This document shows, piece after piece, positions 1 through 64,000 of a stretch of 64,000 nucleotides of DNA. The position numbers and the translations under genes were made by a program. How positions within the stretch are numbered: the stretch's first letter is position 1; each line of letters begins with the position of its first letter. Source of the stretch: an uncultured Candidatus Saccharibacteria bacterium (GTDB taxonomy: Bacteria > Patescibacteriota > Minisyncoccia > Phycocordibacterales > Phycocordibacteraceae); contig CAZYDN010000002.1 of assembly GCA_964646315.1 (NCBI GenBank), positions 962 through 64,961 on the forward strand. Direction: 5' to 3'. A model generated the notes under the pieces. That model searched no databases. It saw only the letters and a list, made by a program, of their open reading frames with translations, and was not told the origin of the DNA.

Positions 1-109
1 ATATCTCAAAGTTATATCGCGCATCAACTAGAGCCGTTTCTAATACATAAGATTGGCACTGATATAGCCTTTTTTCGGTATACAGAAGACAGCACGGCAG
101 GGGGGGCTA

Positions 110-676
110 ATGTTCATGGAGAAAGAACTTGAAGGACTGAAGTATTTACTGAAAGCCAAGTCTATACCGGATGAATTCTTCTATTTCTGGAATGACGCGA
201 TAAATACGCATAGCTATCCATCAAAGTTGTTGTTGATGTTTTCGGCAACTGAAGCGCTTGCACGCCATCGCGATAAAAAGGAATACAAGAAATATCCTTA
301 TTTAGAGAAGATATTAGGTAAGAAACTAGCAAAGGAGATATTTGCGGAGAGAAACGGGCTTAGAAATCGGTTAGCACATGGGGAATACTTTAATCCTAAA
401 GACGGAAAGAAGAATTACGTTGAAATAGTACATAAGCGAGTAATGGTTTATTTCAATGAGCAGGTTTTCAATAAACCAATCCTCGAGATTGACGTTGTTC
501 AGCCACAACGGCATCCTTTTGGAAACAAGAACGAATCTAAAAATTATATTCGCGCAAAGGCCTCAGCAGGAGAGTTAAAACTAAAATCTATTCTCAAAGA
601 TTTTGACGAAAACGGTATCCGCGGTTTGAAGGACTATGAGTATGAGTATGACAGGACACTTACTGGAAACTATTAG
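110..676 (+). CDS. hypothetical protein with HEPN-like R-x4-HG motif (LRNRLAHGEY); lies in a low-GC region
   Basis: The ORF is intact and preceded by a G-rich RBS. The Rx4H motif was seen in the translation. GC is about 38% against about 50% for the window. No family was recognised. Confidence 0.45.
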   Translation: MFMEKELEGLKYLLKAKSIPDEFFYFWNDAINTHSYPSKLLLMFSATEALARHRDKKEYKKYPYLEKILGKKLAKEIFAERNGLRNRLAHGEYFNPKDGKKNYVEIVHKRVMVYFNEQVFNKPILEIDVVQPQRHPFGNKNESKNYIRAKASAGELKLKSILKDFDENGIRGLKDYEYEYDRTLTGNY

Positions 677-680
677 CCAG

Positions 681-805
681 CTGCATCTTCTTCACGAGCG
701 GCGGTAGCGGCTTCCGTTCTTCTCTTCCAAGTGCATCTTCTTCTGTTGCAATTTGTTCATCAGAAAATTGCATATCCTTCTTCTACCAAACTGTATCTTT
801 TTGAC
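681..805. repeat. intergenic direct repeats TGCAT(C/A)T(C)CTTCTTC, 3-4 copies
   Basis: Copies seen in sequence at 681-695, 731-745, 769-787 and a degenerate one at 791-805. Confidence 0.5.
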
Positions 806-941
806 TAAAACTGAAGAAACGTCTCATCTCAACCGAGCCCCTGTAAAACTGCTCTAGCTACCTCGAGTATCAGTATTCTTCTCAATACTATTCCCCGAAA
901 TCAGTTCGAATCTTAAGAAACTTTTCGCTATACTTGTCTCT

Positions 942-1310
942 ATGAAGCCCGCTAGCGAAGCAACTTTAAAGCGCGTGTACGCAATGATCTTTGCGAAGGT
1001 ATATCCGATGTATATCACCAAGGCAGAGAAGAAGGGGCGAACGAAGGATGAGGTCGATGAAGTCATTCGTTGGCTCACAGGATACACTCAGAGAAAGCTT
1101 GAATCACAGATTAAAAAAGAGGTTACCTTCGAAGCGTTTTTCAAAGAAGCTTCTAAGCTTAATCCCAAACGAAAACTCATCACCGGCATGATTTGCGGTA
1201 TCCGTGTGGAGGATATCGAAGACAAAATTATGCGAGAGGTGCGCTACTTGGACAAGCTTGTTGATGAGCTAGCAAAGGGAAGACCTGTAGAGAAGATTCT
1301 GCGGAAATAG
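942..1310 (+). CDS. small conserved hypothetical protein, DUF2200-like (from memory of the family; unverified)
   Basis: 122 aa ORF. The motif [24 protein letters not shown] resembles DUF2200 proteins. Confidence 0.45.
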
Positions 1311-1582
1311 GGACAGGCGTGCGTCAACAGAGTGCTCGCTGCTTACTAAGATAGCTGTTGCGACTAAAGTAGTCGTGAAGGATTTCCCAATAATTGTTCG
1401 AATATCGTCCCAGACGGCCAGCAATAACGAAAGGCTCCTGACCTCACTTCTTGAGCTAATCGAGTTGTAGAAACAGAAAACCGCCCAACGGACAATTTTC
1501 CGCTAGCGGTTTATTTTTCTCCTATTCTTGAAACGAGTAGGCGGACGGAGAGGGTCTCATCGTCCAATCCTATTGCGTTTAT

Positions 1583-1951
1583 TCAATCGTTGGAAACTTC
1601 CCCGTGACGTGGCTTTACGAGCCCAGACGCACGGTACTGGTTGGTGAGTGAAAAGAGATGAAAGAACCGCGGAAGGGTCAGTATGGCCAGTATCACTGCA
1701 ATGGAAACGCTCACTATGCGAGCGTTTCCATGCAATAGCATGGCGATGCTGGCCAGGGCGACGAGGAGGGCAGAAAGCTCGGCGCAGACTCGGATGAAGG
1801 GACTGGTCTTGAACATCTTCATCTTAGTCCGACTGACCTCGTCGCCTGTATAGATGAGCAGAAAAAAGGTGATGATCGCAAGGGTCCATAGGGGAGTGAA
1901 GAGCGCGACACATAAGCCGACACTCCTGACCCATACGGCTAGTTTCTTCAT
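1583..1951 (-). CDS. hypothetical membrane protein
   Basis: 122 aa ORF with 3-4 predicted hydrophobic helices. Confidence 0.4.
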   Translation of the reverse strand: MKKLAVWVRSVGLCVALFTPLWTLAIITFFLLIYTGDEVSRTKMKMFKTSPFIRVCAELSALLVALASIAMLLHGNARIVSVSIAVILAILTLPRFFHLFSLTNQYRASGLVKPRHGEVSND

Positions 1952-2195
1952 TTCGACCTCCCAGAGAATGAATCTGGTCGAACCTTAGCATGTTAATGAA
2001 AGGGTTCCAATATCATTCCTGACCCCATTCTATCTTCCTCACACATATGCCAAATTGGGGTTACGCCCTCGGACAGCAGCAAAGGAAGTTATTACAGTGG
2101 AGATAAACCCACGGCCGGTCCAGATGCTAGCCTGTAAGAAACGGCTATCTCTGTCGTCTTATATGACACACTCTTTGTATTTATAATTACCTCTC

Positions 2196-3314
2196 ATGAA
2201 GAAACTACTATTCCTATTCGCCTTCATCGCCGTACTCACTATGACCGCGCCCAGTGTGTCTTATGCGTGTAGTCCAGGGCCCGGCTACCCACCATCTGCT
2301 TCAGAGAATCTCACTAAGAGTGATGTGGCTTTTGTAGGTACGGTAAAAAGTGTTGCTCAGGACAAGAGTATAAACGGTGACTACCACGTCACTTTCGCTG
2401 TCGGCGAAACCTATAAGGGTTCTGTAGGTGAGACGGTGACGGTGCGTACTCGCTCGAGCTCTGCTGCATGCGGATACGACGACGGATATGCAGCATTCAA
2501 AGCTGGCACGGTATGGGCTATTTATGCAGACGGAAACGGAACTGACGGCTATTCTACCGACAGTCTTTCTCTAAACAAAAGCTACAGCTCGGTATCAGTG
2601 GCTACTAAAGCTATGGCCGCTCTTGGCTTCACTCCGGTAGACGAGGAAGAGCCAATGGCGTGTACTCTGCAGTACGCTCCTGTGTGCGGAAAGGCAGCCG
2701 ACAACACTATCAAGACGTATGGAAACTCTTGCGCACTTGCAGCAGGAAAAGCCACTCTTCTCTATGAGGGAGAGTGTAGTGTAGACGCACAAGCTCCAAA
2801 GAAAGACTTGCAGCATGGTAGTCGGGGAACAGACGTAACGTGGCTCCAGCACTTTCTTATAGGAAAGAATGTGGGGGCGGCGGCAAGAGCGCTTATGGCG
2901 GTAGGTACTACAGGCTACTTCGGTCAGCTCACTAAGAACGCCCTCGCGGAGTTTCAAGCTGCATTCACAATCACTCCTGCTCACGGATACTTTGGCGTAA
3001 AGACTCGTGCAGTAATAAACGGGAACCTACACACCCCGACGACATTCACCGGCAAACTTTCTGCAGTAGACACAAGCTGCTTTGCTGATGGAGTTTGTAG
3101 CGTTACGGTGGATGGCAAGAAAGTCATTCTTCTTACAGGTATGCGAATCAATATTCCTCCGGTCGGCTCAATTAAGGGAGTAGAGTCCATTGGCGACCTT
3201 GAGAGCAGGATTGGTTCTGAGGTAGAAGTGTACGCTGTCGCGACGGGGGAGAGTGGTGCAGACTACACCCTCTATGGAAGTACCTCGTACTATGTAAAAG
3301 TATTGGGGAAGTAG
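2196..3314 (+). CDS. secreted multi-domain protein: signal peptide, TIMP/NTR-like OB domain beginning at the mature-protein Cys (CSPGP...SSAACG), Kazal-type inhibitor domain (C-x6-PVCG-x5-TYGNSC), peptidoglycan-binding domain (PG_binding_1-like)
   Basis: The signal peptide would be cleaved after SYA, leaving an N-terminal Cys-Ser-Pro as in TIMPs. The Kazal cysteine pattern and PG-binding-like repeats were seen in the translation. A terminator follows. Confidence 0.65.
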   Translation: MKKLLFLFAFIAVLTMTAPSVSYACSPGPGYPPSASENLTKSDVAFVGTVKSVAQDKSINGDYHVTFAVGETYKGSVGETVTVRTRSSSAACGYDDGYAAFKAGTVWAIYADGNGTDGYSTDSLSLNKSYSSVSVATKAMAALGFTPVDEEEPMACTLQYAPVCGKAADNTIKTYGNSCALAAGKATLLYEGECSVDAQAPKKDLQHGSRGTDVTWLQHFLIGKNVGAAARALMAVGTTGYFGQLTKNALAEFQAAFTITPAHGYFGVKTRAVINGNLHTPTTFTGKLSAVDTSCFADGVCSVTVDGKKVILLTGMRINIPPVGSIKGVESIGDLESRIGSEVEVYAVATGESGADYTLYGSTSYYVKVLGK

Positions 3315-3337
3315 AGGAACCTCAACGTACTTAAACA

Positions 3338-3368
3338 TTAAAACCGCCCGAAAGGGCGGTTTTAATTT
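3338..3368. terminator. bidirectional rho-independent terminator (aaaaccgcccgaaagggcggtttt)
   Basis: GC-rich hairpin flanked by A-run and T-run between convergent genes. Confidence 0.7.
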
Positions 3369-3413
3369 TCTCAATTTAGGGATTGTTCTAGATGGCAAGG
3401 TTCTAAATGTGAA

Positions 3414-4430
3414 TTACTTGCTTCCTGGTGCCCTGGAGCGATCAACCGCAATTGCGTACTCTCGCATAATATCTTGAACACTGAACACTGCAATCCCGTA
3501 TCGCCACGAGTTCGCTTCTTTGGGTTCCACTATAGTTTGTGAACGTGCCTGATAGAACAGAAAGAATTCCTCCCCGATTATCCACGAGCTTGCGTGTCCA
3601 TTCTCACCGTTCTCCCATTCTTCCGTATTCTCTGTAGAGAGCACGGGGCCCAAGCTCACGTACGGACCCTTGATATCGTTGGCAATCGCAAAGAACACAC
3701 GCTGTCTTGTCCCGCGTCTCCCTTCAGCTAGAAAACAGGTGGCGTTCAGAAGAATTTTCCCATCGGGGAGGGGTACGACCTCTGGTCCCTCGATACCCCA
3801 TTCGTAATCTGGATGCTCGCGACCATTATGGTGCCACTCAATATCTTCGTGCCGTAAGATTGCCTTTACTCGTTTCCAGTGACCAGACCAATACTCCGTC
3901 GTGCTCTTCGCCAGATATACATCGGGCTGGGGAGCAGGGAACAGATGCGCAGTATCCGCCTTCCTGTCGGGTATGGCAGCGTACACCAGATATTTTCTTC
4001 CAGAAACGGTACAAAGCTGGGGGTCATATAAGCCTGACTCCATTTCACTCGTAGGGCGCATAAGTGTACGCATTTTGGTGAATATGTGCCCGTCTGCAGA
4101 CACCAGGTAGGCAATACCTCCACCAACATGTATGAAATCTTTCTGCACAGCCATGTGGAAAAGATGGTCATCAAAATCGTAAACCACAGATGGTGCCGCC
4201 ACATGAATACCATCGACGCCGCGAAGCACTGCAGGAGCTTGCTCTACCCACGGCCCCTCTATGGACGGGGCGGTTGCATGAAGTATTTCCCATTCCTCGC
4301 TTACGGTCGTACCGCCGGAACCATAGATATGCCAGGTAGTACCATCAAATGCTATACAGGGGTCTTTAACATCCTTAAAATGCGTGGAATCAAATAGAGG
4401 TCCTATTTTTCGTATGGGTGTAAGTGCCAT
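3414..4430 (-). CDS. glycoside hydrolase-like beta-propeller protein (GH43/GH32-like)
   Basis: N-terminal motif DPCIAFDGTTWHIYGSGG and repeated W/Y-rich blades; 338 aa. Confidence 0.5.
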   Translation of the reverse strand: MALTPIRKIGPLFDSTHFKDVKDPCIAFDGTTWHIYGSGGTTVSEEWEILHATAPSIEGPWVEQAPAVLRGVDGIHVAAPSVVYDFDDHLFHMAVQKDFIHVGGGIAYLVSADGHIFTKMRTLMRPTSEMESGLYDPQLCTVSGRKYLVYAAIPDRKADTAHLFPAPQPDVYLAKSTTEYWSGHWKRVKAILRHEDIEWHHNGREHPDYEWGIEGPEVVPLPDGKILLNATCFLAEGRRGTRQRVFFAIANDIKGPYVSLGPVLSTENTEEWENGENGHASSWIIGEEFFLFYQARSQTIVEPKEANSWRYGIAVFSVQDIMREYAIAVDRSRAPGSK

Positions 4431-4568
4431 ACCATCATTCTATCCTTTCAAAAAAATATTGTGCAAATACAACTTCAGGTCGCCTTCATAGTACGTTTGG
4501 TGTACTGAATTCTGCTCAACTACCCATTCTTTCCGTGCCATACTTTAGTAACTAATAATAAAATTGTC

Positions 4569-5045
4569 ATGATTTCAAAAAATACTATCTGTCTCTGGTT
4601 TGAAAAGGATGCATTAGACGCTGCAAATTTTTATGCAGCAACGTTCCCTGATAGCAAAGTAGGAGCAGTTTTTAATGCGCCCAGCGATTTCCCTGGAGGG
4701 AAGAAGGGCGACGTTCTGACTGTCGAATTTACCGTTTGCGGCATTCCTTGCATGGGTCTTAATGGTGGACCGGTGTTTCCCCAAACTGAGGCATTTTCCT
4801 TTCAAATCGCCACGGACTCTCAGGAAGAGACCGATCGTTATTGGAATGTAATCGTAGAGAACGGTGGCAAGGAGAGTGATTGTGGCTGGTGTAAAGATCG
4901 CTTTGGGGTCTCGTGGCAGATTACGCCGCGCACGTTAACTGAGGCGCTTGTAGCTGGCGGGGAAGAAGCGGAGCGGGCTTTTAACGCTATGATGACCATG
5001 CAGAAAATAGACGTAGCGACTATCGATGCTGCACGTAAGGGGTAA
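4569..5045 (+). CDS. PhnB-like / 3-demethylubiquinone-9 3-methyltransferase-domain protein (VOC/glyoxalase superfamily)
   Basis: The N-terminus CLWFEKDALDAANFYAATFPDSKV is typical of PF06983-type proteins. Confidence 0.65.
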   Translation: MISKNTICLWFEKDALDAANFYAATFPDSKVGAVFNAPSDFPGGKKGDVLTVEFTVCGIPCMGLNGGPVFPQTEAFSFQIATDSQEETDRYWNVIVENGGKESDCGWCKDRFGVSWQITPRTLTEALVAGGEEAERAFNAMMTMQKIDVATIDAARKG

Positions 5046-5176
5046 GAGAAGACTCTTATAATTGGCTTGTACATTAAGAATAGATAGTCTCTCTATTATT
5101 GTGTGCGGGCGTATGCCTCGCTTAGAGCAGGAGTGTCTTGAGCCAAAGGTATGTCCCAAGCAGATAGACTGCTGTA

Positions 5177-5833
5177 GTGGTCTATACTCTCTATATGAAA
5201 AGAATGTCCACCGTAGCGCTCTTGGTACTCGGAACGTCATTTTTGGGGATGCTGTTACTTATGCGGTTTGATCCGGACGACTTCGCGCGTCTCGATACTG
5301 CGGCAACTCTGTTTGCCCAGCAGTTTAATACATGGCAATCAGTGGCACCTCTTATCGCGATTACGACCCTTGGTGGTGTATCGGGCATACTCTTACTTAC
5401 AACGCTTGCCGTATTTCTCTCTCGCCGTGATTCACTCCAGGTAGCGCGCCTCATTTCTGTTGTGGCGGGGCAAGCGCTTAGTGTCTCATTCATTAAACTG
5501 TCTTTGGAGCGCGCACGTCCAGAAACCGTCGATTGGATTGGACCTATTCATTCCTATTCTTTTCCAAGTGGCCACGCGACAAGCACCATAGCTTTGGTGG
5601 GAGTAGTAGCTGTGTATATGTTTGCGCGTGCAAAGTCTAGATTGCATCAGGCTGCAATTGTATTGCTTGCAGTACTATTTGTGCTTAGTGTCGGAATGAG
5701 TCGGATTGCGTTAGGTGCTCATTACGCTTCAGATGTACTGGCGGGTTATTTGCTTGGTGGATTCTGGGTTGCGTTCGTGTTTACTCTCCAACCTCCTAAA
5801 AAATGGCGAAAACAAGACACATTATCTGAATAA
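5177..5833 (+). CDS. PAP2-family phosphatase (phosphatidic acid / undecaprenyl-diphosphate phosphatase-like)
   Basis: Motifs PSGH and SRxxxxxHxxxD seen; membrane protein. Confidence 0.75.
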   Translation: MVYTLYMKRMSTVALLVLGTSFLGMLLLMRFDPDDFARLDTAATLFAQQFNTWQSVAPLIAITTLGGVSGILLLTTLAVFLSRRDSLQVARLISVVAGQALSVSFIKLSLERARPETVDWIGPIHSYSFPSGHATSTIALVGVVAVYMFARAKSRLHQAAIVLLAVLFVLSVGMSRIALGAHYASDVLAGYLLGGFWVAFVFTLQPPKKWRKQDTLSE

Positions 5834-5867
5834 ATATTCGCAAGTATCAAGTGTTACACTTTTGCAT

Positions 5868-6287
5868 ATGCCTACCTATAATCTCTGGATTACCGCAGTC
5901 TCAATGATTCTCTCAGTCGTACTGGGCTTTCTCTGGTACGGTCCGCTCTTTGGTAAGCAGTGGATGGAGCTTTCCGGTATAAAAATGCCCGAAGGAAAAC
6001 CTTCACTGCGCGTCATGATTAAACCTATTGTGCTGTCACTGGTGGGTTCATTTGTGCTGGTGTTTGGGTTGGCTTCAGTCACCGCGTTTCATAATGCGTA
6101 CTGGCACGTGACGGGGTATGCAACTGGATTATCTTTTGCTGTATTCCTCTGGCTTGCCTTTATTGTTCCGCCGTATTTGAACTTCACAGGATGGGAGGGA
6201 AAGCCATGGAAACTTTTCTTCATTAACTCAGGCTATTGGCTCGTCTACTTACTTTTGGTTTCTGTCCTTCTTACCACATTCGGCTAA
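5868..6287 (+). CDS. DUF1761-like membrane protein
   Basis: The start was chosen at the first ATG after the PAP2 gene stop. The ORF-track start at 5715 overlaps the PAP2 gene in another frame. Confidence 0.45.
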   Translation: MPTYNLWITAVSMILSVVLGFLWYGPLFGKQWMELSGIKMPEGKPSLRVMIKPIVLSLVGSFVLVFGLASVTAFHNAYWHVTGYATGLSFAVFLWLAFIVPPYLNFTGWEGKPWKLFFINSGYWLVYLLLVSVLLTTFG

Positions 6288-6296
6288 ACTTTCTCC

Positions 6297-6884
6297 ATGA
6301 AGCTAAATCAAAAAAACATATCGATTCTCGTAATTCTTTTGTTACTTATTGTAGGTTTCTTTATTTGGAAACTGCAGATGCCTGGTAAAGCAGAGGAAAT
6401 TGTTTCGATGGATTTTAAAAATAGTACGTACCGCATTGAGGGTCAGCCGGTTCAATTACAGAATGGTCGTGCAGAGACAGAACTGGCTCCCGGTTCAGCT
6501 TCAAAAATGGTTACACAGTATTTCGGAAACGAACTTCGTACCGACCTTAATGGGGATGGACGCGAGGACGTGGTGTTTCTCCTAACTCAAGCACCGGGAG
6601 GAACAGGAGCCTTTTACTACGCCGTAGCGGCACTCAATACCCCCGAAGGCTGGAAGGGTTCCGATGGGTATTTGCTAGGCGACAGAATTGCCCCTCAGAC
6701 CACTGAAGTAAGTCAAAATCCAAAACATAAAAACGTTATCGTTGTAAACTATGCTGACCGTGAGGCTAGCGAGCCGATGACTACCGCGCCTTCAGTAGGG
6801 AAGAGTGCATACCTCAAACTTGATCCCAGCAGTATGCAGTGGGGAATAGTTGTGGCTAATTTCGAAGGAGAATCGGCGAGATAA
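6297..6884 (+). CDS. hypothetical membrane-anchored periplasmic protein
   Basis: N-terminal TM helix; a terminator follows immediately. Confidence 0.5.
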   Translation: MKLNQKNISILVILLLLIVGFFIWKLQMPGKAEEIVSMDFKNSTYRIEGQPVQLQNGRAETELAPGSASKMVTQYFGNELRTDLNGDGREDVVFLLTQAPGGTGAFYYAVAALNTPEGWKGSDGYLLGDRIAPQTTEVSQNPKHKNVIVVNYADREASEPMTTAPSVGKSAYLKLDPSSMQWGIVVANFEGESAR

Positions 6885-6885
6885 T

Positions 6886-6912
6886 AAAAGGAGGCGATTT
6901 CTCGCCTCCTTA
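6886..6912. terminator. bidirectional terminator (aggaggcgatttctcgcctcctt)
   Basis: Perfect 9-bp stem between convergent genes. Confidence 0.65.
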
Positions 6913-6929
6913 GTTTCGCTCAGCTTCGG

Positions 6930-7355
6930 TTATAAGAGTGTGCGGAACTGCACTTTCACACCGGAATGCGGACCTTTTCCCCACTGCGGAGTACGCAGGT
7001 GCTTCCGGAACAGATCCTGAATTTCAGGTGAGGGAAGCAGAGGAACTTGCACATGTGCGGTACACGGAAGACATACCTCGCCATCTACGTTCACCCACGC
7101 AATAGTTCGATCACAAGGACTGAAAATCTCAGCGCATTCCCGTAGATTGTTGAATCGAACCTTGAGCCACAGTCCCGTTTGGCTCGAAAGCTCAGCCGTG
7201 AGTGACTCCAAATTCCGTTGGAATTGCCCCACGTATCTGCTCCCGACACCCTCCCATGAACAAAACATGTTCAAGAGGTAGGCGACTGCCCGATTCCTAC
7301 GCCTTTTGGGTATTCTGAACATTTCTGTTCCCTTCATTTGCTGGTCTCCTGGCAC
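6930..7355 (-). CDS. hypothetical Cys-rich protein
   Basis: ORF only; an alternative start exists at MFRIPK. Confidence 0.35.
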   Translation of the reverse strand: MPGDQQMKGTEMFRIPKRRRNRAVAYLLNMFCSWEGVGSRYVGQFQRNLESLTAELSSQTGLWLKVRFNNLRECAEIFSPCDRTIAWVNVDGEVCLPCTAHVQVPLLPSPEIQDLFRKHLRTPQWGKGPHSGVKVQFRTLL

Positions 7356-7415
7356 ACTATCATTTGGACAAAGTAATGTATATGACTGATCGCATTTGCT
7401 ACAATTGACGCAATC

Positions 7416-7763
7416 ATGCCCTCACTTCGTACTCTAGAAGGTAAGAAAGCGTATCAAGAATATCTGGCACAAACACCAGTTTCTGGTACCTGCCCACTGT
7501 GTGAAAAGTTTGCTCTCCGGACCTTTAAATTATGGAAAATTGTGCCTAATGCTTTCCCATACGACGCAATCGCAAAAGAGCATCATATGCTTGTGCCGCT
7601 GCGTCACAGTACGGAAGCCGAACTGACTGTAGACGAAATTATGGAACTTTCAGGAATTAAGAATCATGCTGTAGATCAAGACTACGATTGGATTATTGAA
7701 GCGATGCCGAAGAATAAATCTATTGCCGATCACTTTCATTTGCACCTTATAGTGGGGAAGTAA
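7416..7763 (+). CDS. HIT-family (histidine triad) protein
   Basis: C-terminal H-F-H-L-H-L triad. Confidence 0.6.
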   Translation: MPSLRTLEGKKAYQEYLAQTPVSGTCPLCEKFALRTFKLWKIVPNAFPYDAIAKEHHMLVPLRHSTEAELTVDEIMELSGIKNHAVDQDYDWIIEAMPKNKSIADHFHLHLIVGK

Positions 7764-7774
7764 AAAACAGTAGG

Positions 7775-8152
7775 GTGAAGACTTCAGAAACCCTTCATGA
7801 AGGAGAGTGTATGATTATAGGTATGATACTTTCACTTTTCGTTGGGTTTATTCTCGGGGGAGCTGCACTCCTATTTGCACTCCAAAACACGCAGACAGCC
7901 GCACTCACCTTTATGGGGTGGCAGTTCGAGAGCTCGCTCGCCGTTCTTATTATTGTGGCAATTATCGCGGGTATTCTCATAAGCATTCTTGCTACGCTCC
8001 CGTCTGCAGTGAACGCCAGTTTTAAAATCATGAGCCTTAAAAAAGAGAATAAGCGATTGGTAAGTGAAATAGAGGATCAGCAGCAGGCCAAAAGAAATGC
8101 ACAAATTCACTCAGAAAGAGCAGACGCGACTACTATTGACCTACGAAACTAG
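7775..8152 (+). CDS. LapA-like (DUF1049) inner-membrane protein with coiled-coil tail
   Basis: Two TM helices then a charged helix. An alternative start exists at 7811. Confidence 0.5.
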   Translation: MKTSETLHEGECMIIGMILSLFVGFILGGAALLFALQNTQTAALTFMGWQFESSLAVLIIVAIIAGILISILATLPSAVNASFKIMSLKKENKRLVSEIEDQQQAKRNAQIHSERADATTIDLRN

Positions 8153-8215
8153 AACCGTTCGATATTAGTTTTACGTGCTGGATTTGTTGTTGAGGCCCTT
8201 GCTATACTTTGAGGC

Positions 8216-10585
8216 ATGAAGGCAAGGCGGGGAATTGTTCTATTTGCGCTGGTAACAGTGGCATTTTTCTGTGGAGGGGCAACCCTTACGCATGCGCAGC
8301 TATCTCTCACTAGTGGAAGTAATGCCACCACCACCCCGAGTGTCGCCACCTCCATTACGGGCTTTCAGATTGTGGGAGACGCTGCTTCAACTACACCGGT
8401 GAAGCTCTACACCACAAGCGGCACGCTCACCATGACGACCACGACGGGTCTTACCTTTGATGGAAGCTCGTCTGGTTCGGTTATTTACTTTAGTGGTACG
8501 GTCGCAAACATTAACGCGGCATTAGCCACGCTTAAGTATTCACGCGCAAGTACTGGTACCGACACGCTCGAGGTATCTCTGGTAAACAACGGCGAAGTTT
8601 TCTTTACTACAAACAATCACCTTTATAAATTTATTACCGGTAGTTACAACTGGAGTGCTGCCAAGACTGCGGCTGAGGGTCTTTCTGCATATGGAGCTGC
8701 AGGATACCTCGCCACCATTACCTCAGATGCAGAGAATACTTTTGTCTCGGGGCGTCTCACGGGCGACGGATGGATAGGAGCGAGTGACTCCGGAACTGAA
8801 GGTACCTGGAAATGGGTAACGGGCCCAGAAGCAAACACCTCGTTCTGGCAGGGTACTGGAGGCGGAAGCACAGTGGGCGGAAACTACGCTCACTGGGCTA
8901 GTGGGGAGCCTAATCAGGCTGGGGAAGAGGACTGTGCGGAAACGTATGTCTCGAGTGGTACCTGGAATGATTTCCCTTGCTCTGCGACACTCGGGTATGT
9001 TGTTGAGTACGGGACCCCAAGCGCATTGCCAACGGTTGTTGCTCGTAATATTTCAGTTGTAACTGCGGACGTGCCGGCAATTACCACGCTCTCGCCAGCA
9101 AACGCCGCTACAAGTGTTAGCAGTACTGCTAATTTGGTTATCGGTTTTAGTAAGTCAGTGACTGCGGGGACGGGGAATATCACTATTAAAAAATCTTCCG
9201 ATGATAGTATTTTTGAAACTATTGACGTAACGGGCGGTCAGGTCACGGGAGGGGGATCAAGTTCAATCACCATAAACCCAACGGGAACATTCGCGGACAA
9301 TACACAATATTATGTACTCGTGCCATCGACTGCATTTAAGGATGGTTCAAACAACTATTTTGATGGTATATCAGCTACAACTACGTGGACATTTACCTCC
9401 GGTGACTTTACTGCGCCAAGCATTAGCTCCGTCACCGCAAGCTCTACAGCCTCTGCTACCGCACAAGTTGCCTGGACCACAAATGAACTCGCCTCATCAA
9501 AGGTTAGCTACGGACCAACTTCTTCGTACGGAACCACCACTACCATTTCTGATACCTCTCCTCGGGTGCTTTCACATACGGTGTCTCTTTCCCGTCTGCT
9601 TGCTTGTACTACGTACCATTACGCAGTGGTCTCTGCAGATGCGTCCTCTAATATTGCTACCTCTACCGACGGCACGTTTATTACAAGTGGGTGCGTGGCA
9701 AGTACTACTCCAACAGCAGCTACTTCTACAAACGTTACCACTAGTAGTGGTGGGTCCACTACGCTCACAAACAGCAATGCCACTATTACGGTGAGTGCTC
9801 CTAGTAACTTCACCGCAACAACTAGCTCAGTAGTCATTCAAGTGCAAGCGATTCCCCAGGCGGACATTGTGGGGACTGTAGGTACACCTGCTTCAGGAGT
9901 TACAAAGGTTGGAACAATTGTGTTTGACGTGAAGGCAATCATCGATTCGAGCACCGTGCTTGATTCGTTTGACGCTCCAGTCACTATTACCTACACCTAT
10001 ACCGATGCAGACATTGCGGGTCTCGATGAGTCCAGCTTAACGCTCTATCACTACCACAACAGTGCATGGATAGAGCTTGATAGCTGTACCGTAACAGCGA
10101 GTACCAATACTATTTCCTGCACAACTCCTAATTTCTCCATTTTCTCTCTGTATGGACAGCCACTCTCGACTGCAAGTACCCGGGGGCGCAGTACCAGTAT
10201 CGCAACAGTATTTGGATGCAAAGATGTAACGGCGGCTAACTACAATTATTTCTCTGTCAGTAAGCCCTCACTATGTGTGTATGCACGCACCGCTACAGCA
10301 TCTGCACCTGTAACATCTGCGAGCATTTTTACTCGTGATTTGAAGACGGGAAGTTCAGGAACCGACGTGCGTGCACTTCAGCAGTTTCTTAATACTCACG
10401 GGTATCCTGTAGCACTGAAGGGGGCAGGGTCTCTAGGAAATGAAACCACTACCTTTGGAGCGCTCACTCGTGATGCTCTAGCGAAGTTTCAGGCTGCAAA
10501 CAAAATTGCACCAACGCAAGGATATTTCGGTCCACTTACTCGTTCTAAAATAGTGGGAATTTTTACTGTTGCGAATGCCCGCTAG
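8216..10585 (+). CDS. large secreted surface protein: signal peptide, canonical C-type lectin domain (WIG..D..EGTWKW..G...W...EPN...EDC...G.WND..C), Ig-like/FN3-like domains, Thr/Ser-rich linkers, C-terminal peptidoglycan-binding domain
   Basis: CTLD signature residues seen in aa about 140-265. The C-terminal block (GTDVRALQQFL...) is related to the C-terminus of the 2196-3314 protein. Confidence 0.7.
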   Translation: MKARRGIVLFALVTVAFFCGGATLTHAQLSLTSGSNATTTPSVATSITGFQIVGDAASTTPVKLYTTSGTLTMTTTTGLTFDGSSSGSVIYFSGTVANINAALATLKYSRASTGTDTLEVSLVNNGEVFFTTNNHLYKFITGSYNWSAAKTAAEGLSAYGAAGYLATITSDAENTFVSGRLTGDGWIGASDSGTEGTWKWVTGPEANTSFWQGTGGGSTVGGNYAHWASGEPNQAGEEDCAETYVSSGTWNDFPCSATLGYVVEYGTPSALPTVVARNISVVTADVPAITTLSPANAATSVSSTANLVIGFSKSVTAGTGNITIKKSSDDSIFETIDVTGGQVTGGGSSSITINPTGTFADNTQYYVLVPSTAFKDGSNNYFDGISATTTWTFTSGDFTAPSISSVTASSTASATAQVAWTTNELASSKVSYGPTSSYGTTTTISDTSPRVLSHTVSLSRLLACTTYHYAVVSADASSNIATSTDGTFITSGCVASTTPTAATSTNVTTSSGGSTTLTNSNATITVSAPSNFTATTSSVVIQVQAIPQADIVGTVGTPASGVTKVGTIVFDVKAIIDSSTVLDSFDAPVTITYTYTDADIAGLDESSLTLYHYHNSAWIELDSCTVTASTNTISCTTPNFSIFSLYGQPLSTASTRGRSTSIATVFGCKDVTAANYNYFSVSKPSLCVYARTATASAPVTSASIFTRDLKTGSSGTDVRALQQFLNTHGYPVALKGAGSLGNETTTFGALTRDALAKFQAANKIAPTQGYFGPLTRSKIVGIFTVANAR

Positions 10586-10636
10586 TTTTTAGCTTTATGA
10601 CATCTTCATGTGGAAGGTGATAAGGTAAAAATATCT

Positions 10637-11209
10637 ATGAACATAACAAACATGATACTCGTGGTGGTTGCAGTGGCCGTGCTCGCGTACGGTGCCTGGT
10701 TTGTAACACTTCGTCCAAAGAGTGCTACTCCCACCCCGGTGGTCCCTGTGGCGGTACTTTCGTTTGAGGAGTGTCTGCGTGCCGGGTATCCGGTTATGGA
10801 AAGCAACCCTCGCCAGTGTAAGACTCCTGACGGACGGACCTATGCAGAGGAACTACCTGTAGAGGCTACGTATGTGAACGCGAGCGCGGAAGCTATTACT
10901 ATAGAGAACCCTTTTCCTGGTGCAGTTACCGGAAAGAGCTTTACGGTGATGGGGAAGGCTCGCGGAATGTGGTATTTCGAAGCGTCTTTTCCTATTGAGC
11001 TGCGCGACCAAAATGGAAAAGTTATCGCTACAGGAATAGCACAGGCCCAGGGCGACTGGATGACTACGGAATTTGTACCTTACAAAGCCCAGATTTCTGC
11101 CCCTAATTCTTATATGGGTGCCGCTACTCTCGTGCTCAAGAAAGATAATCCTTCGGGACTTCCTGATAAGGATGCTTCCATGTTGGTACCTATAACGATC
11201 GAATATTAG
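10637..11209 (+). CDS. Gmad2-like Ig-fold domain protein with N-terminal TM anchor
   Basis: C-terminal half resembles the Gmad2 domain. Confidence 0.5.
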   Translation: MNITNMILVVVAVAVLAYGAWFVTLRPKSATPTPVVPVAVLSFEECLRAGYPVMESNPRQCKTPDGRTYAEELPVEATYVNASAEAITIENPFPGAVTGKSFTVMGKARGMWYFEASFPIELRDQNGKVIATGIAQAQGDWMTTEFVPYKAQISAPNSYMGAATLVLKKDNPSGLPDKDASMLVPITIEY

Positions 11210-11303
11210 GGCTCCATTACAACGTCTTTGGGCGGGTGAGGAGTGATATTGCTTTTTGCAAACAGTATGATATAATTAACATACTAACTCAATCATACTC
11301 ACC

Positions 11304-11858
11304 ATGTCCGAATTCAAGAAGAAATTTAGTAGAGACAGCAAGCCAGGCGGATTTTCCCGTGGTGGCGCTAGTCGCTCAAACTTTGGTGGTGACCGACGCC
11401 AAGACAGTCGTGGATTTGATGCTCCAAAGGAGCTCTACAAGACTTCGTGTGCAAAGTGCCAGAACGCTTGTGAGGTACCATTCCGTCCAAACGGTATGAA
11501 GCCGGTGTACTGCAAAGATTGTTTCGTGCGTGACGACGAGCGTTCTCCTCGCGACTCCTTCCAGAAGAAGAGTTTCGGAAACGACCGTCCTTCATACGGA
11601 AACGATCGTGCACCTGCTCGTGCGGCTGCACCAGTGGAGGATTACCGTATCGGTGCAATCCTTAAGGAGCTTCAAGCAGTTCATGCGAAAATTGAACACC
11701 TAAGTGCACAGCTCTCAAACACCGCATACTCTTCGATTCTTTCTGGCTCTACGGAGAAATCAAAAAAGGAGGAAGTCAAGGAAGTAAAAAAGGCACCCGC
11801 TGCAAAGAAAGAAGTAAAAATTGCTAAGGTAGCAAAGAAAGTTTCCAAGAAAAAGTAA
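11304..11858 (+). CDS. zinc-ribbon protein (CxxC...VPFRPNGMKPVYCKDC) with RGG-rich N-terminus and Lys-rich C-terminal tail; likely nucleic-acid binding
   Basis: Promoter TTGCAA-17-TATAAT lies upstream. A terminator follows. Confidence 0.6.
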   Translation: MSEFKKKFSRDSKPGGFSRGGASRSNFGGDRRQDSRGFDAPKELYKTSCAKCQNACEVPFRPNGMKPVYCKDCFVRDDERSPRDSFQKKSFGNDRPSYGNDRAPARAAAPVEDYRIGAILKELQAVHAKIEHLSAQLSNTAYSSILSGSTEKSKKEEVKEVKKAPAAKKEVKIAKVAKKVSKKK

Positions 11859-11874
11859 GAAGAAATTGCAACGT

Positions 11875-11903
11875 AAAAAGGCCTCTCTGAGGCCTTTTTA
11901 CGT
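11875..11903 (+). terminator. rho-independent terminator (aaaaaggcctctctgaggccttttt)
   Basis: Hairpin plus T-run. Confidence 0.7.
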
Positions 11904-11936
11904 ATATACGACAGAACCAGGTCCAATGGGTAACAT

Positions 11937-11965
11937 TTGACTAAACCAATATACCTATATATAAT
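11937..11965 (+). promoter_or_regulatory. near-consensus sigma70-like promoter TTGACT-17bp-TATAAT
   Basis: Seen in sequence, about 30 bp upstream of the small ORF at 11993. Confidence 0.5.
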
Positions 11966-11992
11966 AATAGCAGGTGTTAGAAGGGAAAAATC

Positions 11993-12154
11993 ATGGGTAT
12001 TTTTTCGGCCGGCCCTTTGGGGGCAGTTGTCGGACTCCTTGCCATCGGCGTCTTCGTTGGCGGTGGACTCGCGTGGACGATTCGAGGAGGTTGGATGCGC
12101 CAGCCCAAAAAGAAGAAAACGGGCAGATTCACCATGTTTCCAGCCAACGACTGA
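11993..12154 (+). CDS. unannotated small membrane protein (53 aa, MGIFSAGPLGAVVGLLAIGVFVGGGLAWTIRGGWMRQPKKKKTGRFTMFPAND)
   Basis: ATG with AAGGG SD 8 nt upstream, a single TM helix, and a hairpin (12166-12200) downstream. It is below the ORF-track length cutoff. Confidence 0.4.
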   Translation: MGIFSAGPLGAVVGLLAIGVFVGGGLAWTIRGGWMRQPKKKKTGRFTMFPAND

Positions 12155-12252
12155 GGTGCTCTAACGGGGCCGGGGTGATATACACCCCGGCCCAACTTTT
12201 ATACTCTTTACCACTCTGCAAATTGGGTTTCCAGGTGAGATATACTATAGGT

Positions 12253-13047
12253 ATGGAAGCACTATACATATCTCTCGGTCTATTGTTTTGCTACATGTGT
12301 GTGGCATTTGGTATTTCACTTATTCGCAGGGATAACGGCACTGCCGATATTGCGTATGGGTGGGGTTTTGCGCTCCTTGCGTGGACTACCTATCTATTCG
12401 GCACACAAAGCGTTATTGGTTTTATCGTGAGCGTTCTTGCCTCGGTGTGGGCACTGAGACTCTCACTTCGTATATTTTTACGCAGTCGAGGAAAGCCAGA
12501 AGATTTTAGATATGCGAAGTGGAGGGCACAGTGGGGTAGGCACTTCGCGGTACGGAGTTTCTTGCAGGTGTATATGTTGCAGGGTGCCGTCATAGCCGTC
12601 GTTGCGCTTCCGGTAACACTGCTTAACGTATATGGAGGAGAGGTGGGGCTGGGAACCGCGGGCATGATAGGACTTTCCTTGTGGATAATTGGATTTCTTT
12701 TTGAAACAATCGGAGACGCCCAATTAGGAAAATTTATGAAGGACTCGGCAAATAAGGGTCATGTCATGAGTAAGGGTCTGTGGCGATTTACTCGCCACCC
12801 CAACTATTTTGGCGAGTCACTTATGTGGTGGGCGCTTTCGCTCGTTGCCTATGACACGCTCATACTTACCGCAGGATTGCCCCTTGCTCTCGTGCCCTTT
12901 GTTGGGGCGATGCTCATTACGTTCTTGCTTTTGAAAGTGTCGGGCGTACCTCTTCTTGAGGCTCGCTTTGCAGGGAACCCTGAGTGGGAAGCGTACAAGA
13001 GGCGAACCAGTGTGTTTATTCCACTTCCACCTTCTCGCAAAAAATAG
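12253..13047 (+). CDS. DUF1295 / steroid-5-alpha-reductase-like membrane protein (RHPNYFGE motif)
   Basis: The hydrophobic protein starts at MEALYISLG. The ORF-track N-terminal extension from 11974 is non-membrane, overlaps the sORF and hairpin, and is judged spurious. Confidence 0.65.
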   Translation: MEALYISLGLLFCYMCVAFGISLIRRDNGTADIAYGWGFALLAWTTYLFGTQSVIGFIVSVLASVWALRLSLRIFLRSRGKPEDFRYAKWRAQWGRHFAVRSFLQVYMLQGAVIAVVALPVTLLNVYGGEVGLGTAGMIGLSLWIIGFLFETIGDAQLGKFMKDSANKGHVMSKGLWRFTRHPNYFGESLMWWALSLVAYDTLILTAGLPLALVPFVGAMLITFLLLKVSGVPLLEARFAGNPEWEAYKRRTSVFIPLPPSRKK

Positions 13048-13058
13048 CCTCTTAGTCT

Positions 13059-13445
13059 ATGAATATGAAAACAAACACAGGATTACTGATTGTATTGCTG
13101 GTAGTGGTAAGTGCGGGTATGGGGTATCTGGTGGGGTCTAGTACTCCTCGAACAACTGTACATAAGATGTCCGACGGAAGGGAAATGACTGATACGTCTA
13201 TGTCCATGCATGACGAAATGGCAGGTATGATGAGTAGTCTCTCGGGCAAGGAAGGTGATGAGCTTGATAAGGCATTCCTAGCGGAGATGATTGTCCATCA
13301 CGAAGGCGCGGTCGACATGGCAAAAGCGGTGCTAGCAAAAGGGAAGCATCCTGAGCTTCAAAAAATGGCAACTGACATTATCGAAGCACAGACAAAGGAA
13401 ATCGCCCAGATGAAGGAGTGGCAAACAGCTTGGTACAAACAGTAA
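13059..13445 (+). CDS. DUF305-family protein (MIVHHEGAVDMA motif)
   Basis: Motif seen; secreted or anchored. Confidence 0.65.
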   Translation: MNMKTNTGLLIVLLVVVSAGMGYLVGSSTPRTTVHKMSDGREMTDTSMSMHDEMAGMMSSLSGKEGDELDKAFLAEMIVHHEGAVDMAKAVLAKGKHPELQKMATDIIEAQTKEIAQMKEWQTAWYKQ

Positions 13446-13457
13446 ATGTAGAAGCCA

Positions 13458-13497
13458 CAGCAGAAAACGCGCTCTGTCCGGGCGCGTTTTCTGCTGT
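13458..13497 (+). terminator. rho-independent terminator (cagcagaaaacgcgc...gcgcgttttctgctg)
   Basis: 15-bp stem. Confidence 0.7.
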
Positions 13498-13517
13498 CCT
13501 GATAGAATAGACAGAAT

Positions 13518-14903
13518 ATGCTTCCCAATCATTCCCCCTGGATTTCCCAATTGAACAGAACGCGCCCCGTCACTCCTCTTGAAGAAGATCTTGTTGCTGA
13601 TGTGGTAATTGTGGGCGGAGGTATTGCGGGAATAATGACTGCGTTTTTCACGCTTCGCGATACCGACCACGCAGTACTACTACTTGAGGCTGATAAAATA
13701 GCGCACGGCGCAACCGGACACAATGCCGGACAACTCGCCACCTACTTTGAACGATCGTTTGCAACACTAGTACAAGAATTTGGACTTACCCTGGCTTCAG
13801 ACGGGCAACGTGCAGTCGAGGACGCTTGGGGACTTCTCGACGAAGTGGTACGTCATGCGAAGCTCTCTACGCCTATTCACCGTTTTACCGGATACGCAGG
13901 AGTGAGTACACTTCCGCAACTCATAGAACATCTTGAAGATACCCGGTTGCGTGTAATTGGCGGTCTCGCTCCGGAGCGAACTATTGTATCGCGAGAGTGG
14001 AGTGAGGTTTCATCCATTCCTTCTCAATTTGAAGGACTATACGAGCTCGGTAGTAGGGATGATGTACTCACGCTTCTTGAGACGCCCCAAAGTGAATATG
14101 TGGCGGCTATAGCTTCTCAAAAGGGATGTGCAAACAGCGCTCTCCTTAGTGAAGAAATTACGGGATATTTACTCGCAACCTACAAAGAGCGATTCAGACT
14201 TCACGAGGGAACTGCCGTAACGGATGTTCGTTTGAAGGAAAAGGGCGCTACGCTCACTGCGATGGGAAAGACTATTAGTGCTTCGCGTGTGGTTCTTGCA
14301 ACTAACGGGTTTGAAAATTTCACTATTTATAACGAACAGGGTTCGGATATAAATACTGCATTTCATCACGAAGTACGCGGACGAATAGGATATATGGCGG
14401 GATACTTGGAACCACGCGCCACTGCTGCTACCGCAATCAGTTACTATCCTCGACCCGCACACATACAAAAGGACCCTACCGGGGATCCGTATTTCTATTT
14501 AACCCGCAGACCTCACGAACACGAGGGAAGTGATGCTTGGAGTCTGGTTTGTGCGGGGGGTCCAGATAAAGTGCTCCCAAATCTTGCTCTCTACTCACGT
14601 ACCCATGGATGCGACGAAGAAATGAAAGAAGAAATTCATGACTTTCTAAGAAAAGGGTACCGACTCTACACTGCAGAAAATACAGACCACTCATTTTGTT
14701 GGCATGGTTTGATGGGATACACCCCTAACCGAGTGAGACGGGTGGGTGTAGAACCTCTCCATCCAGCACTCCTTTATAATCTTGGTTGCAATGGTGTTGG
14801 ACTACTTCCATCCATCATGGGAGGTGCTCGTGTTGCCCAAATTCTAGGTGGAAAGGTGCTCCCACCTTCAATATTTGACCCACTCTCTCATCCAAAAATG
14901 TAG
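13518..14903 (+). CDS. FAD-dependent oxidoreductase (DAO family)
   Basis: The GxGxxG motif VVIVGGGIAGIMTAF is near the N-terminus. Confidence 0.75.
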   Translation: MLPNHSPWISQLNRTRPVTPLEEDLVADVVIVGGGIAGIMTAFFTLRDTDHAVLLLEADKIAHGATGHNAGQLATYFERSFATLVQEFGLTLASDGQRAVEDAWGLLDEVVRHAKLSTPIHRFTGYAGVSTLPQLIEHLEDTRLRVIGGLAPERTIVSREWSEVSSIPSQFEGLYELGSRDDVLTLLETPQSEYVAAIASQKGCANSALLSEEITGYLLATYKERFRLHEGTAVTDVRLKEKGATLTAMGKTISASRVVLATNGFENFTIYNEQGSDINTAFHHEVRGRIGYMAGYLEPRATAATAISYYPRPAHIQKDPTGDPYFYLTRRPHEHEGSDAWSLVCAGGPDKVLPNLALYSRTHGCDEEMKEEIHDFLRKGYRLYTAENTDHSFCWHGLMGYTPNRVRRVGVEPLHPALLYNLGCNGVGLLPSIMGGARVAQILGGKVLPPSIFDPLSHPKM

Positions 14904-14968
14904 TGTATAACTCGTAGTATGAAGAAATCAGGTGGTATCGTTACGGTATACCTACTTAATTAATCTGT

Positions 14969-15355
14969 ATGCTCGAAGTATTCATTGCAAAGCTGTTCGG
15001 TCTCTACCTCATCATCATGGGTGTACTCGTGCTCACGAAGAAGAAGTCAGTCATGCCAGCAGTTATGGATCTGGTGAAGAACCGTGCACTCACGATTGTT
15101 CTTGGAACACTCTCACTTGTCGCAGGTCTTGCCGTTGTGCTTGCCTTCCAGGATGTATCAATGACTCCTACCGGACTCATTTCCCTTATCGGATACATGA
15201 TGGTAGTAGAAGGTATTATCTACCTCGCACTCCCTGTAAAGAGCGTTCAGAAGATGGTTCGCTCTTTCGGAAATAAGCAGTGGTTTATGGTGAGCGGTAT
15301 CGTAGCAGTACTCGCAGGTATCTACCTCGCAGGTTTCGGCTTCGGACTCTTTTAA
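14969..15355 (+). CDS. hypothetical 4-TM membrane protein
   Basis: Hydrophobic ORF followed by a terminator. Confidence 0.5.
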   Translation: MLEVFIAKLFGLYLIIMGVLVLTKKKSVMPAVMDLVKNRALTIVLGTLSLVAGLAVVLAFQDVSMTPTGLISLIGYMMVVEGIIYLALPVKSVQKMVRSFGNKQWFMVSGIVAVLAGIYLAGFGFGLF

Positions 15356-15366
15356 GCGTACGCTTC

Positions 15367-15396
15367 TCCTCATAGTAAAAGCGCCCGAGAGGGCGC
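15367..15396 (+). terminator. rho-independent terminator (aaaagcgcccgagagggcgctttt)
   Basis: Hairpin plus T-run. Confidence 0.7.
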
Positions 15397-15487
15397 TTTT
15401 ACTATTGTGTGCGTTACATGCAAGAAATGAGCTATTCACTGCGTACTATAAGAGGCAGAATCTGTTACACTACAAAAACACTTTTTT

Positions 15488-15931
15488 ATGAAGCACTCAT
15501 ATCTCTTTCCTGTGGCGCTTGCCGTGGTCGCTCTCATATTGGGCGCTGTCTATATGACCACTTCCTCAACACCAACGGACAGGGTTTCATTACCCGCACC
15601 GGAAGTATCGGTACCCCAAGCGAACGTGCCCGAGCCAGGCGACACCTCAAAATCTCCAACTCCTACGACCACGGTTGAACCCACACCTACAGTAACGGGT
15701 ATGTACTCCATGACTGACATTGCCACGCATGCCTCTGCTCAGAGTTGTTGGACGACCATTAACGGGAATGTGTACGACGTTACTGCTTGGATAGCCAAAC
15801 ATCCCGGAGGTGCATCTGCCATTCTTTCGCTTTGCGGCACAGACGGCTCAGCATCTTTTAGTGGGCAGCATGGTGGGCAACGCCGCCCTGAAGCTGAGCT
15901 TGCAAGTTTCAAAATCGGAACACTTAAATAG
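15488..15931 (+). CDS. membrane-anchored cytochrome b5-like heme-binding domain protein
   Basis: TM helix, a Pro/Thr linker, then the HPGG motif. Confidence 0.65.
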   Translation: MKHSYLFPVALAVVALILGAVYMTTSSTPTDRVSLPAPEVSVPQANVPEPGDTSKSPTPTTTVEPTPTVTGMYSMTDIATHASAQSCWTTINGNVYDVTAWIAKHPGGASAILSLCGTDGSASFSGQHGGQRRPEAELASFKIGTLK

Positions 15932-15936
15932 TTACC

Positions 15937-16350
15937 ATGATTATCTTGCATATACTTGCGATATCGGTGACCGGTCTTACGGTGCTGTATTCGGACGAAC
16001 AGGGGCTCATGTGGATGCTCGGTAAGAAGGAATTACTTGATGCGAAGCGAATTGAACTATTGCACACGATAGTAAGTATTGGTCTTGCTCTCGTTATTCT
16101 TACGGGTGGACTTATGGCGCTGCGAGGACTTACGTACTACCTTCAGAATCCGGTATTCCTGATTAAGATGGGCTTTGTCTTCGTGCTCATTGTGAATGGT
16201 TTGTTTATTGGAAAAATTGCTTCACTAGCGACAACCCGTAGCTTCGCCTCACTTACGTCTCGCGAGCGTTTGCCTCTACTGGTAAGTGGCGCAGCATCAG
16301 TTATGGGATGGGCAGGAGCACTCCTTGCTGGTCTTCTTTTGGGTGGCTAG
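15937..16350 (+). CDS. hypothetical 4-TM membrane protein
   Basis: ORF starts 5 bp after the cyt b5 gene. Confidence 0.45.
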   Translation: MIILHILAISVTGLTVLYSDEQGLMWMLGKKELLDAKRIELLHTIVSIGLALVILTGGLMALRGLTYYLQNPVFLIKMGFVFVLIVNGLFIGKIASLATTRSFASLTSRERLPLLVSGAASVMGWAGALLAGLLLGG

Positions 16351-16365
16351 TGCTAGGATAGTGGT

Positions 16366-16788
16366 ATGTGGATTATCTACGCTTCAGGCTCCGCAGTAGC
16401 TGCAGCTGCCGTCGCCATCTTTGGAAAAATTGGCCTTAAGGATATTGATCCTACCCTCGCCACTATTATTCGGGGTGTAGTAATGGCAGTTATTCTTGTG
16501 GCTGCAGGATTCTTATTTCGCAAATTTGAGGGCTTTAATCCGGCCTTAGTGGGTACACGGGCCTGGGTCTTCATCTTCCTTTCAGCACTTGCCGGTGCAT
16601 CATCATGGGTGTTGTACTTTATGGCGCTTAAGATAGGTCCGGCAAGTGCGGTGGCTGTGCTCGATAAGATGAGTGTCGTACTCATTATTATCTTTGCGGC
16701 CGCATTCTTAGGTGAAGCACTGACTGTGCGAAGTGTGCTCGGTATTATTCTTACCGTAGCAGGTACACTCTTACTATTGTTTAAGTAA
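16366..16788 (+). CDS. EamA-domain (DMT superfamily) small transporter
   Basis: 4-TM EamA-like repeat. Confidence 0.6.
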   Translation: MWIIYASGSAVAAAAVAIFGKIGLKDIDPTLATIIRGVVMAVILVAAGFLFRKFEGFNPALVGTRAWVFIFLSALAGASSWVLYFMALKIGPASAVAVLDKMSVVLIIIFAAAFLGEALTVRSVLGIILTVAGTLLLLFK

Positions 16789-16799
16789 CCCTTATTTAT

Positions 16800-17198
16800 A
16801 TGACTGGATATACAGGAAACATTGAAGAAGAAGCTCTAGAAAACGAAGCGTTTCGCAAAGTGCTGTATACCTCTGCGTATATGCAACTTGTCGTCATGTC
16901 TATTCCTGCAGGAGACGACATTGGTGAGGAGACCCACGGACAGGATCAGTTCATTCGTGTTGAGGAGGGAGAAGGGAAGGCGGTGCTCGATGGAGTTGAG
17001 CACGTACTTTCTGACGGGTATGCGGTGGTTATTCCTGCAAGCACGCTCCATAACATCATCAATACCTCTACCAGTGAGCCTCTGAAGCTTTATTCGCTCT
17101 ACGCTCCTCCTCATCACGCAGACGGCACCATACATGCCACAAAGGCCGAAGCAGAGGCTGATCACGAAGAATACCTGGGTGACGTAACGGAGGGATAA
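16800..17198 (+). CDS. cupin-domain protein
   Basis: Cupin_2-like His/Glu motifs. Confidence 0.6.
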   Translation: MTGYTGNIEEEALENEAFRKVLYTSAYMQLVVMSIPAGDDIGEETHGQDQFIRVEEGEGKAVLDGVEHVLSDGYAVVIPASTLHNIINTSTSEPLKLYSLYAPPHHADGTIHATKAEAEADHEEYLGDVTEG

Positions 17199-17238
17199 CT
17201 CACTATAGTGAAGACTCTCCGCCGTATACTGGAGAGAC

Positions 17239-18585
17239 ATGCTTATTCCTTCACAGATACGGCGCCCTAATGCGCTTGGGTACGCACTCGTAGCTCTAGT
17301 GATTGTGTCGCTTGGAGTACTGTCTTCTGCGTATGTGTATACCCAGATAGATCAGTCGGGACGCGAACATATTAAAGATCGTGCACAAACCGTTGCGGAG
17401 ATGTTTCCCAAGGCAGATATAGAGGAACTTGCCGGTGCTTCATACGACCTCGGCACTCCTGCGTATGCGCGAGTGAAGAACACCCTGACCCGCATACGGC
17501 AGGTTAATAGTGATGTACGGTTTGCTTACTTGGTAGGTACGCATTCAAACGGAAATATTTTTTTCTTTGCAGACTCTGAAAACCCATCTTCGCAAGACTA
17601 TTCGCCACCTGGTCAAGAATACGAAGAAGCTTCGCCTGCGATGCACGACATGTTTGAAACAGGTATTCCGGTAACGGAAGGTCCTGATCGCGACCGGTGG
17701 GGAGTCTGGATTTCGGCATATGCTCCCGTGCGTGACGATTCTGGAAAGATTATTGCACTACTCGGACTTGATTTGCCGGCCTCACAATATGTTACGGATG
17801 TTGTTGCGTACTCACTTCTGCCCTTACTCGTTGCTCTTTTACTTCTGGTGCTCATTACCGCAGCAGAACGGATGCATGCGCGGGAATACCGTTCCATAGC
17901 CCAGAAAGCAGAGTTTCTTTCCATTGCGTCTCACGAGATCAGGACACCTCTTACGGGCATACGGTGGGCTGTTGAGTCTATGCTTTCCAGTAGAACGAAT
18001 CCCGTTGCCGGAGAATTAAGAACTACGCTTGAACGCGTGCACGAGGGCTGTCTCATGCTTATTGCGAGGATTAACAATCTGCTCGATGTAACGGCCTTTG
18101 AAAGTCGTGGTGTAAGCGTACTTAAAAAATCAGATATCGATATTCCTTCATTTGTACATGAGATTGTCGAGAGTTTGGAACTATCTGCCATGCAACGGGA
18201 AGTGCGTATTGTTATTGATCCTAGTGTGGAGGAGGCTGGAGTGTTTCGTGCTGACCCTCAAACCATGCATCACGTATTCTTTAACCTCATGGCAAACGCC
18301 GTAAAATATACAAATCCAAACACTGAAGTTCGGATTGCGTATGAACGCTCGCCGCGTATGCATGTTTTCTGCTTTGTTGATCAAGGTCCTGGCATGTCTG
18401 CGCATGACCAAGCTCACATATTCGAAGGCTATCATCGTACTGAAGCTGCAGTACGTTCCGGTCAGTATGGAAGTGGACTAGGACTCTATCTAGCGCGAAC
18501 AGCTGCTGAGCTCCATGGTGGATCGGTGAACGTTATGTCGACCCTTGGTGAAGGAGCCCGCTTTACACTCACTATTCCCGGGTAA
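17239..18585 (+). CDS. sensor histidine kinase (periplasmic sensor, HisKA H-box SIASHEIRTPLTGI, HATPase_c)
   Basis: H-box and G-boxes seen. Confidence 0.8.
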   Translation: MLIPSQIRRPNALGYALVALVIVSLGVLSSAYVYTQIDQSGREHIKDRAQTVAEMFPKADIEELAGASYDLGTPAYARVKNTLTRIRQVNSDVRFAYLVGTHSNGNIFFFADSENPSSQDYSPPGQEYEEASPAMHDMFETGIPVTEGPDRDRWGVWISAYAPVRDDSGKIIALLGLDLPASQYVTDVVAYSLLPLLVALLLLVLITAAERMHAREYRSIAQKAEFLSIASHEIRTPLTGIRWAVESMLSSRTNPVAGELRTTLERVHEGCLMLIARINNLLDVTAFESRGVSVLKKSDIDIPSFVHEIVESLELSAMQREVRIVIDPSVEEAGVFRADPQTMHHVFFNLMANAVKYTNPNTEVRIAYERSPRMHVFCFVDQGPGMSAHDQAHIFEGYHRTEAAVRSGQYGSGLGLYLARTAAELHGGSVNVMSTLGEGARFTLTIPG

Positions 18586-18973
18586 GACCCACAAGACCAA
18601 GCTTCTCGTCAACTAATTTTACGATGCTGTCTATCTGTCGGTCTGACTTCACTACATACGCGACACTGCCACTTTCCATAGCTCGAGCGACATAATCCAT
18701 ATCGCCTGCGTTACTCAAAATAATGAAAGGAGTTTTGTTCTCGGGATGTGTTTCGCGAATTTCTTCAAGCATCTGTATGCCGTCTTTCTTAGGCATCATT
18801 ACATCCATTACAACCGCGTCTGGTTTTTCGGACTCAAAACTACGCAATCCTTCTTCTCCATTGAGAGCGGTCGCTACCTCATACCCAGCTTCTTCAAACT
18901 GATGGGTAAGTGTGACGAGTAGGAGATTATCGTCTTCTACAATGAGGACCTTTTTGCCGTTCTTTTGGTTCAT
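18572..18973 (-). CDS. single-domain response regulator (CheY-like receiver)
   Basis: DD...D...K receiver residues; convergent with the kinase, 14-bp 3' overlap. Confidence 0.8.
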   Translation of the reverse strand: MNQKNGKKVLIVEDDNLLLVTLTHQFEEAGYEVATALNGEEGLRSFESEKPDAVVMDVMMPKKDGIQMLEEIRETHPENKTPFIILSNAGDMDYVARAMESGSVAYVVKSDRQIDSIVKLVDEKLGLVGLTRE

Positions 18974-19016
18974 GAGATTAGTGTAGCATCTTCGAGAGAC
19001 GGGGTATGATTACTTC

Positions 19017-20441
19017 ATGGTACGAAAAGAGAGAATTAGAACCCTTAACAGTGCTGAGAGGCAAGGAAATGGCCCGGTAGTGTATTGGATGAACCGCGAT
19101 TGCCGTATTTCGGATAATTGGGCATACATTCATGCGCGCATCCTTGCACACAAGGCAAAGGTTCCCCTTATTGTTCTTTATAATATTTCTCCAGGATTTT
19201 TAGGTGGCGGCATGCGTCAGCACAGCTTTAAGATAGGAGGTTTGCAAGAGGTGTCGCAGGCTTGTAGTGATGCAGGAACGCCTTTTTTCTTGTGTACCGG
19301 AGACGCTAAGGCGGTAATAGCCTTTGTGCTAAAGCATAATGCTCATACCGTAGTTACGGACTATTCGCCATTACGTATTCAAAAGGAATGGCTCTCTGAT
19401 GTAGTGGAACTTGCGCAATGTCCGGTAGTGCAGGTAGATGCACATAATATTGTTCCGGTATGGGTAACGTCAGCGAAGCCAGAATATGCTGCACGCACTA
19501 TCCGGCCAAAACTAGCGCGATTAGCTCCCCAATTTCTTGAGCCATTTCCCCGTGTACTAGCCTCGGTTCCGACATATAAGGGTGAGGTTCCAGATATCAA
19601 TTGGGAAAAAGTACGTACTTGCAAAGGGCTCACTCCTCACGTGACTGAAGTTGCACACACGTCTCCCGGACATGCTGCTGGCATGCACACGCTTGAGCAT
19701 TTTATAAAAAAGAACCTTTTCCTTTATGGAGACGCAAGAAATGATCCAAATCAAGATGGACAATCGGGACTGTCTCCTTACCTGCATTTTGGACACATAG
19801 CTCCTGCAACCGTGGCTCTCCGTGTGTGTCGCGCGTATGCACTACATCATAAGCAGGCAAAGCAAGCGCCTGCGCAGATACTCTCTCGCCTCATGGATCC
19901 CCGTCGCAATGGTTCTGGAAAGGCACAGGGAAGTGCAGAAAGTTTTATTGAAGAACTTATCGTACGAAGGGAGCTTGCGGATAACTTTTGTGAGTATACG
20001 CCCGCGTACGACACTGTGGAGGGTTTTCCTGACTGGGCGAGGAATACCCTAGAAGCACATCGCGCGGATATACGTCCTTATCTCTATACCTATGGGCAAT
20101 TAGCTAAATCTTTAACTCATGACTCTTTATGGAACGCTGCGCAACTACAGCTTGTGAGGGAAGGTACTATGCACGGATATATGCGTATGTATTGGGGAAA
20201 GAAAATTCTTGAATGGAGTACTTCACCCGAGGAGGCACTAGCGCATGCTATACGTTTGAATGATACGTACCAGCTTGATGGACGAGACCCTAATGGATAC
20301 GCAGGTATAGCGTGGTGCATCGGTGGTGTTCATGACCGACCCTGGTTTAACCGTGAGATTTTTGGCACGGTTCGCTACATGGCTCGTAGTGGGTGCGAAA
20401 AAAAGTTCGACGTGCCCGCGTATATCGCGCGTTACTCCTGA
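19017..20441 (+). CDS. phr: class II CPD photolyase
   Basis: C-terminal RMYWGKKILEWS-type motif typical of class II photolyases. Confidence 0.8.
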   Translation: MVRKERIRTLNSAERQGNGPVVYWMNRDCRISDNWAYIHARILAHKAKVPLIVLYNISPGFLGGGMRQHSFKIGGLQEVSQACSDAGTPFFLCTGDAKAVIAFVLKHNAHTVVTDYSPLRIQKEWLSDVVELAQCPVVQVDAHNIVPVWVTSAKPEYAARTIRPKLARLAPQFLEPFPRVLASVPTYKGEVPDINWEKVRTCKGLTPHVTEVAHTSPGHAAGMHTLEHFIKKNLFLYGDARNDPNQDGQSGLSPYLHFGHIAPATVALRVCRAYALHHKQAKQAPAQILSRLMDPRRNGSGKAQGSAESFIEELIVRRELADNFCEYTPAYDTVEGFPDWARNTLEAHRADIRPYLYTYGQLAKSLTHDSLWNAAQLQLVREGTMHGYMRMYWGKKILEWSTSPEEALAHAIRLNDTYQLDGRDPNGYAGIAWCIGGVHDRPWFNREIFGTVRYMARSGCEKKFDVPAYIARYS

Positions 20442-23400
20442 CTTTGTGGTTGCGTAAGGTATCGTGCGCGCACCTCTTTGCCCGGCCAGCGGTAGTACAA
20501 CACGGGAATAAGTACGAGTGTTAGGAGAAGTGAGAAGGCGAGACCGGCCATAATCGCAAACGCAAGCGGTGCCCAGAATGCCGAAGCGAAGACGAGCGGA
20601 ATCATACCAATCACGGTTACCACCGTTGTAAGGAGAATAGGACGCAGACGAGTAGAAGAGGCGGCAACGACTACTTCCTGGAGGGAGTAATTTGGGTGCT
20701 CAATATGAATGCGAGCGATGGAATCCATGAGAATGATGGCGTGGTTAATAATCACACCTGCCAGAGCAATAACGCCAAGCATGGATGTAAGTGAAAGCGG
20801 TTGCCCTACAAGGGTAAGTCCGAAGAAGACTCCCACAAGTGAAAGGGGGATAATGGCGAGCAAGTAGAACGACTGACGGAATGAGTTAAATTCAAGAATG
20901 AGAATTGAGAGCATGAGCGCTGCTCCAGCGATGAGCGCTACGAAGAGTTCGATAAATGACTTACCCACGTCTTCGCTAGCTCCACCCAACTTCATAACCA
21001 CGCCCGTACCAATCTTGTCCTGCGTAAACTGTTTCTGGAATTCCTTGGTTACTTCAATAGCGTTTGCAGTAGGGTCTACTTCTGCGGTTACGGTGGTGAT
21101 TCGAGTACCCGCTTCGTGCTTTATGCTTGATTGAGCGGATTGGTACGTAATTGTTGCAATGGCCGAAAGAGGAACGGGTCCATGGGCTCCAACAACGGTA
21201 AGCTCGCGTACCGCATCAATGGAGGCATGAGTGGTCTCTGAAGAATCCTTGTAGTTTGGATTTAAGTCGAGCTTGGTTCGCACCTCAATATCATTTGTTC
21301 CGGTACGAATAGATGTAGCTTTCGTACTGAAGAGCGCGGTGCGGAGCGTATCTGTGACCGTCAGAGGAGACACCCCAAGCTCTGCAGCTTTAGCACCATC
21401 GAGCGTTACCACAAACTCAGCGCTCGAGTGCTTGGAATCTGAGTCTAGATTCACCACCCCCGGGATGTCGGAGAGTACATGTACGGCATTATCGGCAGTG
21501 GACGACAGAGCATTCAAGTCGTCTCCTGAGAATGTAATAGTGATTGGTGAAGAAGAAGGCGGGCCACCAGCCGGTTCACTCACCGTAATACTTGCTGATG
21601 TAATTTGAGCAAGCTGTCCTCGTAGCTCAGTCACAAAATCGGCGCTTGTTTGTTTGTGGTGCTTTGGAAGGTTCACCGTGATGTTTCCAATGTTGCTACC
21701 ACTTGTAGGGCCCGAGCCAGAGCCTCCTGCAAAGGAGCTACCAGCCCCTACTTCACTTACGAATGAAGCTACGTTTGGGTTGGTGTAGAGAAGTTCTTCC
21801 ACTTCACGTACTGAGAGGTCAGTACTCGCAAGGTCGCTACCTTGTGGCTTCTCTATCTGCACGTAGACATAGTCGGAGTCGGCGGCAGGGAAGAATATGG
21901 ATTTCAATAGCCCGGTTGAAGGAAGCGCAATAGCGATTACGAAGAGAACTGCAAGCGTAATGAAGAATTTGTTCTGACTCTTTTTAGCGTTGAGCATGCG
22001 AGTCAAATATCCTTCGTACCACGTCTTTGCTATCTGGTTGTATTTTTCCTGGCGGTCTTGCGCGACTGAGTGCGTATCCTTTACGAAGAAAATAGCGAGA
22101 AGCGGTACGAACCCAAGTGCCACAAAGATTGACGCAAGAAGCACGAAAATAACCGTGAACGGAATAGACGCAAGGAATTTACCAACGATACCGGAAAGGA
22201 AGAAGAGGGGAATGAATACCACAATGGTCGTAAACGTTCCTGCGATAAGCGGCCACGCATACTCTTTGATGGCAGCGCGTGCTGCTTTTTGTTTGTCGCC
22301 AAAGGCAAGCAAACGGGTATGGAACGCTTCCACAACCACAATGCCGGAGTCGACGAGAATACCGATCGCAAGAATAAGAGAGAAGAGGGATACGTTGTTG
22401 AGGGTGTTTCCAGAAGCCAGGAGGCCAATAAATGCCACTAGGAATGAAAGGGGAATAGAGGCAGCTGCTACGAGAGACTCTCTCCATCCAAGAGTAAACA
22501 AGAGTACGAGCATAACGAGAACCACGGTCTCAACACCCGCTCGGGTGAGCTCCACGAGACTTTTATTTACTTCCTCTGCACCATTGTAAGAAATTACTGT
22601 TTTAGTTCCCTCTAAAATTCCCTTCTCCAAGTCAGCAAGCTTCTTTTCCACTGCATGACCGGTCTCAACAATATTTCCACCACGACTCTTGTAGATGGTG
22701 AGAGTGAGTGAAGGGTCGGCGGGTGAGCCGTTTACTGAGACACGAGAATAGGTGCTTGGATCTTCCAGTCCGTCCTTAACGTCTGCAACGTCACGCACAT
22801 GGAGTGTGCTTCCACCAGGACCAGCGATAGCAATTCCTGCTACCGCATCGGTTGTGAGAAGTCCGGATTCAAAACGTACTGCATAGTTAATTCCGTCCAC
22901 GGTAATAGAGCCGGCGGGAGAAGAAACTCCAGCCGCACGCAATGCGGAAGTTACGTCAGAAAGGGAGAGGTTGTATTGACGAAGCGCCGCGCCCCGAACA
23001 ATAACCTGCACCTCTCGGTCACGAATTCCCGACACAGAAACTTTAGACACTCCGGACACACGCTTAATTTCGTCACTAACTTCGTCTCCAAGCGTCGTCA
23101 GTTCTTCTGGGGTGAGTTTGCCCGATACAGAAACAATAAGAATTGGTTGGTCAGCAAAGTTAACATCTGAGACGGTAGGTGCTAGAGCCTCTGGAGGAAG
23201 TTCTGGGCGCACCTTGTCCACTGCGTCTTTAAGGAGCTGAATGGATTTATCAATATTTGCAGTAGCGTCGAACTCAACAGAGACTACCGATACCCCGTCA
23301 CCTGAGGTGGAGGTAACTTTTGACACGTGCTCTACACCCAGTACGCCGCTTTCTATTTTGTCGGTAATTAAACGCTCAACGTCGCTCGAGGAAGCGCCCG

Positions 23401-23557
23401 GTAGTACCGTTGCAACAACACCAAGGGGAATGGTGATATCTGGACTAGATTCCTTAGGTATGACGATTACGGCATACAGACCGCCCGCCAAAAGACCGAG
23501 CATCAGAAATACCGTGAAGGTCTGCTTCTTCAGAAAGAAACTCCAGAAATTGGTCAT
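20432..23557 (-). CDS. RND-family efflux transporter (AcrB-like), 12 TM plus large periplasmic loops
   Basis: 1041 aa with RND architecture. Confidence 0.85.
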   Translation of the reverse strand: MTNFWSFFLKKQTFTVFLMLGLLAGGLYAVIVIPKESSPDITIPLGVVATVLPGASSSDVERLITDKIESGVLGVEHVSKVTSTSGDGVSVVSVEFDATANIDKSIQLLKDAVDKVRPELPPEALAPTVSDVNFADQPILIVSVSGKLTPEELTTLGDEVSDEIKRVSGVSKVSVSGIRDREVQVIVRGAALRQYNLSLSDVTSALRAAGVSSPAGSITVDGINYAVRFESGLLTTDAVAGIAIAGPGGSTLHVRDVADVKDGLEDPSTYSRVSVNGSPADPSLTLTIYKSRGGNIVETGHAVEKKLADLEKGILEGTKTVISYNGAEEVNKSLVELTRAGVETVVLVMLVLLFTLGWRESLVAAASIPLSFLVAFIGLLASGNTLNNVSLFSLILAIGILVDSGIVVVEAFHTRLLAFGDKQKAARAAIKEYAWPLIAGTFTTIVVFIPLFFLSGIVGKFLASIPFTVIFVLLASIFVALGFVPLLAIFFVKDTHSVAQDRQEKYNQIAKTWYEGYLTRMLNAKKSQNKFFITLAVLFVIAIALPSTGLLKSIFFPAADSDYVYVQIEKPQGSDLASTDLSVREVEELLYTNPNVASFVSEVGAGSSFAGGSGSGPTSGSNIGNITVNLPKHHKQTSADFVTELRGQLAQITSASITVSEPAGGPPSSSPITITFSGDDLNALSSTADNAVHVLSDIPGVVNLDSDSKHSSAEFVVTLDGAKAAELGVSPLTVTDTLRTALFSTKATSIRTGTNDIEVRTKLDLNPNYKDSSETTHASIDAVRELTVVGAHGPVPLSAIATITYQSAQSSIKHEAGTRITTVTAEVDPTANAIEVTKEFQKQFTQDKIGTGVVMKLGGASEDVGKSFIELFVALIAGAALMLSILILEFNSFRQSFYLLAIIPLSLVGVFFGLTLVGQPLSLTSMLGVIALAGVIINHAIILMDSIARIHIEHPNYSLQEVVVAASSTRLRPILLTTVVTVIGMIPLVFASAFWAPLAFAIMAGLAFSLLLTLVLIPVLYYRWPGKEVRARYLTQPQSQE

Positions 23558-23558
23558 G

Positions 23559-25103
23559 TTACAGAGAGGCGTTGTCCGCGATAGATACCTTCTGTCCTGC
23601 CGACAAGCCTCGTGCGTCGGTAACTATGCGGGTGCCTGCGCTAATACCTGAAAGCACTTCAATAGCGCCACCTCGAACTTCTCCCGTAGTAATTGCGTGT
23701 TCTACAAGACGGCCCTGCTCGTCTACGCTAAACACTACGCGATCATTAGTGCGCAACTTTACACTTGCAAGGGGAAGAAGGAGAGGACCTTCATTCTCGG
23801 TTGTTGCCTTCACGGCACCAGGAAGAGTGATGCGTACTGACTGGCCGTTCACCAGCGAGGCGTCAGGATTACTAATAGCAATGTGGATTTCAATTTGGTG
23901 TGTTGTTGGACTCAGTGCTGGCGCAATGCTTGTGATGATTCCTGTGTAACGAGTTTCAACGGTAACTTTTTCACCTACGGAGATTTGGGTGCGTTCATCT
24001 TCAGAAATATAGGTAACTAACTCAAGTGAACCATTCTGCGCCACGGTAGCTACGTGTGTGAACGCTGTTACATAGTCGCCGACGCGAATAGGAAGAAAGT
24101 TTACGGTGCCAGATATAGGTGCACGCACAAGTGTTTTTTCAAGCTGTGCCTGAGCACCTCGGAGGTTACCAAGTGCTTGTTTTACCGAAGCATCAACTGA
24201 TGCTGTAGAGCTTATACTTTTGCCACGATATGCCTCGCGTGCGGCAGCTAGTGCTGCTTGCTGCTGGTTTACGGTTGCACGAGCAGAGGCAAGAGCTGTC
24301 ATCTGCGAAGTAGAGGCGCCGGAATCTGAATCGTTGGCAGCGCGGGCAAGGTCCGCAAGAAAAGCAGAGGTAGCATCAACGACCTTCTGTGCTTGATCAA
24401 GAAGTACTTCAGGCTCAGTTGTTGCTGCAGTAGCTTGCTGGGTGCGCCACTCATCTATACTGTTTTGAAGTGTTTGACGTTTTCCGGATAGATATCCCAT
24501 TGGGAACATTCCTGCATTTATAAGGAGACTTGGTCCGTAAGGAGTGGGGCCACCAAAGAAGAGATCTATTTGACTTGCGTATGCGCTATCGAGAGCGGTA
24601 AAGGCAGAACGGTAGGTGTTTCGTACAGAAAGGGAAGTGTCCTTAGGAGACACTGCGTTTCTCGCCGCAATAGCCGCGTCATACGCACCCTCTGCCTGCA
24701 GTACGGTAGCGCGCTGACTCGCATTATCTAGCTCTGCAATAATGAATCCAGCAGGAACACTAGCGCCAAGCGTTGTGCGAACAGAGCGAACCTTCCCGCC
24801 GCTTTCAGCGAGGATATCGGCTTCGGTTACTGAACGAATAGTACCTATAACACTAGTTCCGTCCCCACCACCTGAAAGTGAGCCTGCGGTTGCGAGAGTG
24901 ACCGTGCGGGGTTCGTCTGTTTGTGCTTTAGCACCGCCGAAGCCATTGAGTAGTGAAATCCCTCCTATGAGGAGTATGGCCAGAAGTACCCCGATAGCTA
25001 CTTGCTGCCAGATTTTTAGAGAACGGTACTTCTTCCACCCGCGAGTGGCTTTAGCAGTTGAGTAAGAGAGAGCGCCTGAAAGGCGGGAAGCGAGTTCTTT
25101 CAT
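23559..25103 (-). CDS. RND adaptor / membrane-fusion protein (HlyD-like), N-terminal TM
   Basis: Directly upstream of the RND gene. The start is placed at the internal ATG (MKELASR); the ORF-track TTG start at 25142 is less likely. Confidence 0.7.
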   Translation of the reverse strand: MKELASRLSGALSYSTAKATRGWKKYRSLKIWQQVAIGVLLAILLIGGISLLNGFGGAKAQTDEPRTVTLATAGSLSGGGDGTSVIGTIRSVTEADILAESGGKVRSVRTTLGASVPAGFIIAELDNASQRATVLQAEGAYDAAIAARNAVSPKDTSLSVRNTYRSAFTALDSAYASQIDLFFGGPTPYGPSLLINAGMFPMGYLSGKRQTLQNSIDEWRTQQATAATTEPEVLLDQAQKVVDATSAFLADLARAANDSDSGASTSQMTALASARATVNQQQAALAAAREAYRGKSISSTASVDASVKQALGNLRGAQAQLEKTLVRAPISGTVNFLPIRVGDYVTAFTHVATVAQNGSLELVTYISEDERTQISVGEKVTVETRYTGIITSIAPALSPTTHQIEIHIAISNPDASLVNGQSVRITLPGAVKATTENEGPLLLPLASVKLRTNDRVVFSVDEQGRLVEHAITTGEVRGGAIEVLSGISAGTRIVTDARGLSAGQKVSIADNASL

Positions 25104-25181
25104 AGAGACATATATTGTATACCAAAATATTAGATATGTCAATTATCGCGCGGTCAAGCTTGCACATGCACATGGGGTGGG

Positions 25182-25694
25182 GTGGTAGTATTGGGACATA
25201 TGTTGAATCACGATCAAAAGCCACACCACACGTTTATGTATCTATGGATTATTGGTGCGGTGGTAGTGCTCGTGTTCTCTATGGTCTCCTACATCATGCA
25301 GTATCCGCGCACGGTACAAGCGCCCCAAGTAATCGAACCACCAGTTGCGACCACGACGTCGTCGCAACCATCTAATGATGTTACGACCGACACTACGGGA
25401 GTGTTTACTCTTGCTCTTGGGGAAACAGGAACAAGTCATGGTTGGACCATTACTCCTACCGCACTCACCGAAGATAGTAGGTGTCCTACGGACGTGCAGT
25501 GTATCCAGGCCGGTACGGTGCGAGTAAGTGTGCGCATAGGAAGCTCAACAAGTGAGAAAGTGGTTACGCTTGTAACCCCAGAAAGTATTCCCGGAGGACA
25601 GATAACGCTCGTAAAAGTTACTCCCGATAAAAATTCCAAGCTTTCTACAAAGCAGTCTGAGTACCGATTCTCATTTCTTGTAGTGACGCAGTAA
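25182..25694 (+). CDS. hypothetical membrane-anchored secreted protein
   Basis: TM helix then Thr/Ser linker; start uncertain (25200-25236 also possible). Confidence 0.4.
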   Translation: MVVLGHMLNHDQKPHHTFMYLWIIGAVVVLVFSMVSYIMQYPRTVQAPQVIEPPVATTTSSQPSNDVTTDTTGVFTLALGETGTSHGWTITPTALTEDSRCPTDVQCIQAGTVRVSVRIGSSTSEKVVTLVTPESIPGGQITLVKVTPDKNSKLSTKQSEYRFSFLVVTQ

Positions 25695-25698
25695 TTCC

Positions 25699-26460
25699 AT
25701 GAAGGTTATTTCGCTCAATACGTGGGGAGGTGAGGCAGGGGTCAAATCACTTCTTGATTTTTTTGCTGCACACAAAGACGTAGACATCTTTTGTCTACAA
25801 GAAGTATGGAATGGCGGAGAGGAGATGCTGGATAAAAACACAGGCGGTTCCTGGCTTAATAGAAGAGTTCCGACGCTCTTATCTGATATCTCTGCGATTC
25901 TTTCCGAGTACAAAGTCTTTTATCGTCCACACTTTCATGACTTCTTCGGGCTCGCTCTCTTCATAAAGAGAGACATAAAAGTCACAGAAGAAGGCGACTT
26001 GTATATATACAAAGAACAGGGCTATATCTCTCCGGAAGAGTTTGGTGACCATGCACGCATCCTTCAGTACGTTACAATTGAAATTGAGAATAAATTACAT
26101 ACCCTTATCCAACTCCATGGTTTATGGAACGGAAAGGGTAAGGGTGATTGTGACGAGCGTTTGGAACAATCTGATCGAATCGCAGGTTTTGTTTCCAAGT
26201 TGCCAAACCCGACCGTACTCGTGGGAGATTTTAATCTTCGTCCCGATACAGATTCTCTTAAGAGAATAGAAAAAATAGGTTTGCGAAACCTTATAAATGA
26301 ATACGGAATAGTTTCTACGCGCACGAGTCACTATACAAAGTCGGAGAAATTTGCGGACTACGCATTTGTGAGCGAAGGAATTGAAGTGCTTGACTTCACA
26401 GTACTCCCCGACGAAGTCTCTGACCACGCGCCGCTGTATCTTGAATACTCTCTCTCATGA
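25699..26460 (+). CDS. endonuclease/exonuclease/phosphatase (EEP) family protein
   Basis: N-terminal LNTWGG and C-terminal SDHAPL motifs typical of EEP. Confidence 0.7.
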   Translation: MKVISLNTWGGEAGVKSLLDFFAAHKDVDIFCLQEVWNGGEEMLDKNTGGSWLNRRVPTLLSDISAILSEYKVFYRPHFHDFFGLALFIKRDIKVTEEGDLYIYKEQGYISPEEFGDHARILQYVTIEIENKLHTLIQLHGLWNGKGKGDCDERLEQSDRIAGFVSKLPNPTVLVGDFNLRPDTDSLKRIEKIGLRNLINEYGIVSTRTSHYTKSEKFADYAFVSEGIEVLDFTVLPDEVSDHAPLYLEYSLS

Positions 26461-28124
26461 CTCAAAACGAAGCACTAACTATTTTACAAACCGGAGCAAA
26501 TGTATTTCTTACCGGTGAACCGGGAAGCGGGAAGACGCATACGGTAAACGCGTATGTGGCGTGGCTTCGCAGTCACGGCATAGAGCCCTCCATCACCGCA
26601 TCAACGGGCATTGCCGCTACTCATGTGGGTGGCATGACTATTCACTCGTGGAGTGGCATTGGCATTAACGAGCGAATGACGCCAGAGTTGCTCGACTCTA
26701 TTGCATCTAAAGAACATGTGGCGAAGCGCTTACAAAAGGCGAAGGTGCTTATTATTGACGAGGTCTCAATGCTTTCAGGAGAAGTACTTGCGATGGTGGA
26801 CGCGGTACTTAAAGAGGTGCGCCATACCGATCTTCCAATGGGCGGTGTGCAGACGGTGCTCGTGGGTGACTTTTTCCAGCTACCACCGGTGTCGCGCAAT
26901 CCTACCGGTTTTGCGTTTCAATCCCCCGCATGGAAATTACTTAATCCGCTGGTGTGTTACCTCACAGAACAGCACCGTCAGGAAGACTCAGTGTTTTTGA
27001 ATGTTCTGGCTGCTATTCGTAGTGGGGAGTGGGATCACACGCATGTGTCTGTTATTACGTCGCGCGAAGCTGAATTAGACGAAGTAGATGACGAGACTCC
27101 AAGACTGTTTACCCATAATGCGGACGTTGACCGTATTAACGATGAGAAGTTGGCGTCGCTCCCCGCGCGTGCGCATTCGTTTGCAATGAGTGCTACCGGA
27201 CCTTCCGTACTTACGGACGCACTCAAACGTGGCTGCTTGTCTCCAGAAACACTCGCGCTCAAAGAAGGTGCAATCGTAATGTGTACAAAAAATAATCCAG
27301 CGGTTGGATATGTAAACGGTACACTTGGAAGTGTCATTGGGTACGAGATGGGAACGGGATACCCGATAATCGAAACGCGCGATGGGCGCGAACTGGTGAT
27401 TGCTCCCGTTGATTGGGCAGTTGAGGAGAATGGAAAGGTACGTGCAAAACTTGCACAGGTCCCACTTCGTCTTGCGTGGGCTATTACCGTGCACAAGAGT
27501 CAGGGTATGAGTATGGATGCCGCCGCAATGGATCTGTCGCGTGCATTTGAATATGGGCAAGGATACGTGGCGCTCTCACGTGTTCGTACTCTGCAAGGTT
27601 TGCGCTTGCTTGGGTGGAGTGAAGGGGCAATGCAGGTGCATCCCGATGTGCTTCGTGTGGATCGCTCATTCAGAGAGCAGTCCGAGGGAGCACGCCGTGC
27701 TTTTGAAGCACTTGATGCTTCCGAAGAACTAGTTGGAATGCAGGAGCGTTTTATTAAGGCCTCTGGTGGAACGGTTGAGGCAGTAGAAGGGAATGTTGCT
27801 CGAGCTCCAAAGAAAAGTACGTACGACGAAACACTGACACTTATAAAAGAAGGAAAAAGCTTAGGGGATATTGTCGCAACACGAGCCCTTACTTTTGGAA
27901 CTATTTGCGACCACTTGGAGAAGTTGCGTGAAGGGGGACTTATTTCACCTGAAGAGATTGATGCACTGTTGCCAGACACGTTGCGTACTGCGCTTCCAAA
28001 AATTAGAGCAGCCTTTGGTGAGGGGGAGGATAAAAAGCTCGCTCCCGCTTTCGGAAAATTAAAAGGGAAGTACTCGTATGATGAGCTTAAACTTGCTCGA
28101 TTAGTTATCCTCGGGGAAAAATAG
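26457..28124 (+). CDS. Pif1/RecD-family 5'-3' DNA helicase with C-terminal HTH domain
   Basis: Walker A GEPGSGKTH, Walker B IIDEVSM; ATGA start/stop overlap with the upstream EEP gene. Confidence 0.8.
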   Translation: MTQNEALTILQTGANVFLTGEPGSGKTHTVNAYVAWLRSHGIEPSITASTGIAATHVGGMTIHSWSGIGINERMTPELLDSIASKEHVAKRLQKAKVLIIDEVSMLSGEVLAMVDAVLKEVRHTDLPMGGVQTVLVGDFFQLPPVSRNPTGFAFQSPAWKLLNPLVCYLTEQHRQEDSVFLNVLAAIRSGEWDHTHVSVITSREAELDEVDDETPRLFTHNADVDRINDEKLASLPARAHSFAMSATGPSVLTDALKRGCLSPETLALKEGAIVMCTKNNPAVGYVNGTLGSVIGYEMGTGYPIIETRDGRELVIAPVDWAVEENGKVRAKLAQVPLRLAWAITVHKSQGMSMDAAAMDLSRAFEYGQGYVALSRVRTLQGLRLLGWSEGAMQVHPDVLRVDRSFREQSEGARRAFEALDASEELVGMQERFIKASGGTVEAVEGNVARAPKKSTYDETLTLIKEGKSLGDIVATRALTFGTICDHLEKLREGGLISPEEIDALLPDTLRTALPKIRAAFGEGEDKKLAPAFGKLKGKYSYDELKLARLVILGEK

Positions 28125-28149
28125 CTTGCCTGTCGTACAATAGGACGAC

Positions 28150-29175
28150 ATGCAGTTCGGCCAGTTCATAGAAAGAGTGCGCAGGGTAAAACCCTCGCGT
28201 GGGTGGAAACGTCCGCTCATAGTGGCCCTTATAGTAAGTGTCTCGCTTCTTATAGGTAGTTTGCTTCTGTACGCGCAGTTTTTTGGTCCTGCAAACGAGT
28301 ATGGAGAAACTACAGAATTCATCGTAAAGCCAGACGCATCAGTTTTTGAGATTACGCGAGAACTCCGTCGCGCCGGATTTATAAAAAGTAGTACGGCGTT
28401 TTCGCTTGCGTTTCGTTTGTATGACAAAGGAAGAGGTATCCAAGAAGGTGGGTACAAGCTCTCGCCCGCCATGGATACACTCTCTATAGCAAAAGCCCTT
28501 GCGTCTCCTCCGTATCTGGCATGGGTTACGTTTCCAAGTGGATGGCGAAAAGAACAGATAGCCGATTTACTCGTGCGCAAACTTGGGTGGAGTGAGGATG
28601 AACGGGTTCAATGGATTAACGTGGACACCGCACCTTCTGCAGGTCTCATCGAAGGGGTGTACTACGGTGACACCTACCTTATTCCTACCGATCAGTCTCC
28701 GGCCTATGTGGCGGGGCGCTTGCGCGGCAGATTTACGGACGTGTTTGCGCCGTACGCCGCGGAAGCGGCTAAGCGCGGAATTCCGTGGACAGATGTCATC
28801 ACACTCGCTTCTTTAATTGAGAGAGAGGCTGCTAAAAACGATAAGGAAATTGTATCTGGTATTCTCTGGAACCGTCTTCACGCGAAGATGGGTCTTCAGG
28901 TAGACGCAACCTTGCAGTATATTCGAGGTGAAAAAGGAAATTGGTGGCCTGTTCCAACTTCTGCTGACAAAAAACTAGAATCTCCTTTTAACACCTATAA
29001 GCATGTCGGGCTTCCTCCACACCCCATAGCAAATCCCTCTCTTGAAAGTATCGATGCCGCGCTTCACCCCGCAAAGACCGACTGTATCTATTACATACAC
29101 GACACAAACGGCACCATTCACTGCTCTAAATCCTATTCCGGACACCTCGCAAATGTGAATAAATACCTTAAATAA
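28150..29175 (+). CDS. mltG: endolytic murein transglycosylase MltG (YceG-like)
   Basis: N-terminal TM plus YceG domain. Confidence 0.8.
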   Translation: MQFGQFIERVRRVKPSRGWKRPLIVALIVSVSLLIGSLLLYAQFFGPANEYGETTEFIVKPDASVFEITRELRRAGFIKSSTAFSLAFRLYDKGRGIQEGGYKLSPAMDTLSIAKALASPPYLAWVTFPSGWRKEQIADLLVRKLGWSEDERVQWINVDTAPSAGLIEGVYYGDTYLIPTDQSPAYVAGRLRGRFTDVFAPYAAEAAKRGIPWTDVITLASLIEREAAKNDKEIVSGILWNRLHAKMGLQVDATLQYIRGEKGNWWPVPTSADKKLESPFNTYKHVGLPPHPIANPSLESIDAALHPAKTDCIYYIHDTNGTIHCSKSYSGHLANVNKYLK

Positions 29176-29256
29176 GCCTCGGTTGCGATTGACGACTCAT
29201 ATATATAAAGGTATTGTGTGAGTAATCGCCCAAGGGGCATTTTTATTTTATCTACT

Positions 29257-31041
29257 ATGGAAATACGCAACATCGCCATCATCGCTCACGTGGACCACGG
29301 CAAAACCACGCTTACTGACGCCATCATGAAGCAGACCGGAGCTGCGGCAGAGGGTGTGTCTATGGACTCAAACACGATTGAGCATGAGCGCGGCATCACC
29401 ATCTACTCAAAGAACACCTCTATTGAGTACAAGGGAACCAAAATCAACATTGTGGATACCCCAGGCCACTCCGACTTCGGTTCAGAAGTTGAGCGCGTGC
29501 TTCGCTCTATTGATTCAGTGCTTCTCATTGTAGATGCCCAGGAAGGACCAATGCCTCAGACTCGTTTCGTGCTTAAGAAGTCTCTTGAACTGGGACTCAA
29601 GCCTATTGTGGTTCTCAACAAAATTGATAAGCCAGCAGCTAATCCAGATTGGGCAGAGGAGCAGGTGCTTGAGCTCTTCCTCGAACTCGGTGCTTCTGAC
29701 GAACAATCTGATTTCACTACGGTGTACGCGATTGGTCGTGAAGGAGTTGCAATGCGAAAGCTTGATGACGAGCGTAAGGACCTTATGCCACTTCTCGATG
29801 TCATTCTCGAGAAGGTTGCTCCTACCTCAAGTCAAGAGAGTGCAGACAAGCCGCTTAAACTTCAGACCTTCAACCTAGCCTACGACAACTTCCTTGGACG
29901 TCTTGCTATCGGACGTGTGTACGAGGGTGTCGTGAAGGCAGGACAGACTATTTTGGTAAAGAAGCCAGACGGTGAAACTCGCACTGCCAAAATCACGAAG
30001 GTTTTCACCTTCAAGGGACTCGAGCGCGTGGACGTGCCTGAAGCGGTAGCTGGTGACATTGTTATCGTTGCGGGAATTGAGGACGCCTACATTGGCGAAA
30101 CTATCACCACTGATGAGGCAACTGAGCCTATGCCAGCTATTGCAATTGACGAGCCTACCATCACCGTGAACTTCCTCGTGAATAACTCACCGTTTGCAGG
30201 TAAGGAAGGTAAGTTTGTGACGAGTCGCCAGCTTCGCGAGTACCTTGAGCGCGAGCTCGAAGTGAACGTGGGACTTAAGGTGGACTTTGTGTCTCCGGAC
30301 GCTTTCAAAGTGTCAGGACGTGGTGAGCTTCACCTCGCTATTTTGCTTGAGAACATGCGTCGCGCAGGATACGAAATGCAGGTATCTCAGCCACAGGTAA
30401 TTGTGCGTGAGGAAGAGGGAGTTAAGGTTGAGCCGTTTGAGGAAGTCATCATCGACACACCAAGCGAGTACCAAGGTTCAATTATTGAGCGTCTTGGTCT
30501 ACGTAGTTTCGTGCTCCAGAACCTCACCCAAAACGACAATGCGGTTCGCCTTACGTTTGAAGGTCCTACTCGTGGACTTCTTGGATATCGCGGTCAGTTC
30601 GTGGTGGACACTAAGGGAGAGGGTATTCTTTCTTCGCGCGTTGTCGGCTTCAAGCCATACGCAGGTGAGATTAAGAAGCGTCAGGTAGGTTCCATGATTT
30701 CCATGGCTGCCGGAAAGGCGCTTGGATACGCACTCTGGGGTCTTCAGGAGCGCGGTATTCTGTACATTGTTCCTGCTACGGAAGTGTACGAGGGTATGGT
30801 TATTGGTAACACCTCGAAGGGTGAAGAAATGCAGGCAAACCCTACTAAGGGAAAGAATCAATCCAATGTTCGTTCGTCGGGTATGGATGAGGCTATCAAC
30901 TTGGTGCCAGCATTCACACTTACGATTGAGCGCGGTCTTGAAGTAATGGCGAGCGACGAATACCTCGAAATTACTCCAAAGAGTGTGCGTCTCCGCAAGC
31001 AGTATTTGACCGACTCAGAGCGCGCAAAGGCTCGCCGTTAG
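29257..31041 (+). CDS. typA: translational GTPase TypA/BipA
   Basis: The N-terminus is [17 protein letters not shown]. The start is at the internal ATG of the ORF-track ORF. Confidence 0.9.
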
Positions 31042-31054
31042 AGGAATACCTTAA

Positions 31055-31090
31055 AACAAAAAATCCCGCGTCTGCGGGATTTTTTGTTTT
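31055..31090 (+). terminator. rho-independent terminator (aaaaaatcccgcgtctgcgggatttttt)
   Basis: Hairpin plus T-run. Confidence 0.75.
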
Positions 31091-31101
31091 GATCAGTAAG
31101 T

Positions 31102-31500
31102 TTGACAATACAAAAGAAGGTACGTAGTGTGGCGAGTGAGCACATTTTCAAAAGGAACCAAGTGATGGCATACCGTGATAATGTTCAAGCCGCTGCGGAT
31201 AAACGCAATATTCCAAATCCTCTCGAAGAAAGTGACATTGCTATTGCAAGTCTCACTTTCTGGGGAGACGATGGTCCAATCCCTATTGCAGGAACGGACA
31301 TGAACCGGGCAGGGAGGTTCTTCTTCCAGATACTGGCTGAGGAACTCCCGCGCATGACCGAATCTCTCCCGGGTAGTCTTGAATGCGACCGATATCTGCG
31401 AGAAGAAGCTGCGAAGTTCTTTGCAGAACGCTGGGAAAACGATACTCCAATTTTTGTCGCCATTCGAACCTCGAAGAAGGTTGACCTTAAGTGGAGGTAG
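31102..31500 (+). CDS. hypothetical protein
   Basis: ORF only; start uncertain. Confidence 0.35.
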   Translation: MTIQKKVRSVASEHIFKRNQVMAYRDNVQAAADKRNIPNPLEESDIAIASLTFWGDDGPIPIAGTDMNRAGRFFFQILAEELPRMTESLPGSLECDRYLREEAAKFFAERWENDTPIFVAIRTSKKVDLKWR

Positions 31501-31651
31501 TTTTTACTGGGTTCTCGTTTTTTTTCGTTAGGGCGCTGCGCAAGCAGCGCCCTAAACCATTCATGAGGACTTCACGCATTACTTCATAATATAGAGAAAC
31601 CCTCGTGGCCGCCGAACGGGTCCTGGGCTTATTCCCTAATCTCACTCAATC

Positions 31652-31804
31652 ATGCTTTATACCATTGCCGTTGTGCTCCTGTTCCTGTGGGTGATTGGCC
31701 TTGTGACCTCCTATACGCTTGGAGGATTTATACATCTTCTACTCGTAGTTGCGGTGATTATGGTGCTCGTGCGACTCATTCAGGGTAAAAATCCAATTGC
31801 GTAG
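31652..31804 (+). CDS. unannotated small membrane protein, lmo0937-family-like (50 aa, two TM)
   Basis: The ATG-to-TAG ORF was read by hand. A hairpin at 31833-31863 follows. It is below the ORF-track cutoff. Confidence 0.5.
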   Translation: MLYTIAVVLLFLWVIGLVTSYTLGGFIHLLLVVAVIMVLVRLIQGKNPIA

Positions 31805-31864
31805 CTTGCGTGTTTGCACTAAGTCGACTAGTTCAAGGACCAGGAGGTAGTGCCTCCTGGTCCT

Positions 31865-31902
31865 TGCTATATATACGTTTAGAGCTATAATGGTCTCATA
31901 CA
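31865..31902 (+). promoter_or_regulatory. promoter TTGCTA-16/17-TATAAT preceding a roughly 160-nt structured 5' UTR of the DEAD-box helicase gene
   Basis: Seen in sequence. Confidence 0.4.
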
Positions 31903-32069
31903 ACGTTTCTCCTTACGTTTTCCGTCTTGAGCGTGCAACCCACTGCCTCGAGACCAGTCAAAGGCTGAGAAACTCGAGACGTTGAAACCACACACGCCCT
32001 TGGTGCGTTTTTGGTACTTACAACCAAGGAAGTAGCGCGTAAGGCGCGCCTCCACTAGTCGAATTCAAT

Positions 32070-33497
32070 ATGAATCAATCAAGTAATTCGCATCCCCGCG
32101 GCAATAGTCGAGGTGGTGCATCACGCGGAGGTCGTCCAGGAGGACGCGCTCCACAAAACAGCTCCGCATACGAAGCTGGCATGCGTTTCGCTCTTGAGGG
32201 CGGATTTAAGCGTCCTGCTACTGCTCCTGTAGAGTCACGTCGTCGCGCACCTTCAGGTGGCGGTTCTTCACGATACTCACGTGGAGGTTCAAATTCAGGA
32301 GGCGAGCGACGTAGCTACGGCGGCAACGACCGTGGGGCACGCACAAGCTCTGCTCCTCGCGGACGACGCAACTACCAGGAAATGGATGTAGACGTATCAA
32401 AGCTTATCAACAAGGCTACAGCTCCTGAGCACGTAGAAGCATACGTTCCTGTGCATGCCTTCGCCGGTTTTGCTATCGACGAGCGTCTCAAGGAGAATAT
32501 TGCAAAGAAGGGGTACACCTTCCCAACTCCTATTCAGGACGAATCTATTCCTTATGTACTTGAAGGAAAAGATATTGTTGGACTTGCAAACACCGGAACC
32601 GGAAAGACTGCTGCGTTTCTTATTCCGCTAATCGATAAGGTGCTTAAATTCCGTACCCTTAACCAGGCGGAGCGCATTCTTATCATGGTGCCTACCCGTG
32701 AACTCGCTATTCAGATTGAAGAAGAGTTCTGGGGATTTGCTAAGGGACTTGGTCTTGCGTCGGTTACCTGTGTAGGTGGCGCGAACATTAGTCCTCAGGT
32801 ACGTGTTCTTCGTCGCAATCCAGCTTTCGTCATCGGAACTCCGGGACGTCTCAAGGATCTTATGGAGCGTCGTGAACTCGATCTTTCTCAATTCGGCACA
32901 CTCGTGCTCGACGAGGCAGACCGTATGCTCGACATGGGATTCATCGACGATATGCGTTTCATCATGAGCAAGATGCGTTCGACTCGTCACACCCTCTTCT
33001 TCTCGGCTACTATGTCTCGCGACATTGAACGCTTGATTGGAGAGTTCCTTAAAAATCCTGTGCGTGTCACGGTTAAAACCCGTGAGACATCACACACGAT
33101 TGATCAGGATGTGGTTCGTGCACATGCATCTGAGAAATTCGATAAGCTTGCTGAGATTCTCCGTGAGGAAGCCTGTAAGCGTGTACTCGTGTTTGGACGT
33201 ACCAAGCATGGGGTAGAGCGTCTCACTAAGGACCTACGTGGACTTGGTATCCGTGCAGAAAGTATTCACGGAGATAAGACACATGGAGCTCGTCAAAAGG
33301 CACTTGGCATGTTCAAGCGTGGGGAAGTAAACGTGCTCGTAGCAACTGACGTTGCTGCGCGCGGTCTCGATATTTCTGGTGTGTCGCATGTTATTAACTA
33401 CGACCTACCTGCAACATATGAGGATTATACTCACCGTATTGGCCGAACTGGCCGTGCTGGTGAAGCTGGAAAGGCGCTTACGTTCATTGGATCGTAA
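32070..33497 (+). CDS. DEAD-box ATP-dependent RNA helicase with about 100-aa RGG/Arg-rich N-terminal extension
   Basis: Motifs GTGKTAAF, DEAD and HRIGRTGR. Confidence 0.85.
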   Translation: MNQSSNSHPRGNSRGGASRGGRPGGRAPQNSSAYEAGMRFALEGGFKRPATAPVESRRRAPSGGGSSRYSRGGSNSGGERRSYGGNDRGARTSSAPRGRRNYQEMDVDVSKLINKATAPEHVEAYVPVHAFAGFAIDERLKENIAKKGYTFPTPIQDESIPYVLEGKDIVGLANTGTGKTAAFLIPLIDKVLKFRTLNQAERILIMVPTRELAIQIEEEFWGFAKGLGLASVTCVGGANISPQVRVLRRNPAFVIGTPGRLKDLMERRELDLSQFGTLVLDEADRMLDMGFIDDMRFIMSKMRSTRHTLFFSATMSRDIERLIGEFLKNPVRVTVKTRETSHTIDQDVVRAHASEKFDKLAEILREEACKRVLVFGRTKHGVERLTKDLRGLGIRAESIHGDKTHGARQKALGMFKRGEVNVLVATDVAARGLDISGVSHVINYDLPATYEDYTHRIGRTGRAGEAGKALTFIGS

Positions 33498-33514
33498 TCC
33501 TTCCTAAAAGGAGC

Positions 33515-33553
33515 AGAAAGCCCGGGACCTTGCGGTTCCGGGCTTTCTGCTAT
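33515..33553 (+). terminator. rho-independent terminator
   Basis: Hairpin gcagaaagcccgg...ccgggctttctgc. Confidence 0.65.
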
Positions 33554-33579
33554 ACTTGGAGTATTGGTAATAAGGGAAT

Positions 33580-34299
33580 TTGCGTAACGTTATGGAACAG
33601 ACAAAATCTAGTGGATTCATCGAGAAATACCTCACGCCGATCGCGGTGATTGTGGGAGCCGGTATTATTGCTCTTGCGTTCATGTTTGGCCAGGGAGGAG
33701 GAGCTAAGCCAGGTGCTCAGCAGCCAGCAATTGCGGTAGATGTGAAGGATGTGAAAACAGATGGGGTGCCATTTATTGGAAGTCCAACGGCACCAGCAAC
33801 ACTTGTTGTTTGGTTTGACTACCAGTGCCCATTTTGTAAACAATTTGAGCAAACAATCACTCCTCAGCTTATTGAGAACTATGTGAAGACAGGTAAGCTC
33901 AAAATTGTATTCAAGGACTTCCAGTTCCTTGGAGAGGATTCTGTAACCGCATCATTGTTCGCACATGCGGTATGGGAGTCTAGTCCGGAGAGCTACCATG
34001 AGTGGCTTACTGCCGTAATGGATGCTCAGGACGATGAAGGAGATCAGGGCTTTGGTGACCTTGCTTCCATCGAAAAGGTAACTAAAGAAAAGGTTCCTGC
34101 CATCGACACTGAAAAAGTAAAAGCACTTATGGTAAGTAAGAAGGCTGAGTACACGAAGTCTATGAATGATTCGCGTGCTGAAGGATCTTCGTTTGGAATT
34201 AACGGTACGCCAAGCGTTATCGTCGGCACCAAGCTTCTTTCTGGAGCAGTACCGTACGCTACTATTGCGGCTGCTATCGACGAGTCACTTAAGAAATAA
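33580..34299 (+). CDS. DsbA-like thiol:disulfide oxidoreductase (CPFC active site), membrane-anchored
   Basis: CxxC in a thioredoxin fold context. Confidence 0.75.
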   Translation: MRNVMEQTKSSGFIEKYLTPIAVIVGAGIIALAFMFGQGGGAKPGAQQPAIAVDVKDVKTDGVPFIGSPTAPATLVVWFDYQCPFCKQFEQTITPQLIENYVKTGKLKIVFKDFQFLGEDSVTASLFAHAVWESSPESYHEWLTAVMDAQDDEGDQGFGDLASIEKVTKEKVPAIDTEKVKALMVSKKAEYTKSMNDSRAEGSSFGINGTPSVIVGTKLLSGAVPYATIAAAIDESLKK

Positions 34300-34317
34300 C
34301 GCACAACGTATTTCTGC

Positions 34318-34353
34318 AACAGAAAAGACGGCCAGCAGGCCGTCTTTTCTGTT
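34318..34353 (+). terminator. rho-independent terminator (aacagaaaagacggcc...ggccgtcttttctgtt)
   Basis: 14-bp stem. Confidence 0.7.
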
Positions 34354-34516
34354 ATGCTACAGATATGAATATACAATGGAATAACGTTACTCGTTTCTCG
34401 CAACTGATAAGTATTGCGCTTTTTGTTGGGGTGTTTGCACTCGGTTTCTGGCTGGGTATGGAGTATGAACGCAATGCGATAATTAACGCAGTTAAAGCTT
34501 CAATGGAAGGAAAGCT

Positions 34517-35194
34517 CTAAGTCTTTTTCCTGTAGGTATCAATTAATTCAATAAGAATTGGTAGGGAGGAGACAACTATTATTCCAATAATAATGGGGAG
34601 TAAGTAGTGTTCAAGATTTGGAAAGATATTTCCGAGTGTATATCCCAAATAGGTTACGCCCGTGCCCCATAGGAGTGCCCCAATAATATTGTACGTAAGA
34701 AAGGTACGGTATTTCATGCTTCCAAGGCCGGCAAAGATAGGTACAAAGGTTCGTACTGCAGGAATGAACCGGGCAAGTATGATTGCGCGCATCCCGTATC
34801 TCGCATAAAAGGCTTCTGTTCTTTCAACAGTTCTCGTATTAAAAAAGAATCGACCTTTTCCGGTAAAAAGCTTTGGACCAAAATAAGAGCCAATAGAATA
34901 TCCAATACTATCTCCAATAATTGCAGCACTTGTGGTGAGTAAGAGGAGGGGGACTATCTCAAAGTAGCCCTGAGATGCTAAGAGACCTGCAATAAAAAGG
35001 AGAGAATCTCCTGGGAAAATAAAACCAAAAGGGAGTCCGGATTCTGCAAGCACTATCGCAAATATTCCAAAATATCCTGCACCGCGAACCAGCTCTGCAA
35101 GCGGAATTCCAAAAAGGTCGGTAATCATGTGTAGGTTAGTATACCTGTCCTGAGGGCCAGAAGCACTGAGTAGGAATGACCGTAAAACAAACAC
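34517..35194 (-). CDS. DedA/SNARE-associated family membrane protein
   Basis: DedA conserved core. Confidence 0.75.
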   Translation of the reverse strand: MFVLRSFLLSASGPQDRYTNLHMITDLFGIPLAELVRGAGYFGIFAIVLAESGLPFGFIFPGDSLLFIAGLLASQGYFEIVPLLLLTTSAAIIGDSIGYSIGSYFGPKLFTGKGRFFFNTRTVERTEAFYARYGMRAIILARFIPAVRTFVPIFAGLGSMKYRTFLTYNIIGALLWGTGVTYLGYTLGNIFPNLEHYLLPIIIGIIVVSSLPILIELIDTYRKKT

Positions 35195-35609
35195 AGACAG
35201 AGAAGTCTGTCTGTGTGGTGTTCGGTGTTAGAAGTTTCGTATTTGCGTTGCTTGTGGAAGAGGAAAATCAGGGGTTGCTTGAGGCAGTCTGAGAGTTCCA
35301 GTAGTTGAGAGAGTGCCAACAGATGCGGCGAGGTTAGTGGCTTGATCTGCGGAAACTTCTGCTCCACGAAGAAAGGCAAGAATAGTAGCTTCTGCTTGGT
35401 GAAGGACTGCGGGAAGAAAACATTGAAGGACGAGTAACAGTATCCCGAGCCCAATAGCCCTGAAAATAGGCATATGCATTAAGCTTAATGAGTAAGGAAT
35501 ACGGTGTTGAACAGCACGGTGTGGTGCTCATTCAATCGTCCTGTCAGTGATCAAATCCCTCTGCCCACTATAACTATAGTGAAGATAGTAAGGTTGCTAT
35601 ACTTCACGT

Positions 35610-36083
35610 ATGAATACGGAGAAAGCACTATTTGCCGCTGGATGCTTTTGGGGGATCGAAAAAGCATTTCTGGACATTACGGGGGTTATTGATGCTGAAA
35701 GTGGCTACACGGGAGGGAAGCGAGAAAATCCTACTTACGAACAGGTATGCACAGGGGCAACCGGACACGCGGAGACCGTACGCGTAACGTTTGATCCGGA
35801 GCAGGTATCCTACGAAGCACTCGTGCGTAAGTTCTTTAGCTTCCACAATCCTACAGAGCTCAATCGCCAGGGGCCGGATGTGGGAAGTCAGTATCGTTCT
35901 GCACTTTTTTACCTATCAGAAGAACAGAAAGCAGTGGCCGAGAGGGTTGCGAGCGAACTTGCACCTGTGTATCTGCCACGGTCTATCGTGACGGAGATTG
36001 TTCCTGCCTCGACTTTCTACCGAGCAGAGGAGTATCATCAAAGATACTTCGAGAAGCATCCCGAAGCCGTTTGTCACATTTAA
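35610..36083 (+). CDS. msrA: peptide methionine sulfoxide reductase MsrA
   Basis: GCFWG active site. Confidence 0.9.
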   Translation: MNTEKALFAAGCFWGIEKAFLDITGVIDAESGYTGGKRENPTYEQVCTGATGHAETVRVTFDPEQVSYEALVRKFFSFHNPTELNRQGPDVGSQYRSALFYLSEEQKAVAERVASELAPVYLPRSIVTEIVPASTFYRAEEYHQRYFEKHPEAVCHI

Positions 36084-36092
36084 TTTTTACGT

Positions 36093-36821
36093 ATGAACCA
36101 GGAACATAATCCCTTTATCGCATTCGGTTTCATCATCGGGATAGCTCTCATCCTGGCTACCTGTATAGGAGCATGGGCAGTGTTTGCGGTGCGAGCTCTC
36201 GACAATACGCTTTCTGTGACAGGTTCGGCTAAAACGGAAGTAGATTCCGATTCTGTTAAATTCTCGTTTACTATTTCACGAATTGTTCCTGCCACAGAGT
36301 TGGCTAGTGGAAGTGCGAGACTTGATGCTGATTTGGCTACAGCAAAGGCATATCTCGTAGTCCAGCAAGTCCCCGATAGTGAAATTGCAATTGATCCGGT
36401 GATGACAAACCAGATATACGAGAATAACGGTACTCAGGCGAATAGATATCAGATGTCGCGCACCATTATTGTGAATTCAACGCGCATGGATGCAATGACG
36501 GCGCTTACTGCCAATCTCTCCTCAGCACTCACCCAGAAGGGATTAGTGATTCAGTCGAACCAGCCTGAGTATTACTACAGCAAGCTAGCGGATTTACGCG
36601 TCTCACTTCTCTCAGAAGCTATTAAGGACGCCAAAGCTCGAGCAGGTGCGATTGCTAAAGAGAGTGGGCAAAAGGTGGGGAAATTGCGATCATCCTCTTC
36701 GGGTGTGGTACAGATTCTCGCACCCAACTCCATAGATGTGTCTGACTATGGGCAGTATGATACTTCTTCTCAAAAGAAAGTAATTATGGTGTCCGTTCGT
36801 TCTACTTTTGAAATTAAATAG
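36093..36821 (+). CDS. SIMPL-domain (DUF541) protein
   Basis: TM anchor plus SIMPL-like domain. Confidence 0.7.
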   Translation: MNQEHNPFIAFGFIIGIALILATCIGAWAVFAVRALDNTLSVTGSAKTEVDSDSVKFSFTISRIVPATELASGSARLDADLATAKAYLVVQQVPDSEIAIDPVMTNQIYENNGTQANRYQMSRTIIVNSTRMDAMTALTANLSSALTQKGLVIQSNQPEYYYSKLADLRVSLLSEAIKDAKARAGAIAKESGQKVGKLRSSSSGVVQILAPNSIDVSDYGQYDTSSQKKVIMVSVRSTFEIK

Positions 36822-36980
36822 GACACACTACATAGAATTGTCAGGATGTTGATACTAGATTCGAAGGAGCGGTATACTGCCAGCAGGGTGCGAAGGGAAC
36901 ATTGTGGCTCTTTGTAAACTATCTAAACGTCGACCACGTCAGCCAGTCGCACAAGCGACAAACCACGAAAGGGGTGGATT

Positions 36981-37489
36981 ATGGATTGGACCGACGAACG
37001 AGTAGAAAATCTAAAGAAGCTCTGGCAAGACGGCTTGTCCGCAAGTCAAATCGCAAAGCAGCTCGGGGGAACTACCCGGACGCAGTTATCGGCAAGGTGC
37101 ATCGTCTCGGCCTCTCGGGCAGGGCACAGCCCTCGAAACCTGCACGTCCGGTGTTCAAAGCTCCGCGAGCGCCACGGGCAACTACTAAGCCTGCCGCTCC
37201 TCGTCGTATCGCGGAGCCCGTTGTGACGAATGCGGTTTCGGAACCTATTCCGGAACCTGTTCGGTATATGGACGAGGCTCCAGGTTCGGCGACCATCCTC
37301 ACGCTTGGTGAGCACATGTGTAAGTGGCCCATAGGCGATCCGGCGGCCGATGGCTTTACCTACTGTGGGCGCAGGCAAGACGACGGTCCCTATTGCGGGG
37401 AACATGCTCGGGTGGCGTACCAGCCGATGCAGAAGAAAAAGCGTGCAGACCCAAGTGGCCTGATGCGCTCTGTCGAACGTTACCTCTAG
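36981..37489 (+). pseudogene. gcrA: GcrA-like cell-cycle transcriptional regulator, disrupted by a 1-nt frameshift near 37080
   Basis: Frame 0 reads MDWTDERVENLKKLWQDGLSASQIAKQLGG. The -1 frame reads AVIGKVHRLGLSGR...CKWPIGDP...YCGEHARVAYQP. Restoring one A in cggacg would give the canonical TRNAVIGKVHRL. GC is about 62%, against about 48% in the flanks. Confidence 0.6.
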
Positions 37490-37494
37490 ACGAA

Positions 37495-37524
37495 AGGGCT
37501 CCGCGAATCTGCGCGGAGCCCTTG
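37495..37524 (+). terminator. rho-independent terminator (agggctccgcgaatctgcgcggagccct)
   Basis: 11-bp GC stem directly after the gcrA-like stop. Confidence 0.65.
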
Positions 37525-37546
37525 TCATATTCCTTACGAATTTCAC

Positions 37547-37942
37547 CTATTCCTTTTGAAACTCTAGGCACACTGAATTAATGCAGTAACGTTTACCACC
37601 CGCTTCCTTTGGTCCGTCATTAAAAACATGACCTAGGTGACTATTGCAGTGCTTACAAAAAACTTCCGTGCGACTCATTCCGTGCGCATCATCTGTTCGT
37701 GTACCCACATTCTCAGCTACGGCTGGATCGGTAAACGATGGCCAGCCACTCCCCGAATCAAATTTATTATCAGAAGAAAAGAGCGCTACTCCGCATACTT
37801 TGCAGCGGTACATTCCCGACTCATGATTGTCTAAGAGCACACCCGAAAAAGGAGCTTCGGTACCTCCCTCACGAAGTACTCGGAACTCGTCTGGAGTGAG
37901 AGTTTCTCTAAGGGTTTCGTCGCGTATTTCCTTGGATTCCAT
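37547..37942 (-). CDS. msrB: peptide methionine sulfoxide reductase MsrB
   Basis: CxxC...CxxC zinc site and the GWPSF/RYCINS motifs. Confidence 0.9.
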   Translation of the reverse strand: MESKEIRDETLRETLTPDEFRVLREGGTEAPFSGVLLDNHESGMYRCKVCGVALFSSDNKFDSGSGWPSFTDPAVAENVGTRTDDAHGMSRTEVFCKHCNSHLGHVFNDGPKEAGGKRYCINSVCLEFQKE

Positions 37943-37990
37943 GAGGTCATTCTATCACCATTGCTCGCGCAGGGTGCCCACGGTACGATT

Positions 37991-38458
37991 ATGGGTATGC
38001 ACCGAACAGCCCTTACTGTATTTCTCCTTATTCTCGCTTTTATTGGTATTGCGGACGCCTGGTACTTAACGGCAAGCGCTCTGTCGGATACTGCCTTGTC
38101 CTGTGACCTCGGTGCGGTACTTGATGGATGCAACATTGTGGCAAAGAGTGAATATTCGCACTTCCTGGGGCTTCCACTGGCCATGTATGGCGTAGGTTTT
38201 TTTGTAGTCATATTTATCCTCGCGGCACTTCTTATGGTGTACCCTCACCGATTACTCCATCGGTCACTTTTTTGGCTTTCAGCCATAGGATCAGCTATGT
38301 CAGTAGTATTCCTTCTTGTTCAATTTGTTCTTATCAAGGCACTTTGCATCTATTGTATCGCTTCGGCTGTCATCACGTTCCTCGTATTCCTCGTCGCGCG
38401 TGATTTACAGAAGCAGCACCGAGAATCAAATCTACATACCGTAGTGCAAACAACGTAG
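37991..38458 (+). CDS. vitamin K epoxide reductase (VKOR)-family membrane protein
   Basis: CxxC (CIYC) in a TM helix and a conserved loop Cys pair; start uncertain (37961-37997). Confidence 0.6.
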   Translation: MGMHRTALTVFLLILAFIGIADAWYLTASALSDTALSCDLGAVLDGCNIVAKSEYSHFLGLPLAMYGVGFFVVIFILAALLMVYPHRLLHRSLFWLSAIGSAMSVVFLLVQFVLIKALCIYCIASAVITFLVFLVARDLQKQHRESNLHTVVQTT

Positions 38459-38462
38459 GCTT

Positions 38463-39647
38463 ATGTTGACTCGTATCTCTTCTCTCGCATTACTTCTGGC
38501 ATTCGTTCTCCTGCCAACGGCGAGCGTGCATGCAGCTACACTTCATAGTGGAAGGACTGTAGTAATTTCTGAACCATCATCTGAGAATCTGTACCTTGCC
38601 GCAAGTGATGTCACTATTGCAGCTCCACTTGCACAAGACTTAATTGCTGCCGGGGGAACATTAGGCATTGCCTCTACCGTTGGGGGCGATGCATTACTTG
38701 CGGGAGGAAGTATTGCACTACGCAAGTCAGTAGGTGGAGACGTACGCGCAGTGGGTGGAGATTTCCTAGTAGATAGTGATATTGGAGGAGATCTCATGGT
38801 TGCTGCAGGACGCATAACTGCTTCTACGACGGCAAAAAATATGCACCTAGCAGGTGCTGAAATTCGAGTTGCGGGAAGTGGGGGATCGGTACAGGCATAT
38901 GGAGCAGATATTTATCTCTCGGGCACGATTCGGGGTGACGTAAAAGTAACGGCCTCGGACAAACTCTTTATCGCTGAAGGCACCCGTATCGAAGGTGCTC
39001 TTGCATATGATGCTCCACAAGAAGTAGTTGTGCCCGCAACCGCCACGATTGCTGGGGGAGTGACGTATACCGGTTCGTCCACGTTCCTGCCTACAAATGA
39101 GGAGGCAAAACGCTTTGCTATTGCAGGGGCGGGCGTTCTGCTTGTAGTGCGAATCATTGCCATAGTTATTGCGGCGGGTCTTGTGGTAGGGCTTTTTCCG
39201 GTACTTGCCTCAATGGTGGTGGAACGCTCTATGCTTCATTCTCCCCGTCGTTCAGTACTCTATGCCTTACTTGGCTTTGCGACCATTGTGGTAACTCCCG
39301 TATTGGTATTGTTCTTGCTTGTATCCTTTGTGGGTATAGCTCTTGGCATACTCCTGAGCGCACTGTATGTATTTCTTCTCCTTCTCGCATATCTCTATGC
39401 GGGACTTATTGCGGGAGCCGCGCTCTACCGTGCGATCTTTAAAAGGGAGTACGTCACCTGGCGAACAGCGGTACTGGGCACATTTGCACTCTATGCAGTG
39501 AGCGCAGTACCGGTTCTCGGCTTCTTAGTTGTTTGTGTCCTTACGTGCGCTGCACTGGGTGCACTCATTGGTATTACGTATCAGGCGGCATTTGGACGAA
39601 CAGACTCCGAGGAATCTGTAGTAATCGAAGAAGGTCTAGAAGCGTAA
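38463..39647 (+). CDS. hypothetical protein with bactofilin-like beta-helix repeats (GGD..V.GGD) and C-terminal polytopic membrane domain
   Basis: Signal peptide, Gly/Asp-rich repeats, then 4-5 TM helices. Confidence 0.45.
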   Translation: MLTRISSLALLLAFVLLPTASVHAATLHSGRTVVISEPSSENLYLAASDVTIAAPLAQDLIAAGGTLGIASTVGGDALLAGGSIALRKSVGGDVRAVGGDFLVDSDIGGDLMVAAGRITASTTAKNMHLAGAEIRVAGSGGSVQAYGADIYLSGTIRGDVKVTASDKLFIAEGTRIEGALAYDAPQEVVVPATATIAGGVTYTGSSTFLPTNEEAKRFAIAGAGVLLVVRIIAIVIAAGLVVGLFPVLASMVVERSMLHSPRRSVLYALLGFATIVVTPVLVLFLLVSFVGIALGILLSALYVFLLLLAYLYAGLIAGAALYRAIFKREYVTWRTAVLGTFALYAVSAVPVLGFLVVCVLTCAALGALIGITYQAAFGRTDSEESVVIEEGLEA

Positions 39648-39657
39648 TTACATATCC

Positions 39658-40125
39658 ATGATACTTGCAGAAAAACAAAAAGCTCCAGATTTTTCACTCC
39701 CTGACCAAGACGGGATTGTGCATACGCTTTCGAGTTACGCTGGAAAGTGGGTACTGCTTTATTTTTACCCTAAAGACGATACTCCTGGATGTACCAAAGA
39801 AGCCTGTATGCTTCGTGATGTGTGGCCAGACTTTGGTTCTCTAAACGCTGCGGTCTTTGGGGTGTCTGCGGATTCAGTAAAAAGCCACAAGAAATTCGCA
39901 GAGAAATACGGATTACCGTTTACGCTCCTCTCAGACGAAAGCAAAGATATGCTAAAGGCATATGGTGTATGGGGAATAAAGAAAATGATGGGACGCGAGT
40001 ACGAAGGTATTTCTCGCACTTCCTTCCTCATTGCTCCTGACGGCACTATCACCAAGATATACGAGAGCGTAAAACCTGAATTGCATGCAGTGCAAGTTCT
40101 TGAAGATTTGAAAGCGTACGCCTAA
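39658..40125 (+). CDS. bcp: peroxiredoxin Bcp (AhpC/TSA family)
   Basis: PGCTKEAC active site. Confidence 0.85.
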   Translation: MILAEKQKAPDFSLPDQDGIVHTLSSYAGKWVLLYFYPKDDTPGCTKEACMLRDVWPDFGSLNAAVFGVSADSVKSHKKFAEKYGLPFTLLSDESKDMLKAYGVWGIKKMMGREYEGISRTSFLIAPDGTITKIYESVKPELHAVQVLEDLKAYA

Positions 40126-40246
40126 AAGACTCCATCTACGGTGTTACGGGTCCCTGCCGACTCATCCGTCGTACTCTAAGTACGACTCCTGCGCCGGCCT
40201 TCCCGTTCCTTGTATCTGAAGCCTTTGAGACGTACGCTGTGCACAC

Positions 40247-40927
40247 ATGCCTGAGTTATTTCCGACACCAAAAGCCGAAGAGCGCAGGGTACGAGCATCA
40301 AAAATTGTCTCGTACTTAAAAAAAACCTATCCCATTCCTAAAACGGAACTGCTGTATCAGACACCGTTTCAACTGGTAGTCGCCGTCGTGCTTTCGGCAC
40401 AATGTACCGATAAGAAAGTGAATCAGGCTACGCGAAGGCTTTTTGCTCGTTACCAGAGTGTTCAAGATTTCGCAGACGCAGAACCAAGCGAGTTTGCGGA
40501 AATGGTTTCCTCCCTTACTTTTTTCCAAAACAAGACAAAGCACATTATTGGGGCTGCTAAGCTACTACTCTCAGAATTTGGAGGAGAAGTGCCTAGAACA
40601 GAGAAAGAGCTCATTCGATTGCCAGGAGTGGCCTACAAGACCGCACATGTGGTGCTGGGGGAGTTGTATGGTCTATGGGAGGGTATTCCAACAGACACGC
40701 ATGTGCGCCGGTATGCTCTGCGGTTTGATTTAACAGACCAAACTAACCTCACTCGTATCTCAAAGGATTTAGAGGAGCTGGTGCCAAAGAAGGACTGGAA
40801 ATATGTAAACAATGGTTTAGTGCTTTACGGTAGGTACGTGTGTCCCGCTCTCCCTCATCCCTGTGAAGACCACCCCCTAACAAAGCTGTGGCCGCCCGCA
40901 GCTCATATATGGCCTAAGGCGAAATAG
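40247..40927 (+). CDS. nth: endonuclease III-like DNA glycosylase (HhH-GPD)
   Basis: HhH LPGVAYKTAHVV plus catalytic Lys/Asp context; partial Fe-S Cys set. Confidence 0.8.
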   Translation: MPELFPTPKAEERRVRASKIVSYLKKTYPIPKTELLYQTPFQLVVAVVLSAQCTDKKVNQATRRLFARYQSVQDFADAEPSEFAEMVSSLTFFQNKTKHIIGAAKLLLSEFGGEVPRTEKELIRLPGVAYKTAHVVLGELYGLWEGIPTDTHVRRYALRFDLTDQTNLTRISKDLEELVPKKDWKYVNNGLVLYGRYVCPALPHPCEDHPLTKLWPPAAHIWPKAK

Positions 40928-40963
40928 GCTCAGGTTTCACTTTGGGTCTGGCGGCGGTACCAT

Positions 40964-41662
40964 ATGTCTATGGATAAGAAGCGCCCGGTAGCGGTATTTG
41001 ATATAGACGGAACACTTTTCCGTTCCTCGCTCTTGGTGGAGCTTATGCAGGAATTGGTAAGGCGTGAGATGTTCCCTAAGAGTGTTTTAAAGCTGTGTGC
41101 GGGCACCGAAGGAGAGCTTCAAAACAAGCGCGGAGAGTACGGACCATTTGTACGAAAAATTATTGATGCTTTTGCGGTGCATGCAAAGGGTATTGAGTAC
41201 GGAGTGATTGCAGACATTGCAGGAGAAATTATAGAAGCAAACCGTGACCGCACCTTCCACTACACGCGCGATCTAGTAAAGGAGCTGAAGAAGAAAGGAC
41301 ACTATCTGCTCGCTATCTCATACTCGCCAAAGTTTATTGTGGACGGATTTGCGTATGAACTCGGGTTTGATAAATCGTACGGGGTGTTTTATGAGACGGG
41401 AGCAAGTAACCGCTTCTCTGGGGACATTTCTGACGAACACTTAATTATGAATAAGGGGGCAATTCTTGCTCGTGCCATTGCAAAGAACAACCTCACGCTC
41501 CACGGCTCTGTAGGGGTGGGCTCTACCGAGTCCGATATTTCCGTGCTTGATATGACGGAATCTTCAATTGCGTTTAATCCAAACCGCGTGTTGTATCGCC
41601 ATGCCAAACAAAAACTATGGGAGATGGTAGTAGAGCATAAGGACGTGATTTACGAGATGTAG
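40964..41662 (+). CDS. HAD-superfamily hydrolase (subfamily IB-like)
   Basis: The motif-I sequence is FDIDGTL. Confidence 0.7.
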   Translation: MSMDKKRPVAVFDIDGTLFRSSLLVELMQELVRREMFPKSVLKLCAGTEGELQNKRGEYGPFVRKIIDAFAVHAKGIEYGVIADIAGEIIEANRDRTFHYTRDLVKELKKKGHYLLAISYSPKFIVDGFAYELGFDKSYGVFYETGASNRFSGDISDEHLIMNKGAILARAIAKNNLTLHGSVGVGSTESDISVLDMTESSIAFNPNRVLYRHAKQKLWEMVVEHKDVIYEM

Positions 41663-41677
41663 AAATAATTTGTATCC

Positions 41678-42202
41678 ATGCGTATAGATATTGTTGGAGC
41701 ACCAGCTAGTGGAAAATCTACCCTAGCAGCTGCTATTGCAAAGAAGCTTTCTATTCCCCATATTCACCTCGATCGTTTTTGGTTTGAAAGCGGGGGCAGG
41801 CAATCCAAACAAGTTACTCCAAACATAGAGCAGGTTCGTGCGAAGATTCGAGAGAAGACACTGGAAGCTATCAAGGCTGAAGCATGGGTTTCAGATGGCA
41901 CCTACTTGCATGTGCAGAACGAAGTGGTATCCCGTGCGGACGTGCTTATTTTTCTAGATATTCCTCTAGGCTACCGTGTCCTAAATCATGCCAAGCGAGC
42001 TTTTCTTAAACCTAAAATGCACAAAGAGGTTAGTGCATGGGACGACATTACATTTTTTATTGAACTTATAAGGCGGGCATATACAAGTGGCTCCAAACTT
42101 CGAAACTTTGTAAATGAACATACGGATAAAGCAGTAATACTGCGCTCAAATAAAGAGATAAATAATTATCTTAATGGTCTTTTAACTCCTAGAAGAAGGT
42201 AG
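41678..42202 (+). CDS. P-loop NTPase / adenylate-kinase-like (topology-modulation FlaR-like)
   Basis: Walker A GAPASGKST. Confidence 0.6.
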   Translation: MRIDIVGAPASGKSTLAAAIAKKLSIPHIHLDRFWFESGGRQSKQVTPNIEQVRAKIREKTLEAIKAEAWVSDGTYLHVQNEVVSRADVLIFLDIPLGYRVLNHAKRAFLKPKMHKEVSAWDDITFFIELIRRAYTSGSKLRNFVNEHTDKAVILRSNKEINNYLNGLLTPRRR

Positions 42203-42245
42203 TGCTCATTCGATGATAGAAGAAACTACAGGGATCACATTTCTG

Positions 42246-42278
42246 TAGTGTATGCGGGACCTCGTAGGTCCCGCATAC
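42246..42278 (+). terminator. hairpin terminator (gtgtatgcgggacc tcgta ggtcccgcatacac)
   Basis: 14-bp perfect stem. Confidence 0.6.
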
Positions 42279-42309
42279 ACTGAACATTTGATCAAGTAGT
42301 CTAGAAAGA

Positions 42310-42576
42310 GTGATTTGGTATACTGAACACATGACAAAACGACTCTATCGTAGCCAGAAAAATAAGGTGCTCGCGGGCGTGTGTGGCGGCATTGGGGAAT
42401 ACTTTGATGTAGATCCAGTACTTATCCGCCTTGTCTATCTTATGGCGACGGTATTCACCGGGTTTGTGCCTGGTATTCTTTGCTACGTTATAGCCGTTGC
42501 TATTGTGCCTGAGGCTGTGGTCATCACCCCTTCAGAGCCTGTTGAAACAGTGGTGAATGACGCCAAAGAAGTTTAA
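42310..42576 (+). CDS. PspC-domain membrane protein
   Basis: The VLAGVCGGIGEYFDVDP motif matches PspC. Confidence 0.7.
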   Translation: MIWYTEHMTKRLYRSQKNKVLAGVCGGIGEYFDVDPVLIRLVYLMATVFTGFVPGILCYVIAVAIVPEAVVITPSEPVETVVNDAKEV

Positions 42577-43366
42577 AGACACCGTTTGGAAGTATTACCG
42601 TGAGCACGGTAGGTCGGATTTGCCGTGGAGAAAAACCACGGATCCGTACCGTATTCTTGTGTCTGAGGTAATGCTCCAGCAAACTCAGGTTGAGCGGGTA
42701 ATACCGTACTACACCCGGTTTCTAAAGAAGTTTCCAACAGTTCGTGCCCTCGCAAAAGCACCGTTATCACAGGTGCTTATTGCCTGGCAGGGTCTTGGGT
42801 ATAACAGGCGGGCAAAGATGCTCCACGAGGCTGCTAAGGAGGTTGTGAGAGGTCATGGAGGCTTGTTCCCAAGGACAGCGCTTGAGCTTGAGAAACTTCC
42901 TGGAGTTGGTCCCTATACAGCTCATGCGGTGGCAGCTTTTGCATACAACGAAGACGGCATTTGTATTGAAACCAATATCCGTACGGCAGTGACGCATCAT
43001 TTTTTTCCGAAGGGAGAAGGCGTGCCTGATAACGAGGTTCGGGTGGTACTTGAGAAAACGTTTCCGAAAGGACAAGCTCGAGAATGGTATGCGGCACTTA
43101 TGGATTACGGCGCATATTTGAAGCGCTCAGGTGTGCGTATTAATGCGAAAGCAAAAGGATATGCAAAACAAAGCACCTTTAAAGGTTCTGATAGAGAAAT
43201 TCGTGGTGCTATTGTCCGACTCTTAAGTACTGCGCCCGCAGAGCGCACACGAATTTTAAAACTGTTTGAAGTTTCTCGAAGAGACGCTGTAGAAGAACAG
43301 CTTATGAAACTTACTCACGAAGGGTTGACGGTGCGAAAGGGAACGCGGTATCAGCTTCCCGACTAA
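42557..43366 (+). CDS. HhH-GPD base-excision glycosylase (MutY/EndoIII family, no full Fe-S motif)
   Basis: LQQTQV, the HhH LPGVGPYTAHAV, and the catalytic Asp. Confidence 0.65.
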   Translation: MTPKKFKDTVWKYYREHGRSDLPWRKTTDPYRILVSEVMLQQTQVERVIPYYTRFLKKFPTVRALAKAPLSQVLIAWQGLGYNRRAKMLHEAAKEVVRGHGGLFPRTALELEKLPGVGPYTAHAVAAFAYNEDGICIETNIRTAVTHHFFPKGEGVPDNEVRVVLEKTFPKGQAREWYAALMDYGAYLKRSGVRINAKAKGYAKQSTFKGSDREIRGAIVRLLSTAPAERTRILKLFEVSRRDAVEEQLMKLTHEGLTVRKGTRYQLPD

Positions 43367-44523
43367 CGGCTGTCCCTAATAAAATAGGTGCTTCCGAGTC
43401 CCGTAACCAAAAGGAAGGCGCCCATACTAATAAAGAATATAAAGTAGCTACCGCCCGTAAGTGCCAAAATAATACTTGCGGTGAGTGGTGCTGCCAGCGC
43501 TGCAAGAGGGCGCGTGACGCGGTAGAGGGTAAGGGTGTTGGTATCTGCTGAAGAAACTCTTCGGAAGAAGTGACCTTCTACCATCGCTTCTACGAGCGCA
43601 CTTCCAAGACGACTCACAATCAAAATAGTGAGCACTATGTAGAGTGGAGTGGTTGTGGTTACAAACGCAAGCGCACCAAACGCGGTAGACATAAGTACAA
43701 ACCCTGCAATAAGAATTTCCTTATCACCAAGCCATTTGTCTGCGATATATCCGGCCGGATACTCTACGAGTACAAAGGGGAGAAGCATGACCGCAAACAT
43801 CCATCCTAAATCTGACCACGGCATACCAAGCACGTGGTGCAGGTAAAGAGGAATATAGAAAGGTGCGAGATGGAAGAAAAATTGCAGCACGCCGTTACCA
43901 AAGGCTACGGCTCGTAGGTCTGCATCCATGAACACACACTTGCAACTCTCTATCAATTTTGCCGGACGCTCAACTCGCTGTTCTGGTAGGTTTTCATACA
44001 GCAGAAGCGTAATGAACGGTGTCATTGAAATGGCTGCAGCTAGGAATACGCGCCAGTATTCGTTTGTACCGTCGAGGAAGTACGCAATCAAGAGCGGCGC
44101 CACAATGAGGGCAGTGTTTCCTGCGGTGATGAACGCGGTGCGCACTCGGCCCATTTCCCCGTGCTCGGTACCGGTAGCTTCAAGGAGAAGATCTAGAAGA
44201 TATTGAATAAAGGGGGATGCGGCACATACAAAAGCCAAGCAGAACGCTGCCAGCCAGAACGGGGGTTGCTCTGCAAGAAGCAGAAGTGCGGTTGCAATCA
44301 TAGTCGCAACAACAATTGCCGTGCGCTTTATGCCGTAGCGCGCAGCAATCTTAGGAACGAACGGATATGCAAGGAGGGTACCTATGGCGCCAGCAGAAAT
44401 CACGAGGCCTGTTTGGTCGTCGGGGAGGAAGGTGGCCAGGTATGGCGTCATCACATACACAATCAAAAAGAAGTGCATCGACGAAAAGAAGTTGCCGATT
44501 GAAAGAACACGCCTAGGGTGCAT
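43363..44523 (-). CDS. MFS transporter
   Basis: 12-TM MFS pattern. The start is placed at the ATG (MHPRRV); the ORF-track TTG at 44556 is less likely. Confidence 0.7.
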   Translation of the reverse strand: MHPRRVLSIGNFFSSMHFFLIVYVMTPYLATFLPDDQTGLVISAGAIGTLLAYPFVPKIAARYGIKRTAIVVATMIATALLLLAEQPPFWLAAFCLAFVCAASPFIQYLLDLLLEATGTEHGEMGRVRTAFITAGNTALIVAPLLIAYFLDGTNEYWRVFLAAAISMTPFITLLLYENLPEQRVERPAKLIESCKCVFMDADLRAVAFGNGVLQFFFHLAPFYIPLYLHHVLGMPWSDLGWMFAVMLLPFVLVEYPAGYIADKWLGDKEILIAGFVLMSTAFGALAFVTTTTPLYIVLTILIVSRLGSALVEAMVEGHFFRRVSSADTNTLTLYRVTRPLAALAAPLTASIILALTGGSYFIFFISMGAFLLVTGLGSTYFIRDSR

Positions 44524-44552
44524 TTTATAGATTGTAGCATTCCGCTCGCACA

Positions 44553-44696
44553 CCAAATCTGTACACGGCCCGTCCTTCAGGCGCCGTAGTGCATAGTCGT
44601 CTCGTAACGAAAAAGTGACGAGCGCTCCGCTAAATCACTTTTTCTTCTCGACTCCGTGCACCACTGGCTGCTTCCGGTTTAGTGTACAGATTTGGC
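44553..44696. repeat. 14-bp perfect inverted repeat pair CCAAATCTGTACAC / GTGTACAGATTTGG separated by 116 bp
   Basis: Seen in sequence upstream of the MFS gene start. Confidence 0.6.
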
Positions 44697-44895
44697 ATGC
44701 ATCGCTCCAGTGTGGGGAGTAAAGCAAACCGCCGCACGAAGTGCGGCGGTTTGCTTAAACGAAGCTATATGAGCCTAGTCGAAAAGCTTCAGATGCGAGG
44801 CGCGGGAGAGTAATTTCTGGAGGCGTACTGGAAGTACGGTGTAGGAAATTGCTGGGACCCGCAACGAAGTATCTGGAGTTTTTAGGCGGCTCTAC

Positions 44896-46857
44896 CTAGA
44901 CGCCGATGAGAACAGGAATCACCATAGGAGCCTTGTTCGTACGGGTGAAGAGGTACCCAGCCATGGTGTCGCTGAGTGCGTTCTTCACGAAGTCGAGATC
45001 CACAGGATTCATACCCTCGGTAGTGTCTTCCACGGTCTTCTTAATGAGAAGACGTGCCTGGTTGAGCATCTCCTGGTTTTCACGAAGGTAGATAAATCCA
45101 CGACTGATGATATCTGGAGACTTGCGAAGTTTACCGGTCTTAAGGTTCACCGTCGCAATGATGACAAACATGCCATCCTTTGAAAGTGCCTGGCGATCGC
45201 GGATAACTACTTCCTGAATGTCGCCGATAGAGAAACCGTCCACAACAAGCGGTGAGTTAGGTACTCGCTCCTTGTGTACAAACATGGTCTTGCCTTCGAT
45301 GAGGTCGATAACAGAACCATTATCGGCAAGCACAATCTGGTCGCGCGGACGTCCTGCTTGTTCTACCGCCTTAGCGTGGCAACTGGTCATTGAGTAGTAG
45401 CCATACGCGGGCATGAAGAACTTAGCGCCAACCTGCTGGTTGATCCATACGAGCTCTCCAGAGTTTCCGTGACCGGTTGAGTGAACGTCGGAAGACTTGT
45501 AGTGAATGAGTGTTGCGCCATTTCGGTACAACATATCCTTCAAGTTCTGTACGGAGATTTCGTTACCTGGAATAACGGAAGAAGAAAGCACGATGGTGTC
45601 ACGAGGAGAAAGAATGATGTTCTTATGCTGCTTGGTAGCAATACGCATAAGCGCTGCAAACTCTTCTCCCTGAGCACCTGTCGCAAGCACCACAATCTTG
45701 TCGGCAGGGTAATCCTGAATTTCCTGAGCCGTGATGATGGTTTCTTTCTTTACCGCAAGCAAACCGGTAAGCTGTGCAATTTCGAGGTTGGTGCGCATAG
45801 ACCTACCCTCCATCACAATTTTCTTACCAAGTGATTCTGCAATCTGAATGATGCGAATCATACGCTCAAACTGAGAAGCAAAAGTTCCGATGATGAGGCG
45901 TCCCTGTACGGTGCGCACGATATTCTCGAGTGTCTCGTGTACGCGCTTCTCGGGAATAGAGAACCCGTCACGCTCAGCGTTAGTAGAGTCGGCAATAAAG
46001 AAGAGGTTGTTGTCCTTTCCAATTTCACCCCACTTCTTCTGCTCGTGGTCTGCGGGAATACCACCCTCGTGATCGAGTTTTAGGTCTCCGGTAGCTACCA
46101 CATTGCCCCACGGGGTTTCGATAGAGATACCCATTGAGTCAGGAATGGAGTGGGTTACCGGGAAGAACTTTACGCGGGAACTTCCCACCGTGTGAACACT
46201 TCCAGGCTCTACTACACGAATGTCGAGAGCTGCCATGTCAGGGTATTCCTCCTGACGCTTCGCAATCATGATTGCGGTTAGATTCTGCGTGTAAATCGGT
46301 GGATTACCGAAACGTCCCATAAGGAACGGGATACCGCCGATGTGGTCGAGGTGACCGTGCGTAATGAACACTGCACGTACACGGTCCTGATTCTTCTCGA
46401 GGTAACGAGTATTTGGAAGAATGTAGTCGACTCCTGGGTTAGTACCACCGGGTACGAATTGGAATCCTGCGTCGCATACGAAGATGTCGTTTTGGGTTTC
46501 TACCGCAAACATGTTGCGTCCCACTTCTTCAACGCCACCAAGGGGTACGATACGGACCGTTTTTTCGTCACAAGGAGCGGGGAAGTAATCTGGCTTATTC
46601 TTTTCAGTACCCTGACCGCCCTGTGAAGGAGAACCTCCACCAGGACGACGAAGAGTACGACGAATCTGACGACCGACGCCTCCGGGGCGTGAACCTTGAT
46701 CGCCTGGTCCGCGACCAGAACCACCACGGTTGCGACCGCCACGAGTACCACGCGTGCGAGTTCCCTCAGGACGAGGTCCTTGTGGGTCTCTGGCGGGTGG
46801 TGGAGTGCCCCCTGAACGCTCGCGAGGAGCAGGGGCAGGAGCTGGAGCTGCTGACAT
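44896..46857 (-). CDS. rnj: ribonuclease J (metallo-beta-lactamase/beta-CASP) with Arg/Gly/Pro-rich N-terminal extension
   Basis: Motifs HGHLDHIGG and beta-CASP seen. Confidence 0.9.
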   Translation of the reverse strand: MSAAPAPAPAPRERSGGTPPPARDPQGPRPEGTRTRGTRGGRNRGGSGRGPGDQGSRPGGVGRQIRRTLRRPGGGSPSQGGQGTEKNKPDYFPAPCDEKTVRIVPLGGVEEVGRNMFAVETQNDIFVCDAGFQFVPGGTNPGVDYILPNTRYLEKNQDRVRAVFITHGHLDHIGGIPFLMGRFGNPPIYTQNLTAIMIAKRQEEYPDMAALDIRVVEPGSVHTVGSSRVKFFPVTHSIPDSMGISIETPWGNVVATGDLKLDHEGGIPADHEQKKWGEIGKDNNLFFIADSTNAERDGFSIPEKRVHETLENIVRTVQGRLIIGTFASQFERMIRIIQIAESLGKKIVMEGRSMRTNLEIAQLTGLLAVKKETIITAQEIQDYPADKIVVLATGAQGEEFAALMRIATKQHKNIILSPRDTIVLSSSVIPGNEISVQNLKDMLYRNGATLIHYKSSDVHSTGHGNSGELVWINQQVGAKFFMPAYGYYSMTSCHAKAVEQAGRPRDQIVLADNGSVIDLIEGKTMFVHKERVPNSPLVVDGFSIGDIQEVVIRDRQALSKDGMFVIIATVNLKTGKLRKSPDIISRGFIYLRENQEMLNQARLLIKKTVEDTTEGMNPVDLDFVKNALSDTMAGYLFTRTNKAPMVIPVLIGV

Positions 46858-46972
46858 AATGTCTATTGGTTAATTGATAGTGAATGAATTCGTAATGTCT
46901 CTGTTCTAGAGTCACTAGACGCTAGCCCCGGAATTTCCTGATAGTGGTTTCAGGAAACACATGAGCCAAAGG

Positions 46973-48703
46973 CTAATGACTCGGCACGAGAAACGGCCAG
47001 ACGTACGCACGCTCTTTGTACCAGGTCGCTACTGTCGCGAATCGGTCCGCGGGCGCCGCAATCTGCGGAAGATTGACGCCGTAAAGGGTCTTAGGGATAG
47101 CATACAGGAAGTCTGGTGCATGCGTAAAGGCAGCTGGGTAATCGGCCGCTATTTTGTCGCTCGCGCTCTGAATATATCCTCTCGCTTTCTCCGGATCGCT
47201 CTCTGCACGTGCCTTTTCAAGGAGCGCGTCCACGGTTGAGTTGGAGTACGACGCAATATTGAGTCCTGGATCTGTCTGTTCGGATGAGTCCCAGAACGCG
47301 TACAAATCTTGCTCGCGACCAATCACCATGCCAAACAGGAGTGCACTGTAGTTGCGAGGACGAATAACTTCCTGAGAGAGATCTCCTGGCTCGAAGAGTT
47401 CAATAGAAGTAGGTACTCCCAGTGACTGCCAGTCAGCCTGCACGGCGGCAGCGATGAGCTTTAGTTCAGGTACGTTTGAAGTGCGGATAGTAATGGTGTC
47501 GATAGACAATTTTGCTTTCGCATTTTTCCATGTGCCAGCTTCCTCGTCGTATACCCATCCCGCGTCTACCAATATCTTTTTTGCGTCTGCAATTCTCGTA
47601 GATGCTTGGGGAAGGGCGGGAGGCACAATACCGTTTCCTTCGGACACGGGACCAATAAGTCCTGTTGCATATCCACCAAGTACGTCGCTCACCACGTGTT
47701 CGCGATCGATTGCTATAGAAAGTGCTTTGCGAACCTCGAGCTGGCCGAGAGCCTCGTTTTCTTTCTTATTAAAGAAGACGCCAAATACACGAGAGTAGGG
47801 TGCGCGTAGCGCGCGTTGAACCCCAATACCATATGCGCTCTCCACCTTACCGCTGCGGTACGCTCCCTGAAGAAGTGTGGGAGTTTGATAAAAACGAACA
47901 TGAATAGTTTCAAGGTAAGGACGACCTAGTGCGTACCCCGGGTCTGCTTTCAAGTCGTACCCTGTAATAGCTCCCTGCTTATCTTCGATAACCTTTTGTA
48001 CTTTAAACGGACCGCTTCCTACTGGATGCTTCATGAGTGGAGAGAAGGGGAAGTCACTATTAGGAATATTGCGCCAAAGATGCGCAGGCAAAATACCAAG
48101 TGTGGTGTCGGCGAGGAACGGAGCGTAGGGCTTCGGAAGGGTAAAGCGAACGGTGCGCGCGTCTACCACCTCTGCCTTAATACTTGCCCAGTTGGAGTAT
48201 TCAGGACTTTTGAGACCAGGATCCTGGGCTTTTTGCACCGTGAATACGACGTCTGTAGCAGTGATAGGAGTTCCATCAGAAAACTTTGCATGATCGCGAA
48301 GAACAAAGGTGTAGATTTTTCCGTCCTCAGAAACACTGTAGCTGGTGGCTATCACTGGCACGAGCGTGCCATCTTTCCCAATACCCATAAGGCCTGCAAA
48401 AGTAAGCGCCGTAAGGTCGCGGTCTGCGTCCGTAAGTGCCAAAAGTGGGTTCACAAAACGAGGAGTTCCTACTGCTCCTTCCGTGAGACTTCCGCCATGA
48501 GCTGGAACTTCCACAAGAAGAGAACGAGTGAATACAAAAAAAGCGACAAGACTCGTAACTACTACCCCCATACCTAAAATAACCGCGATGAGTTTGTCGC
48601 CGGGGGGAAGGGAACGGATATGTCCTGAAATTCTTGCAAGTGGCGCGATAGAACGCGGCGCCACTAGAATTTCGAGGAAGCGTGAAGGACGCTCCGATTT
48701 CAT
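46973..48703 (-). CDS. ABC transporter substrate-binding protein, family 5 (peptide/nickel), membrane-anchored
   Basis: SBP_bac_5-like; start at internal ATG (MKSERP). Confidence 0.7.
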   Translation of the reverse strand: MKSERPSRFLEILVAPRSIAPLARISGHIRSLPPGDKLIAVILGMGVVVTSLVAFFVFTRSLLVEVPAHGGSLTEGAVGTPRFVNPLLALTDADRDLTALTFAGLMGIGKDGTLVPVIATSYSVSEDGKIYTFVLRDHAKFSDGTPITATDVVFTVQKAQDPGLKSPEYSNWASIKAEVVDARTVRFTLPKPYAPFLADTTLGILPAHLWRNIPNSDFPFSPLMKHPVGSGPFKVQKVIEDKQGAITGYDLKADPGYALGRPYLETIHVRFYQTPTLLQGAYRSGKVESAYGIGVQRALRAPYSRVFGVFFNKKENEALGQLEVRKALSIAIDREHVVSDVLGGYATGLIGPVSEGNGIVPPALPQASTRIADAKKILVDAGWVYDEEAGTWKNAKAKLSIDTITIRTSNVPELKLIAAAVQADWQSLGVPTSIELFEPGDLSQEVIRPRNYSALLFGMVIGREQDLYAFWDSSEQTDPGLNIASYSNSTVDALLEKARAESDPEKARGYIQSASDKIAADYPAAFTHAPDFLYAIPKTLYGVNLPQIAAPADRFATVATWYKERAYVWPFLVPSH

Positions 48704-48710
48704 GGTGAGA

Positions 48711-48941
48711 TTAGAGAAGAAAGCCTGCTGCAGCTGAGAGCACAAAGAGTATGGCAATCACGATAGTAGCCCTAAATAGGAACTTTTCGGCGCCACGGCG
48801 CTTGTAGAAAGTGGAGGCGAAATTATCGCCACCAAAGGCCCCTCCTAGGTTGGCGCCGCGCTGTTGAAGCACGATACCTATAATAAGGAGTAGGGAAAGC
48901 GTTATCTCGATGTATGGCAGAGCTGCCTTAAGCGATTCCAT
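48711..48941 (-). CDS. secG: preprotein translocase subunit SecG
   Basis: 76 aa, two TM, Gly-rich loop. Confidence 0.7.
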   Translation of the reverse strand: MESLKAALPYIEITLSLLLIIGIVLQQRGANLGGAFGGDNFASTFYKRRGAEKFLFRATIVIAILFVLSAAAGFLL

Positions 48942-49129
48942 CTGTGAGGGCTACGGTAGCACGGAAAAAGGGGGGTCGCAAGATGGGTGGGAGAGTCGGG
49001 AAGTTGGGGTGATTGTGGAGTACGGAATATTTTCTTGATAGAAAATTTCCTCCTGCTCGGCTCGTCAGTCTGCGCAGAGCCTCCACAATCGCACCAACCT
49101 CCCTTATAGAGGAATAAGGGACGGTGGAA

Positions 49130-49159
49130 TTGACGGTTTTTTCTTTCGTGCCCTATACT
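49130..49159 (+). promoter_or_regulatory. groESL promoter TTGACG-18-TATACT; no CIRCE element found
   Basis: Seen in sequence. Confidence 0.45.
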
Positions 49160-49248
49160 GTGGATAACTTTTCCAGGTTTTGGAAAGGGCAGAATCGATG
49201 GGCGCATCTCATGCGCGTTCTTATTAACCTTTAAGAGCGTAATTTCTT

Positions 49249-49554
49249 ATGGCAAAGACCGAAACGGTATCTATTTCACCTTTGGGCGATCGCATTGTAC
49301 TGGCACCGTTAGCTAAAGAAGAAGCGACCCTGTCAGGTATTTTAATCCCAGACTCGGCCAAACAAGATAAACCGGAACGCGGAACCGTTGTTGCTGTTGG
49401 TCCAGGTAAATATGACGACGGCGTACTAGTTCCGATGCAGGTAAAAATCGGTGATACGGTGCTTTTTTCTAAGTACGGATACGAAGAAGTAAAAGTTGAT
49501 GGAAGAGATTACTACATTCTTTCGGAATCAAGTGTACTGGCGATTATTTCCTAA
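49249..49554 (+). CDS. groES: co-chaperonin GroES
   Basis: Clear Cpn10 sequence. Confidence 0.95.
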   Translation: MAKTETVSISPLGDRIVLAPLAKEEATLSGILIPDSAKQDKPERGTVVAVGPGKYDDGVLVPMQVKIGDTVLFSKYGYEEVKVDGRDYYILSESSVLAIIS

Positions 49555-51213
<1,659 letters not shown>

Positions 51214-51239
51214 AGAAATTTGCTTATTAAATGATTCAA

Positions 51240-51272
51240 ACCCTCGAGCGCACGCGCTCGAGGGTTTGTTTG
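51240..51272. terminator. bidirectional terminator (ccctcgagcgcacgcgctcgaggg) serving groEL and the convergent small ORFs
   Basis: Hairpin with T-runs on both strands. Confidence 0.75.
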
Positions 51273-51273
51273 T

Positions 51274-51423
51274 CTAGAATCGTTTTCGATACCAGGACGT
51301 TCCGGTTGTCGCCCACGTGGGAGATTGCCTGAGCTTCTGTTTCAGGCGCTCGATCTCAGGCGACCACTGTACGGGAAACGCATCGGAGAAGAGTTTGCCG
51401 AGGGCTAAAAAAAGATCACTCAT
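51274..51423 (-). CDS. unannotated small ORF, 49 aa (MSDLFLALGKLFSDAFPVQWSPEIERLKQKLRQSPTWATTGTSWYRKRF)
   Basis: Read by hand; begins 18 nt after the upstream small ORF and ends at the terminator; below the ORF-track cutoff. Confidence 0.3.
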   Translation of the reverse strand: MSDLFLALGKLFSDAFPVQWSPEIERLKQKLRQSPTWATTGTSWYRKRF

Positions 51424-51441
51424 TGTTGTGGGTCCTGCTTG

Positions 51442-51612
51442 TTATTCCCAGTTATGCTTCCCGTCAGCATAGGTGTCGCCGTTGAGAGCTTTGACGAAAT
51501 CATTCAGTCCCGGAATGTGCATCCGCTTGAGCGCGGGCCCGAGCACGTTACGGCAGACGCCCACCACAAGCAGAAGTACGACTAACCGTACGCCAATTTC
51601 GGTATAGGTCAT
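51442..51612 (-). CDS. unannotated small ORF, 56 aa, N-terminal TM helix (MTYTEIGVRLVVLLLVVGVC...)
   Basis: A perfect AGGAGG SD lies 8 nt upstream of the ATG. It is divergent from lemA. Confidence 0.4.
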   Translation of the reverse strand: MTYTEIGVRLVVLLLVVGVCRNVLGPALKRMHIPGLNDFVKALNGDTYADGKHNWE

Positions 51613-51715
51613 TTGAGGCTCCTCCTATCTATGAGCCTACGGTGAAGAAAGCGATTGCGCAATACTTGTCGCCTCGTTGCAAGACGCTATACTAAAGGAG
51701 TAATCAAACGCTACT

Positions 51716-52285
51716 ATGACTATTATCTACATCATTTTGGGAGTTATTGCGGTGCTCGTGCTTTGGGTTGTTGCTTCGTTCAACGGGTTTATAGCAAAGC
51801 GCAATCAGGCAAAAGAAGCGTGGGCAGATATCGACGTACAACTCAAGCGTCGCTATGACCTTATTCCCAACCTCATCAACACGGTGAAGGGATACGCGAC
51901 TCATGAAGCCGCAGCTTTTGAAAAAGTATCAAACGCACGCGCTGCTGCTATGGGCGTGGGAAGTGCAGGTACACCAACACAGAAAGCAGAAGCAGAGAAC
52001 ATGCTCACGGGGGCACTCAAGAGTGTGTTTGCTATTGCAGAAGCGTATCCAGACCTTAAGGCAAATGAAAACTTCCTTCAGCTTCAGAAGGAGCTTGGTG
52101 ATACGGAAGACAAAATCCAGGCAGCTCGTCGCTTCTACAACCAGACCGTCATGGCTCTCAACACTGCCATTGAATCCTTCCCAGGAAATCTTATTGCAGG
52201 AACTTTTGGCTTTGCACAGATGGACCTCTTCGAGCTCTCTGAGGAAAATGCTGCGGCACGTGAGCCAGTAGCAGTGAACTTCTAG
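51716..52285 (+). CDS. lemA: LemA-family protein
   Basis: TM anchor plus LemA domain; AAGGAG RBS. Confidence 0.85.
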   Translation: MTIIYIILGVIAVLVLWVVASFNGFIAKRNQAKEAWADIDVQLKRRYDLIPNLINTVKGYATHEAAAFEKVSNARAAAMGVGSAGTPTQKAEAENMLTGALKSVFAIAEAYPDLKANENFLQLQKELGDTEDKIQAARRFYNQTVMALNTAIESFPGNLIAGTFGFAQMDLFELSEENAAAREPVAVNF

Positions 52286-52306
52286 TTACCGGTAACCCTG
52301 GCGCAC

Positions 52307-53218
52307 GTGTACGCGTCTACCTTATATATGGCATCTACTCTCTATCAACAGCGATCCGCAAATGCATGGCGTACCGCATTCCTTATGGCAATGTTCTTGG
52401 CCATAGTGCTTGGTATTGGGTACGCCGTGTCGTGGTACTACCAGTCGCCAGGCATCCTCTACGTAGCGATAGTGTTCGCACTCTTCATGAATGTATGGAG
52501 CTACTGGTTTAGTGATAAGCAGGTGCTCTCCATGACCGGGGCAAAGCCAGCTACACGCGAAGAATACTTTGATCTCTACACCGTTACCGAAAACATGTCT
52601 ATTGCGGCAGGACTTCCTATGCCAAAGCTCTACGTGATAGAGGACGCTGCGCCAAACGCATTTGCCACAGGACGTGATGAAAAGCATGCGGTAGTAGCAG
52701 CTACTACCGGCTTGCTCGCTATGCTTGATAGGCAGGAGCTCGAGGGAGTTATTGCTCATGAGCTTTCTCACATTCAAAACCGGGATATGCTCGTGATGAC
52801 CGTTGCCGTGGTGCTCGCTGGATTCCTTGCGATTATCGCAGACATGTTCTTGCGCATGAGTATGTTTGGAGGAAACAGAGACGATAATCGTGGAGGCTTG
52901 TTTATGATTCTTGCGATTGTGGGAATAATCTTGGCACCAATAGCGGCGCAACTTATTCAGTTGGCGATTTCCCGTCGCCGGGAATATTTGGCGGACGCGT
53001 CAGGTGCACTTCTTACACGGTATCCAGAAGGTCTTGCACGAGCACTTACAAAAATTAGTAGCTACGCGACGCCGATGCATAAGGCAAACCATGCAACCGC
53101 GCACCTCTTTATTGCCAACCCATTTGGCTCCCGCGCAAAGGGATTTGTGAACGGACTCTTTGCTACACATCCGCCGGTTGAGGCTCGCGTAAAAGCGCTC
53201 CTCGGCACAAGTGCGTAG
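52307..53218 (+). CDS. htpX: zinc metalloprotease HtpX (M48)
   Basis: HELSH motif and 4 TM helices. Confidence 0.85.
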   Translation: MYASTLYMASTLYQQRSANAWRTAFLMAMFLAIVLGIGYAVSWYYQSPGILYVAIVFALFMNVWSYWFSDKQVLSMTGAKPATREEYFDLYTVTENMSIAAGLPMPKLYVIEDAAPNAFATGRDEKHAVVAATTGLLAMLDRQELEGVIAHELSHIQNRDMLVMTVAVVLAGFLAIIADMFLRMSMFGGNRDDNRGGLFMILAIVGIILAPIAAQLIQLAISRRREYLADASGALLTRYPEGLARALTKISSYATPMHKANHATAHLFIANPFGSRAKGFVNGLFATHPPVEARVKALLGTSA

Positions 53219-53239
53219 TCGTTTCTGAGTGTGGGGATT

Positions 53240-53644
53240 TTATTTCTTCCGGGTAAGCAAAGCATCAATATTTTGCCAGCGACCCTTACCTTGAGGGAGC
53301 ATTCCTGCGCGCAAAATTGATTCCAGTGTTTTCCAAAGCATCTCTCGTTCCTTCTTAGATGCAGACAGTCTTTCGAGTGACTGAAAATCTCCCTGGAGAA
53401 GCTGTGCATGCAATCGCTTGATGGTTGAGGTACTTACACCGAGTACTTGACCTATTCGGTAATAGGAAAAACTCTCATTCAGCATAAGTATGATTGCAAG
53501 TCGCTTTGCGAGCATTAGGTGCTCGGTCTCAGTTAATACTTCAGTGAGTATTTTGGAACCACGCTTCGTCAGTACTTGTACGAGCTGTGTCGCTATTTGT
53601 TTGGAAACCTGAGTATCCAGTTTCTTAGTGCTTACGTGAGGCAT
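53240..53644 (-). CDS. TrpR-like (YerC/YecD family) DNA-binding protein
   Basis: HTH RIGQVLGVSTSTIKR in a Trp-repressor-like context. Confidence 0.65.
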   Translation of the reverse strand: MPHVSTKKLDTQVSKQIATQLVQVLTKRGSKILTEVLTETEHLMLAKRLAIILMLNESFSYYRIGQVLGVSTSTIKRLHAQLLQGDFQSLERLSASKKEREMLWKTLESILRAGMLPQGKGRWQNIDALLTRKK

Positions 53645-53687
53645 AGTCGGGTAATATACCGATATATCGGTATATTACCCGACTATG
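53642..53687. promoter_or_regulatory. perfect 46-bp palindrome catagtcgggtaatataccgata|tatcggtatattacccgactatg overlapping the regulator start codon
   Basis: Both arms verified base by base. Confidence 0.8.
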
Positions 53688-53728
53688 CTAGTAGAGAGAA
53701 GAGGTGAGCTGTGATATAAAACCTGTAC

Positions 53729-53816
53729 GGAGGCGTCGCATAGCGGTCTAGTGCACCATCTTGGAAAGGTGGCGTGTCGAAAGATACCGAGAGTTCGAAT
53801 CTCTCCGCCTCCGCCA
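53729..53816 (+). tRNA. tRNA-Ser (anticodon GGA), long variable arm, CCA encoded
   Basis: Hand-folded: acceptor GGAGGCG/CGCCTCC, anticodon stem CCATC/GGTGG, loop TTGGAAA, T-arm GTTCGAATC. A TGTGATATAA -10 lies upstream. Confidence 0.85.
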
Positions 53817-53877
53817 GAAGTATTAATATCAGAAGACTCGGGTACTAATAAGCTTGTTTTCGAGCTAGAGTATCTAC

Positions 53878-54975
53878 ATGATTTCTTTTCTCGAAAAACT
53901 ATTCACATCCATAGTGATTGGTGTGTCGGGTTTTTTCGGTATTCATGCAGAAGTACCGGCAATGGTGCCGCCTGCTACCACAAATTCTTCACAGGAATCA
54001 GTGTCGGAGTCGGCCGCTACGTCTGCGCAGAACACAGTGACTCCTACTGTAGCGCAAAGTGGATGGAAAAATATTGCGTTGGCTGGCCTAACGATTGAGT
54101 ACCCGTCGTCTCTAAAAGTGATTCATAACACAGACACCCCCAGCGCGCAGCTACGATTTGTGGAAAGTGCCAATAATCGCCATGCAAGAGTTTTCGTCTC
54201 TGCGGCGAACATTATTCCTGCAAATCAGGATCTCAAAAGTTGGTTGGAAAGTTTTGATTATTTCAAAGCCCAGTACCGCGCACAAAAATATATCTCGTAT
54301 AAACGCAAAGATGGTGTTGAAGTTTTTGCAAGTCTTGGGAACACGCAATCATATGACGACGCGTTCATGCGTTCTGGTGCTGCTGTCGTATATGTAAAAA
54401 ATGGTGTGAACGAATATACTAAAGTAAGCGACAGCGACTTTCGTGAAATCATCGAGCGAATAAAACTTCCAAATGGTTTGAAACTCGGGACCGTTGCTGG
54501 TGGGTATGGCTGTATTACTGGCTCTGATGAGTTGATGACTTTGTACTGGGGAACGCAATATCGCAAAGTAAATCCTTCCGTTCCGTTCATTTACGCGTCT
54601 GGCTCGTATTGTGAATCGGCCAATGGCTCAAAACTTATGACCATGGCTTATTTTCTGCAAGGAACAGGAAGCGGAAATGAGCAAGCGATTGTTTCGTTCG
54701 ATAGTACAGGCAAAATCACAAATACTTACAAAGGAAGTATTTGCCACACTGTGGGTGATTTCGGTTCACCGCTTATCTCATCAGTCGAACAAGGAAGAAT
54801 CAATATGTTCTGCCTTAGCGGAGATGGGGGATATACAGCATTCGAGGTCTTTCAAGCACCACTCGATACACTCGTCCCGGTGGCGGTTAAGCGTGATTCA
54901 GCTGTTTACAATTCGGTCAAAGCCATTGTAGAAAAAATCTACAATATAGATTTCTCCACACGCAATTTGTTCTAG
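53878..54975 (+). CDS. hypothetical secreted protein (low-GC)
   Basis: TM anchor/signal; no family recognised. Confidence 0.45.
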   Translation: MISFLEKLFTSIVIGVSGFFGIHAEVPAMVPPATTNSSQESVSESAATSAQNTVTPTVAQSGWKNIALAGLTIEYPSSLKVIHNTDTPSAQLRFVESANNRHARVFVSAANIIPANQDLKSWLESFDYFKAQYRAQKYISYKRKDGVEVFASLGNTQSYDDAFMRSGAAVVYVKNGVNEYTKVSDSDFREIIERIKLPNGLKLGTVAGGYGCITGSDELMTLYWGTQYRKVNPSVPFIYASGSYCESANGSKLMTMAYFLQGTGSGNEQAIVSFDSTGKITNTYKGSICHTVGDFGSPLISSVEQGRINMFCLSGDGGYTAFEVFQAPLDTLVPVAVKRDSAVYNSVKAIVEKIYNIDFSTRNLF

Positions 54976-55052
54976 TCATTTCTGGAGGACACTCTTCGCC
55001 TTTTTAGTATGTTCTTCATGGTGGCGAGGGCTGCCGTGAGCACGCTGGGCAG

Positions 55053-55709
55053 GTGGGACAAACACACTTAGCTATTTTCAAGCGTGAACCCGGAGGTCTG
55101 TTACCGCTATACTTCAGGTATATGGAAGGACCGCCCTTAACTAGCTTGCCTTCAATAGAAGCACAGAAGGAAATAATTCTATCCCAAGTTACGCCTGAGG
55201 ATTATGCCGGCGTGCTCAATGTTCAATACAAGGCAGCGTTGAAGAATTATCCAAATGAGGAACTGGGAATAACGACAGAGGATATAGAGGCAGATTATGC
55301 CGAAGCTAGGACTGAAGAAAAAATAAAAGAAAAAGAAGAACATTGGAGAGATTTGCCAGCGAATCCAAATCAACAGTATTTAGTAGCTAAGAGCGAGGGT
55401 AATGTTGTTGGTTTTTGCGTTGTCGACAAGTATGAGGATAGAAATCAACTTAGCGGAATTTACATTGCCCCTGAATTTCAAGGAAAGGGATTAGGAAAAA
55501 AATTCTGGGAGCAGGCCATGACCTTTATTGATTCTTCGAAGGATACGGTAGTGATGTTTCTTCCGTATAACACTCAAGCTATTGGTTACTACCGTAGTCT
55601 TGGATTTGAGAAGACAGGAGTCGTTGGGAATAATGGTATAGGTAGCAAAATGAAAAGTGGAGCAATTATGCCGGGACCTATAGAAATGCTTCGAAAAGCA
55701 AAGTGGTAG
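55053..55709 (+). CDS. GNAT-family N-acetyltransferase
   Basis: Motif A GIYIAPEFQGKGLGKKF seen. An alternative start exists at 55122. Confidence 0.65.
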   Translation: MGQTHLAIFKREPGGLLPLYFRYMEGPPLTSLPSIEAQKEIILSQVTPEDYAGVLNVQYKAALKNYPNEELGITTEDIEADYAEARTEEKIKEKEEHWRDLPANPNQQYLVAKSEGNVVGFCVVDKYEDRNQLSGIYIAPEFQGKGLGKKFWEQAMTFIDSSKDTVVMFLPYNTQAIGYYRSLGFEKTGVVGNNGIGSKMKSGAIMPGPIEMLRKAKW

Positions 55710-55719
55710 ACTTCAATCG

Positions 55720-56163
55720 ATGAAGAAGTTTTTAGTACTTGCAGGCGCACTCGGGGTGATACTTCTCGCGCTTTTTTTGTTTGAGACGCGACAGAATATT
55801 ATTTCACCTATCGATGCGGGAATTACGTATGAGGTAGTAAGTACACCTGAAGCAATGGCTAAGGGTTTGGGTGGTCGAAGTGATATACCGCATGACTATG
55901 GCATGTTGTTTGTATTTGCGACGTCTAACATCTATCACTTTTGGATGAAGGACATGCTCGTTCCTATCGATATTCTCTGGCTTAGCACTGACGGTACTAT
56001 TATAGGTATCGATGTATCAGTCTCGCCTGATACGTATCCAGCCACCTTTGCTCCCCCAAGACCTGCACGCTTTGTGCTTGAGATGCGGGCAGGGGAGGCG
56101 AAACTAAAAAATCTGTCGGTGGGGTTACGACTACTACTTCCGTCTCAGTTGCAGAAGCAGTAG
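55720..56163 (+). CDS. DUF192-family protein
   Basis: Signal anchor plus DUF192-like core. Confidence 0.6.
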   Translation: MKKFLVLAGALGVILLALFLFETRQNIISPIDAGITYEVVSTPEAMAKGLGGRSDIPHDYGMLFVFATSNIYHFWMKDMLVPIDILWLSTDGTIIGIDVSVSPDTYPATFAPPRPARFVLEMRAGEAKLKNLSVGLRLLLPSQLQKQ

Positions 56164-56182
56164 AGCGTGGTATAATATATAC

Positions 56183-56528
56183 ACTGGCTCAGACGATCGC
56201 TGTAGTGTTCCTCGGAATACTGCAGAGGAAAGTCCGAACACAGGCACTACGCAAGTGGTGCAGAAAGGTAGCGGGTAATGCCCGTCCGCAGCGATGCGCG
56301 AGGTGCGAACAGTGACGCCGGGAGCGAAAGCAAACGGCATCTCTTTGAGATGAACTTTGTGGGCGACCACAAAGATGAAACGGCTAAATCCTTACCCCTG
56401 TGCAAGGCCGTGCCCACCACTTGCTGGTGTGGAGCGCCGCTCGAGGTAGTTGGTAACAACTATCCCAGATAGATGATCGTCCGCAGGTTTTCCTGCGACA
56501 GAATTCGGCTTATCGAGCCAGTCAAAAA
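56183..56528 (+). ncRNA. rnpB: RNase P RNA (bacterial type A), rnpB
   Basis: CR-I GAGGAAAGUCCG, the GGUAAUGCC P11 motif, and a 3' region AGAUAGAUGAUCGUCCGC...GACAGAAUUCGGCUUAUCGAGCCAGU matching E. coli M1 RNA. P1 pairing ACTGGCTC/GAGCCAGT. An extended -10 TGGTATAAT lies at 56168-56176. Confidence 0.85.
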
Positions 56529-56536
56529 CAATTATG

Positions 56537-56572
56537 TGAAATCCGCCTCTTATCGGGCGGATTTCGCTTTCC
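56537..56572 (+). terminator. terminator hairpin (gaaatccgcc...gggcggatttc) after rnpB
   Basis: 10-bp stem plus T-rich tail. Confidence 0.6.
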
Positions 56573-56647
56573 CCACAGCTATTGCGTTTTTCATGGTGAG
56601 CGTGGGCTATACTACTAAGTATTATCAGGGCCACGTAAATAGAAACC

Positions 56648-59101
56648 ATGCAGCAAGATACACAGACAACCGTTGCCGCAGCACCCGTGCTGCGCAAACG
56701 CCGTTTCTCGTTCGATGTCGCCGCAATCGGTGCAATTATTGCAACTGCAATGCTTGCAGCAATTGCCTTCATTCCAGTCGCAAGTGTTCCGTTCATTTTT
56801 ACTAAAGTTTCAATTCTCGCTATCGGTGCGCTTGTAACGCTCGCGCTCTACATCCTTGCGCGTCTTACGCGCGGAAATGCAATCGTTCCACCATTGCCAC
56901 TTCTTGGTGCGCTCTGGCTCGTTCCGTTTGCCTACCTATTGTCGTCACTCTTCTCGGGTGTAGGTATTCGTTCAGGATTCTTCGGAACGGATCTTGAGAC
57001 AGACACCTTTGGGTTTGTGCTTATTCTTACGGTACTTGCAACACTCACCGCGCTTGCATTCCGTCGTACCGGAAGTTACCGCACACTCTTTAAGGTAGGA
57101 GGTCTTACACTCGCGTTTGTAACGGGTGTCCAGATTCTCTTCTTTATTGCGAGTCGCATTATGCCTACTAAAGTTTCTGCAACAACAAACCTCATCGGTT
57201 CGTTCTCAGACCTCGGCATGCTTGTAGGGCTTGGTATTACCCTTGCCCTTCTCACTACTCGCTTCCTTACTATCGCTTCTCGCACACGCACCATACTTAT
57301 GGTGGCAGGAGGTCTAGGGCTCGTAGTACTCGCTGTAGTGAACTCCACTATCGTGTGGGCACTCGTAGCACTTGTAGCATTCGGTCTCTTTATTGAGGCA
57401 ATTATGAAGCATCGTGCTCCTATGGATGACTCGGATCTCGATGGGGTTGCACTTATGCTTTCTGAAAACGAGACTGAAGAGGGAGAGACGTCTACTCGTT
57501 CTCTCATCGCTCCGCTTGCAACACTTGCCGTAGCGCTCTTCTTCCTTATTGGAGGTTCTACTATTGGCAACGCTGTAGTGAACGCTCTTGGTGCAAACGT
57601 TATCGATGTTCGTCCATCATGGCAGTCTACGTTTGATGTAGGTAGCCACACCTATGCGTCTTCACCGGTATTTGGTTCTGGCCCTGGAACCTTCGGTGCG
57701 CAGTGGCTTAAGTTCCGTGATCGTTCTCTCAACGACACGGTGTTCTGGAGCATCGACTTTAGCTCTGGTATTGGATACATTCCTACCTCGTTCGTAACGA
57801 CCGGAGTTGTAGGAGCGCTCGCATGGATTGCATTCTTGGTCCTCTTCCTCTTCTTTGGACTTCGCATGCTTCTCTTGCGATCACCGCAGGATCCTTTTGT
57901 GCGCTTTACGAGCGTCGCTTCCTTCACTGGACTTCTCTACGTGATGGCACTTGCGATCTTCTCGGTCCCTGGACCAATTGTGCTACTCGCTGGATTCGTT
58001 CTTGCTGGTATCTTCATCTCGACGATGCGCTACAGCGAGAACGCACGTGAGTGGGGTATTATCTTCGCTCGTAGTCCTCGCGTAGGCTTTGTAATTGTCT
58101 TTGGACTTACTCTTCTACTCCTCGCCTCTATTCTTGCGGCATATGTAGTAGTAGAGCGCTACCTCGCTTCCACTAGTTACAACCAGGCAAGCATTGCGCT
58201 CGCTGCTGGAAAGCTCGACGAGGCTGAGGCTGCAGCTAATCGCTCCATCCTCTTCTCTCCAAGTGATCGTGCATACCAGATCTCTACCGCCGTAGGTATT
58301 GCTCGCATGCGCGCTATCGGAGCTGACACCACTCTCTCTGCGTCAGACGCACAGCAGAAGTTCCAGGGAGTACTCTCAAAGAGTATTCAGGACGCTCTAG
58401 CAGCAACCCAGCTTGGTCCAAACAATTACCAGAACTGGGTCATGCTTGGCAATGTGTACGGCATGGTTGTTCCACTCAAGATTGACGGTGCTTACCAGAA
58501 CGCAAAGACCGCATACGCTCGTGCACAGGCGCTCAACCCAACCAACCCAACGCTCCCATTCATCTTAGCGCAGCTTGAGATTGCTCAGGGTAATGGTCCT
58601 GCAGCAGAGGAAGCGCTTATCCAAGCTATTACTCTGAAGCACGACTTTACTCAGGCCATCTTCTTGCTCTCCCAGCTTGAAGTACAGCTTGGAAAGGCAA
58701 AGGAGGCACTTCAGGCCGCAGAAGCAGCAGCGTACTTTGCTCCAAACGATGCAGCAGTAGTATTCCAGGTAGGAATTCTCCGCTCTGCTAATGGAGACAC
58801 TGCAGGTGCTATTCAGGCTCTTGCCCGCTCAGTTGAGCTCAACCCTCAGTACGCAAACGCTCGCTTCTTCCTTGGTGTGATGTACGCCATCTCTGGAAAC
58901 CTTCCTAAGGCAGTTGAAGCTATCGAAGCTGTAGCAGCACTCTCACCTGAGAACGCTCAAGCAGTCGCAGCAGACCTCGCGTCACTCCGAAACGGCAAGA
59001 ATCCATTCCCGGCATCTCGCCTCGGTGCGCTCGGTATTCCTCAGACTGTTACTGAGCCAGCAGCTACAACCCCTGCCGCGGCAACCACGCCTGCTCAGTA
59101 G
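56648..59101 (+). CDS. O-antigen-ligase-like polytopic membrane protein with C-terminal TPR repeats
   Basis: Many TM helices, Wzy_C-like loop, then TPR-like helical repeats. Confidence 0.65.
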   Translation: MQQDTQTTVAAAPVLRKRRFSFDVAAIGAIIATAMLAAIAFIPVASVPFIFTKVSILAIGALVTLALYILARLTRGNAIVPPLPLLGALWLVPFAYLLSSLFSGVGIRSGFFGTDLETDTFGFVLILTVLATLTALAFRRTGSYRTLFKVGGLTLAFVTGVQILFFIASRIMPTKVSATTNLIGSFSDLGMLVGLGITLALLTTRFLTIASRTRTILMVAGGLGLVVLAVVNSTIVWALVALVAFGLFIEAIMKHRAPMDDSDLDGVALMLSENETEEGETSTRSLIAPLATLAVALFFLIGGSTIGNAVVNALGANVIDVRPSWQSTFDVGSHTYASSPVFGSGPGTFGAQWLKFRDRSLNDTVFWSIDFSSGIGYIPTSFVTTGVVGALAWIAFLVLFLFFGLRMLLLRSPQDPFVRFTSVASFTGLLYVMALAIFSVPGPIVLLAGFVLAGIFISTMRYSENAREWGIIFARSPRVGFVIVFGLTLLLLASILAAYVVVERYLASTSYNQASIALAAGKLDEAEAAANRSILFSPSDRAYQISTAVGIARMRAIGADTTLSASDAQQKFQGVLSKSIQDALAATQLGPNNYQNWVMLGNVYGMVVPLKIDGAYQNAKTAYARAQALNPTNPTLPFILAQLEIAQGNGPAAEEALIQAITLKHDFTQAIFLLSQLEVQLGKAKEALQAAEAAAYFAPNDAAVVFQVGILRSANGDTAGAIQALARSVELNPQYANARFFLGVMYAISGNLPKAVEAIEAVAALSPENAQAVAADLASLRNGKNPFPASRLGALGIPQTVTEPAATTPAAATTPAQ

Positions 59102-59119
59102 GAGTTATAGGGAGTAACG

Positions 59120-60796
59120 ATGGTCACCAAACTATTACAGACCATCACACAGCCAGTACGCGGCCTACACCAGGCCGCGTACTTGCTTGCGTCTCTTACC
59201 CTTGCGTCGCAAGTCCTGGCGCTCGTGCGTGACCGATTGTTTGCTCACCAGTTTGGTGCGGGGCAGATGCTCGACACCTACTACGCCGCGTTTCGAGTGC
59301 CTGACTTGGTGTTTGCACTGGTAGCGTCACTTGTTTCTGCGTACGTGCTTATCCCTCGTATTGCGGGAGCGGATGTAGCGGAATCGAGAAGGCTCATATC
59401 ACAAACAGCATCGTTCCTCTTTATTGGAGGAGGAATAATCTGCGCAGTTATAGCAGTAAACGCGCCCACACTGCTGACATTCGTGTATCCAAATCTGATG
59501 CAGGGACCTCATGCAAATGAGCTCGTCACACTTACACGACTACTTCTCTTGCAACCAATTATTTTGGGTTTGTCGGGTATTGCTACGAGTGTTACCCAGG
59601 TGAAGCGTAAATTTCTTATCTTTGCGCTTTCCCCTGTGCTCTACAACTTGGGGATTATTGGTGGAACAGTGTTCCTGTACCCAACGTATGGTCTTGCAGG
59701 TGTGGGTATGGGAGTAGTTTTGGGTGCACTCGCTCATCTGTGTATTCATGTGCCCGTACTTGCAAAGGCAAAACTTCTTCCGCGCCTAGTAATGCCTGAT
59801 CCAAAAGTGATATGGTACGTGATGAAAGATTCGCTCCCGCGCTCAATGGCACTTGGTATGGGGGCATTTGTCACGCTTGCACTTACTGCACTTGCCGCAA
59901 GGACTGGGGAGGGAGGTGTGTCTGTGTTTACCTTTGCCGGTAATCTTGAAGCTGTTCCTCTTTCGCTTGTTGGTGCTGCGTATGCTACCGCTGCGTTTCC
60001 GGTACTTGCTGAGCATCACCGTAAAAAGCAGGGCGTTGCGTATCGAGACACTATAAGTGCAGCAGCTCGCCATATCATCTTCTGGTCCTCCATTATTATG
60101 GTGCTCGCTATTGTTCTTCGTGCGCACATTGTTCGCATTGTGCTTGGTACCGGAGCTTTTGGTTGGGACGACACCAGGCTTACTGCCGCGATTCTTGCCA
60201 TACTCGTAGTAGCACTCGCCGCACAAGGTCTTATCCTTTTGTGCGCTCGGGCGTTCTATGCGGCTCAGCGCTCATGGAATCCGTTACTTATGCAACTGGG
60301 AGATGCGGGCATATCCGTTGCTGTTGCCGTTGGACTTATGTCGCTTGCCGCACAGTTTCCGATGCTTCGTTATTTCATGGAGTCACTATTTCGTGTGACT
60401 GATGTGGCGGGTGCGGAAATTCTCTTCATTGCGCTCGGCGCCACTATTGGACAGCTCATTGTGGCAGGTATCGCTCTCTATACCTTGCGCAGCGTAGCGC
60501 CCGGAGTGGCTCGCGCGCTCGTCCGTCCACTGCTTGAGGCTCTTGGGGCCGCCATTCTCGGAGGGACCGCAAGTTATGGGGTGCTTTCCTTCATGGGTAA
60601 TCTGGAACCGCTCACCACTACCCACGCGGTCTTCACGCAGGGCCTAGTGGCTGGTATGGTTGGACTTACGGTGGCTGTGGGGGTTTTGGCCAGCTTACGT
60701 AATAAGGAGTTTAAAGATCTCGTTGAGTCTCTTAAGCGTCTTAAAGCGCGTGATTTGCCACCCTCAGGCGGAGTACTCGATGAGAGTATCTCCTAA
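59120..60796 (+). CDS. murJ: lipid II flippase MurJ (MviN)
   Basis: 14-TM MOP-superfamily pattern. Confidence 0.85.
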   Translation: MVTKLLQTITQPVRGLHQAAYLLASLTLASQVLALVRDRLFAHQFGAGQMLDTYYAAFRVPDLVFALVASLVSAYVLIPRIAGADVAESRRLISQTASFLFIGGGIICAVIAVNAPTLLTFVYPNLMQGPHANELVTLTRLLLLQPIILGLSGIATSVTQVKRKFLIFALSPVLYNLGIIGGTVFLYPTYGLAGVGMGVVLGALAHLCIHVPVLAKAKLLPRLVMPDPKVIWYVMKDSLPRSMALGMGAFVTLALTALAARTGEGGVSVFTFAGNLEAVPLSLVGAAYATAAFPVLAEHHRKKQGVAYRDTISAAARHIIFWSSIIMVLAIVLRAHIVRIVLGTGAFGWDDTRLTAAILAILVVALAAQGLILLCARAFYAAQRSWNPLLMQLGDAGISVAVAVGLMSLAAQFPMLRYFMESLFRVTDVAGAEILFIALGATIGQLIVAGIALYTLRSVAPGVARALVRPLLEALGAAILGGTASYGVLSFMGNLEPLTTTHAVFTQGLVAGMVGLTVAVGVLASLRNKEFKDLVESLKRLKARDLPPSGGVLDESIS

Positions 60797-60834
60797 GCTT
60801 TTCGGCGCAGTAGGCCACTTCGCCTTCCTCTCTC

Positions 60835-62625
60835 ATGAACATACGAAACTTCAGCATCATTGCCCATATCGATCACGGCAAGTCTACCCTCGCGGATAGG
60901 CTTCTTGAACGAACAGGAACTATTGAGGCGCGCAAAATGCGCGACCAAGTACTCGATAAAATGGACCTTGAGCGCGAGCGCGGCATCACCATCAAAATGC
61001 AGCCGGCCCGCATGAAGTACAAGGCCAACAACGGAACCGAGTATGTCTTGAATCTCATTGATACCCCCGGACATATCGATTTTGCATACGAAGTATCGCG
61101 CGCGCTCTCAGCGGTAGAGGGAGTTATTTTGCTGGTGGACTCTACTCAAGGTATTCAGGCACAAACACTCACAACCTTGGGCATGGCCCGTAAGGCCGGA
61201 TGTGTGATTATTCCAGTCTTGTCCAAAATCGACTCACCAGCGTCTCGTGTAGAAGAAGTGGCACTCGAACTCGCGGAACTGCTCAGCATTGACCCTGAGT
61301 CTATTCTGGCGGTTTCAGGACGTACTGGAGAGGGGGTGGAGGCGCTACTTGAATCCTTGGTTGAGCGCGTACCCCCTCCACGCGCAAGCGAGGGAACAGA
61401 TGCTCGTGCGCTCATTTTCGACTTCTCTTTTTCAACGCATCGAGGCATTACGGTCTTCGCTCGTATTTTTGACGGTTCCTTTAAGAAAGGAGACGTACTA
61501 CGTTTTGCGGCGGCAGGCCAGCGATTTACGGTGCTTGAAACGGGTGTGTTCATGCCGGACGAACTCCAAACAGAATCACTCGGAGCGGGAGAGATTGGCT
61601 ACATCGTTACGGGTGTAAAAGAGGCGGGAGTTGTGGCGGTGGGAGACACCGTGCTCTCAGACAGAAAGGGAGCAGAGCCTCTCTCAGGGTTTGAGCTCCC
61701 GCGTCCGGTGGTGTGGGCGTCTATCTATCCGGAAAGTCAGGACGATCTTACGGAACTTCGTCAGGCTCTTGAACGTCTTCGTCTTTCAGATTCATCTCTT
61801 TCGTTTGAGGAAGAGTCCTCGGGTGTGCTTGGGCGTGGATTCCGTTGTGGCTTTTTAGGTATGCTCCACTTGGAGATTGTTTCTGAGCGTTTGAAACGTG
61901 AGTTTGATTTAGAACTCATTGTAACTATTCCTACTATTGCGTACGCCGTAACTGATAAGAAGGGTCAAAAAGAAACTATTTACACTGCTTCTAAATTCCC
62001 GGCATTTGGAGACATTATGGCAATTGAAGAGCCGTGGGTGCGCGTCATTTTAATTACGCCAAACGAAGCACTCTCTGGAATGATTCAACTCTTTCAGGAT
62101 CACGAAGGCGCAATCATGAACACGGAGACGCACCTGGATGGGCGTATTGAGCTGACTGCTGAGATGCCACTGCGAGAACTCATGCGCGGATTCTTTGATC
62201 GTGTAAAGAATGTGTCGTCCGGGTATGCGTCACTCTCATATGAGTTTTTGGATGAGCGTCCTGCAGACGTGGTGAAGCTCGAGATTTTTGTAGCGGACGA
62301 ACCGGTGCCAGCGTTTGCTCGTGTGGTAGCGCGCCGTCGTGTGGAGGAAGAAGGAGAGCGTATGGTGGAGAAACTGCACGGCATACTTCCACGCCAGATG
62401 TTTGTGCTTAAGATCCAGGCTCATGCACTGGGGCGTATTCTCGCATCTCGTAGTATTTCTGCACTTCGTAAAGACGTTACCGGGTACCTCTATGGAGGCG
62501 ATATCACCCGAAAGATGAAGCTGCTCGAGAAGCAAAAGAAGGGAAAGAAGCGTCGTGGAGAACACGCAAAGATGGAGATTCCGCAGGAGGTGTTTATGAA
62601 GATGGTGCAGGACTCGGAGCGGTAG
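60835..62625 (+). CDS. lepA: elongation factor 4 (LepA)
   Basis: The N-terminus is IRNFSIIAHIDHGKSTLADR. Confidence 0.95.
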   Translation: MNIRNFSIIAHIDHGKSTLADRLLERTGTIEARKMRDQVLDKMDLERERGITIKMQPARMKYKANNGTEYVLNLIDTPGHIDFAYEVSRALSAVEGVILLVDSTQGIQAQTLTTLGMARKAGCVIIPVLSKIDSPASRVEEVALELAELLSIDPESILAVSGRTGEGVEALLESLVERVPPPRASEGTDARALIFDFSFSTHRGITVFARIFDGSFKKGDVLRFAAAGQRFTVLETGVFMPDELQTESLGAGEIGYIVTGVKEAGVVAVGDTVLSDRKGAEPLSGFELPRPVVWASIYPESQDDLTELRQALERLRLSDSSLSFEEESSGVLGRGFRCGFLGMLHLEIVSERLKREFDLELIVTIPTIAYAVTDKKGQKETIYTASKFPAFGDIMAIEEPWVRVILITPNEALSGMIQLFQDHEGAIMNTETHLDGRIELTAEMPLRELMRGFFDRVKNVSSGYASLSYEFLDERPADVVKLEIFVADEPVPAFARVVARRRVEEEGERMVEKLHGILPRQMFVLKIQAHALGRILASRSISALRKDVTGYLYGGDITRKMKLLEKQKKGKKRRGEHAKMEIPQEVFMKMVQDSER

Positions 62626-62882
62626 ACGCGGTAGGAGTAAAGAATGTAGGAACCGCATAATTTTCTGCTGAAAATTTGCTCTCACTCGGCTACCCGCCAC
62701 CGTACGTTCCTACATCCTTTCTCCATACCGCTCACGTTCTTCGTATATGTAGAAGAATGGGTGGGAGGAGAGGAAAGGATGTGTCGCTTCGGTTGCTTTC
62801 GGTTTAGCAAATATCTAAACGATCTATCGCTCCTCGTAGAGTTAGAAGGAGAGGACGGGAGGGATGCGGTAAGATAGAGGGA

Positions 62883-63242
62883 ATGGCACGCAGACCTACC
62901 AAGAAGCGAATGAAGGAATATGTGATTGCAGGACTCCTTGCACTTGCGATTTTGTGGTTGCTTTGGCTTGTGTGGGGAATTGCCCGTAAGGAGGAAATTG
63001 CGCGCCGTGCCGTGCACGACACTAATGCTGAGCTCGCCATACTTAAAGAGCGACAGAAGGTACTCGAAGGAAATATTGCAGAGCTCTCTACGGAGCGTGG
63101 GAAGGAAGCTACGCTGCGTCAGACGTACGGAGTCGCAAAGCCAGGAGAGGAGGTCATTATTGTGGTGCCCCCTAAGGAGGCTACGACGACGCCCGTGCTC
63201 CCATGGTGGAAGAAAACCTTTAACTGGTTGGGTATTTGGTAG
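62883..63242 (+). CDS. FtsB/DivIC-like septum-formation initiator (TM plus coiled coil)
   Basis: Architecture only. Confidence 0.55.
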   Translation: MARRPTKKRMKEYVIAGLLALAILWLLWLVWGIARKEEIARRAVHDTNAELAILKERQKVLEGNIAELSTERGKEATLRQTYGVAKPGEEVIIVVPPKEATTTPVLPWWKKTFNWLGIW

Positions 63243-63345
63243 GGAAGAGTTTGGCTACACTACAGTATTGACAAATAATCAAATAAGGTGTAATATGTAT
63301 ATGGAAAAGGCATGACGCCTTTCGTCCATTTTGGAGGGGAAACCC

Positions 63346-63996
63346 ATGTTCAACAAGACGATTCTCGCGGCCTCGGCCGCTTGCGCCCTCTTCTTCGGCA
63401 CCTCGGCCTTCGCGGCGGATTCCGACTGGCACGTCAGTGTCGGCGCGGGCTCGACGCAGATCGAGGACGAAAACGGATGGTCGCCCAGTGCTCGCGGTGC
63501 GAGCCTGGAACTGGCCCTCGGGCACGACCTCATGACCATCGGCGACATCACCTTCGGCCTGGAGACCGGCGTCAAGCACAACTGGGGCGACGCCTCGGAA
63601 CGCTCCCAGACCTGTGACGTGCCCAGTTGCGGCTACGTCGAGTACGGCACGTGGACGGCGTCCTCCCCCTGGTCGGGCAAGCTGGGCATCAACGCCCGGC
63701 ACCCGCTCGGTCCGGTCGACGTCTCGGTCGCGGCCGGCATCCAGCTCAACCAGCTGGTGCAGGAGTCGTCCTACGACTCCGGCGGCAAGGTGACCTCCTA
63801 CTGGAAGGACACCGACTTCGCGGTCGGTCCCTACTGGCGGGCGGGCGCGGACTACGCCTTCGGCGACACCTGGACGGCCGGGCTCGCCTACGAGCACGCC
63901 GACCTCACCCGCTCCAAGTGGAGCAGCACCTTCGGCGGGGGCTCCGACAAGCTCAATGCCGACAGCTGGTCCCTGCGGATCAGCAAGAAGCTCTGA
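63346..63996 (+). CDS. outer-membrane beta-barrel protein (OmpA/OmpW-like, PF13505-type) in about 70% GC DNA
   Basis: Signal peptide MFNKTILAASAACALFFGTSAFAAD and alternating amphipathic strands; GGAGGGG RBS. Confidence 0.55.
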   Translation: MFNKTILAASAACALFFGTSAFAADSDWHVSVGAGSTQIEDENGWSPSARGASLELALGHDLMTIGDITFGLETGVKHNWGDASERSQTCDVPSCGYVEYGTWTASSPWSGKLGINARHPLGPVDVSVAAGIQLNQLVQESSYDSGGKVTSYWKDTDFAVGPYWRAGADYAFGDTWTAGLAYEHADLTRSKWSSTFGGGSDKLNADSWSLRISKKL

Positions 63997-64000
63997 CGCC

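Follow-up and report, generated by a model that had tools for sequence, protein, structure and literature searches.

A 48-bp perfect palindrome over the start of a TrpR-like regulator gene in Patescibacteria, a probable autorepression operator

Results

A TrpR-superfamily regulator gene divergent from tRNA-Ser(GGA)

The locus described here lies within the 64-kb stretch of DNA that we analysed (the window), where a small regulator gene and a tRNA gene point away from each other:

53240–53644, minus strand: gene for a TrpR-superfamily regulator of 134 aa, with a helix-turn-helix (HTH) at about residues 61–83 and a conserved C-terminal tail (G-MPPRGRGRW)
53642–53644, minus strand: start codon of the regulator gene and its predicted transcription start (leaderless), from the conserved MPHVS and the -10 pattern of the genome
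53729–53816, plus strand: divergent tRNA-Ser(GGA), its 5' end 64 nt from the operator dyad and 41 nt beyond the palindrome
53712–53720, plus strand: extended -10 of tRNA-Ser, TG-a-TATAAA (TGnTATAAA), 8 nt before the mature 5' end and kept in close relatives

We take the ATG at 53642–53644 as the true start, given that the N-terminal MPHVS is conserved throughout the family. Neighbouring genes in the window encode GroEL, LemA, HtpX, a GNAT protein, a DUF192 protein and an unknown 365-aa protein; HtpX faces the regulator gene with 21 nt between the two stop codons, and the synteny (tRNA-Ser-regulator, HtpX-LemA-GroEL) is stable across 55–100% identity. There are no his genes in the neighbourhood of the regulator and no second paralogue of it in the 64-kb window, and searches of PHROGs and PADLOC with the regulator and the 365-aa protein gave no matches.

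The protein belongs to the TrpR superfamily, as it scores 36.8 bits against Pfam Trp_repressor (PF01371, gathering cut-off 27) over residues 28–86, a domain that is precomputed on nearly all of its homologues, and its profile matches the solved TrpR-like proteins 3KOR, 3FRW and 3G1C. Moreover, its AlphaFold (AF2) model (pLDDT 83.1) has 8 helices, and the top 25 Foldseek matches in the PDB are all TrpR-like proteins or TrpR (3FRW, 3G1C, 3KOR, 2OZ9, 1TRO), with a target-normalised TM of 0.5–0.7 and weak E-values (0.15–1.6). An earlier reading of the DNA from its letters alone (the sequence-only reading) had assigned the protein to the YerC/YecD family, which stands at the level of the superfamily but not at that of the NCBIfam YerC/YecD (HisR) model TIGR02531, where it reaches 21.1 bits against a cut-off of 42.2. 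The NCBIfam model of TrpR proper (TIGR01321) gives 16.8 bits against 67.25, and since the regulator falls below both equivalog models, function can be transferred only at the superfamily level. The family itself is large, comprising 1548 clusters at 50% identity (E <= 1e-10), with several paralogues per genome.

Extent and reality of the palindrome

The start of the regulator gene is contained in a palindrome that we divide as follows (none of these features has a strand):

53641–53688: full perfect palindrome with no spacer, 24+24 nt, GCATAGTCGGGTAATATACCGATA/TATCGGTATATTACCCGACTATGC, from repeat search, script and hairpin energy
53652–53677: inner 26 bp, the putative conserved operator, TAATATACCGATATATCGGTATATTA, from comparison with the related loci L091, L095 and L097
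53655–53674: putative operator core of 20 bp, with covariation at positions 4–7 of the half-site, which is TATCGGTATA when written from the dyad outward
53641–53651: gene-proximal outer arm, CCCGACTATGC on the minus strand, which includes the discriminator, the ATG and the Pro codon's first base, from the same comparison (L091/L095/L097)
53678–53688: tRNA-proximal outer arm, CCCGACTATGC on the plus strand, a lineage-specific mirror of the gene-proximal 11 nt, probably made by templated copying

A repeat search returned a zero-spacer inverted repeat whose arms (53641–53664 and 53665–53688) are 100% complementary, a script confirmed that the 48-mer is its own reverse complement, and its hairpin has an energy of -25.2 kcal/mol (DNA parameters, z = -9.8). 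The palindrome first reported as 23+23 nt at 53642–53687 is therefore real but had been drawn short by one base on each side. That it cannot be chance agrees with our own arithmetic, in which a perfect 24-nt arm has an expectation of ~64000 x 4^-24, or ~2e-10, in 64 kb, and the start codon does lie within an arm, CAT at 53642–53644 being the ATG of the minus-strand ORF 53644..53240. The 64 kb contain no other zero-spacer inverted repeat of such size, and the remaining strong inverted repeats are ordinary stem-loops with loops of 3–9 nt. The palindrome is not an assembly artefact, given that four independent assemblies (L001–L004) span the identical sequence. Six short contigs end inside it, which is typical of de Bruijn assemblers at palindromes; all ten contigs that carry it are identical, and no intermediate alleles were seen among them.

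The palindrome is kept at orthologous loci

The sequence-only reading had proposed comparison with orthologous loci, counting absence there against an operator, and the palindrome proved to be present. We searched the 160 nt upstream of the ATG at 82 related loci of Patescibacteria, and 70.7% of them had a perfect palindrome with zero spacer and arms of 9 nt or more, against 3.4% of 2099 control windows, whose matches are mostly further copies of the same sites. The related loci have the core CGATA·TATCG in common. The inner 26 bp of the window recur unchanged in relatives whose regulators are 73% and 63% identical to that of the window, and at 25/26 positions in one at 50% identity (L091, L095, L097). 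Among orthologues the arms range from 9 to 31 nt, long perfect arms are frequent (up to 31+31), and most of the palindromes do not extend past the ATG.

Within the 64-kb window we looked for additional half-sites or operators, a search also suggested earlier, and found none that were convincing, and there is no second 20-bp core site; with no other target site there, a regulon cannot be defined from the window. In a metagenome scan for the exact 20-mer core, 12/50 stretches adjoin a family gene. About 22 of the matches lie on human-gut contigs, in none of which a family gene was found, and one of these contigs (L111) carries a 38-bp palindrome (ATATACCATTATACCGATA in its first arm) between divergent genes that looks like an unrelated operator. 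A few exact copies of the core fall inside ordinary coding sequence, and in the case of LeuRS the copy is no insertion but encodes IYRYIGI, within a stretch that is normally conserved. We dropped the idea of a "mobile mini-palindrome" and treat the coding-sequence copies as chance or database-size matches.

A predicted leaderless-type promoter inside the putative operator

Two candidate -10 elements of the regulator gene lie within the palindrome:

53653–53658, minus strand: predicted -10 hexamer TATATT, 8 nt upstream of the ATG and inside the putative operator, leaderless-type
53672–53677, minus strand: alternative candidate -10, TAATAT, in the distal arm, a positional match to the TGcTAnnAT extended -10 of Kaiserbacteria-type relatives

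The genome of the window is poor in Shine-Dalgarno (SD) sequences and mostly of the leaderless type. TAnnnT stands 5–9 nt before the ATG in 28/59 window ORFs (background 6%) and SD-like motifs occur in only 6/46, and among the orthologues a TAnnnT-type hexamer is found 6–8 nt before the ATG in 40/82, an SD-like 4-mer in 1/82. Thus the earlier remark that no SD is visible holds for the regulator gene, but describes a genome-wide trait and not a peculiarity of this gene. The promoter has no recognisable -35, and a generic sigma-70 scan of 53100–54000 found no promoter, its consensus being unsuited to the -10-only leaderless-type promoters of this genome, so we call the promoter from the -10-only pattern that the genome itself shows. 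The alternative -10, which has a counterpart in the TGtTAATAT of L095, would move the start close to the dyad, for a leader of ~20 nt with no SD.

This arrangement bears on a further suggestion of the sequence-only reading, that the palindrome forms a 5' hairpin in the mRNA which buries the start codon and so controls translation. A transcribed 48-mer would indeed fold very stably with the AUG included (the -25.2 kcal/mol given above, with DNA parameters), and the gene has no SD. However, since the predicted -10 falls within the gene-proximal arm, 8 nt ahead of the ATG, and leaderless-type promoters are widespread in the genome, the 5' arm is probably untranscribed and the mRNA probably holds only the AUGC of the palindrome. 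Most orthologous palindromes, whatever their arm length between 9 and 31 nt, stop before or at the ATG; their arm mismatches show no G:U preference (13 G:T-type, 8 A:C-type and 24 other at upstream sites; 16, 13 and 28 at downstream sites); and the covariation with the HTH described below favours recognition as DNA. We disfavour the mRNA hairpin and regard it as highly improbable. An Rfam scan of 53000–54200 at permissive thresholds returned the tRNA and sub-threshold miRNA-precursor noise on the hairpin, and no known RNA family. A structured cis-regulatory RNA was rejected, with no Rfam model match and no structure-preserving G:U pattern.

Half-site sequence covaries with the predicted recognition helix

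Among ~130 protein columns the mutual information (MI) to the half-site is highest at residues 71, 72 and 73, then at 38 and 40, then at 77, 2 and 76. Residues 71–73, 76 and 77, five of the top eight columns, are found at the start of the predicted helix 72–83 and are paired with half-site positions 4–7. The residue-site pairs are SPST with TATCGT, STST with TATCGG or TATCGA, SGST with TATCG(C/A)CC, xPQT with TATCA, and SPTT with TATTG or TAATG. At the level of 38 sequence clusters the association gives an MI of 2.23 against 1.29 ± 0.10 when shuffled (0/5000), with the correction for phylogeny incomplete, and paralogues within one genome have differing half-sites (L049/L080/L084). The consensus operators of TrpR and HisR are specific at about the same half-site positions, 4–7 (PMC9413887). 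Site specificity tracks the predicted recognition helix, and sequence-specific covariation of this kind with the HTH points to DNA recognition. The correspondence between residues 72/73 and half-site positions 4–6 appears simple, residue to base, and could serve for site prediction in any MAG.

The outer arms are specific to the window lineage

The outer 11 nt of each arm fall outside the conserved site and are lineage-specific, L091 having an unrelated sequence of equal length at the tRNA-proximal position. We consider it most likely that they arose in the window lineage by templated copying, in which the gene-proximal flank (discriminator plus ATGC) would have been copied onto the other side; the gene-proximal arm is the probable donor, because the outer arms mirror ATGC. 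The extension would then be a template switch that perfects a quasi-palindrome, seeded by the operator, and such perfecting or extension would account for the breaks of metagenome assemblies at this locus. If so, the window offers a clean natural example of templated palindrome growth. The 24-nt arms far exceed what a TrpR-type dimer needs, which is ~10 nt per half-site. The outer 11 nt and their perfection are left unexplained by an operator model alone.

Most relatives carry a second copy downstream

In most relatives a second copy of the palindrome follows just past the stop codon, bracketing the gene whatever its neighbours. The window has lost the downstream copy, and its upstream arms are the longest of its subgroup. 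Upstream and downstream copies of one locus have a locus-specific inner 7–14 nt in common, while their outer arms differ and are each still palindromic. The two same-sequence sites lie 419–529 bp apart in relatives, and as a test of looping the upstream-to-downstream distances were examined for helical phasing, of which there was none (Rayleigh p 0.25–0.88). TTT is found 8–22 nt from the dyad in 34/63 downstream copies (background 26%) and in 10/57 upstream copies, and TTTT on the gene strand of downstream copies is at background level (6/63 against 10%). The downstream copy of L091, the closest relative, lies between convergent genes and forms a 28+28 palindrome flanked by AAAA/TTTT.

These observations could mean that the symmetry itself is selected, either as a hairpin or cruciform that serves as a transcription terminator or insulator, halting read-through from HtpX before tRNA-Ser, or as a structure preferred by the protein. 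The outer arms that differ within a locus and remain palindromic, the short T-runs of downstream copies, the flanked palindrome of L091 and the long upstream arms of a window with no downstream copy are all in keeping with this, as is the concentration of arm ends at the ATG (20 against 12.6 ± 2.8 by shuffling, p ~ 0.006). However, neither strand of the window palindrome has a T-run and a terminator scan makes no call on it, whereas the ordinary terminators of the genome are GC-rich stems with loops of 3–9 nt and T-tracts; arm mismatches are free of G:U bias and gene-strand TTTT is no more frequent than background. We think it improbable that selected symmetry of this kind accounts for the palindrome, and from the recurrent long arms and the pile-up at the ATG we allow that symmetry itself may be partly under selection. 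An intrinsic terminator was rejected for the window palindrome, which does not have the GC-rich stem, short loop and T-run of one.

Bracketing by identical palindromes whatever the neighbours, several paralogues per genome, frequent tRNA neighbours and a solo copy of the palindrome in L132 would also suit a recombination or mobile-element site, whether as the ends of a cassette or as an attachment or resolution site beside a tRNA gene. Against such a site, for which the recombination/cruciform option of the sequence-only reading has gained no positive evidence, there is no recombinase or transposase within ~4 kb, PHROGs and PADLOC gave no matches, the synteny is stable across 55–100% identity, the 134-aa protein has no catalytic domain, and a non-exhaustive search found no target-site duplications or empty sites. 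We judge a recombination site to be very unlikely.

A more general proposal, which we offer as speculative and think rather doubtful, is that these loci form an undescribed module found across the Patescibacteria. Here a TrpR-like gene of ~134 aa would be bracketed by zero-spacer palindromes that hold the paralogue-specific recognition sequence of its own product, the upstream copy acting as promoter and operator and the downstream copy as an operator with weak terminator character; there would be several such modules per tiny genome, often within or beside tRNA genes with a fixed distance from operator to tRNA, and the window would show one half. Were the bracket functional as a loop, roadblock, insulator or a moving or converting cassette, and were the regulators to tune tRNA output, the modules would amount to a new regulatory architecture, with a readable residue-to-base recognition code, in organisms with almost no characterised transcription factors.

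Spacing between the palindrome and tRNA-Ser

The adjacency to tRNA-Ser was noted correctly at the outset and is conserved in a subclade together with its spacing. The distance from dyad to tRNA-Ser 5' end is 55–67 nt in 12/16 tRNA-linked loci (64 in the window), and it holds even though the two subgroups differ in how far the dyad stands from the ATG (9 nt in one, 20 nt in the other). Two outliers, at 84 and 86 nt, lie about two helical turns further. Regulators anywhere between 100% and ~40% identical in protein are still linked to tRNA-Ser, even as the genes further out change, and another subgroup lies within a tRNA-Cys/Leu ... tRNA-Lys/Leu cluster. On the side of tRNA-Ser the palindrome holds one further element:

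53671–53676, plus strand: mirror-image TATATT, 8 nt before a mirror ATG at 53685–53687 and directed toward tRNA-Ser, a possible second divergent promoter

The palindrome might accordingly be a symmetric bidirectional control region, serving the regulator as operator and promoter and, in addition, the divergent tRNA-Ser(GGA) gene as a functional element; the regulator would then tie tRNA-Ser output to its own level. It could act through a mirror promoter made by the outer arms (TATATT at 53671–53676, start at ~53685, plus strand), or through a dimer ~62–64 nt upstream of the tRNA start that works like a class-I activator or UP-site factor. The spacing and long-held linkage described above fit with this, and the mirror arm exactly repeats the -10, discriminator and start. 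However, about 60/82 family members have no adjacent tRNA, tRNA-Ser already has its own conserved promoter (TGnTATAAA or TTGAnn-17-TATACT), and the conserved spacing could stem from shared ancestry of a short intergenic region. The mirror promoter is moreover complete only in the window lineage, as the arms of L091 are 2 nt short and its mirror ATG is absent. On balance, we consider bidirectional control unlikely.

Discussion

Taken together, we propose that the palindrome is the autorepression operator of the adjacent TrpR-like regulator and covers the -10 and transcription start of its gene, a reading to which we assign a probability of about 0.72. Operator and autoregulation had been among the options of the sequence-only reading, and it is this option that gains from the site being present at orthologous loci with a sequence that covaries with the recognition helix. 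A homodimer of the 134-aa protein would bind the inner ~20–26 bp (half-site TATCGGTATA), with the recognition helix (residues ~71–83) likely reading half-site positions 4–7. As TATATT sits in the gene-proximal half-site 8 nt before the ATG, which is probably the transcription start itself, a dimer bound over -10 and start would exclude RNA polymerase and the regulator gene would repress itself. A palindromic site of ~20 bp that adjoins the gene and is kept in orthologues is what marks an autoregulated TrpR-type pair, and computed support for the operator comes from site conservation, protein-DNA covariation and position relative to promoter-like elements. Binding, repression, the transcription start and any co-repressor are inferred, as is the origin of the outer arms.

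An operator on its own promoter is an ordinary kind of switch, and the regulator family is large and unstudied. Its interest lies in the Patescibacteria (CPR), where genomes are very small, and where a large family now gains a predicted operator and predicted autoregulation on leaderless-type promoters. Questions about insulation and tRNA control in minimal genomes arise from the pairing of sites on either side of the gene and from the fixed distance to tRNA-Ser.

Comparison with known systems

In the lac system the auxiliary operators O1 and O2 lie ~400 bp apart and act through DNA looping. Similar to this, relatives of the window locus have a second site of the same sequence 419–529 bp away at the other end of the gene; unlike lac, there is no sign of tetramerisation or helical phasing, the second site is absent in the window, and in relatives it has weak terminator-like flanks. 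In quasi-palindrome template-switch mutagenesis (the Ripley model) an imperfect inverted repeat is perfected when one arm serves as the template for the other. In the window the outer 11 nt likewise mirror ATGC, which is constrained as part of the start and Pro codons, and L091 has an unrelated sequence of equal length in the same position. Here, however, the event is inferred from two lineages only, with no intermediate alleles seen and ten contigs identical.

In a full-text literature search we found nothing on this family, and so no published operator for it, and no palindromes described in Patescibacteria, and the sole relevant study was a comparative one of HisR/YerC (PMC9413887). TrpR-family regulators bind 20-bp palindromes and commonly autoregulate, and both TrpR and HisR do so through palindromic operators (PMC9413887). 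Like E. coli TrpR, the window regulator has a small all-helical TrpR fold and a putative palindromic ~20-bp operator that is specific a few bases from the dyad, and as in E. coli trpR, where this gives negative autoregulation (PMC9413887), the operator is predicted to overlap its own promoter. However, the likeness to E. coli TrpR holds only at the superfamily level (TIGR01321, 16.8 against 67.25 bits), and the window protein differs in a ~35-aa C-terminal extension with G-MPPRGRGRW, in its operator core CGATA·TATCG, in a neighbourhood free of trp genes and in its leaderless-type promoter.

The closest solved structures and sequences are those of HisR (B. subtilis YerC, the histidine repressor; 3KOR, 3FRW, 3G1C). 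HisR binds 20-bp palindromic operators with a lineage-specific consensus, and roughly half of the hisR genes have a site of their own (PMC9413887). Its operator consensus, cacTTTAnnnnnnTAAAgtg, found at his and transport targets (PMC9413887), is not matched by the putative window operator (..TACCGATA/TATCGGTA..). HisR is a protein of <100 aa, encoded by a single-copy gene, that controls his and transport operons, whereas members of the window family have ~134 aa, occur as several paralogues per genome beside unrelated genes and tRNAs, and usually have two sites that bracket the gene.

The palindrome in the window

Five features define the locus:

53641-53664 and 53665-53688: perfect inverted repeat, GCATAGTCGGGTAATATACCGATA joined to TATCGGTATATTACCCGACTATGC, arms of 24 nt each, spacer 0
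53642-53644, minus strand: start codon of the regulator ORF (CAT on the plus strand; ORF 53644..53240, 134 aa)
53658..53653, minus strand: -10-like TATATT of the regulator gene, 8 nt before the ATG and within the gene-proximal half-site
53712-53720, plus strand: TG-a-TATAAA preceding tRNA-Ser(GGA), read from sequence
53729-53816, plus strand: tRNA-Ser(GGA)

The sequence-only reading had described a perfect 46-bp palindrome with the start codon in one arm and tRNA-Ser(GGA) with its extended -10 alongside; all of this stands except the size, as the repeat runs one base further on each side (53641-53688). Four independently assembled contigs (NCBI and ENA) carry the identical 48-mer, while six shorter ones (L005-L010; Logan and ENA assemblies) terminate within it. 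De Bruijn assemblers typically break contigs at palindromes, as they do systematically at this locus, and together with the four assemblies that cross it these breaks show that the palindrome is real DNA and no artefact. It was the sole strong zero-spacer repeat in an inverted-repeat scan of the window, the others being stem-loops with loops of 3-9 nt, several flanked by A/T tracts, that are normal bidirectional terminators. Folded as single-stranded DNA, the 48-mer gives -25.2 kcal/mol (z = -9.8).

The regulator and its family

Assignment of the gene to the YerC/YecD family held at the level of the superfamily (36.8 bits for Pfam Trp_repressor, cut-off 27) and failed for the NCBIfam YerC/YecD equivalog (21.1 against 42.2), as did the NCBIfam TrpR model (16.8 against 67.25), and so by profile score the regulator is a Trp_repressor superfamily member outside both equivalogs. 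The family profile matched the solved TrpR-like structures 3KOR, 3FRW and 3G1C, and the best PDB fold matches of the AlphaFold model (pLDDT 83.1, eight helices) were TrpR-like or TrpR chains only, with high probabilities and weak E-values. It is a large family, with 3227 cluster representatives when the threshold is E <= 0.001 and 1548 when it is 1e-10, and lengths of 128-157 aa among the 150 matches listed; it had no match in PHROG or PADLOC. Its N-terminus, MPHVS, is near-invariant, which establishes that translation begins with the ATG at 53644. Past the TrpR-like core lies an extension of ~35 aa carrying a conserved G-MPPRGRGRW motif (residues ~112-123; G114, P116, G119 and W123 near-invariant; low pLDDT), which looks like an arginine-rich, AT-hook-like arm and might touch the AT-rich dyad GATATATC as a putative contact.

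Conservation of the site

An operator for the regulator had been one proposal for the palindrome, and the palindrome is indeed present at orthologous loci. Among 80 loci of Patescibacteria genomes and close relatives out of metagenomes, nearly all carried a zero-spacer palindrome directly upstream of the ATG; in the 160 nt upstream, 70.7% of 82 loci had perfect arms of 9 nt or more, compared with 3.4% of 2099 control windows drawn from the same loci, where the matches were mostly additional copies of the same elements. The shared core is CGATA·TATCG (dyad at the point), with symmetric variants CGATT·AATCG, CAATA·TATTG, TGATA·TATCA and CAGTT·AACTG, and the 3-8 nt beyond it differ by lineage. 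Within the window's own subgroup, L091 and L095 (proteins 73% and 63% identical) share every base of the inner 26 bp, TAATATACCGATATATCGGTATATTA, and L097 (50%) matches at 25/26 positions; the dyad lies exactly 20 nt from the ATG in all three and in the window. A 55%-identical relative, L096, has two tandem, slightly imperfect upstream copies, CCGATACATCGG and CCGATGTATCGG (~85-115 and 150-180); the annotated start of its 149-aa database protein probably falls inside the second, and the true N-terminus is likely MAHLS.

Predicted recognition as DNA

Three tests point to the palindrome as a predicted protein-recognised DNA site. When loci were sorted by half-site, the half-site closely tracked the residues that open the predicted recognition helix.

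Table. Residues of the predicted helix and the half-sites they accompany
S-P-S-T: TATCGT
S-T-S-T: TATCGG or TATCGA
S-G-S-T: TATCG(C/A)CC
S-I-S-T: TATCGCAC
x-P-Q-T: TATCA
S-P-T-T or S-P-A-T: TATTG/TAATG

Among ~130 columns, mutual information with the half-site was highest for residues 71, 72 and 73, then 38 and 40, then 77, 2 and 76, with 71-73, 76 and 77 pairing with half-site positions 4-7, counted outward from the dyad. The TrpR and HisR consensus operators (TGTAcTnGTnnACnAgTACA and cacTTTAnnnnnnTAAAgtg) are specific at about these same positions (PMC9413887). The association was kept at cluster level, with proteins clustered at 50% distance and HTH residues omitted (MI 2.23 against 1.29 +/- 0.10 shuffled; 0/5000 shuffles), and 'PS' goes with 'CGT' in 18/20 cluster-states. 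Half-sites also differ between paralogues of one genome (L049, L080, L084), and copies within a locus have locus-specific inner 7-14 nt in common.

An mRNA hairpin over the start codon had been a second proposal. A selected RNA helix would favour G:U pairs, and no such preference appeared among arm mismatches of imperfect upstream copies (13 G:T-type, 8 A:C-type, 24 other) or downstream copies (16, 13 and 28), which together with the covariation favours a DNA site and leaves the hairpin without support; the recombination-site proposal is likewise unsupported.

Promoter context

SD-like 4-mers occur in 6/46 long ORFs of the window, and a TAnnnT hexamer (commonly g[cg]TATACT) stands 5-9 nt before the ATG in 28/59 ORFs as against 6% at random positions, with spacing peaks at 6 and 8 nt (for example at gene starts 5195, 8216, 12253, 17239, 35610 and 55122). 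This combination is a signature of leaderless mRNAs and indicates that they would be widespread in this genome, with hardly any Shine-Dalgarno use. The regulator gene conforms with its TATATT, and among orthologues a -10-like hexamer lies 6-8 nt before the ATG in 40/82 and an SD-like motif in 1/82. In a Kaiserbacteria-type subgroup the dyad is just 9 nt from the ATG and an extended -10, TGcTAnnAT, lies across the site from the gene, so that transcription would start near the dyad; the window's distal arm carries a corresponding TAATAT. A generic promoter scan called no promoter at the regulator locus. In both subgroups we infer that the site overlies the -10 and/or start of the regulator's own predicted promoter, the classical position for repression, and the regulator would bind there and repress its own gene.

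Neighbouring tRNA genes

The divergent tRNA-Ser(GGA) is kept in a subclade spanning 100% down to ~40% protein identity, and the dyad lies 55-67 nt from its 5' end in 12/16 loci (outliers 84, 86, 108 and 187 nt), a spacing that holds even though subgroups differ by 11 nt in how far the dyad lies from the ATG. The tRNA has a conserved promoter of its own, and the arrangement hints that the two genes may be co-regulated. From the end of its -10 (TATAAA or TATACT) to the mature 5' end there are 7-12 nt (window 53712-53729; L027, L030, L032 and others), which would leave the primary transcript with hardly any leader for RNase P to remove. Downstream, a 365-aa ORF (53878-54975, plus strand) with a hydrophobic N-terminus is conserved only among identical-strain contigs and had no Pfam, PHROG or PADLOC match. 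In another subgroup of the family (L018, L041 and L050, also L033 and L066) the order tRNA-Cys, tRNA-Leu(TAA), regulator, tRNA-Lys(CTT), tRNA-Leu(TAG) forms a conserved cluster with palindromes between its tRNA genes; that of L050 has further unrelated zero-spacer palindromes of 14-19 nt at 2266, 3343 and 3472.

Outer arms

A TrpR-type dimer needs ~10 nt per half-site, against 24 nt per arm in the window. The outer 11 nt of each arm are peculiar to the lineage of the window: in L091 both flanks consist of unrelated sequence, equal in length and palindromic for only 5/11 nt, and the extension is shorter still in L095 and L097. It is probably mutational. The gene-proximal arm ends in ATGC, in which the start codon is followed by the initial base of the conserved Pro codon; hence it must be the distal arm that was made complementary, and not the reverse. 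The simplest account would be a quasi-palindrome template switch, a mechanism of templated conversion that a perfect operator would seed, extending the arms. Selection may also act on symmetry itself, given that relatives, too, have long and perfect arms (up to 31+31 and 28+28) and that arm ends coincide with the ATG above shuffled expectation (20 against 12.6 +/- 2.8, p ~ 0.006).

A second copy beyond the gene

Most relatives carry a second copy directly past the regulator's stop codon, its dyad typically 7-60 nt beyond the stop and the two copies 419-529 bp apart, as in these bracketed loci:

L040, 2462-2489 and 2925-2952: bracketing palindromes
L050, 2470-2495 and 2907-2932: bracketing palindromes
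L091, centre 23 nt past the stop codon at 2713: downstream copy, 28+28

Since it occurs with a convergent neighbour (38 loci) and with a co-directional one (27 loci) alike, the downstream copy is not just an operator of the following gene. Short T-runs are enriched at downstream copies (34/63 against 26% background), TTTT on the gene strand occurs there about as often as in background, and copy distances showed no helical phasing; candidate roles are a second operator, a roadblock or a weak terminator. Some loci hold 3-5 palindromes (L089), and two types interleave in L011/L012. The window has neither palindrome nor terminator in the 21 nt (53219-53239) between the convergent regulator and HtpX stops, where in L091/L092 (L091 being the closest relative) a 61-nt gap is occupied by the 28+28 palindrome flanked by A/T tracts; the lineage of the window has apparently undergone a deletion here. 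In L029 a distant second paralogue (4135-4380) lies between two palindromes (4042-4067 and 4558-4577) whose core, TCTTA·TAAGA, is entirely different, and the bracket architecture thus reaches remote family members.

Copies away from the family

An identical 38-bp palindrome, ATATACCATTATACCGATA joined to TATCGGTATAATGGTATAT, including the same 20-mer core, occurs in ~22 human-gut metagenome contigs (L106, L110-L112, L116, L118, L120-L122, L124, L126, L130, L133, L136-L138, L140-L143, L148), and no TrpR-like gene was found near it in any; in L111, the one inspected, it lies between divergent genes and begins at the -10 of a TTGACA-17-TAATAT promoter. It is presumably an unrelated operator. Core copies of 22-24 bp also lie within ordinary coding sequence of CPR-like contigs:

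L134, 3773-3794: in LeuRS, translated IYRYIGI
L113, 6760-6781: translated IYRYIGI
L147, 2722-2745: translated IPIYRYI
L101/L117: translated TDISVY in L117

Insertion at the LeuRS copy was rejected, the stretch being native conserved sequence, and these are probably chance matches in a very large database.

Comparison with known systems

Taken together, our computational evidence, namely conservation at orthologous loci and covariation with the recognition helix, explains the window palindrome as the predicted self-operator of the regulator, as the autoregulation proposal had it, with a lineage-specific extension. In the TrpR family 20-bp palindromes and frequent autoregulation are known (PMC9413887), and our computationally predicted site would be a functional match to the operators by which TrpR and HisR/YerC autoregulate (PMC9413887). 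The window family differs from these in length, copy number, operator sequence and genomic context, and its paired-site architecture sets it apart.
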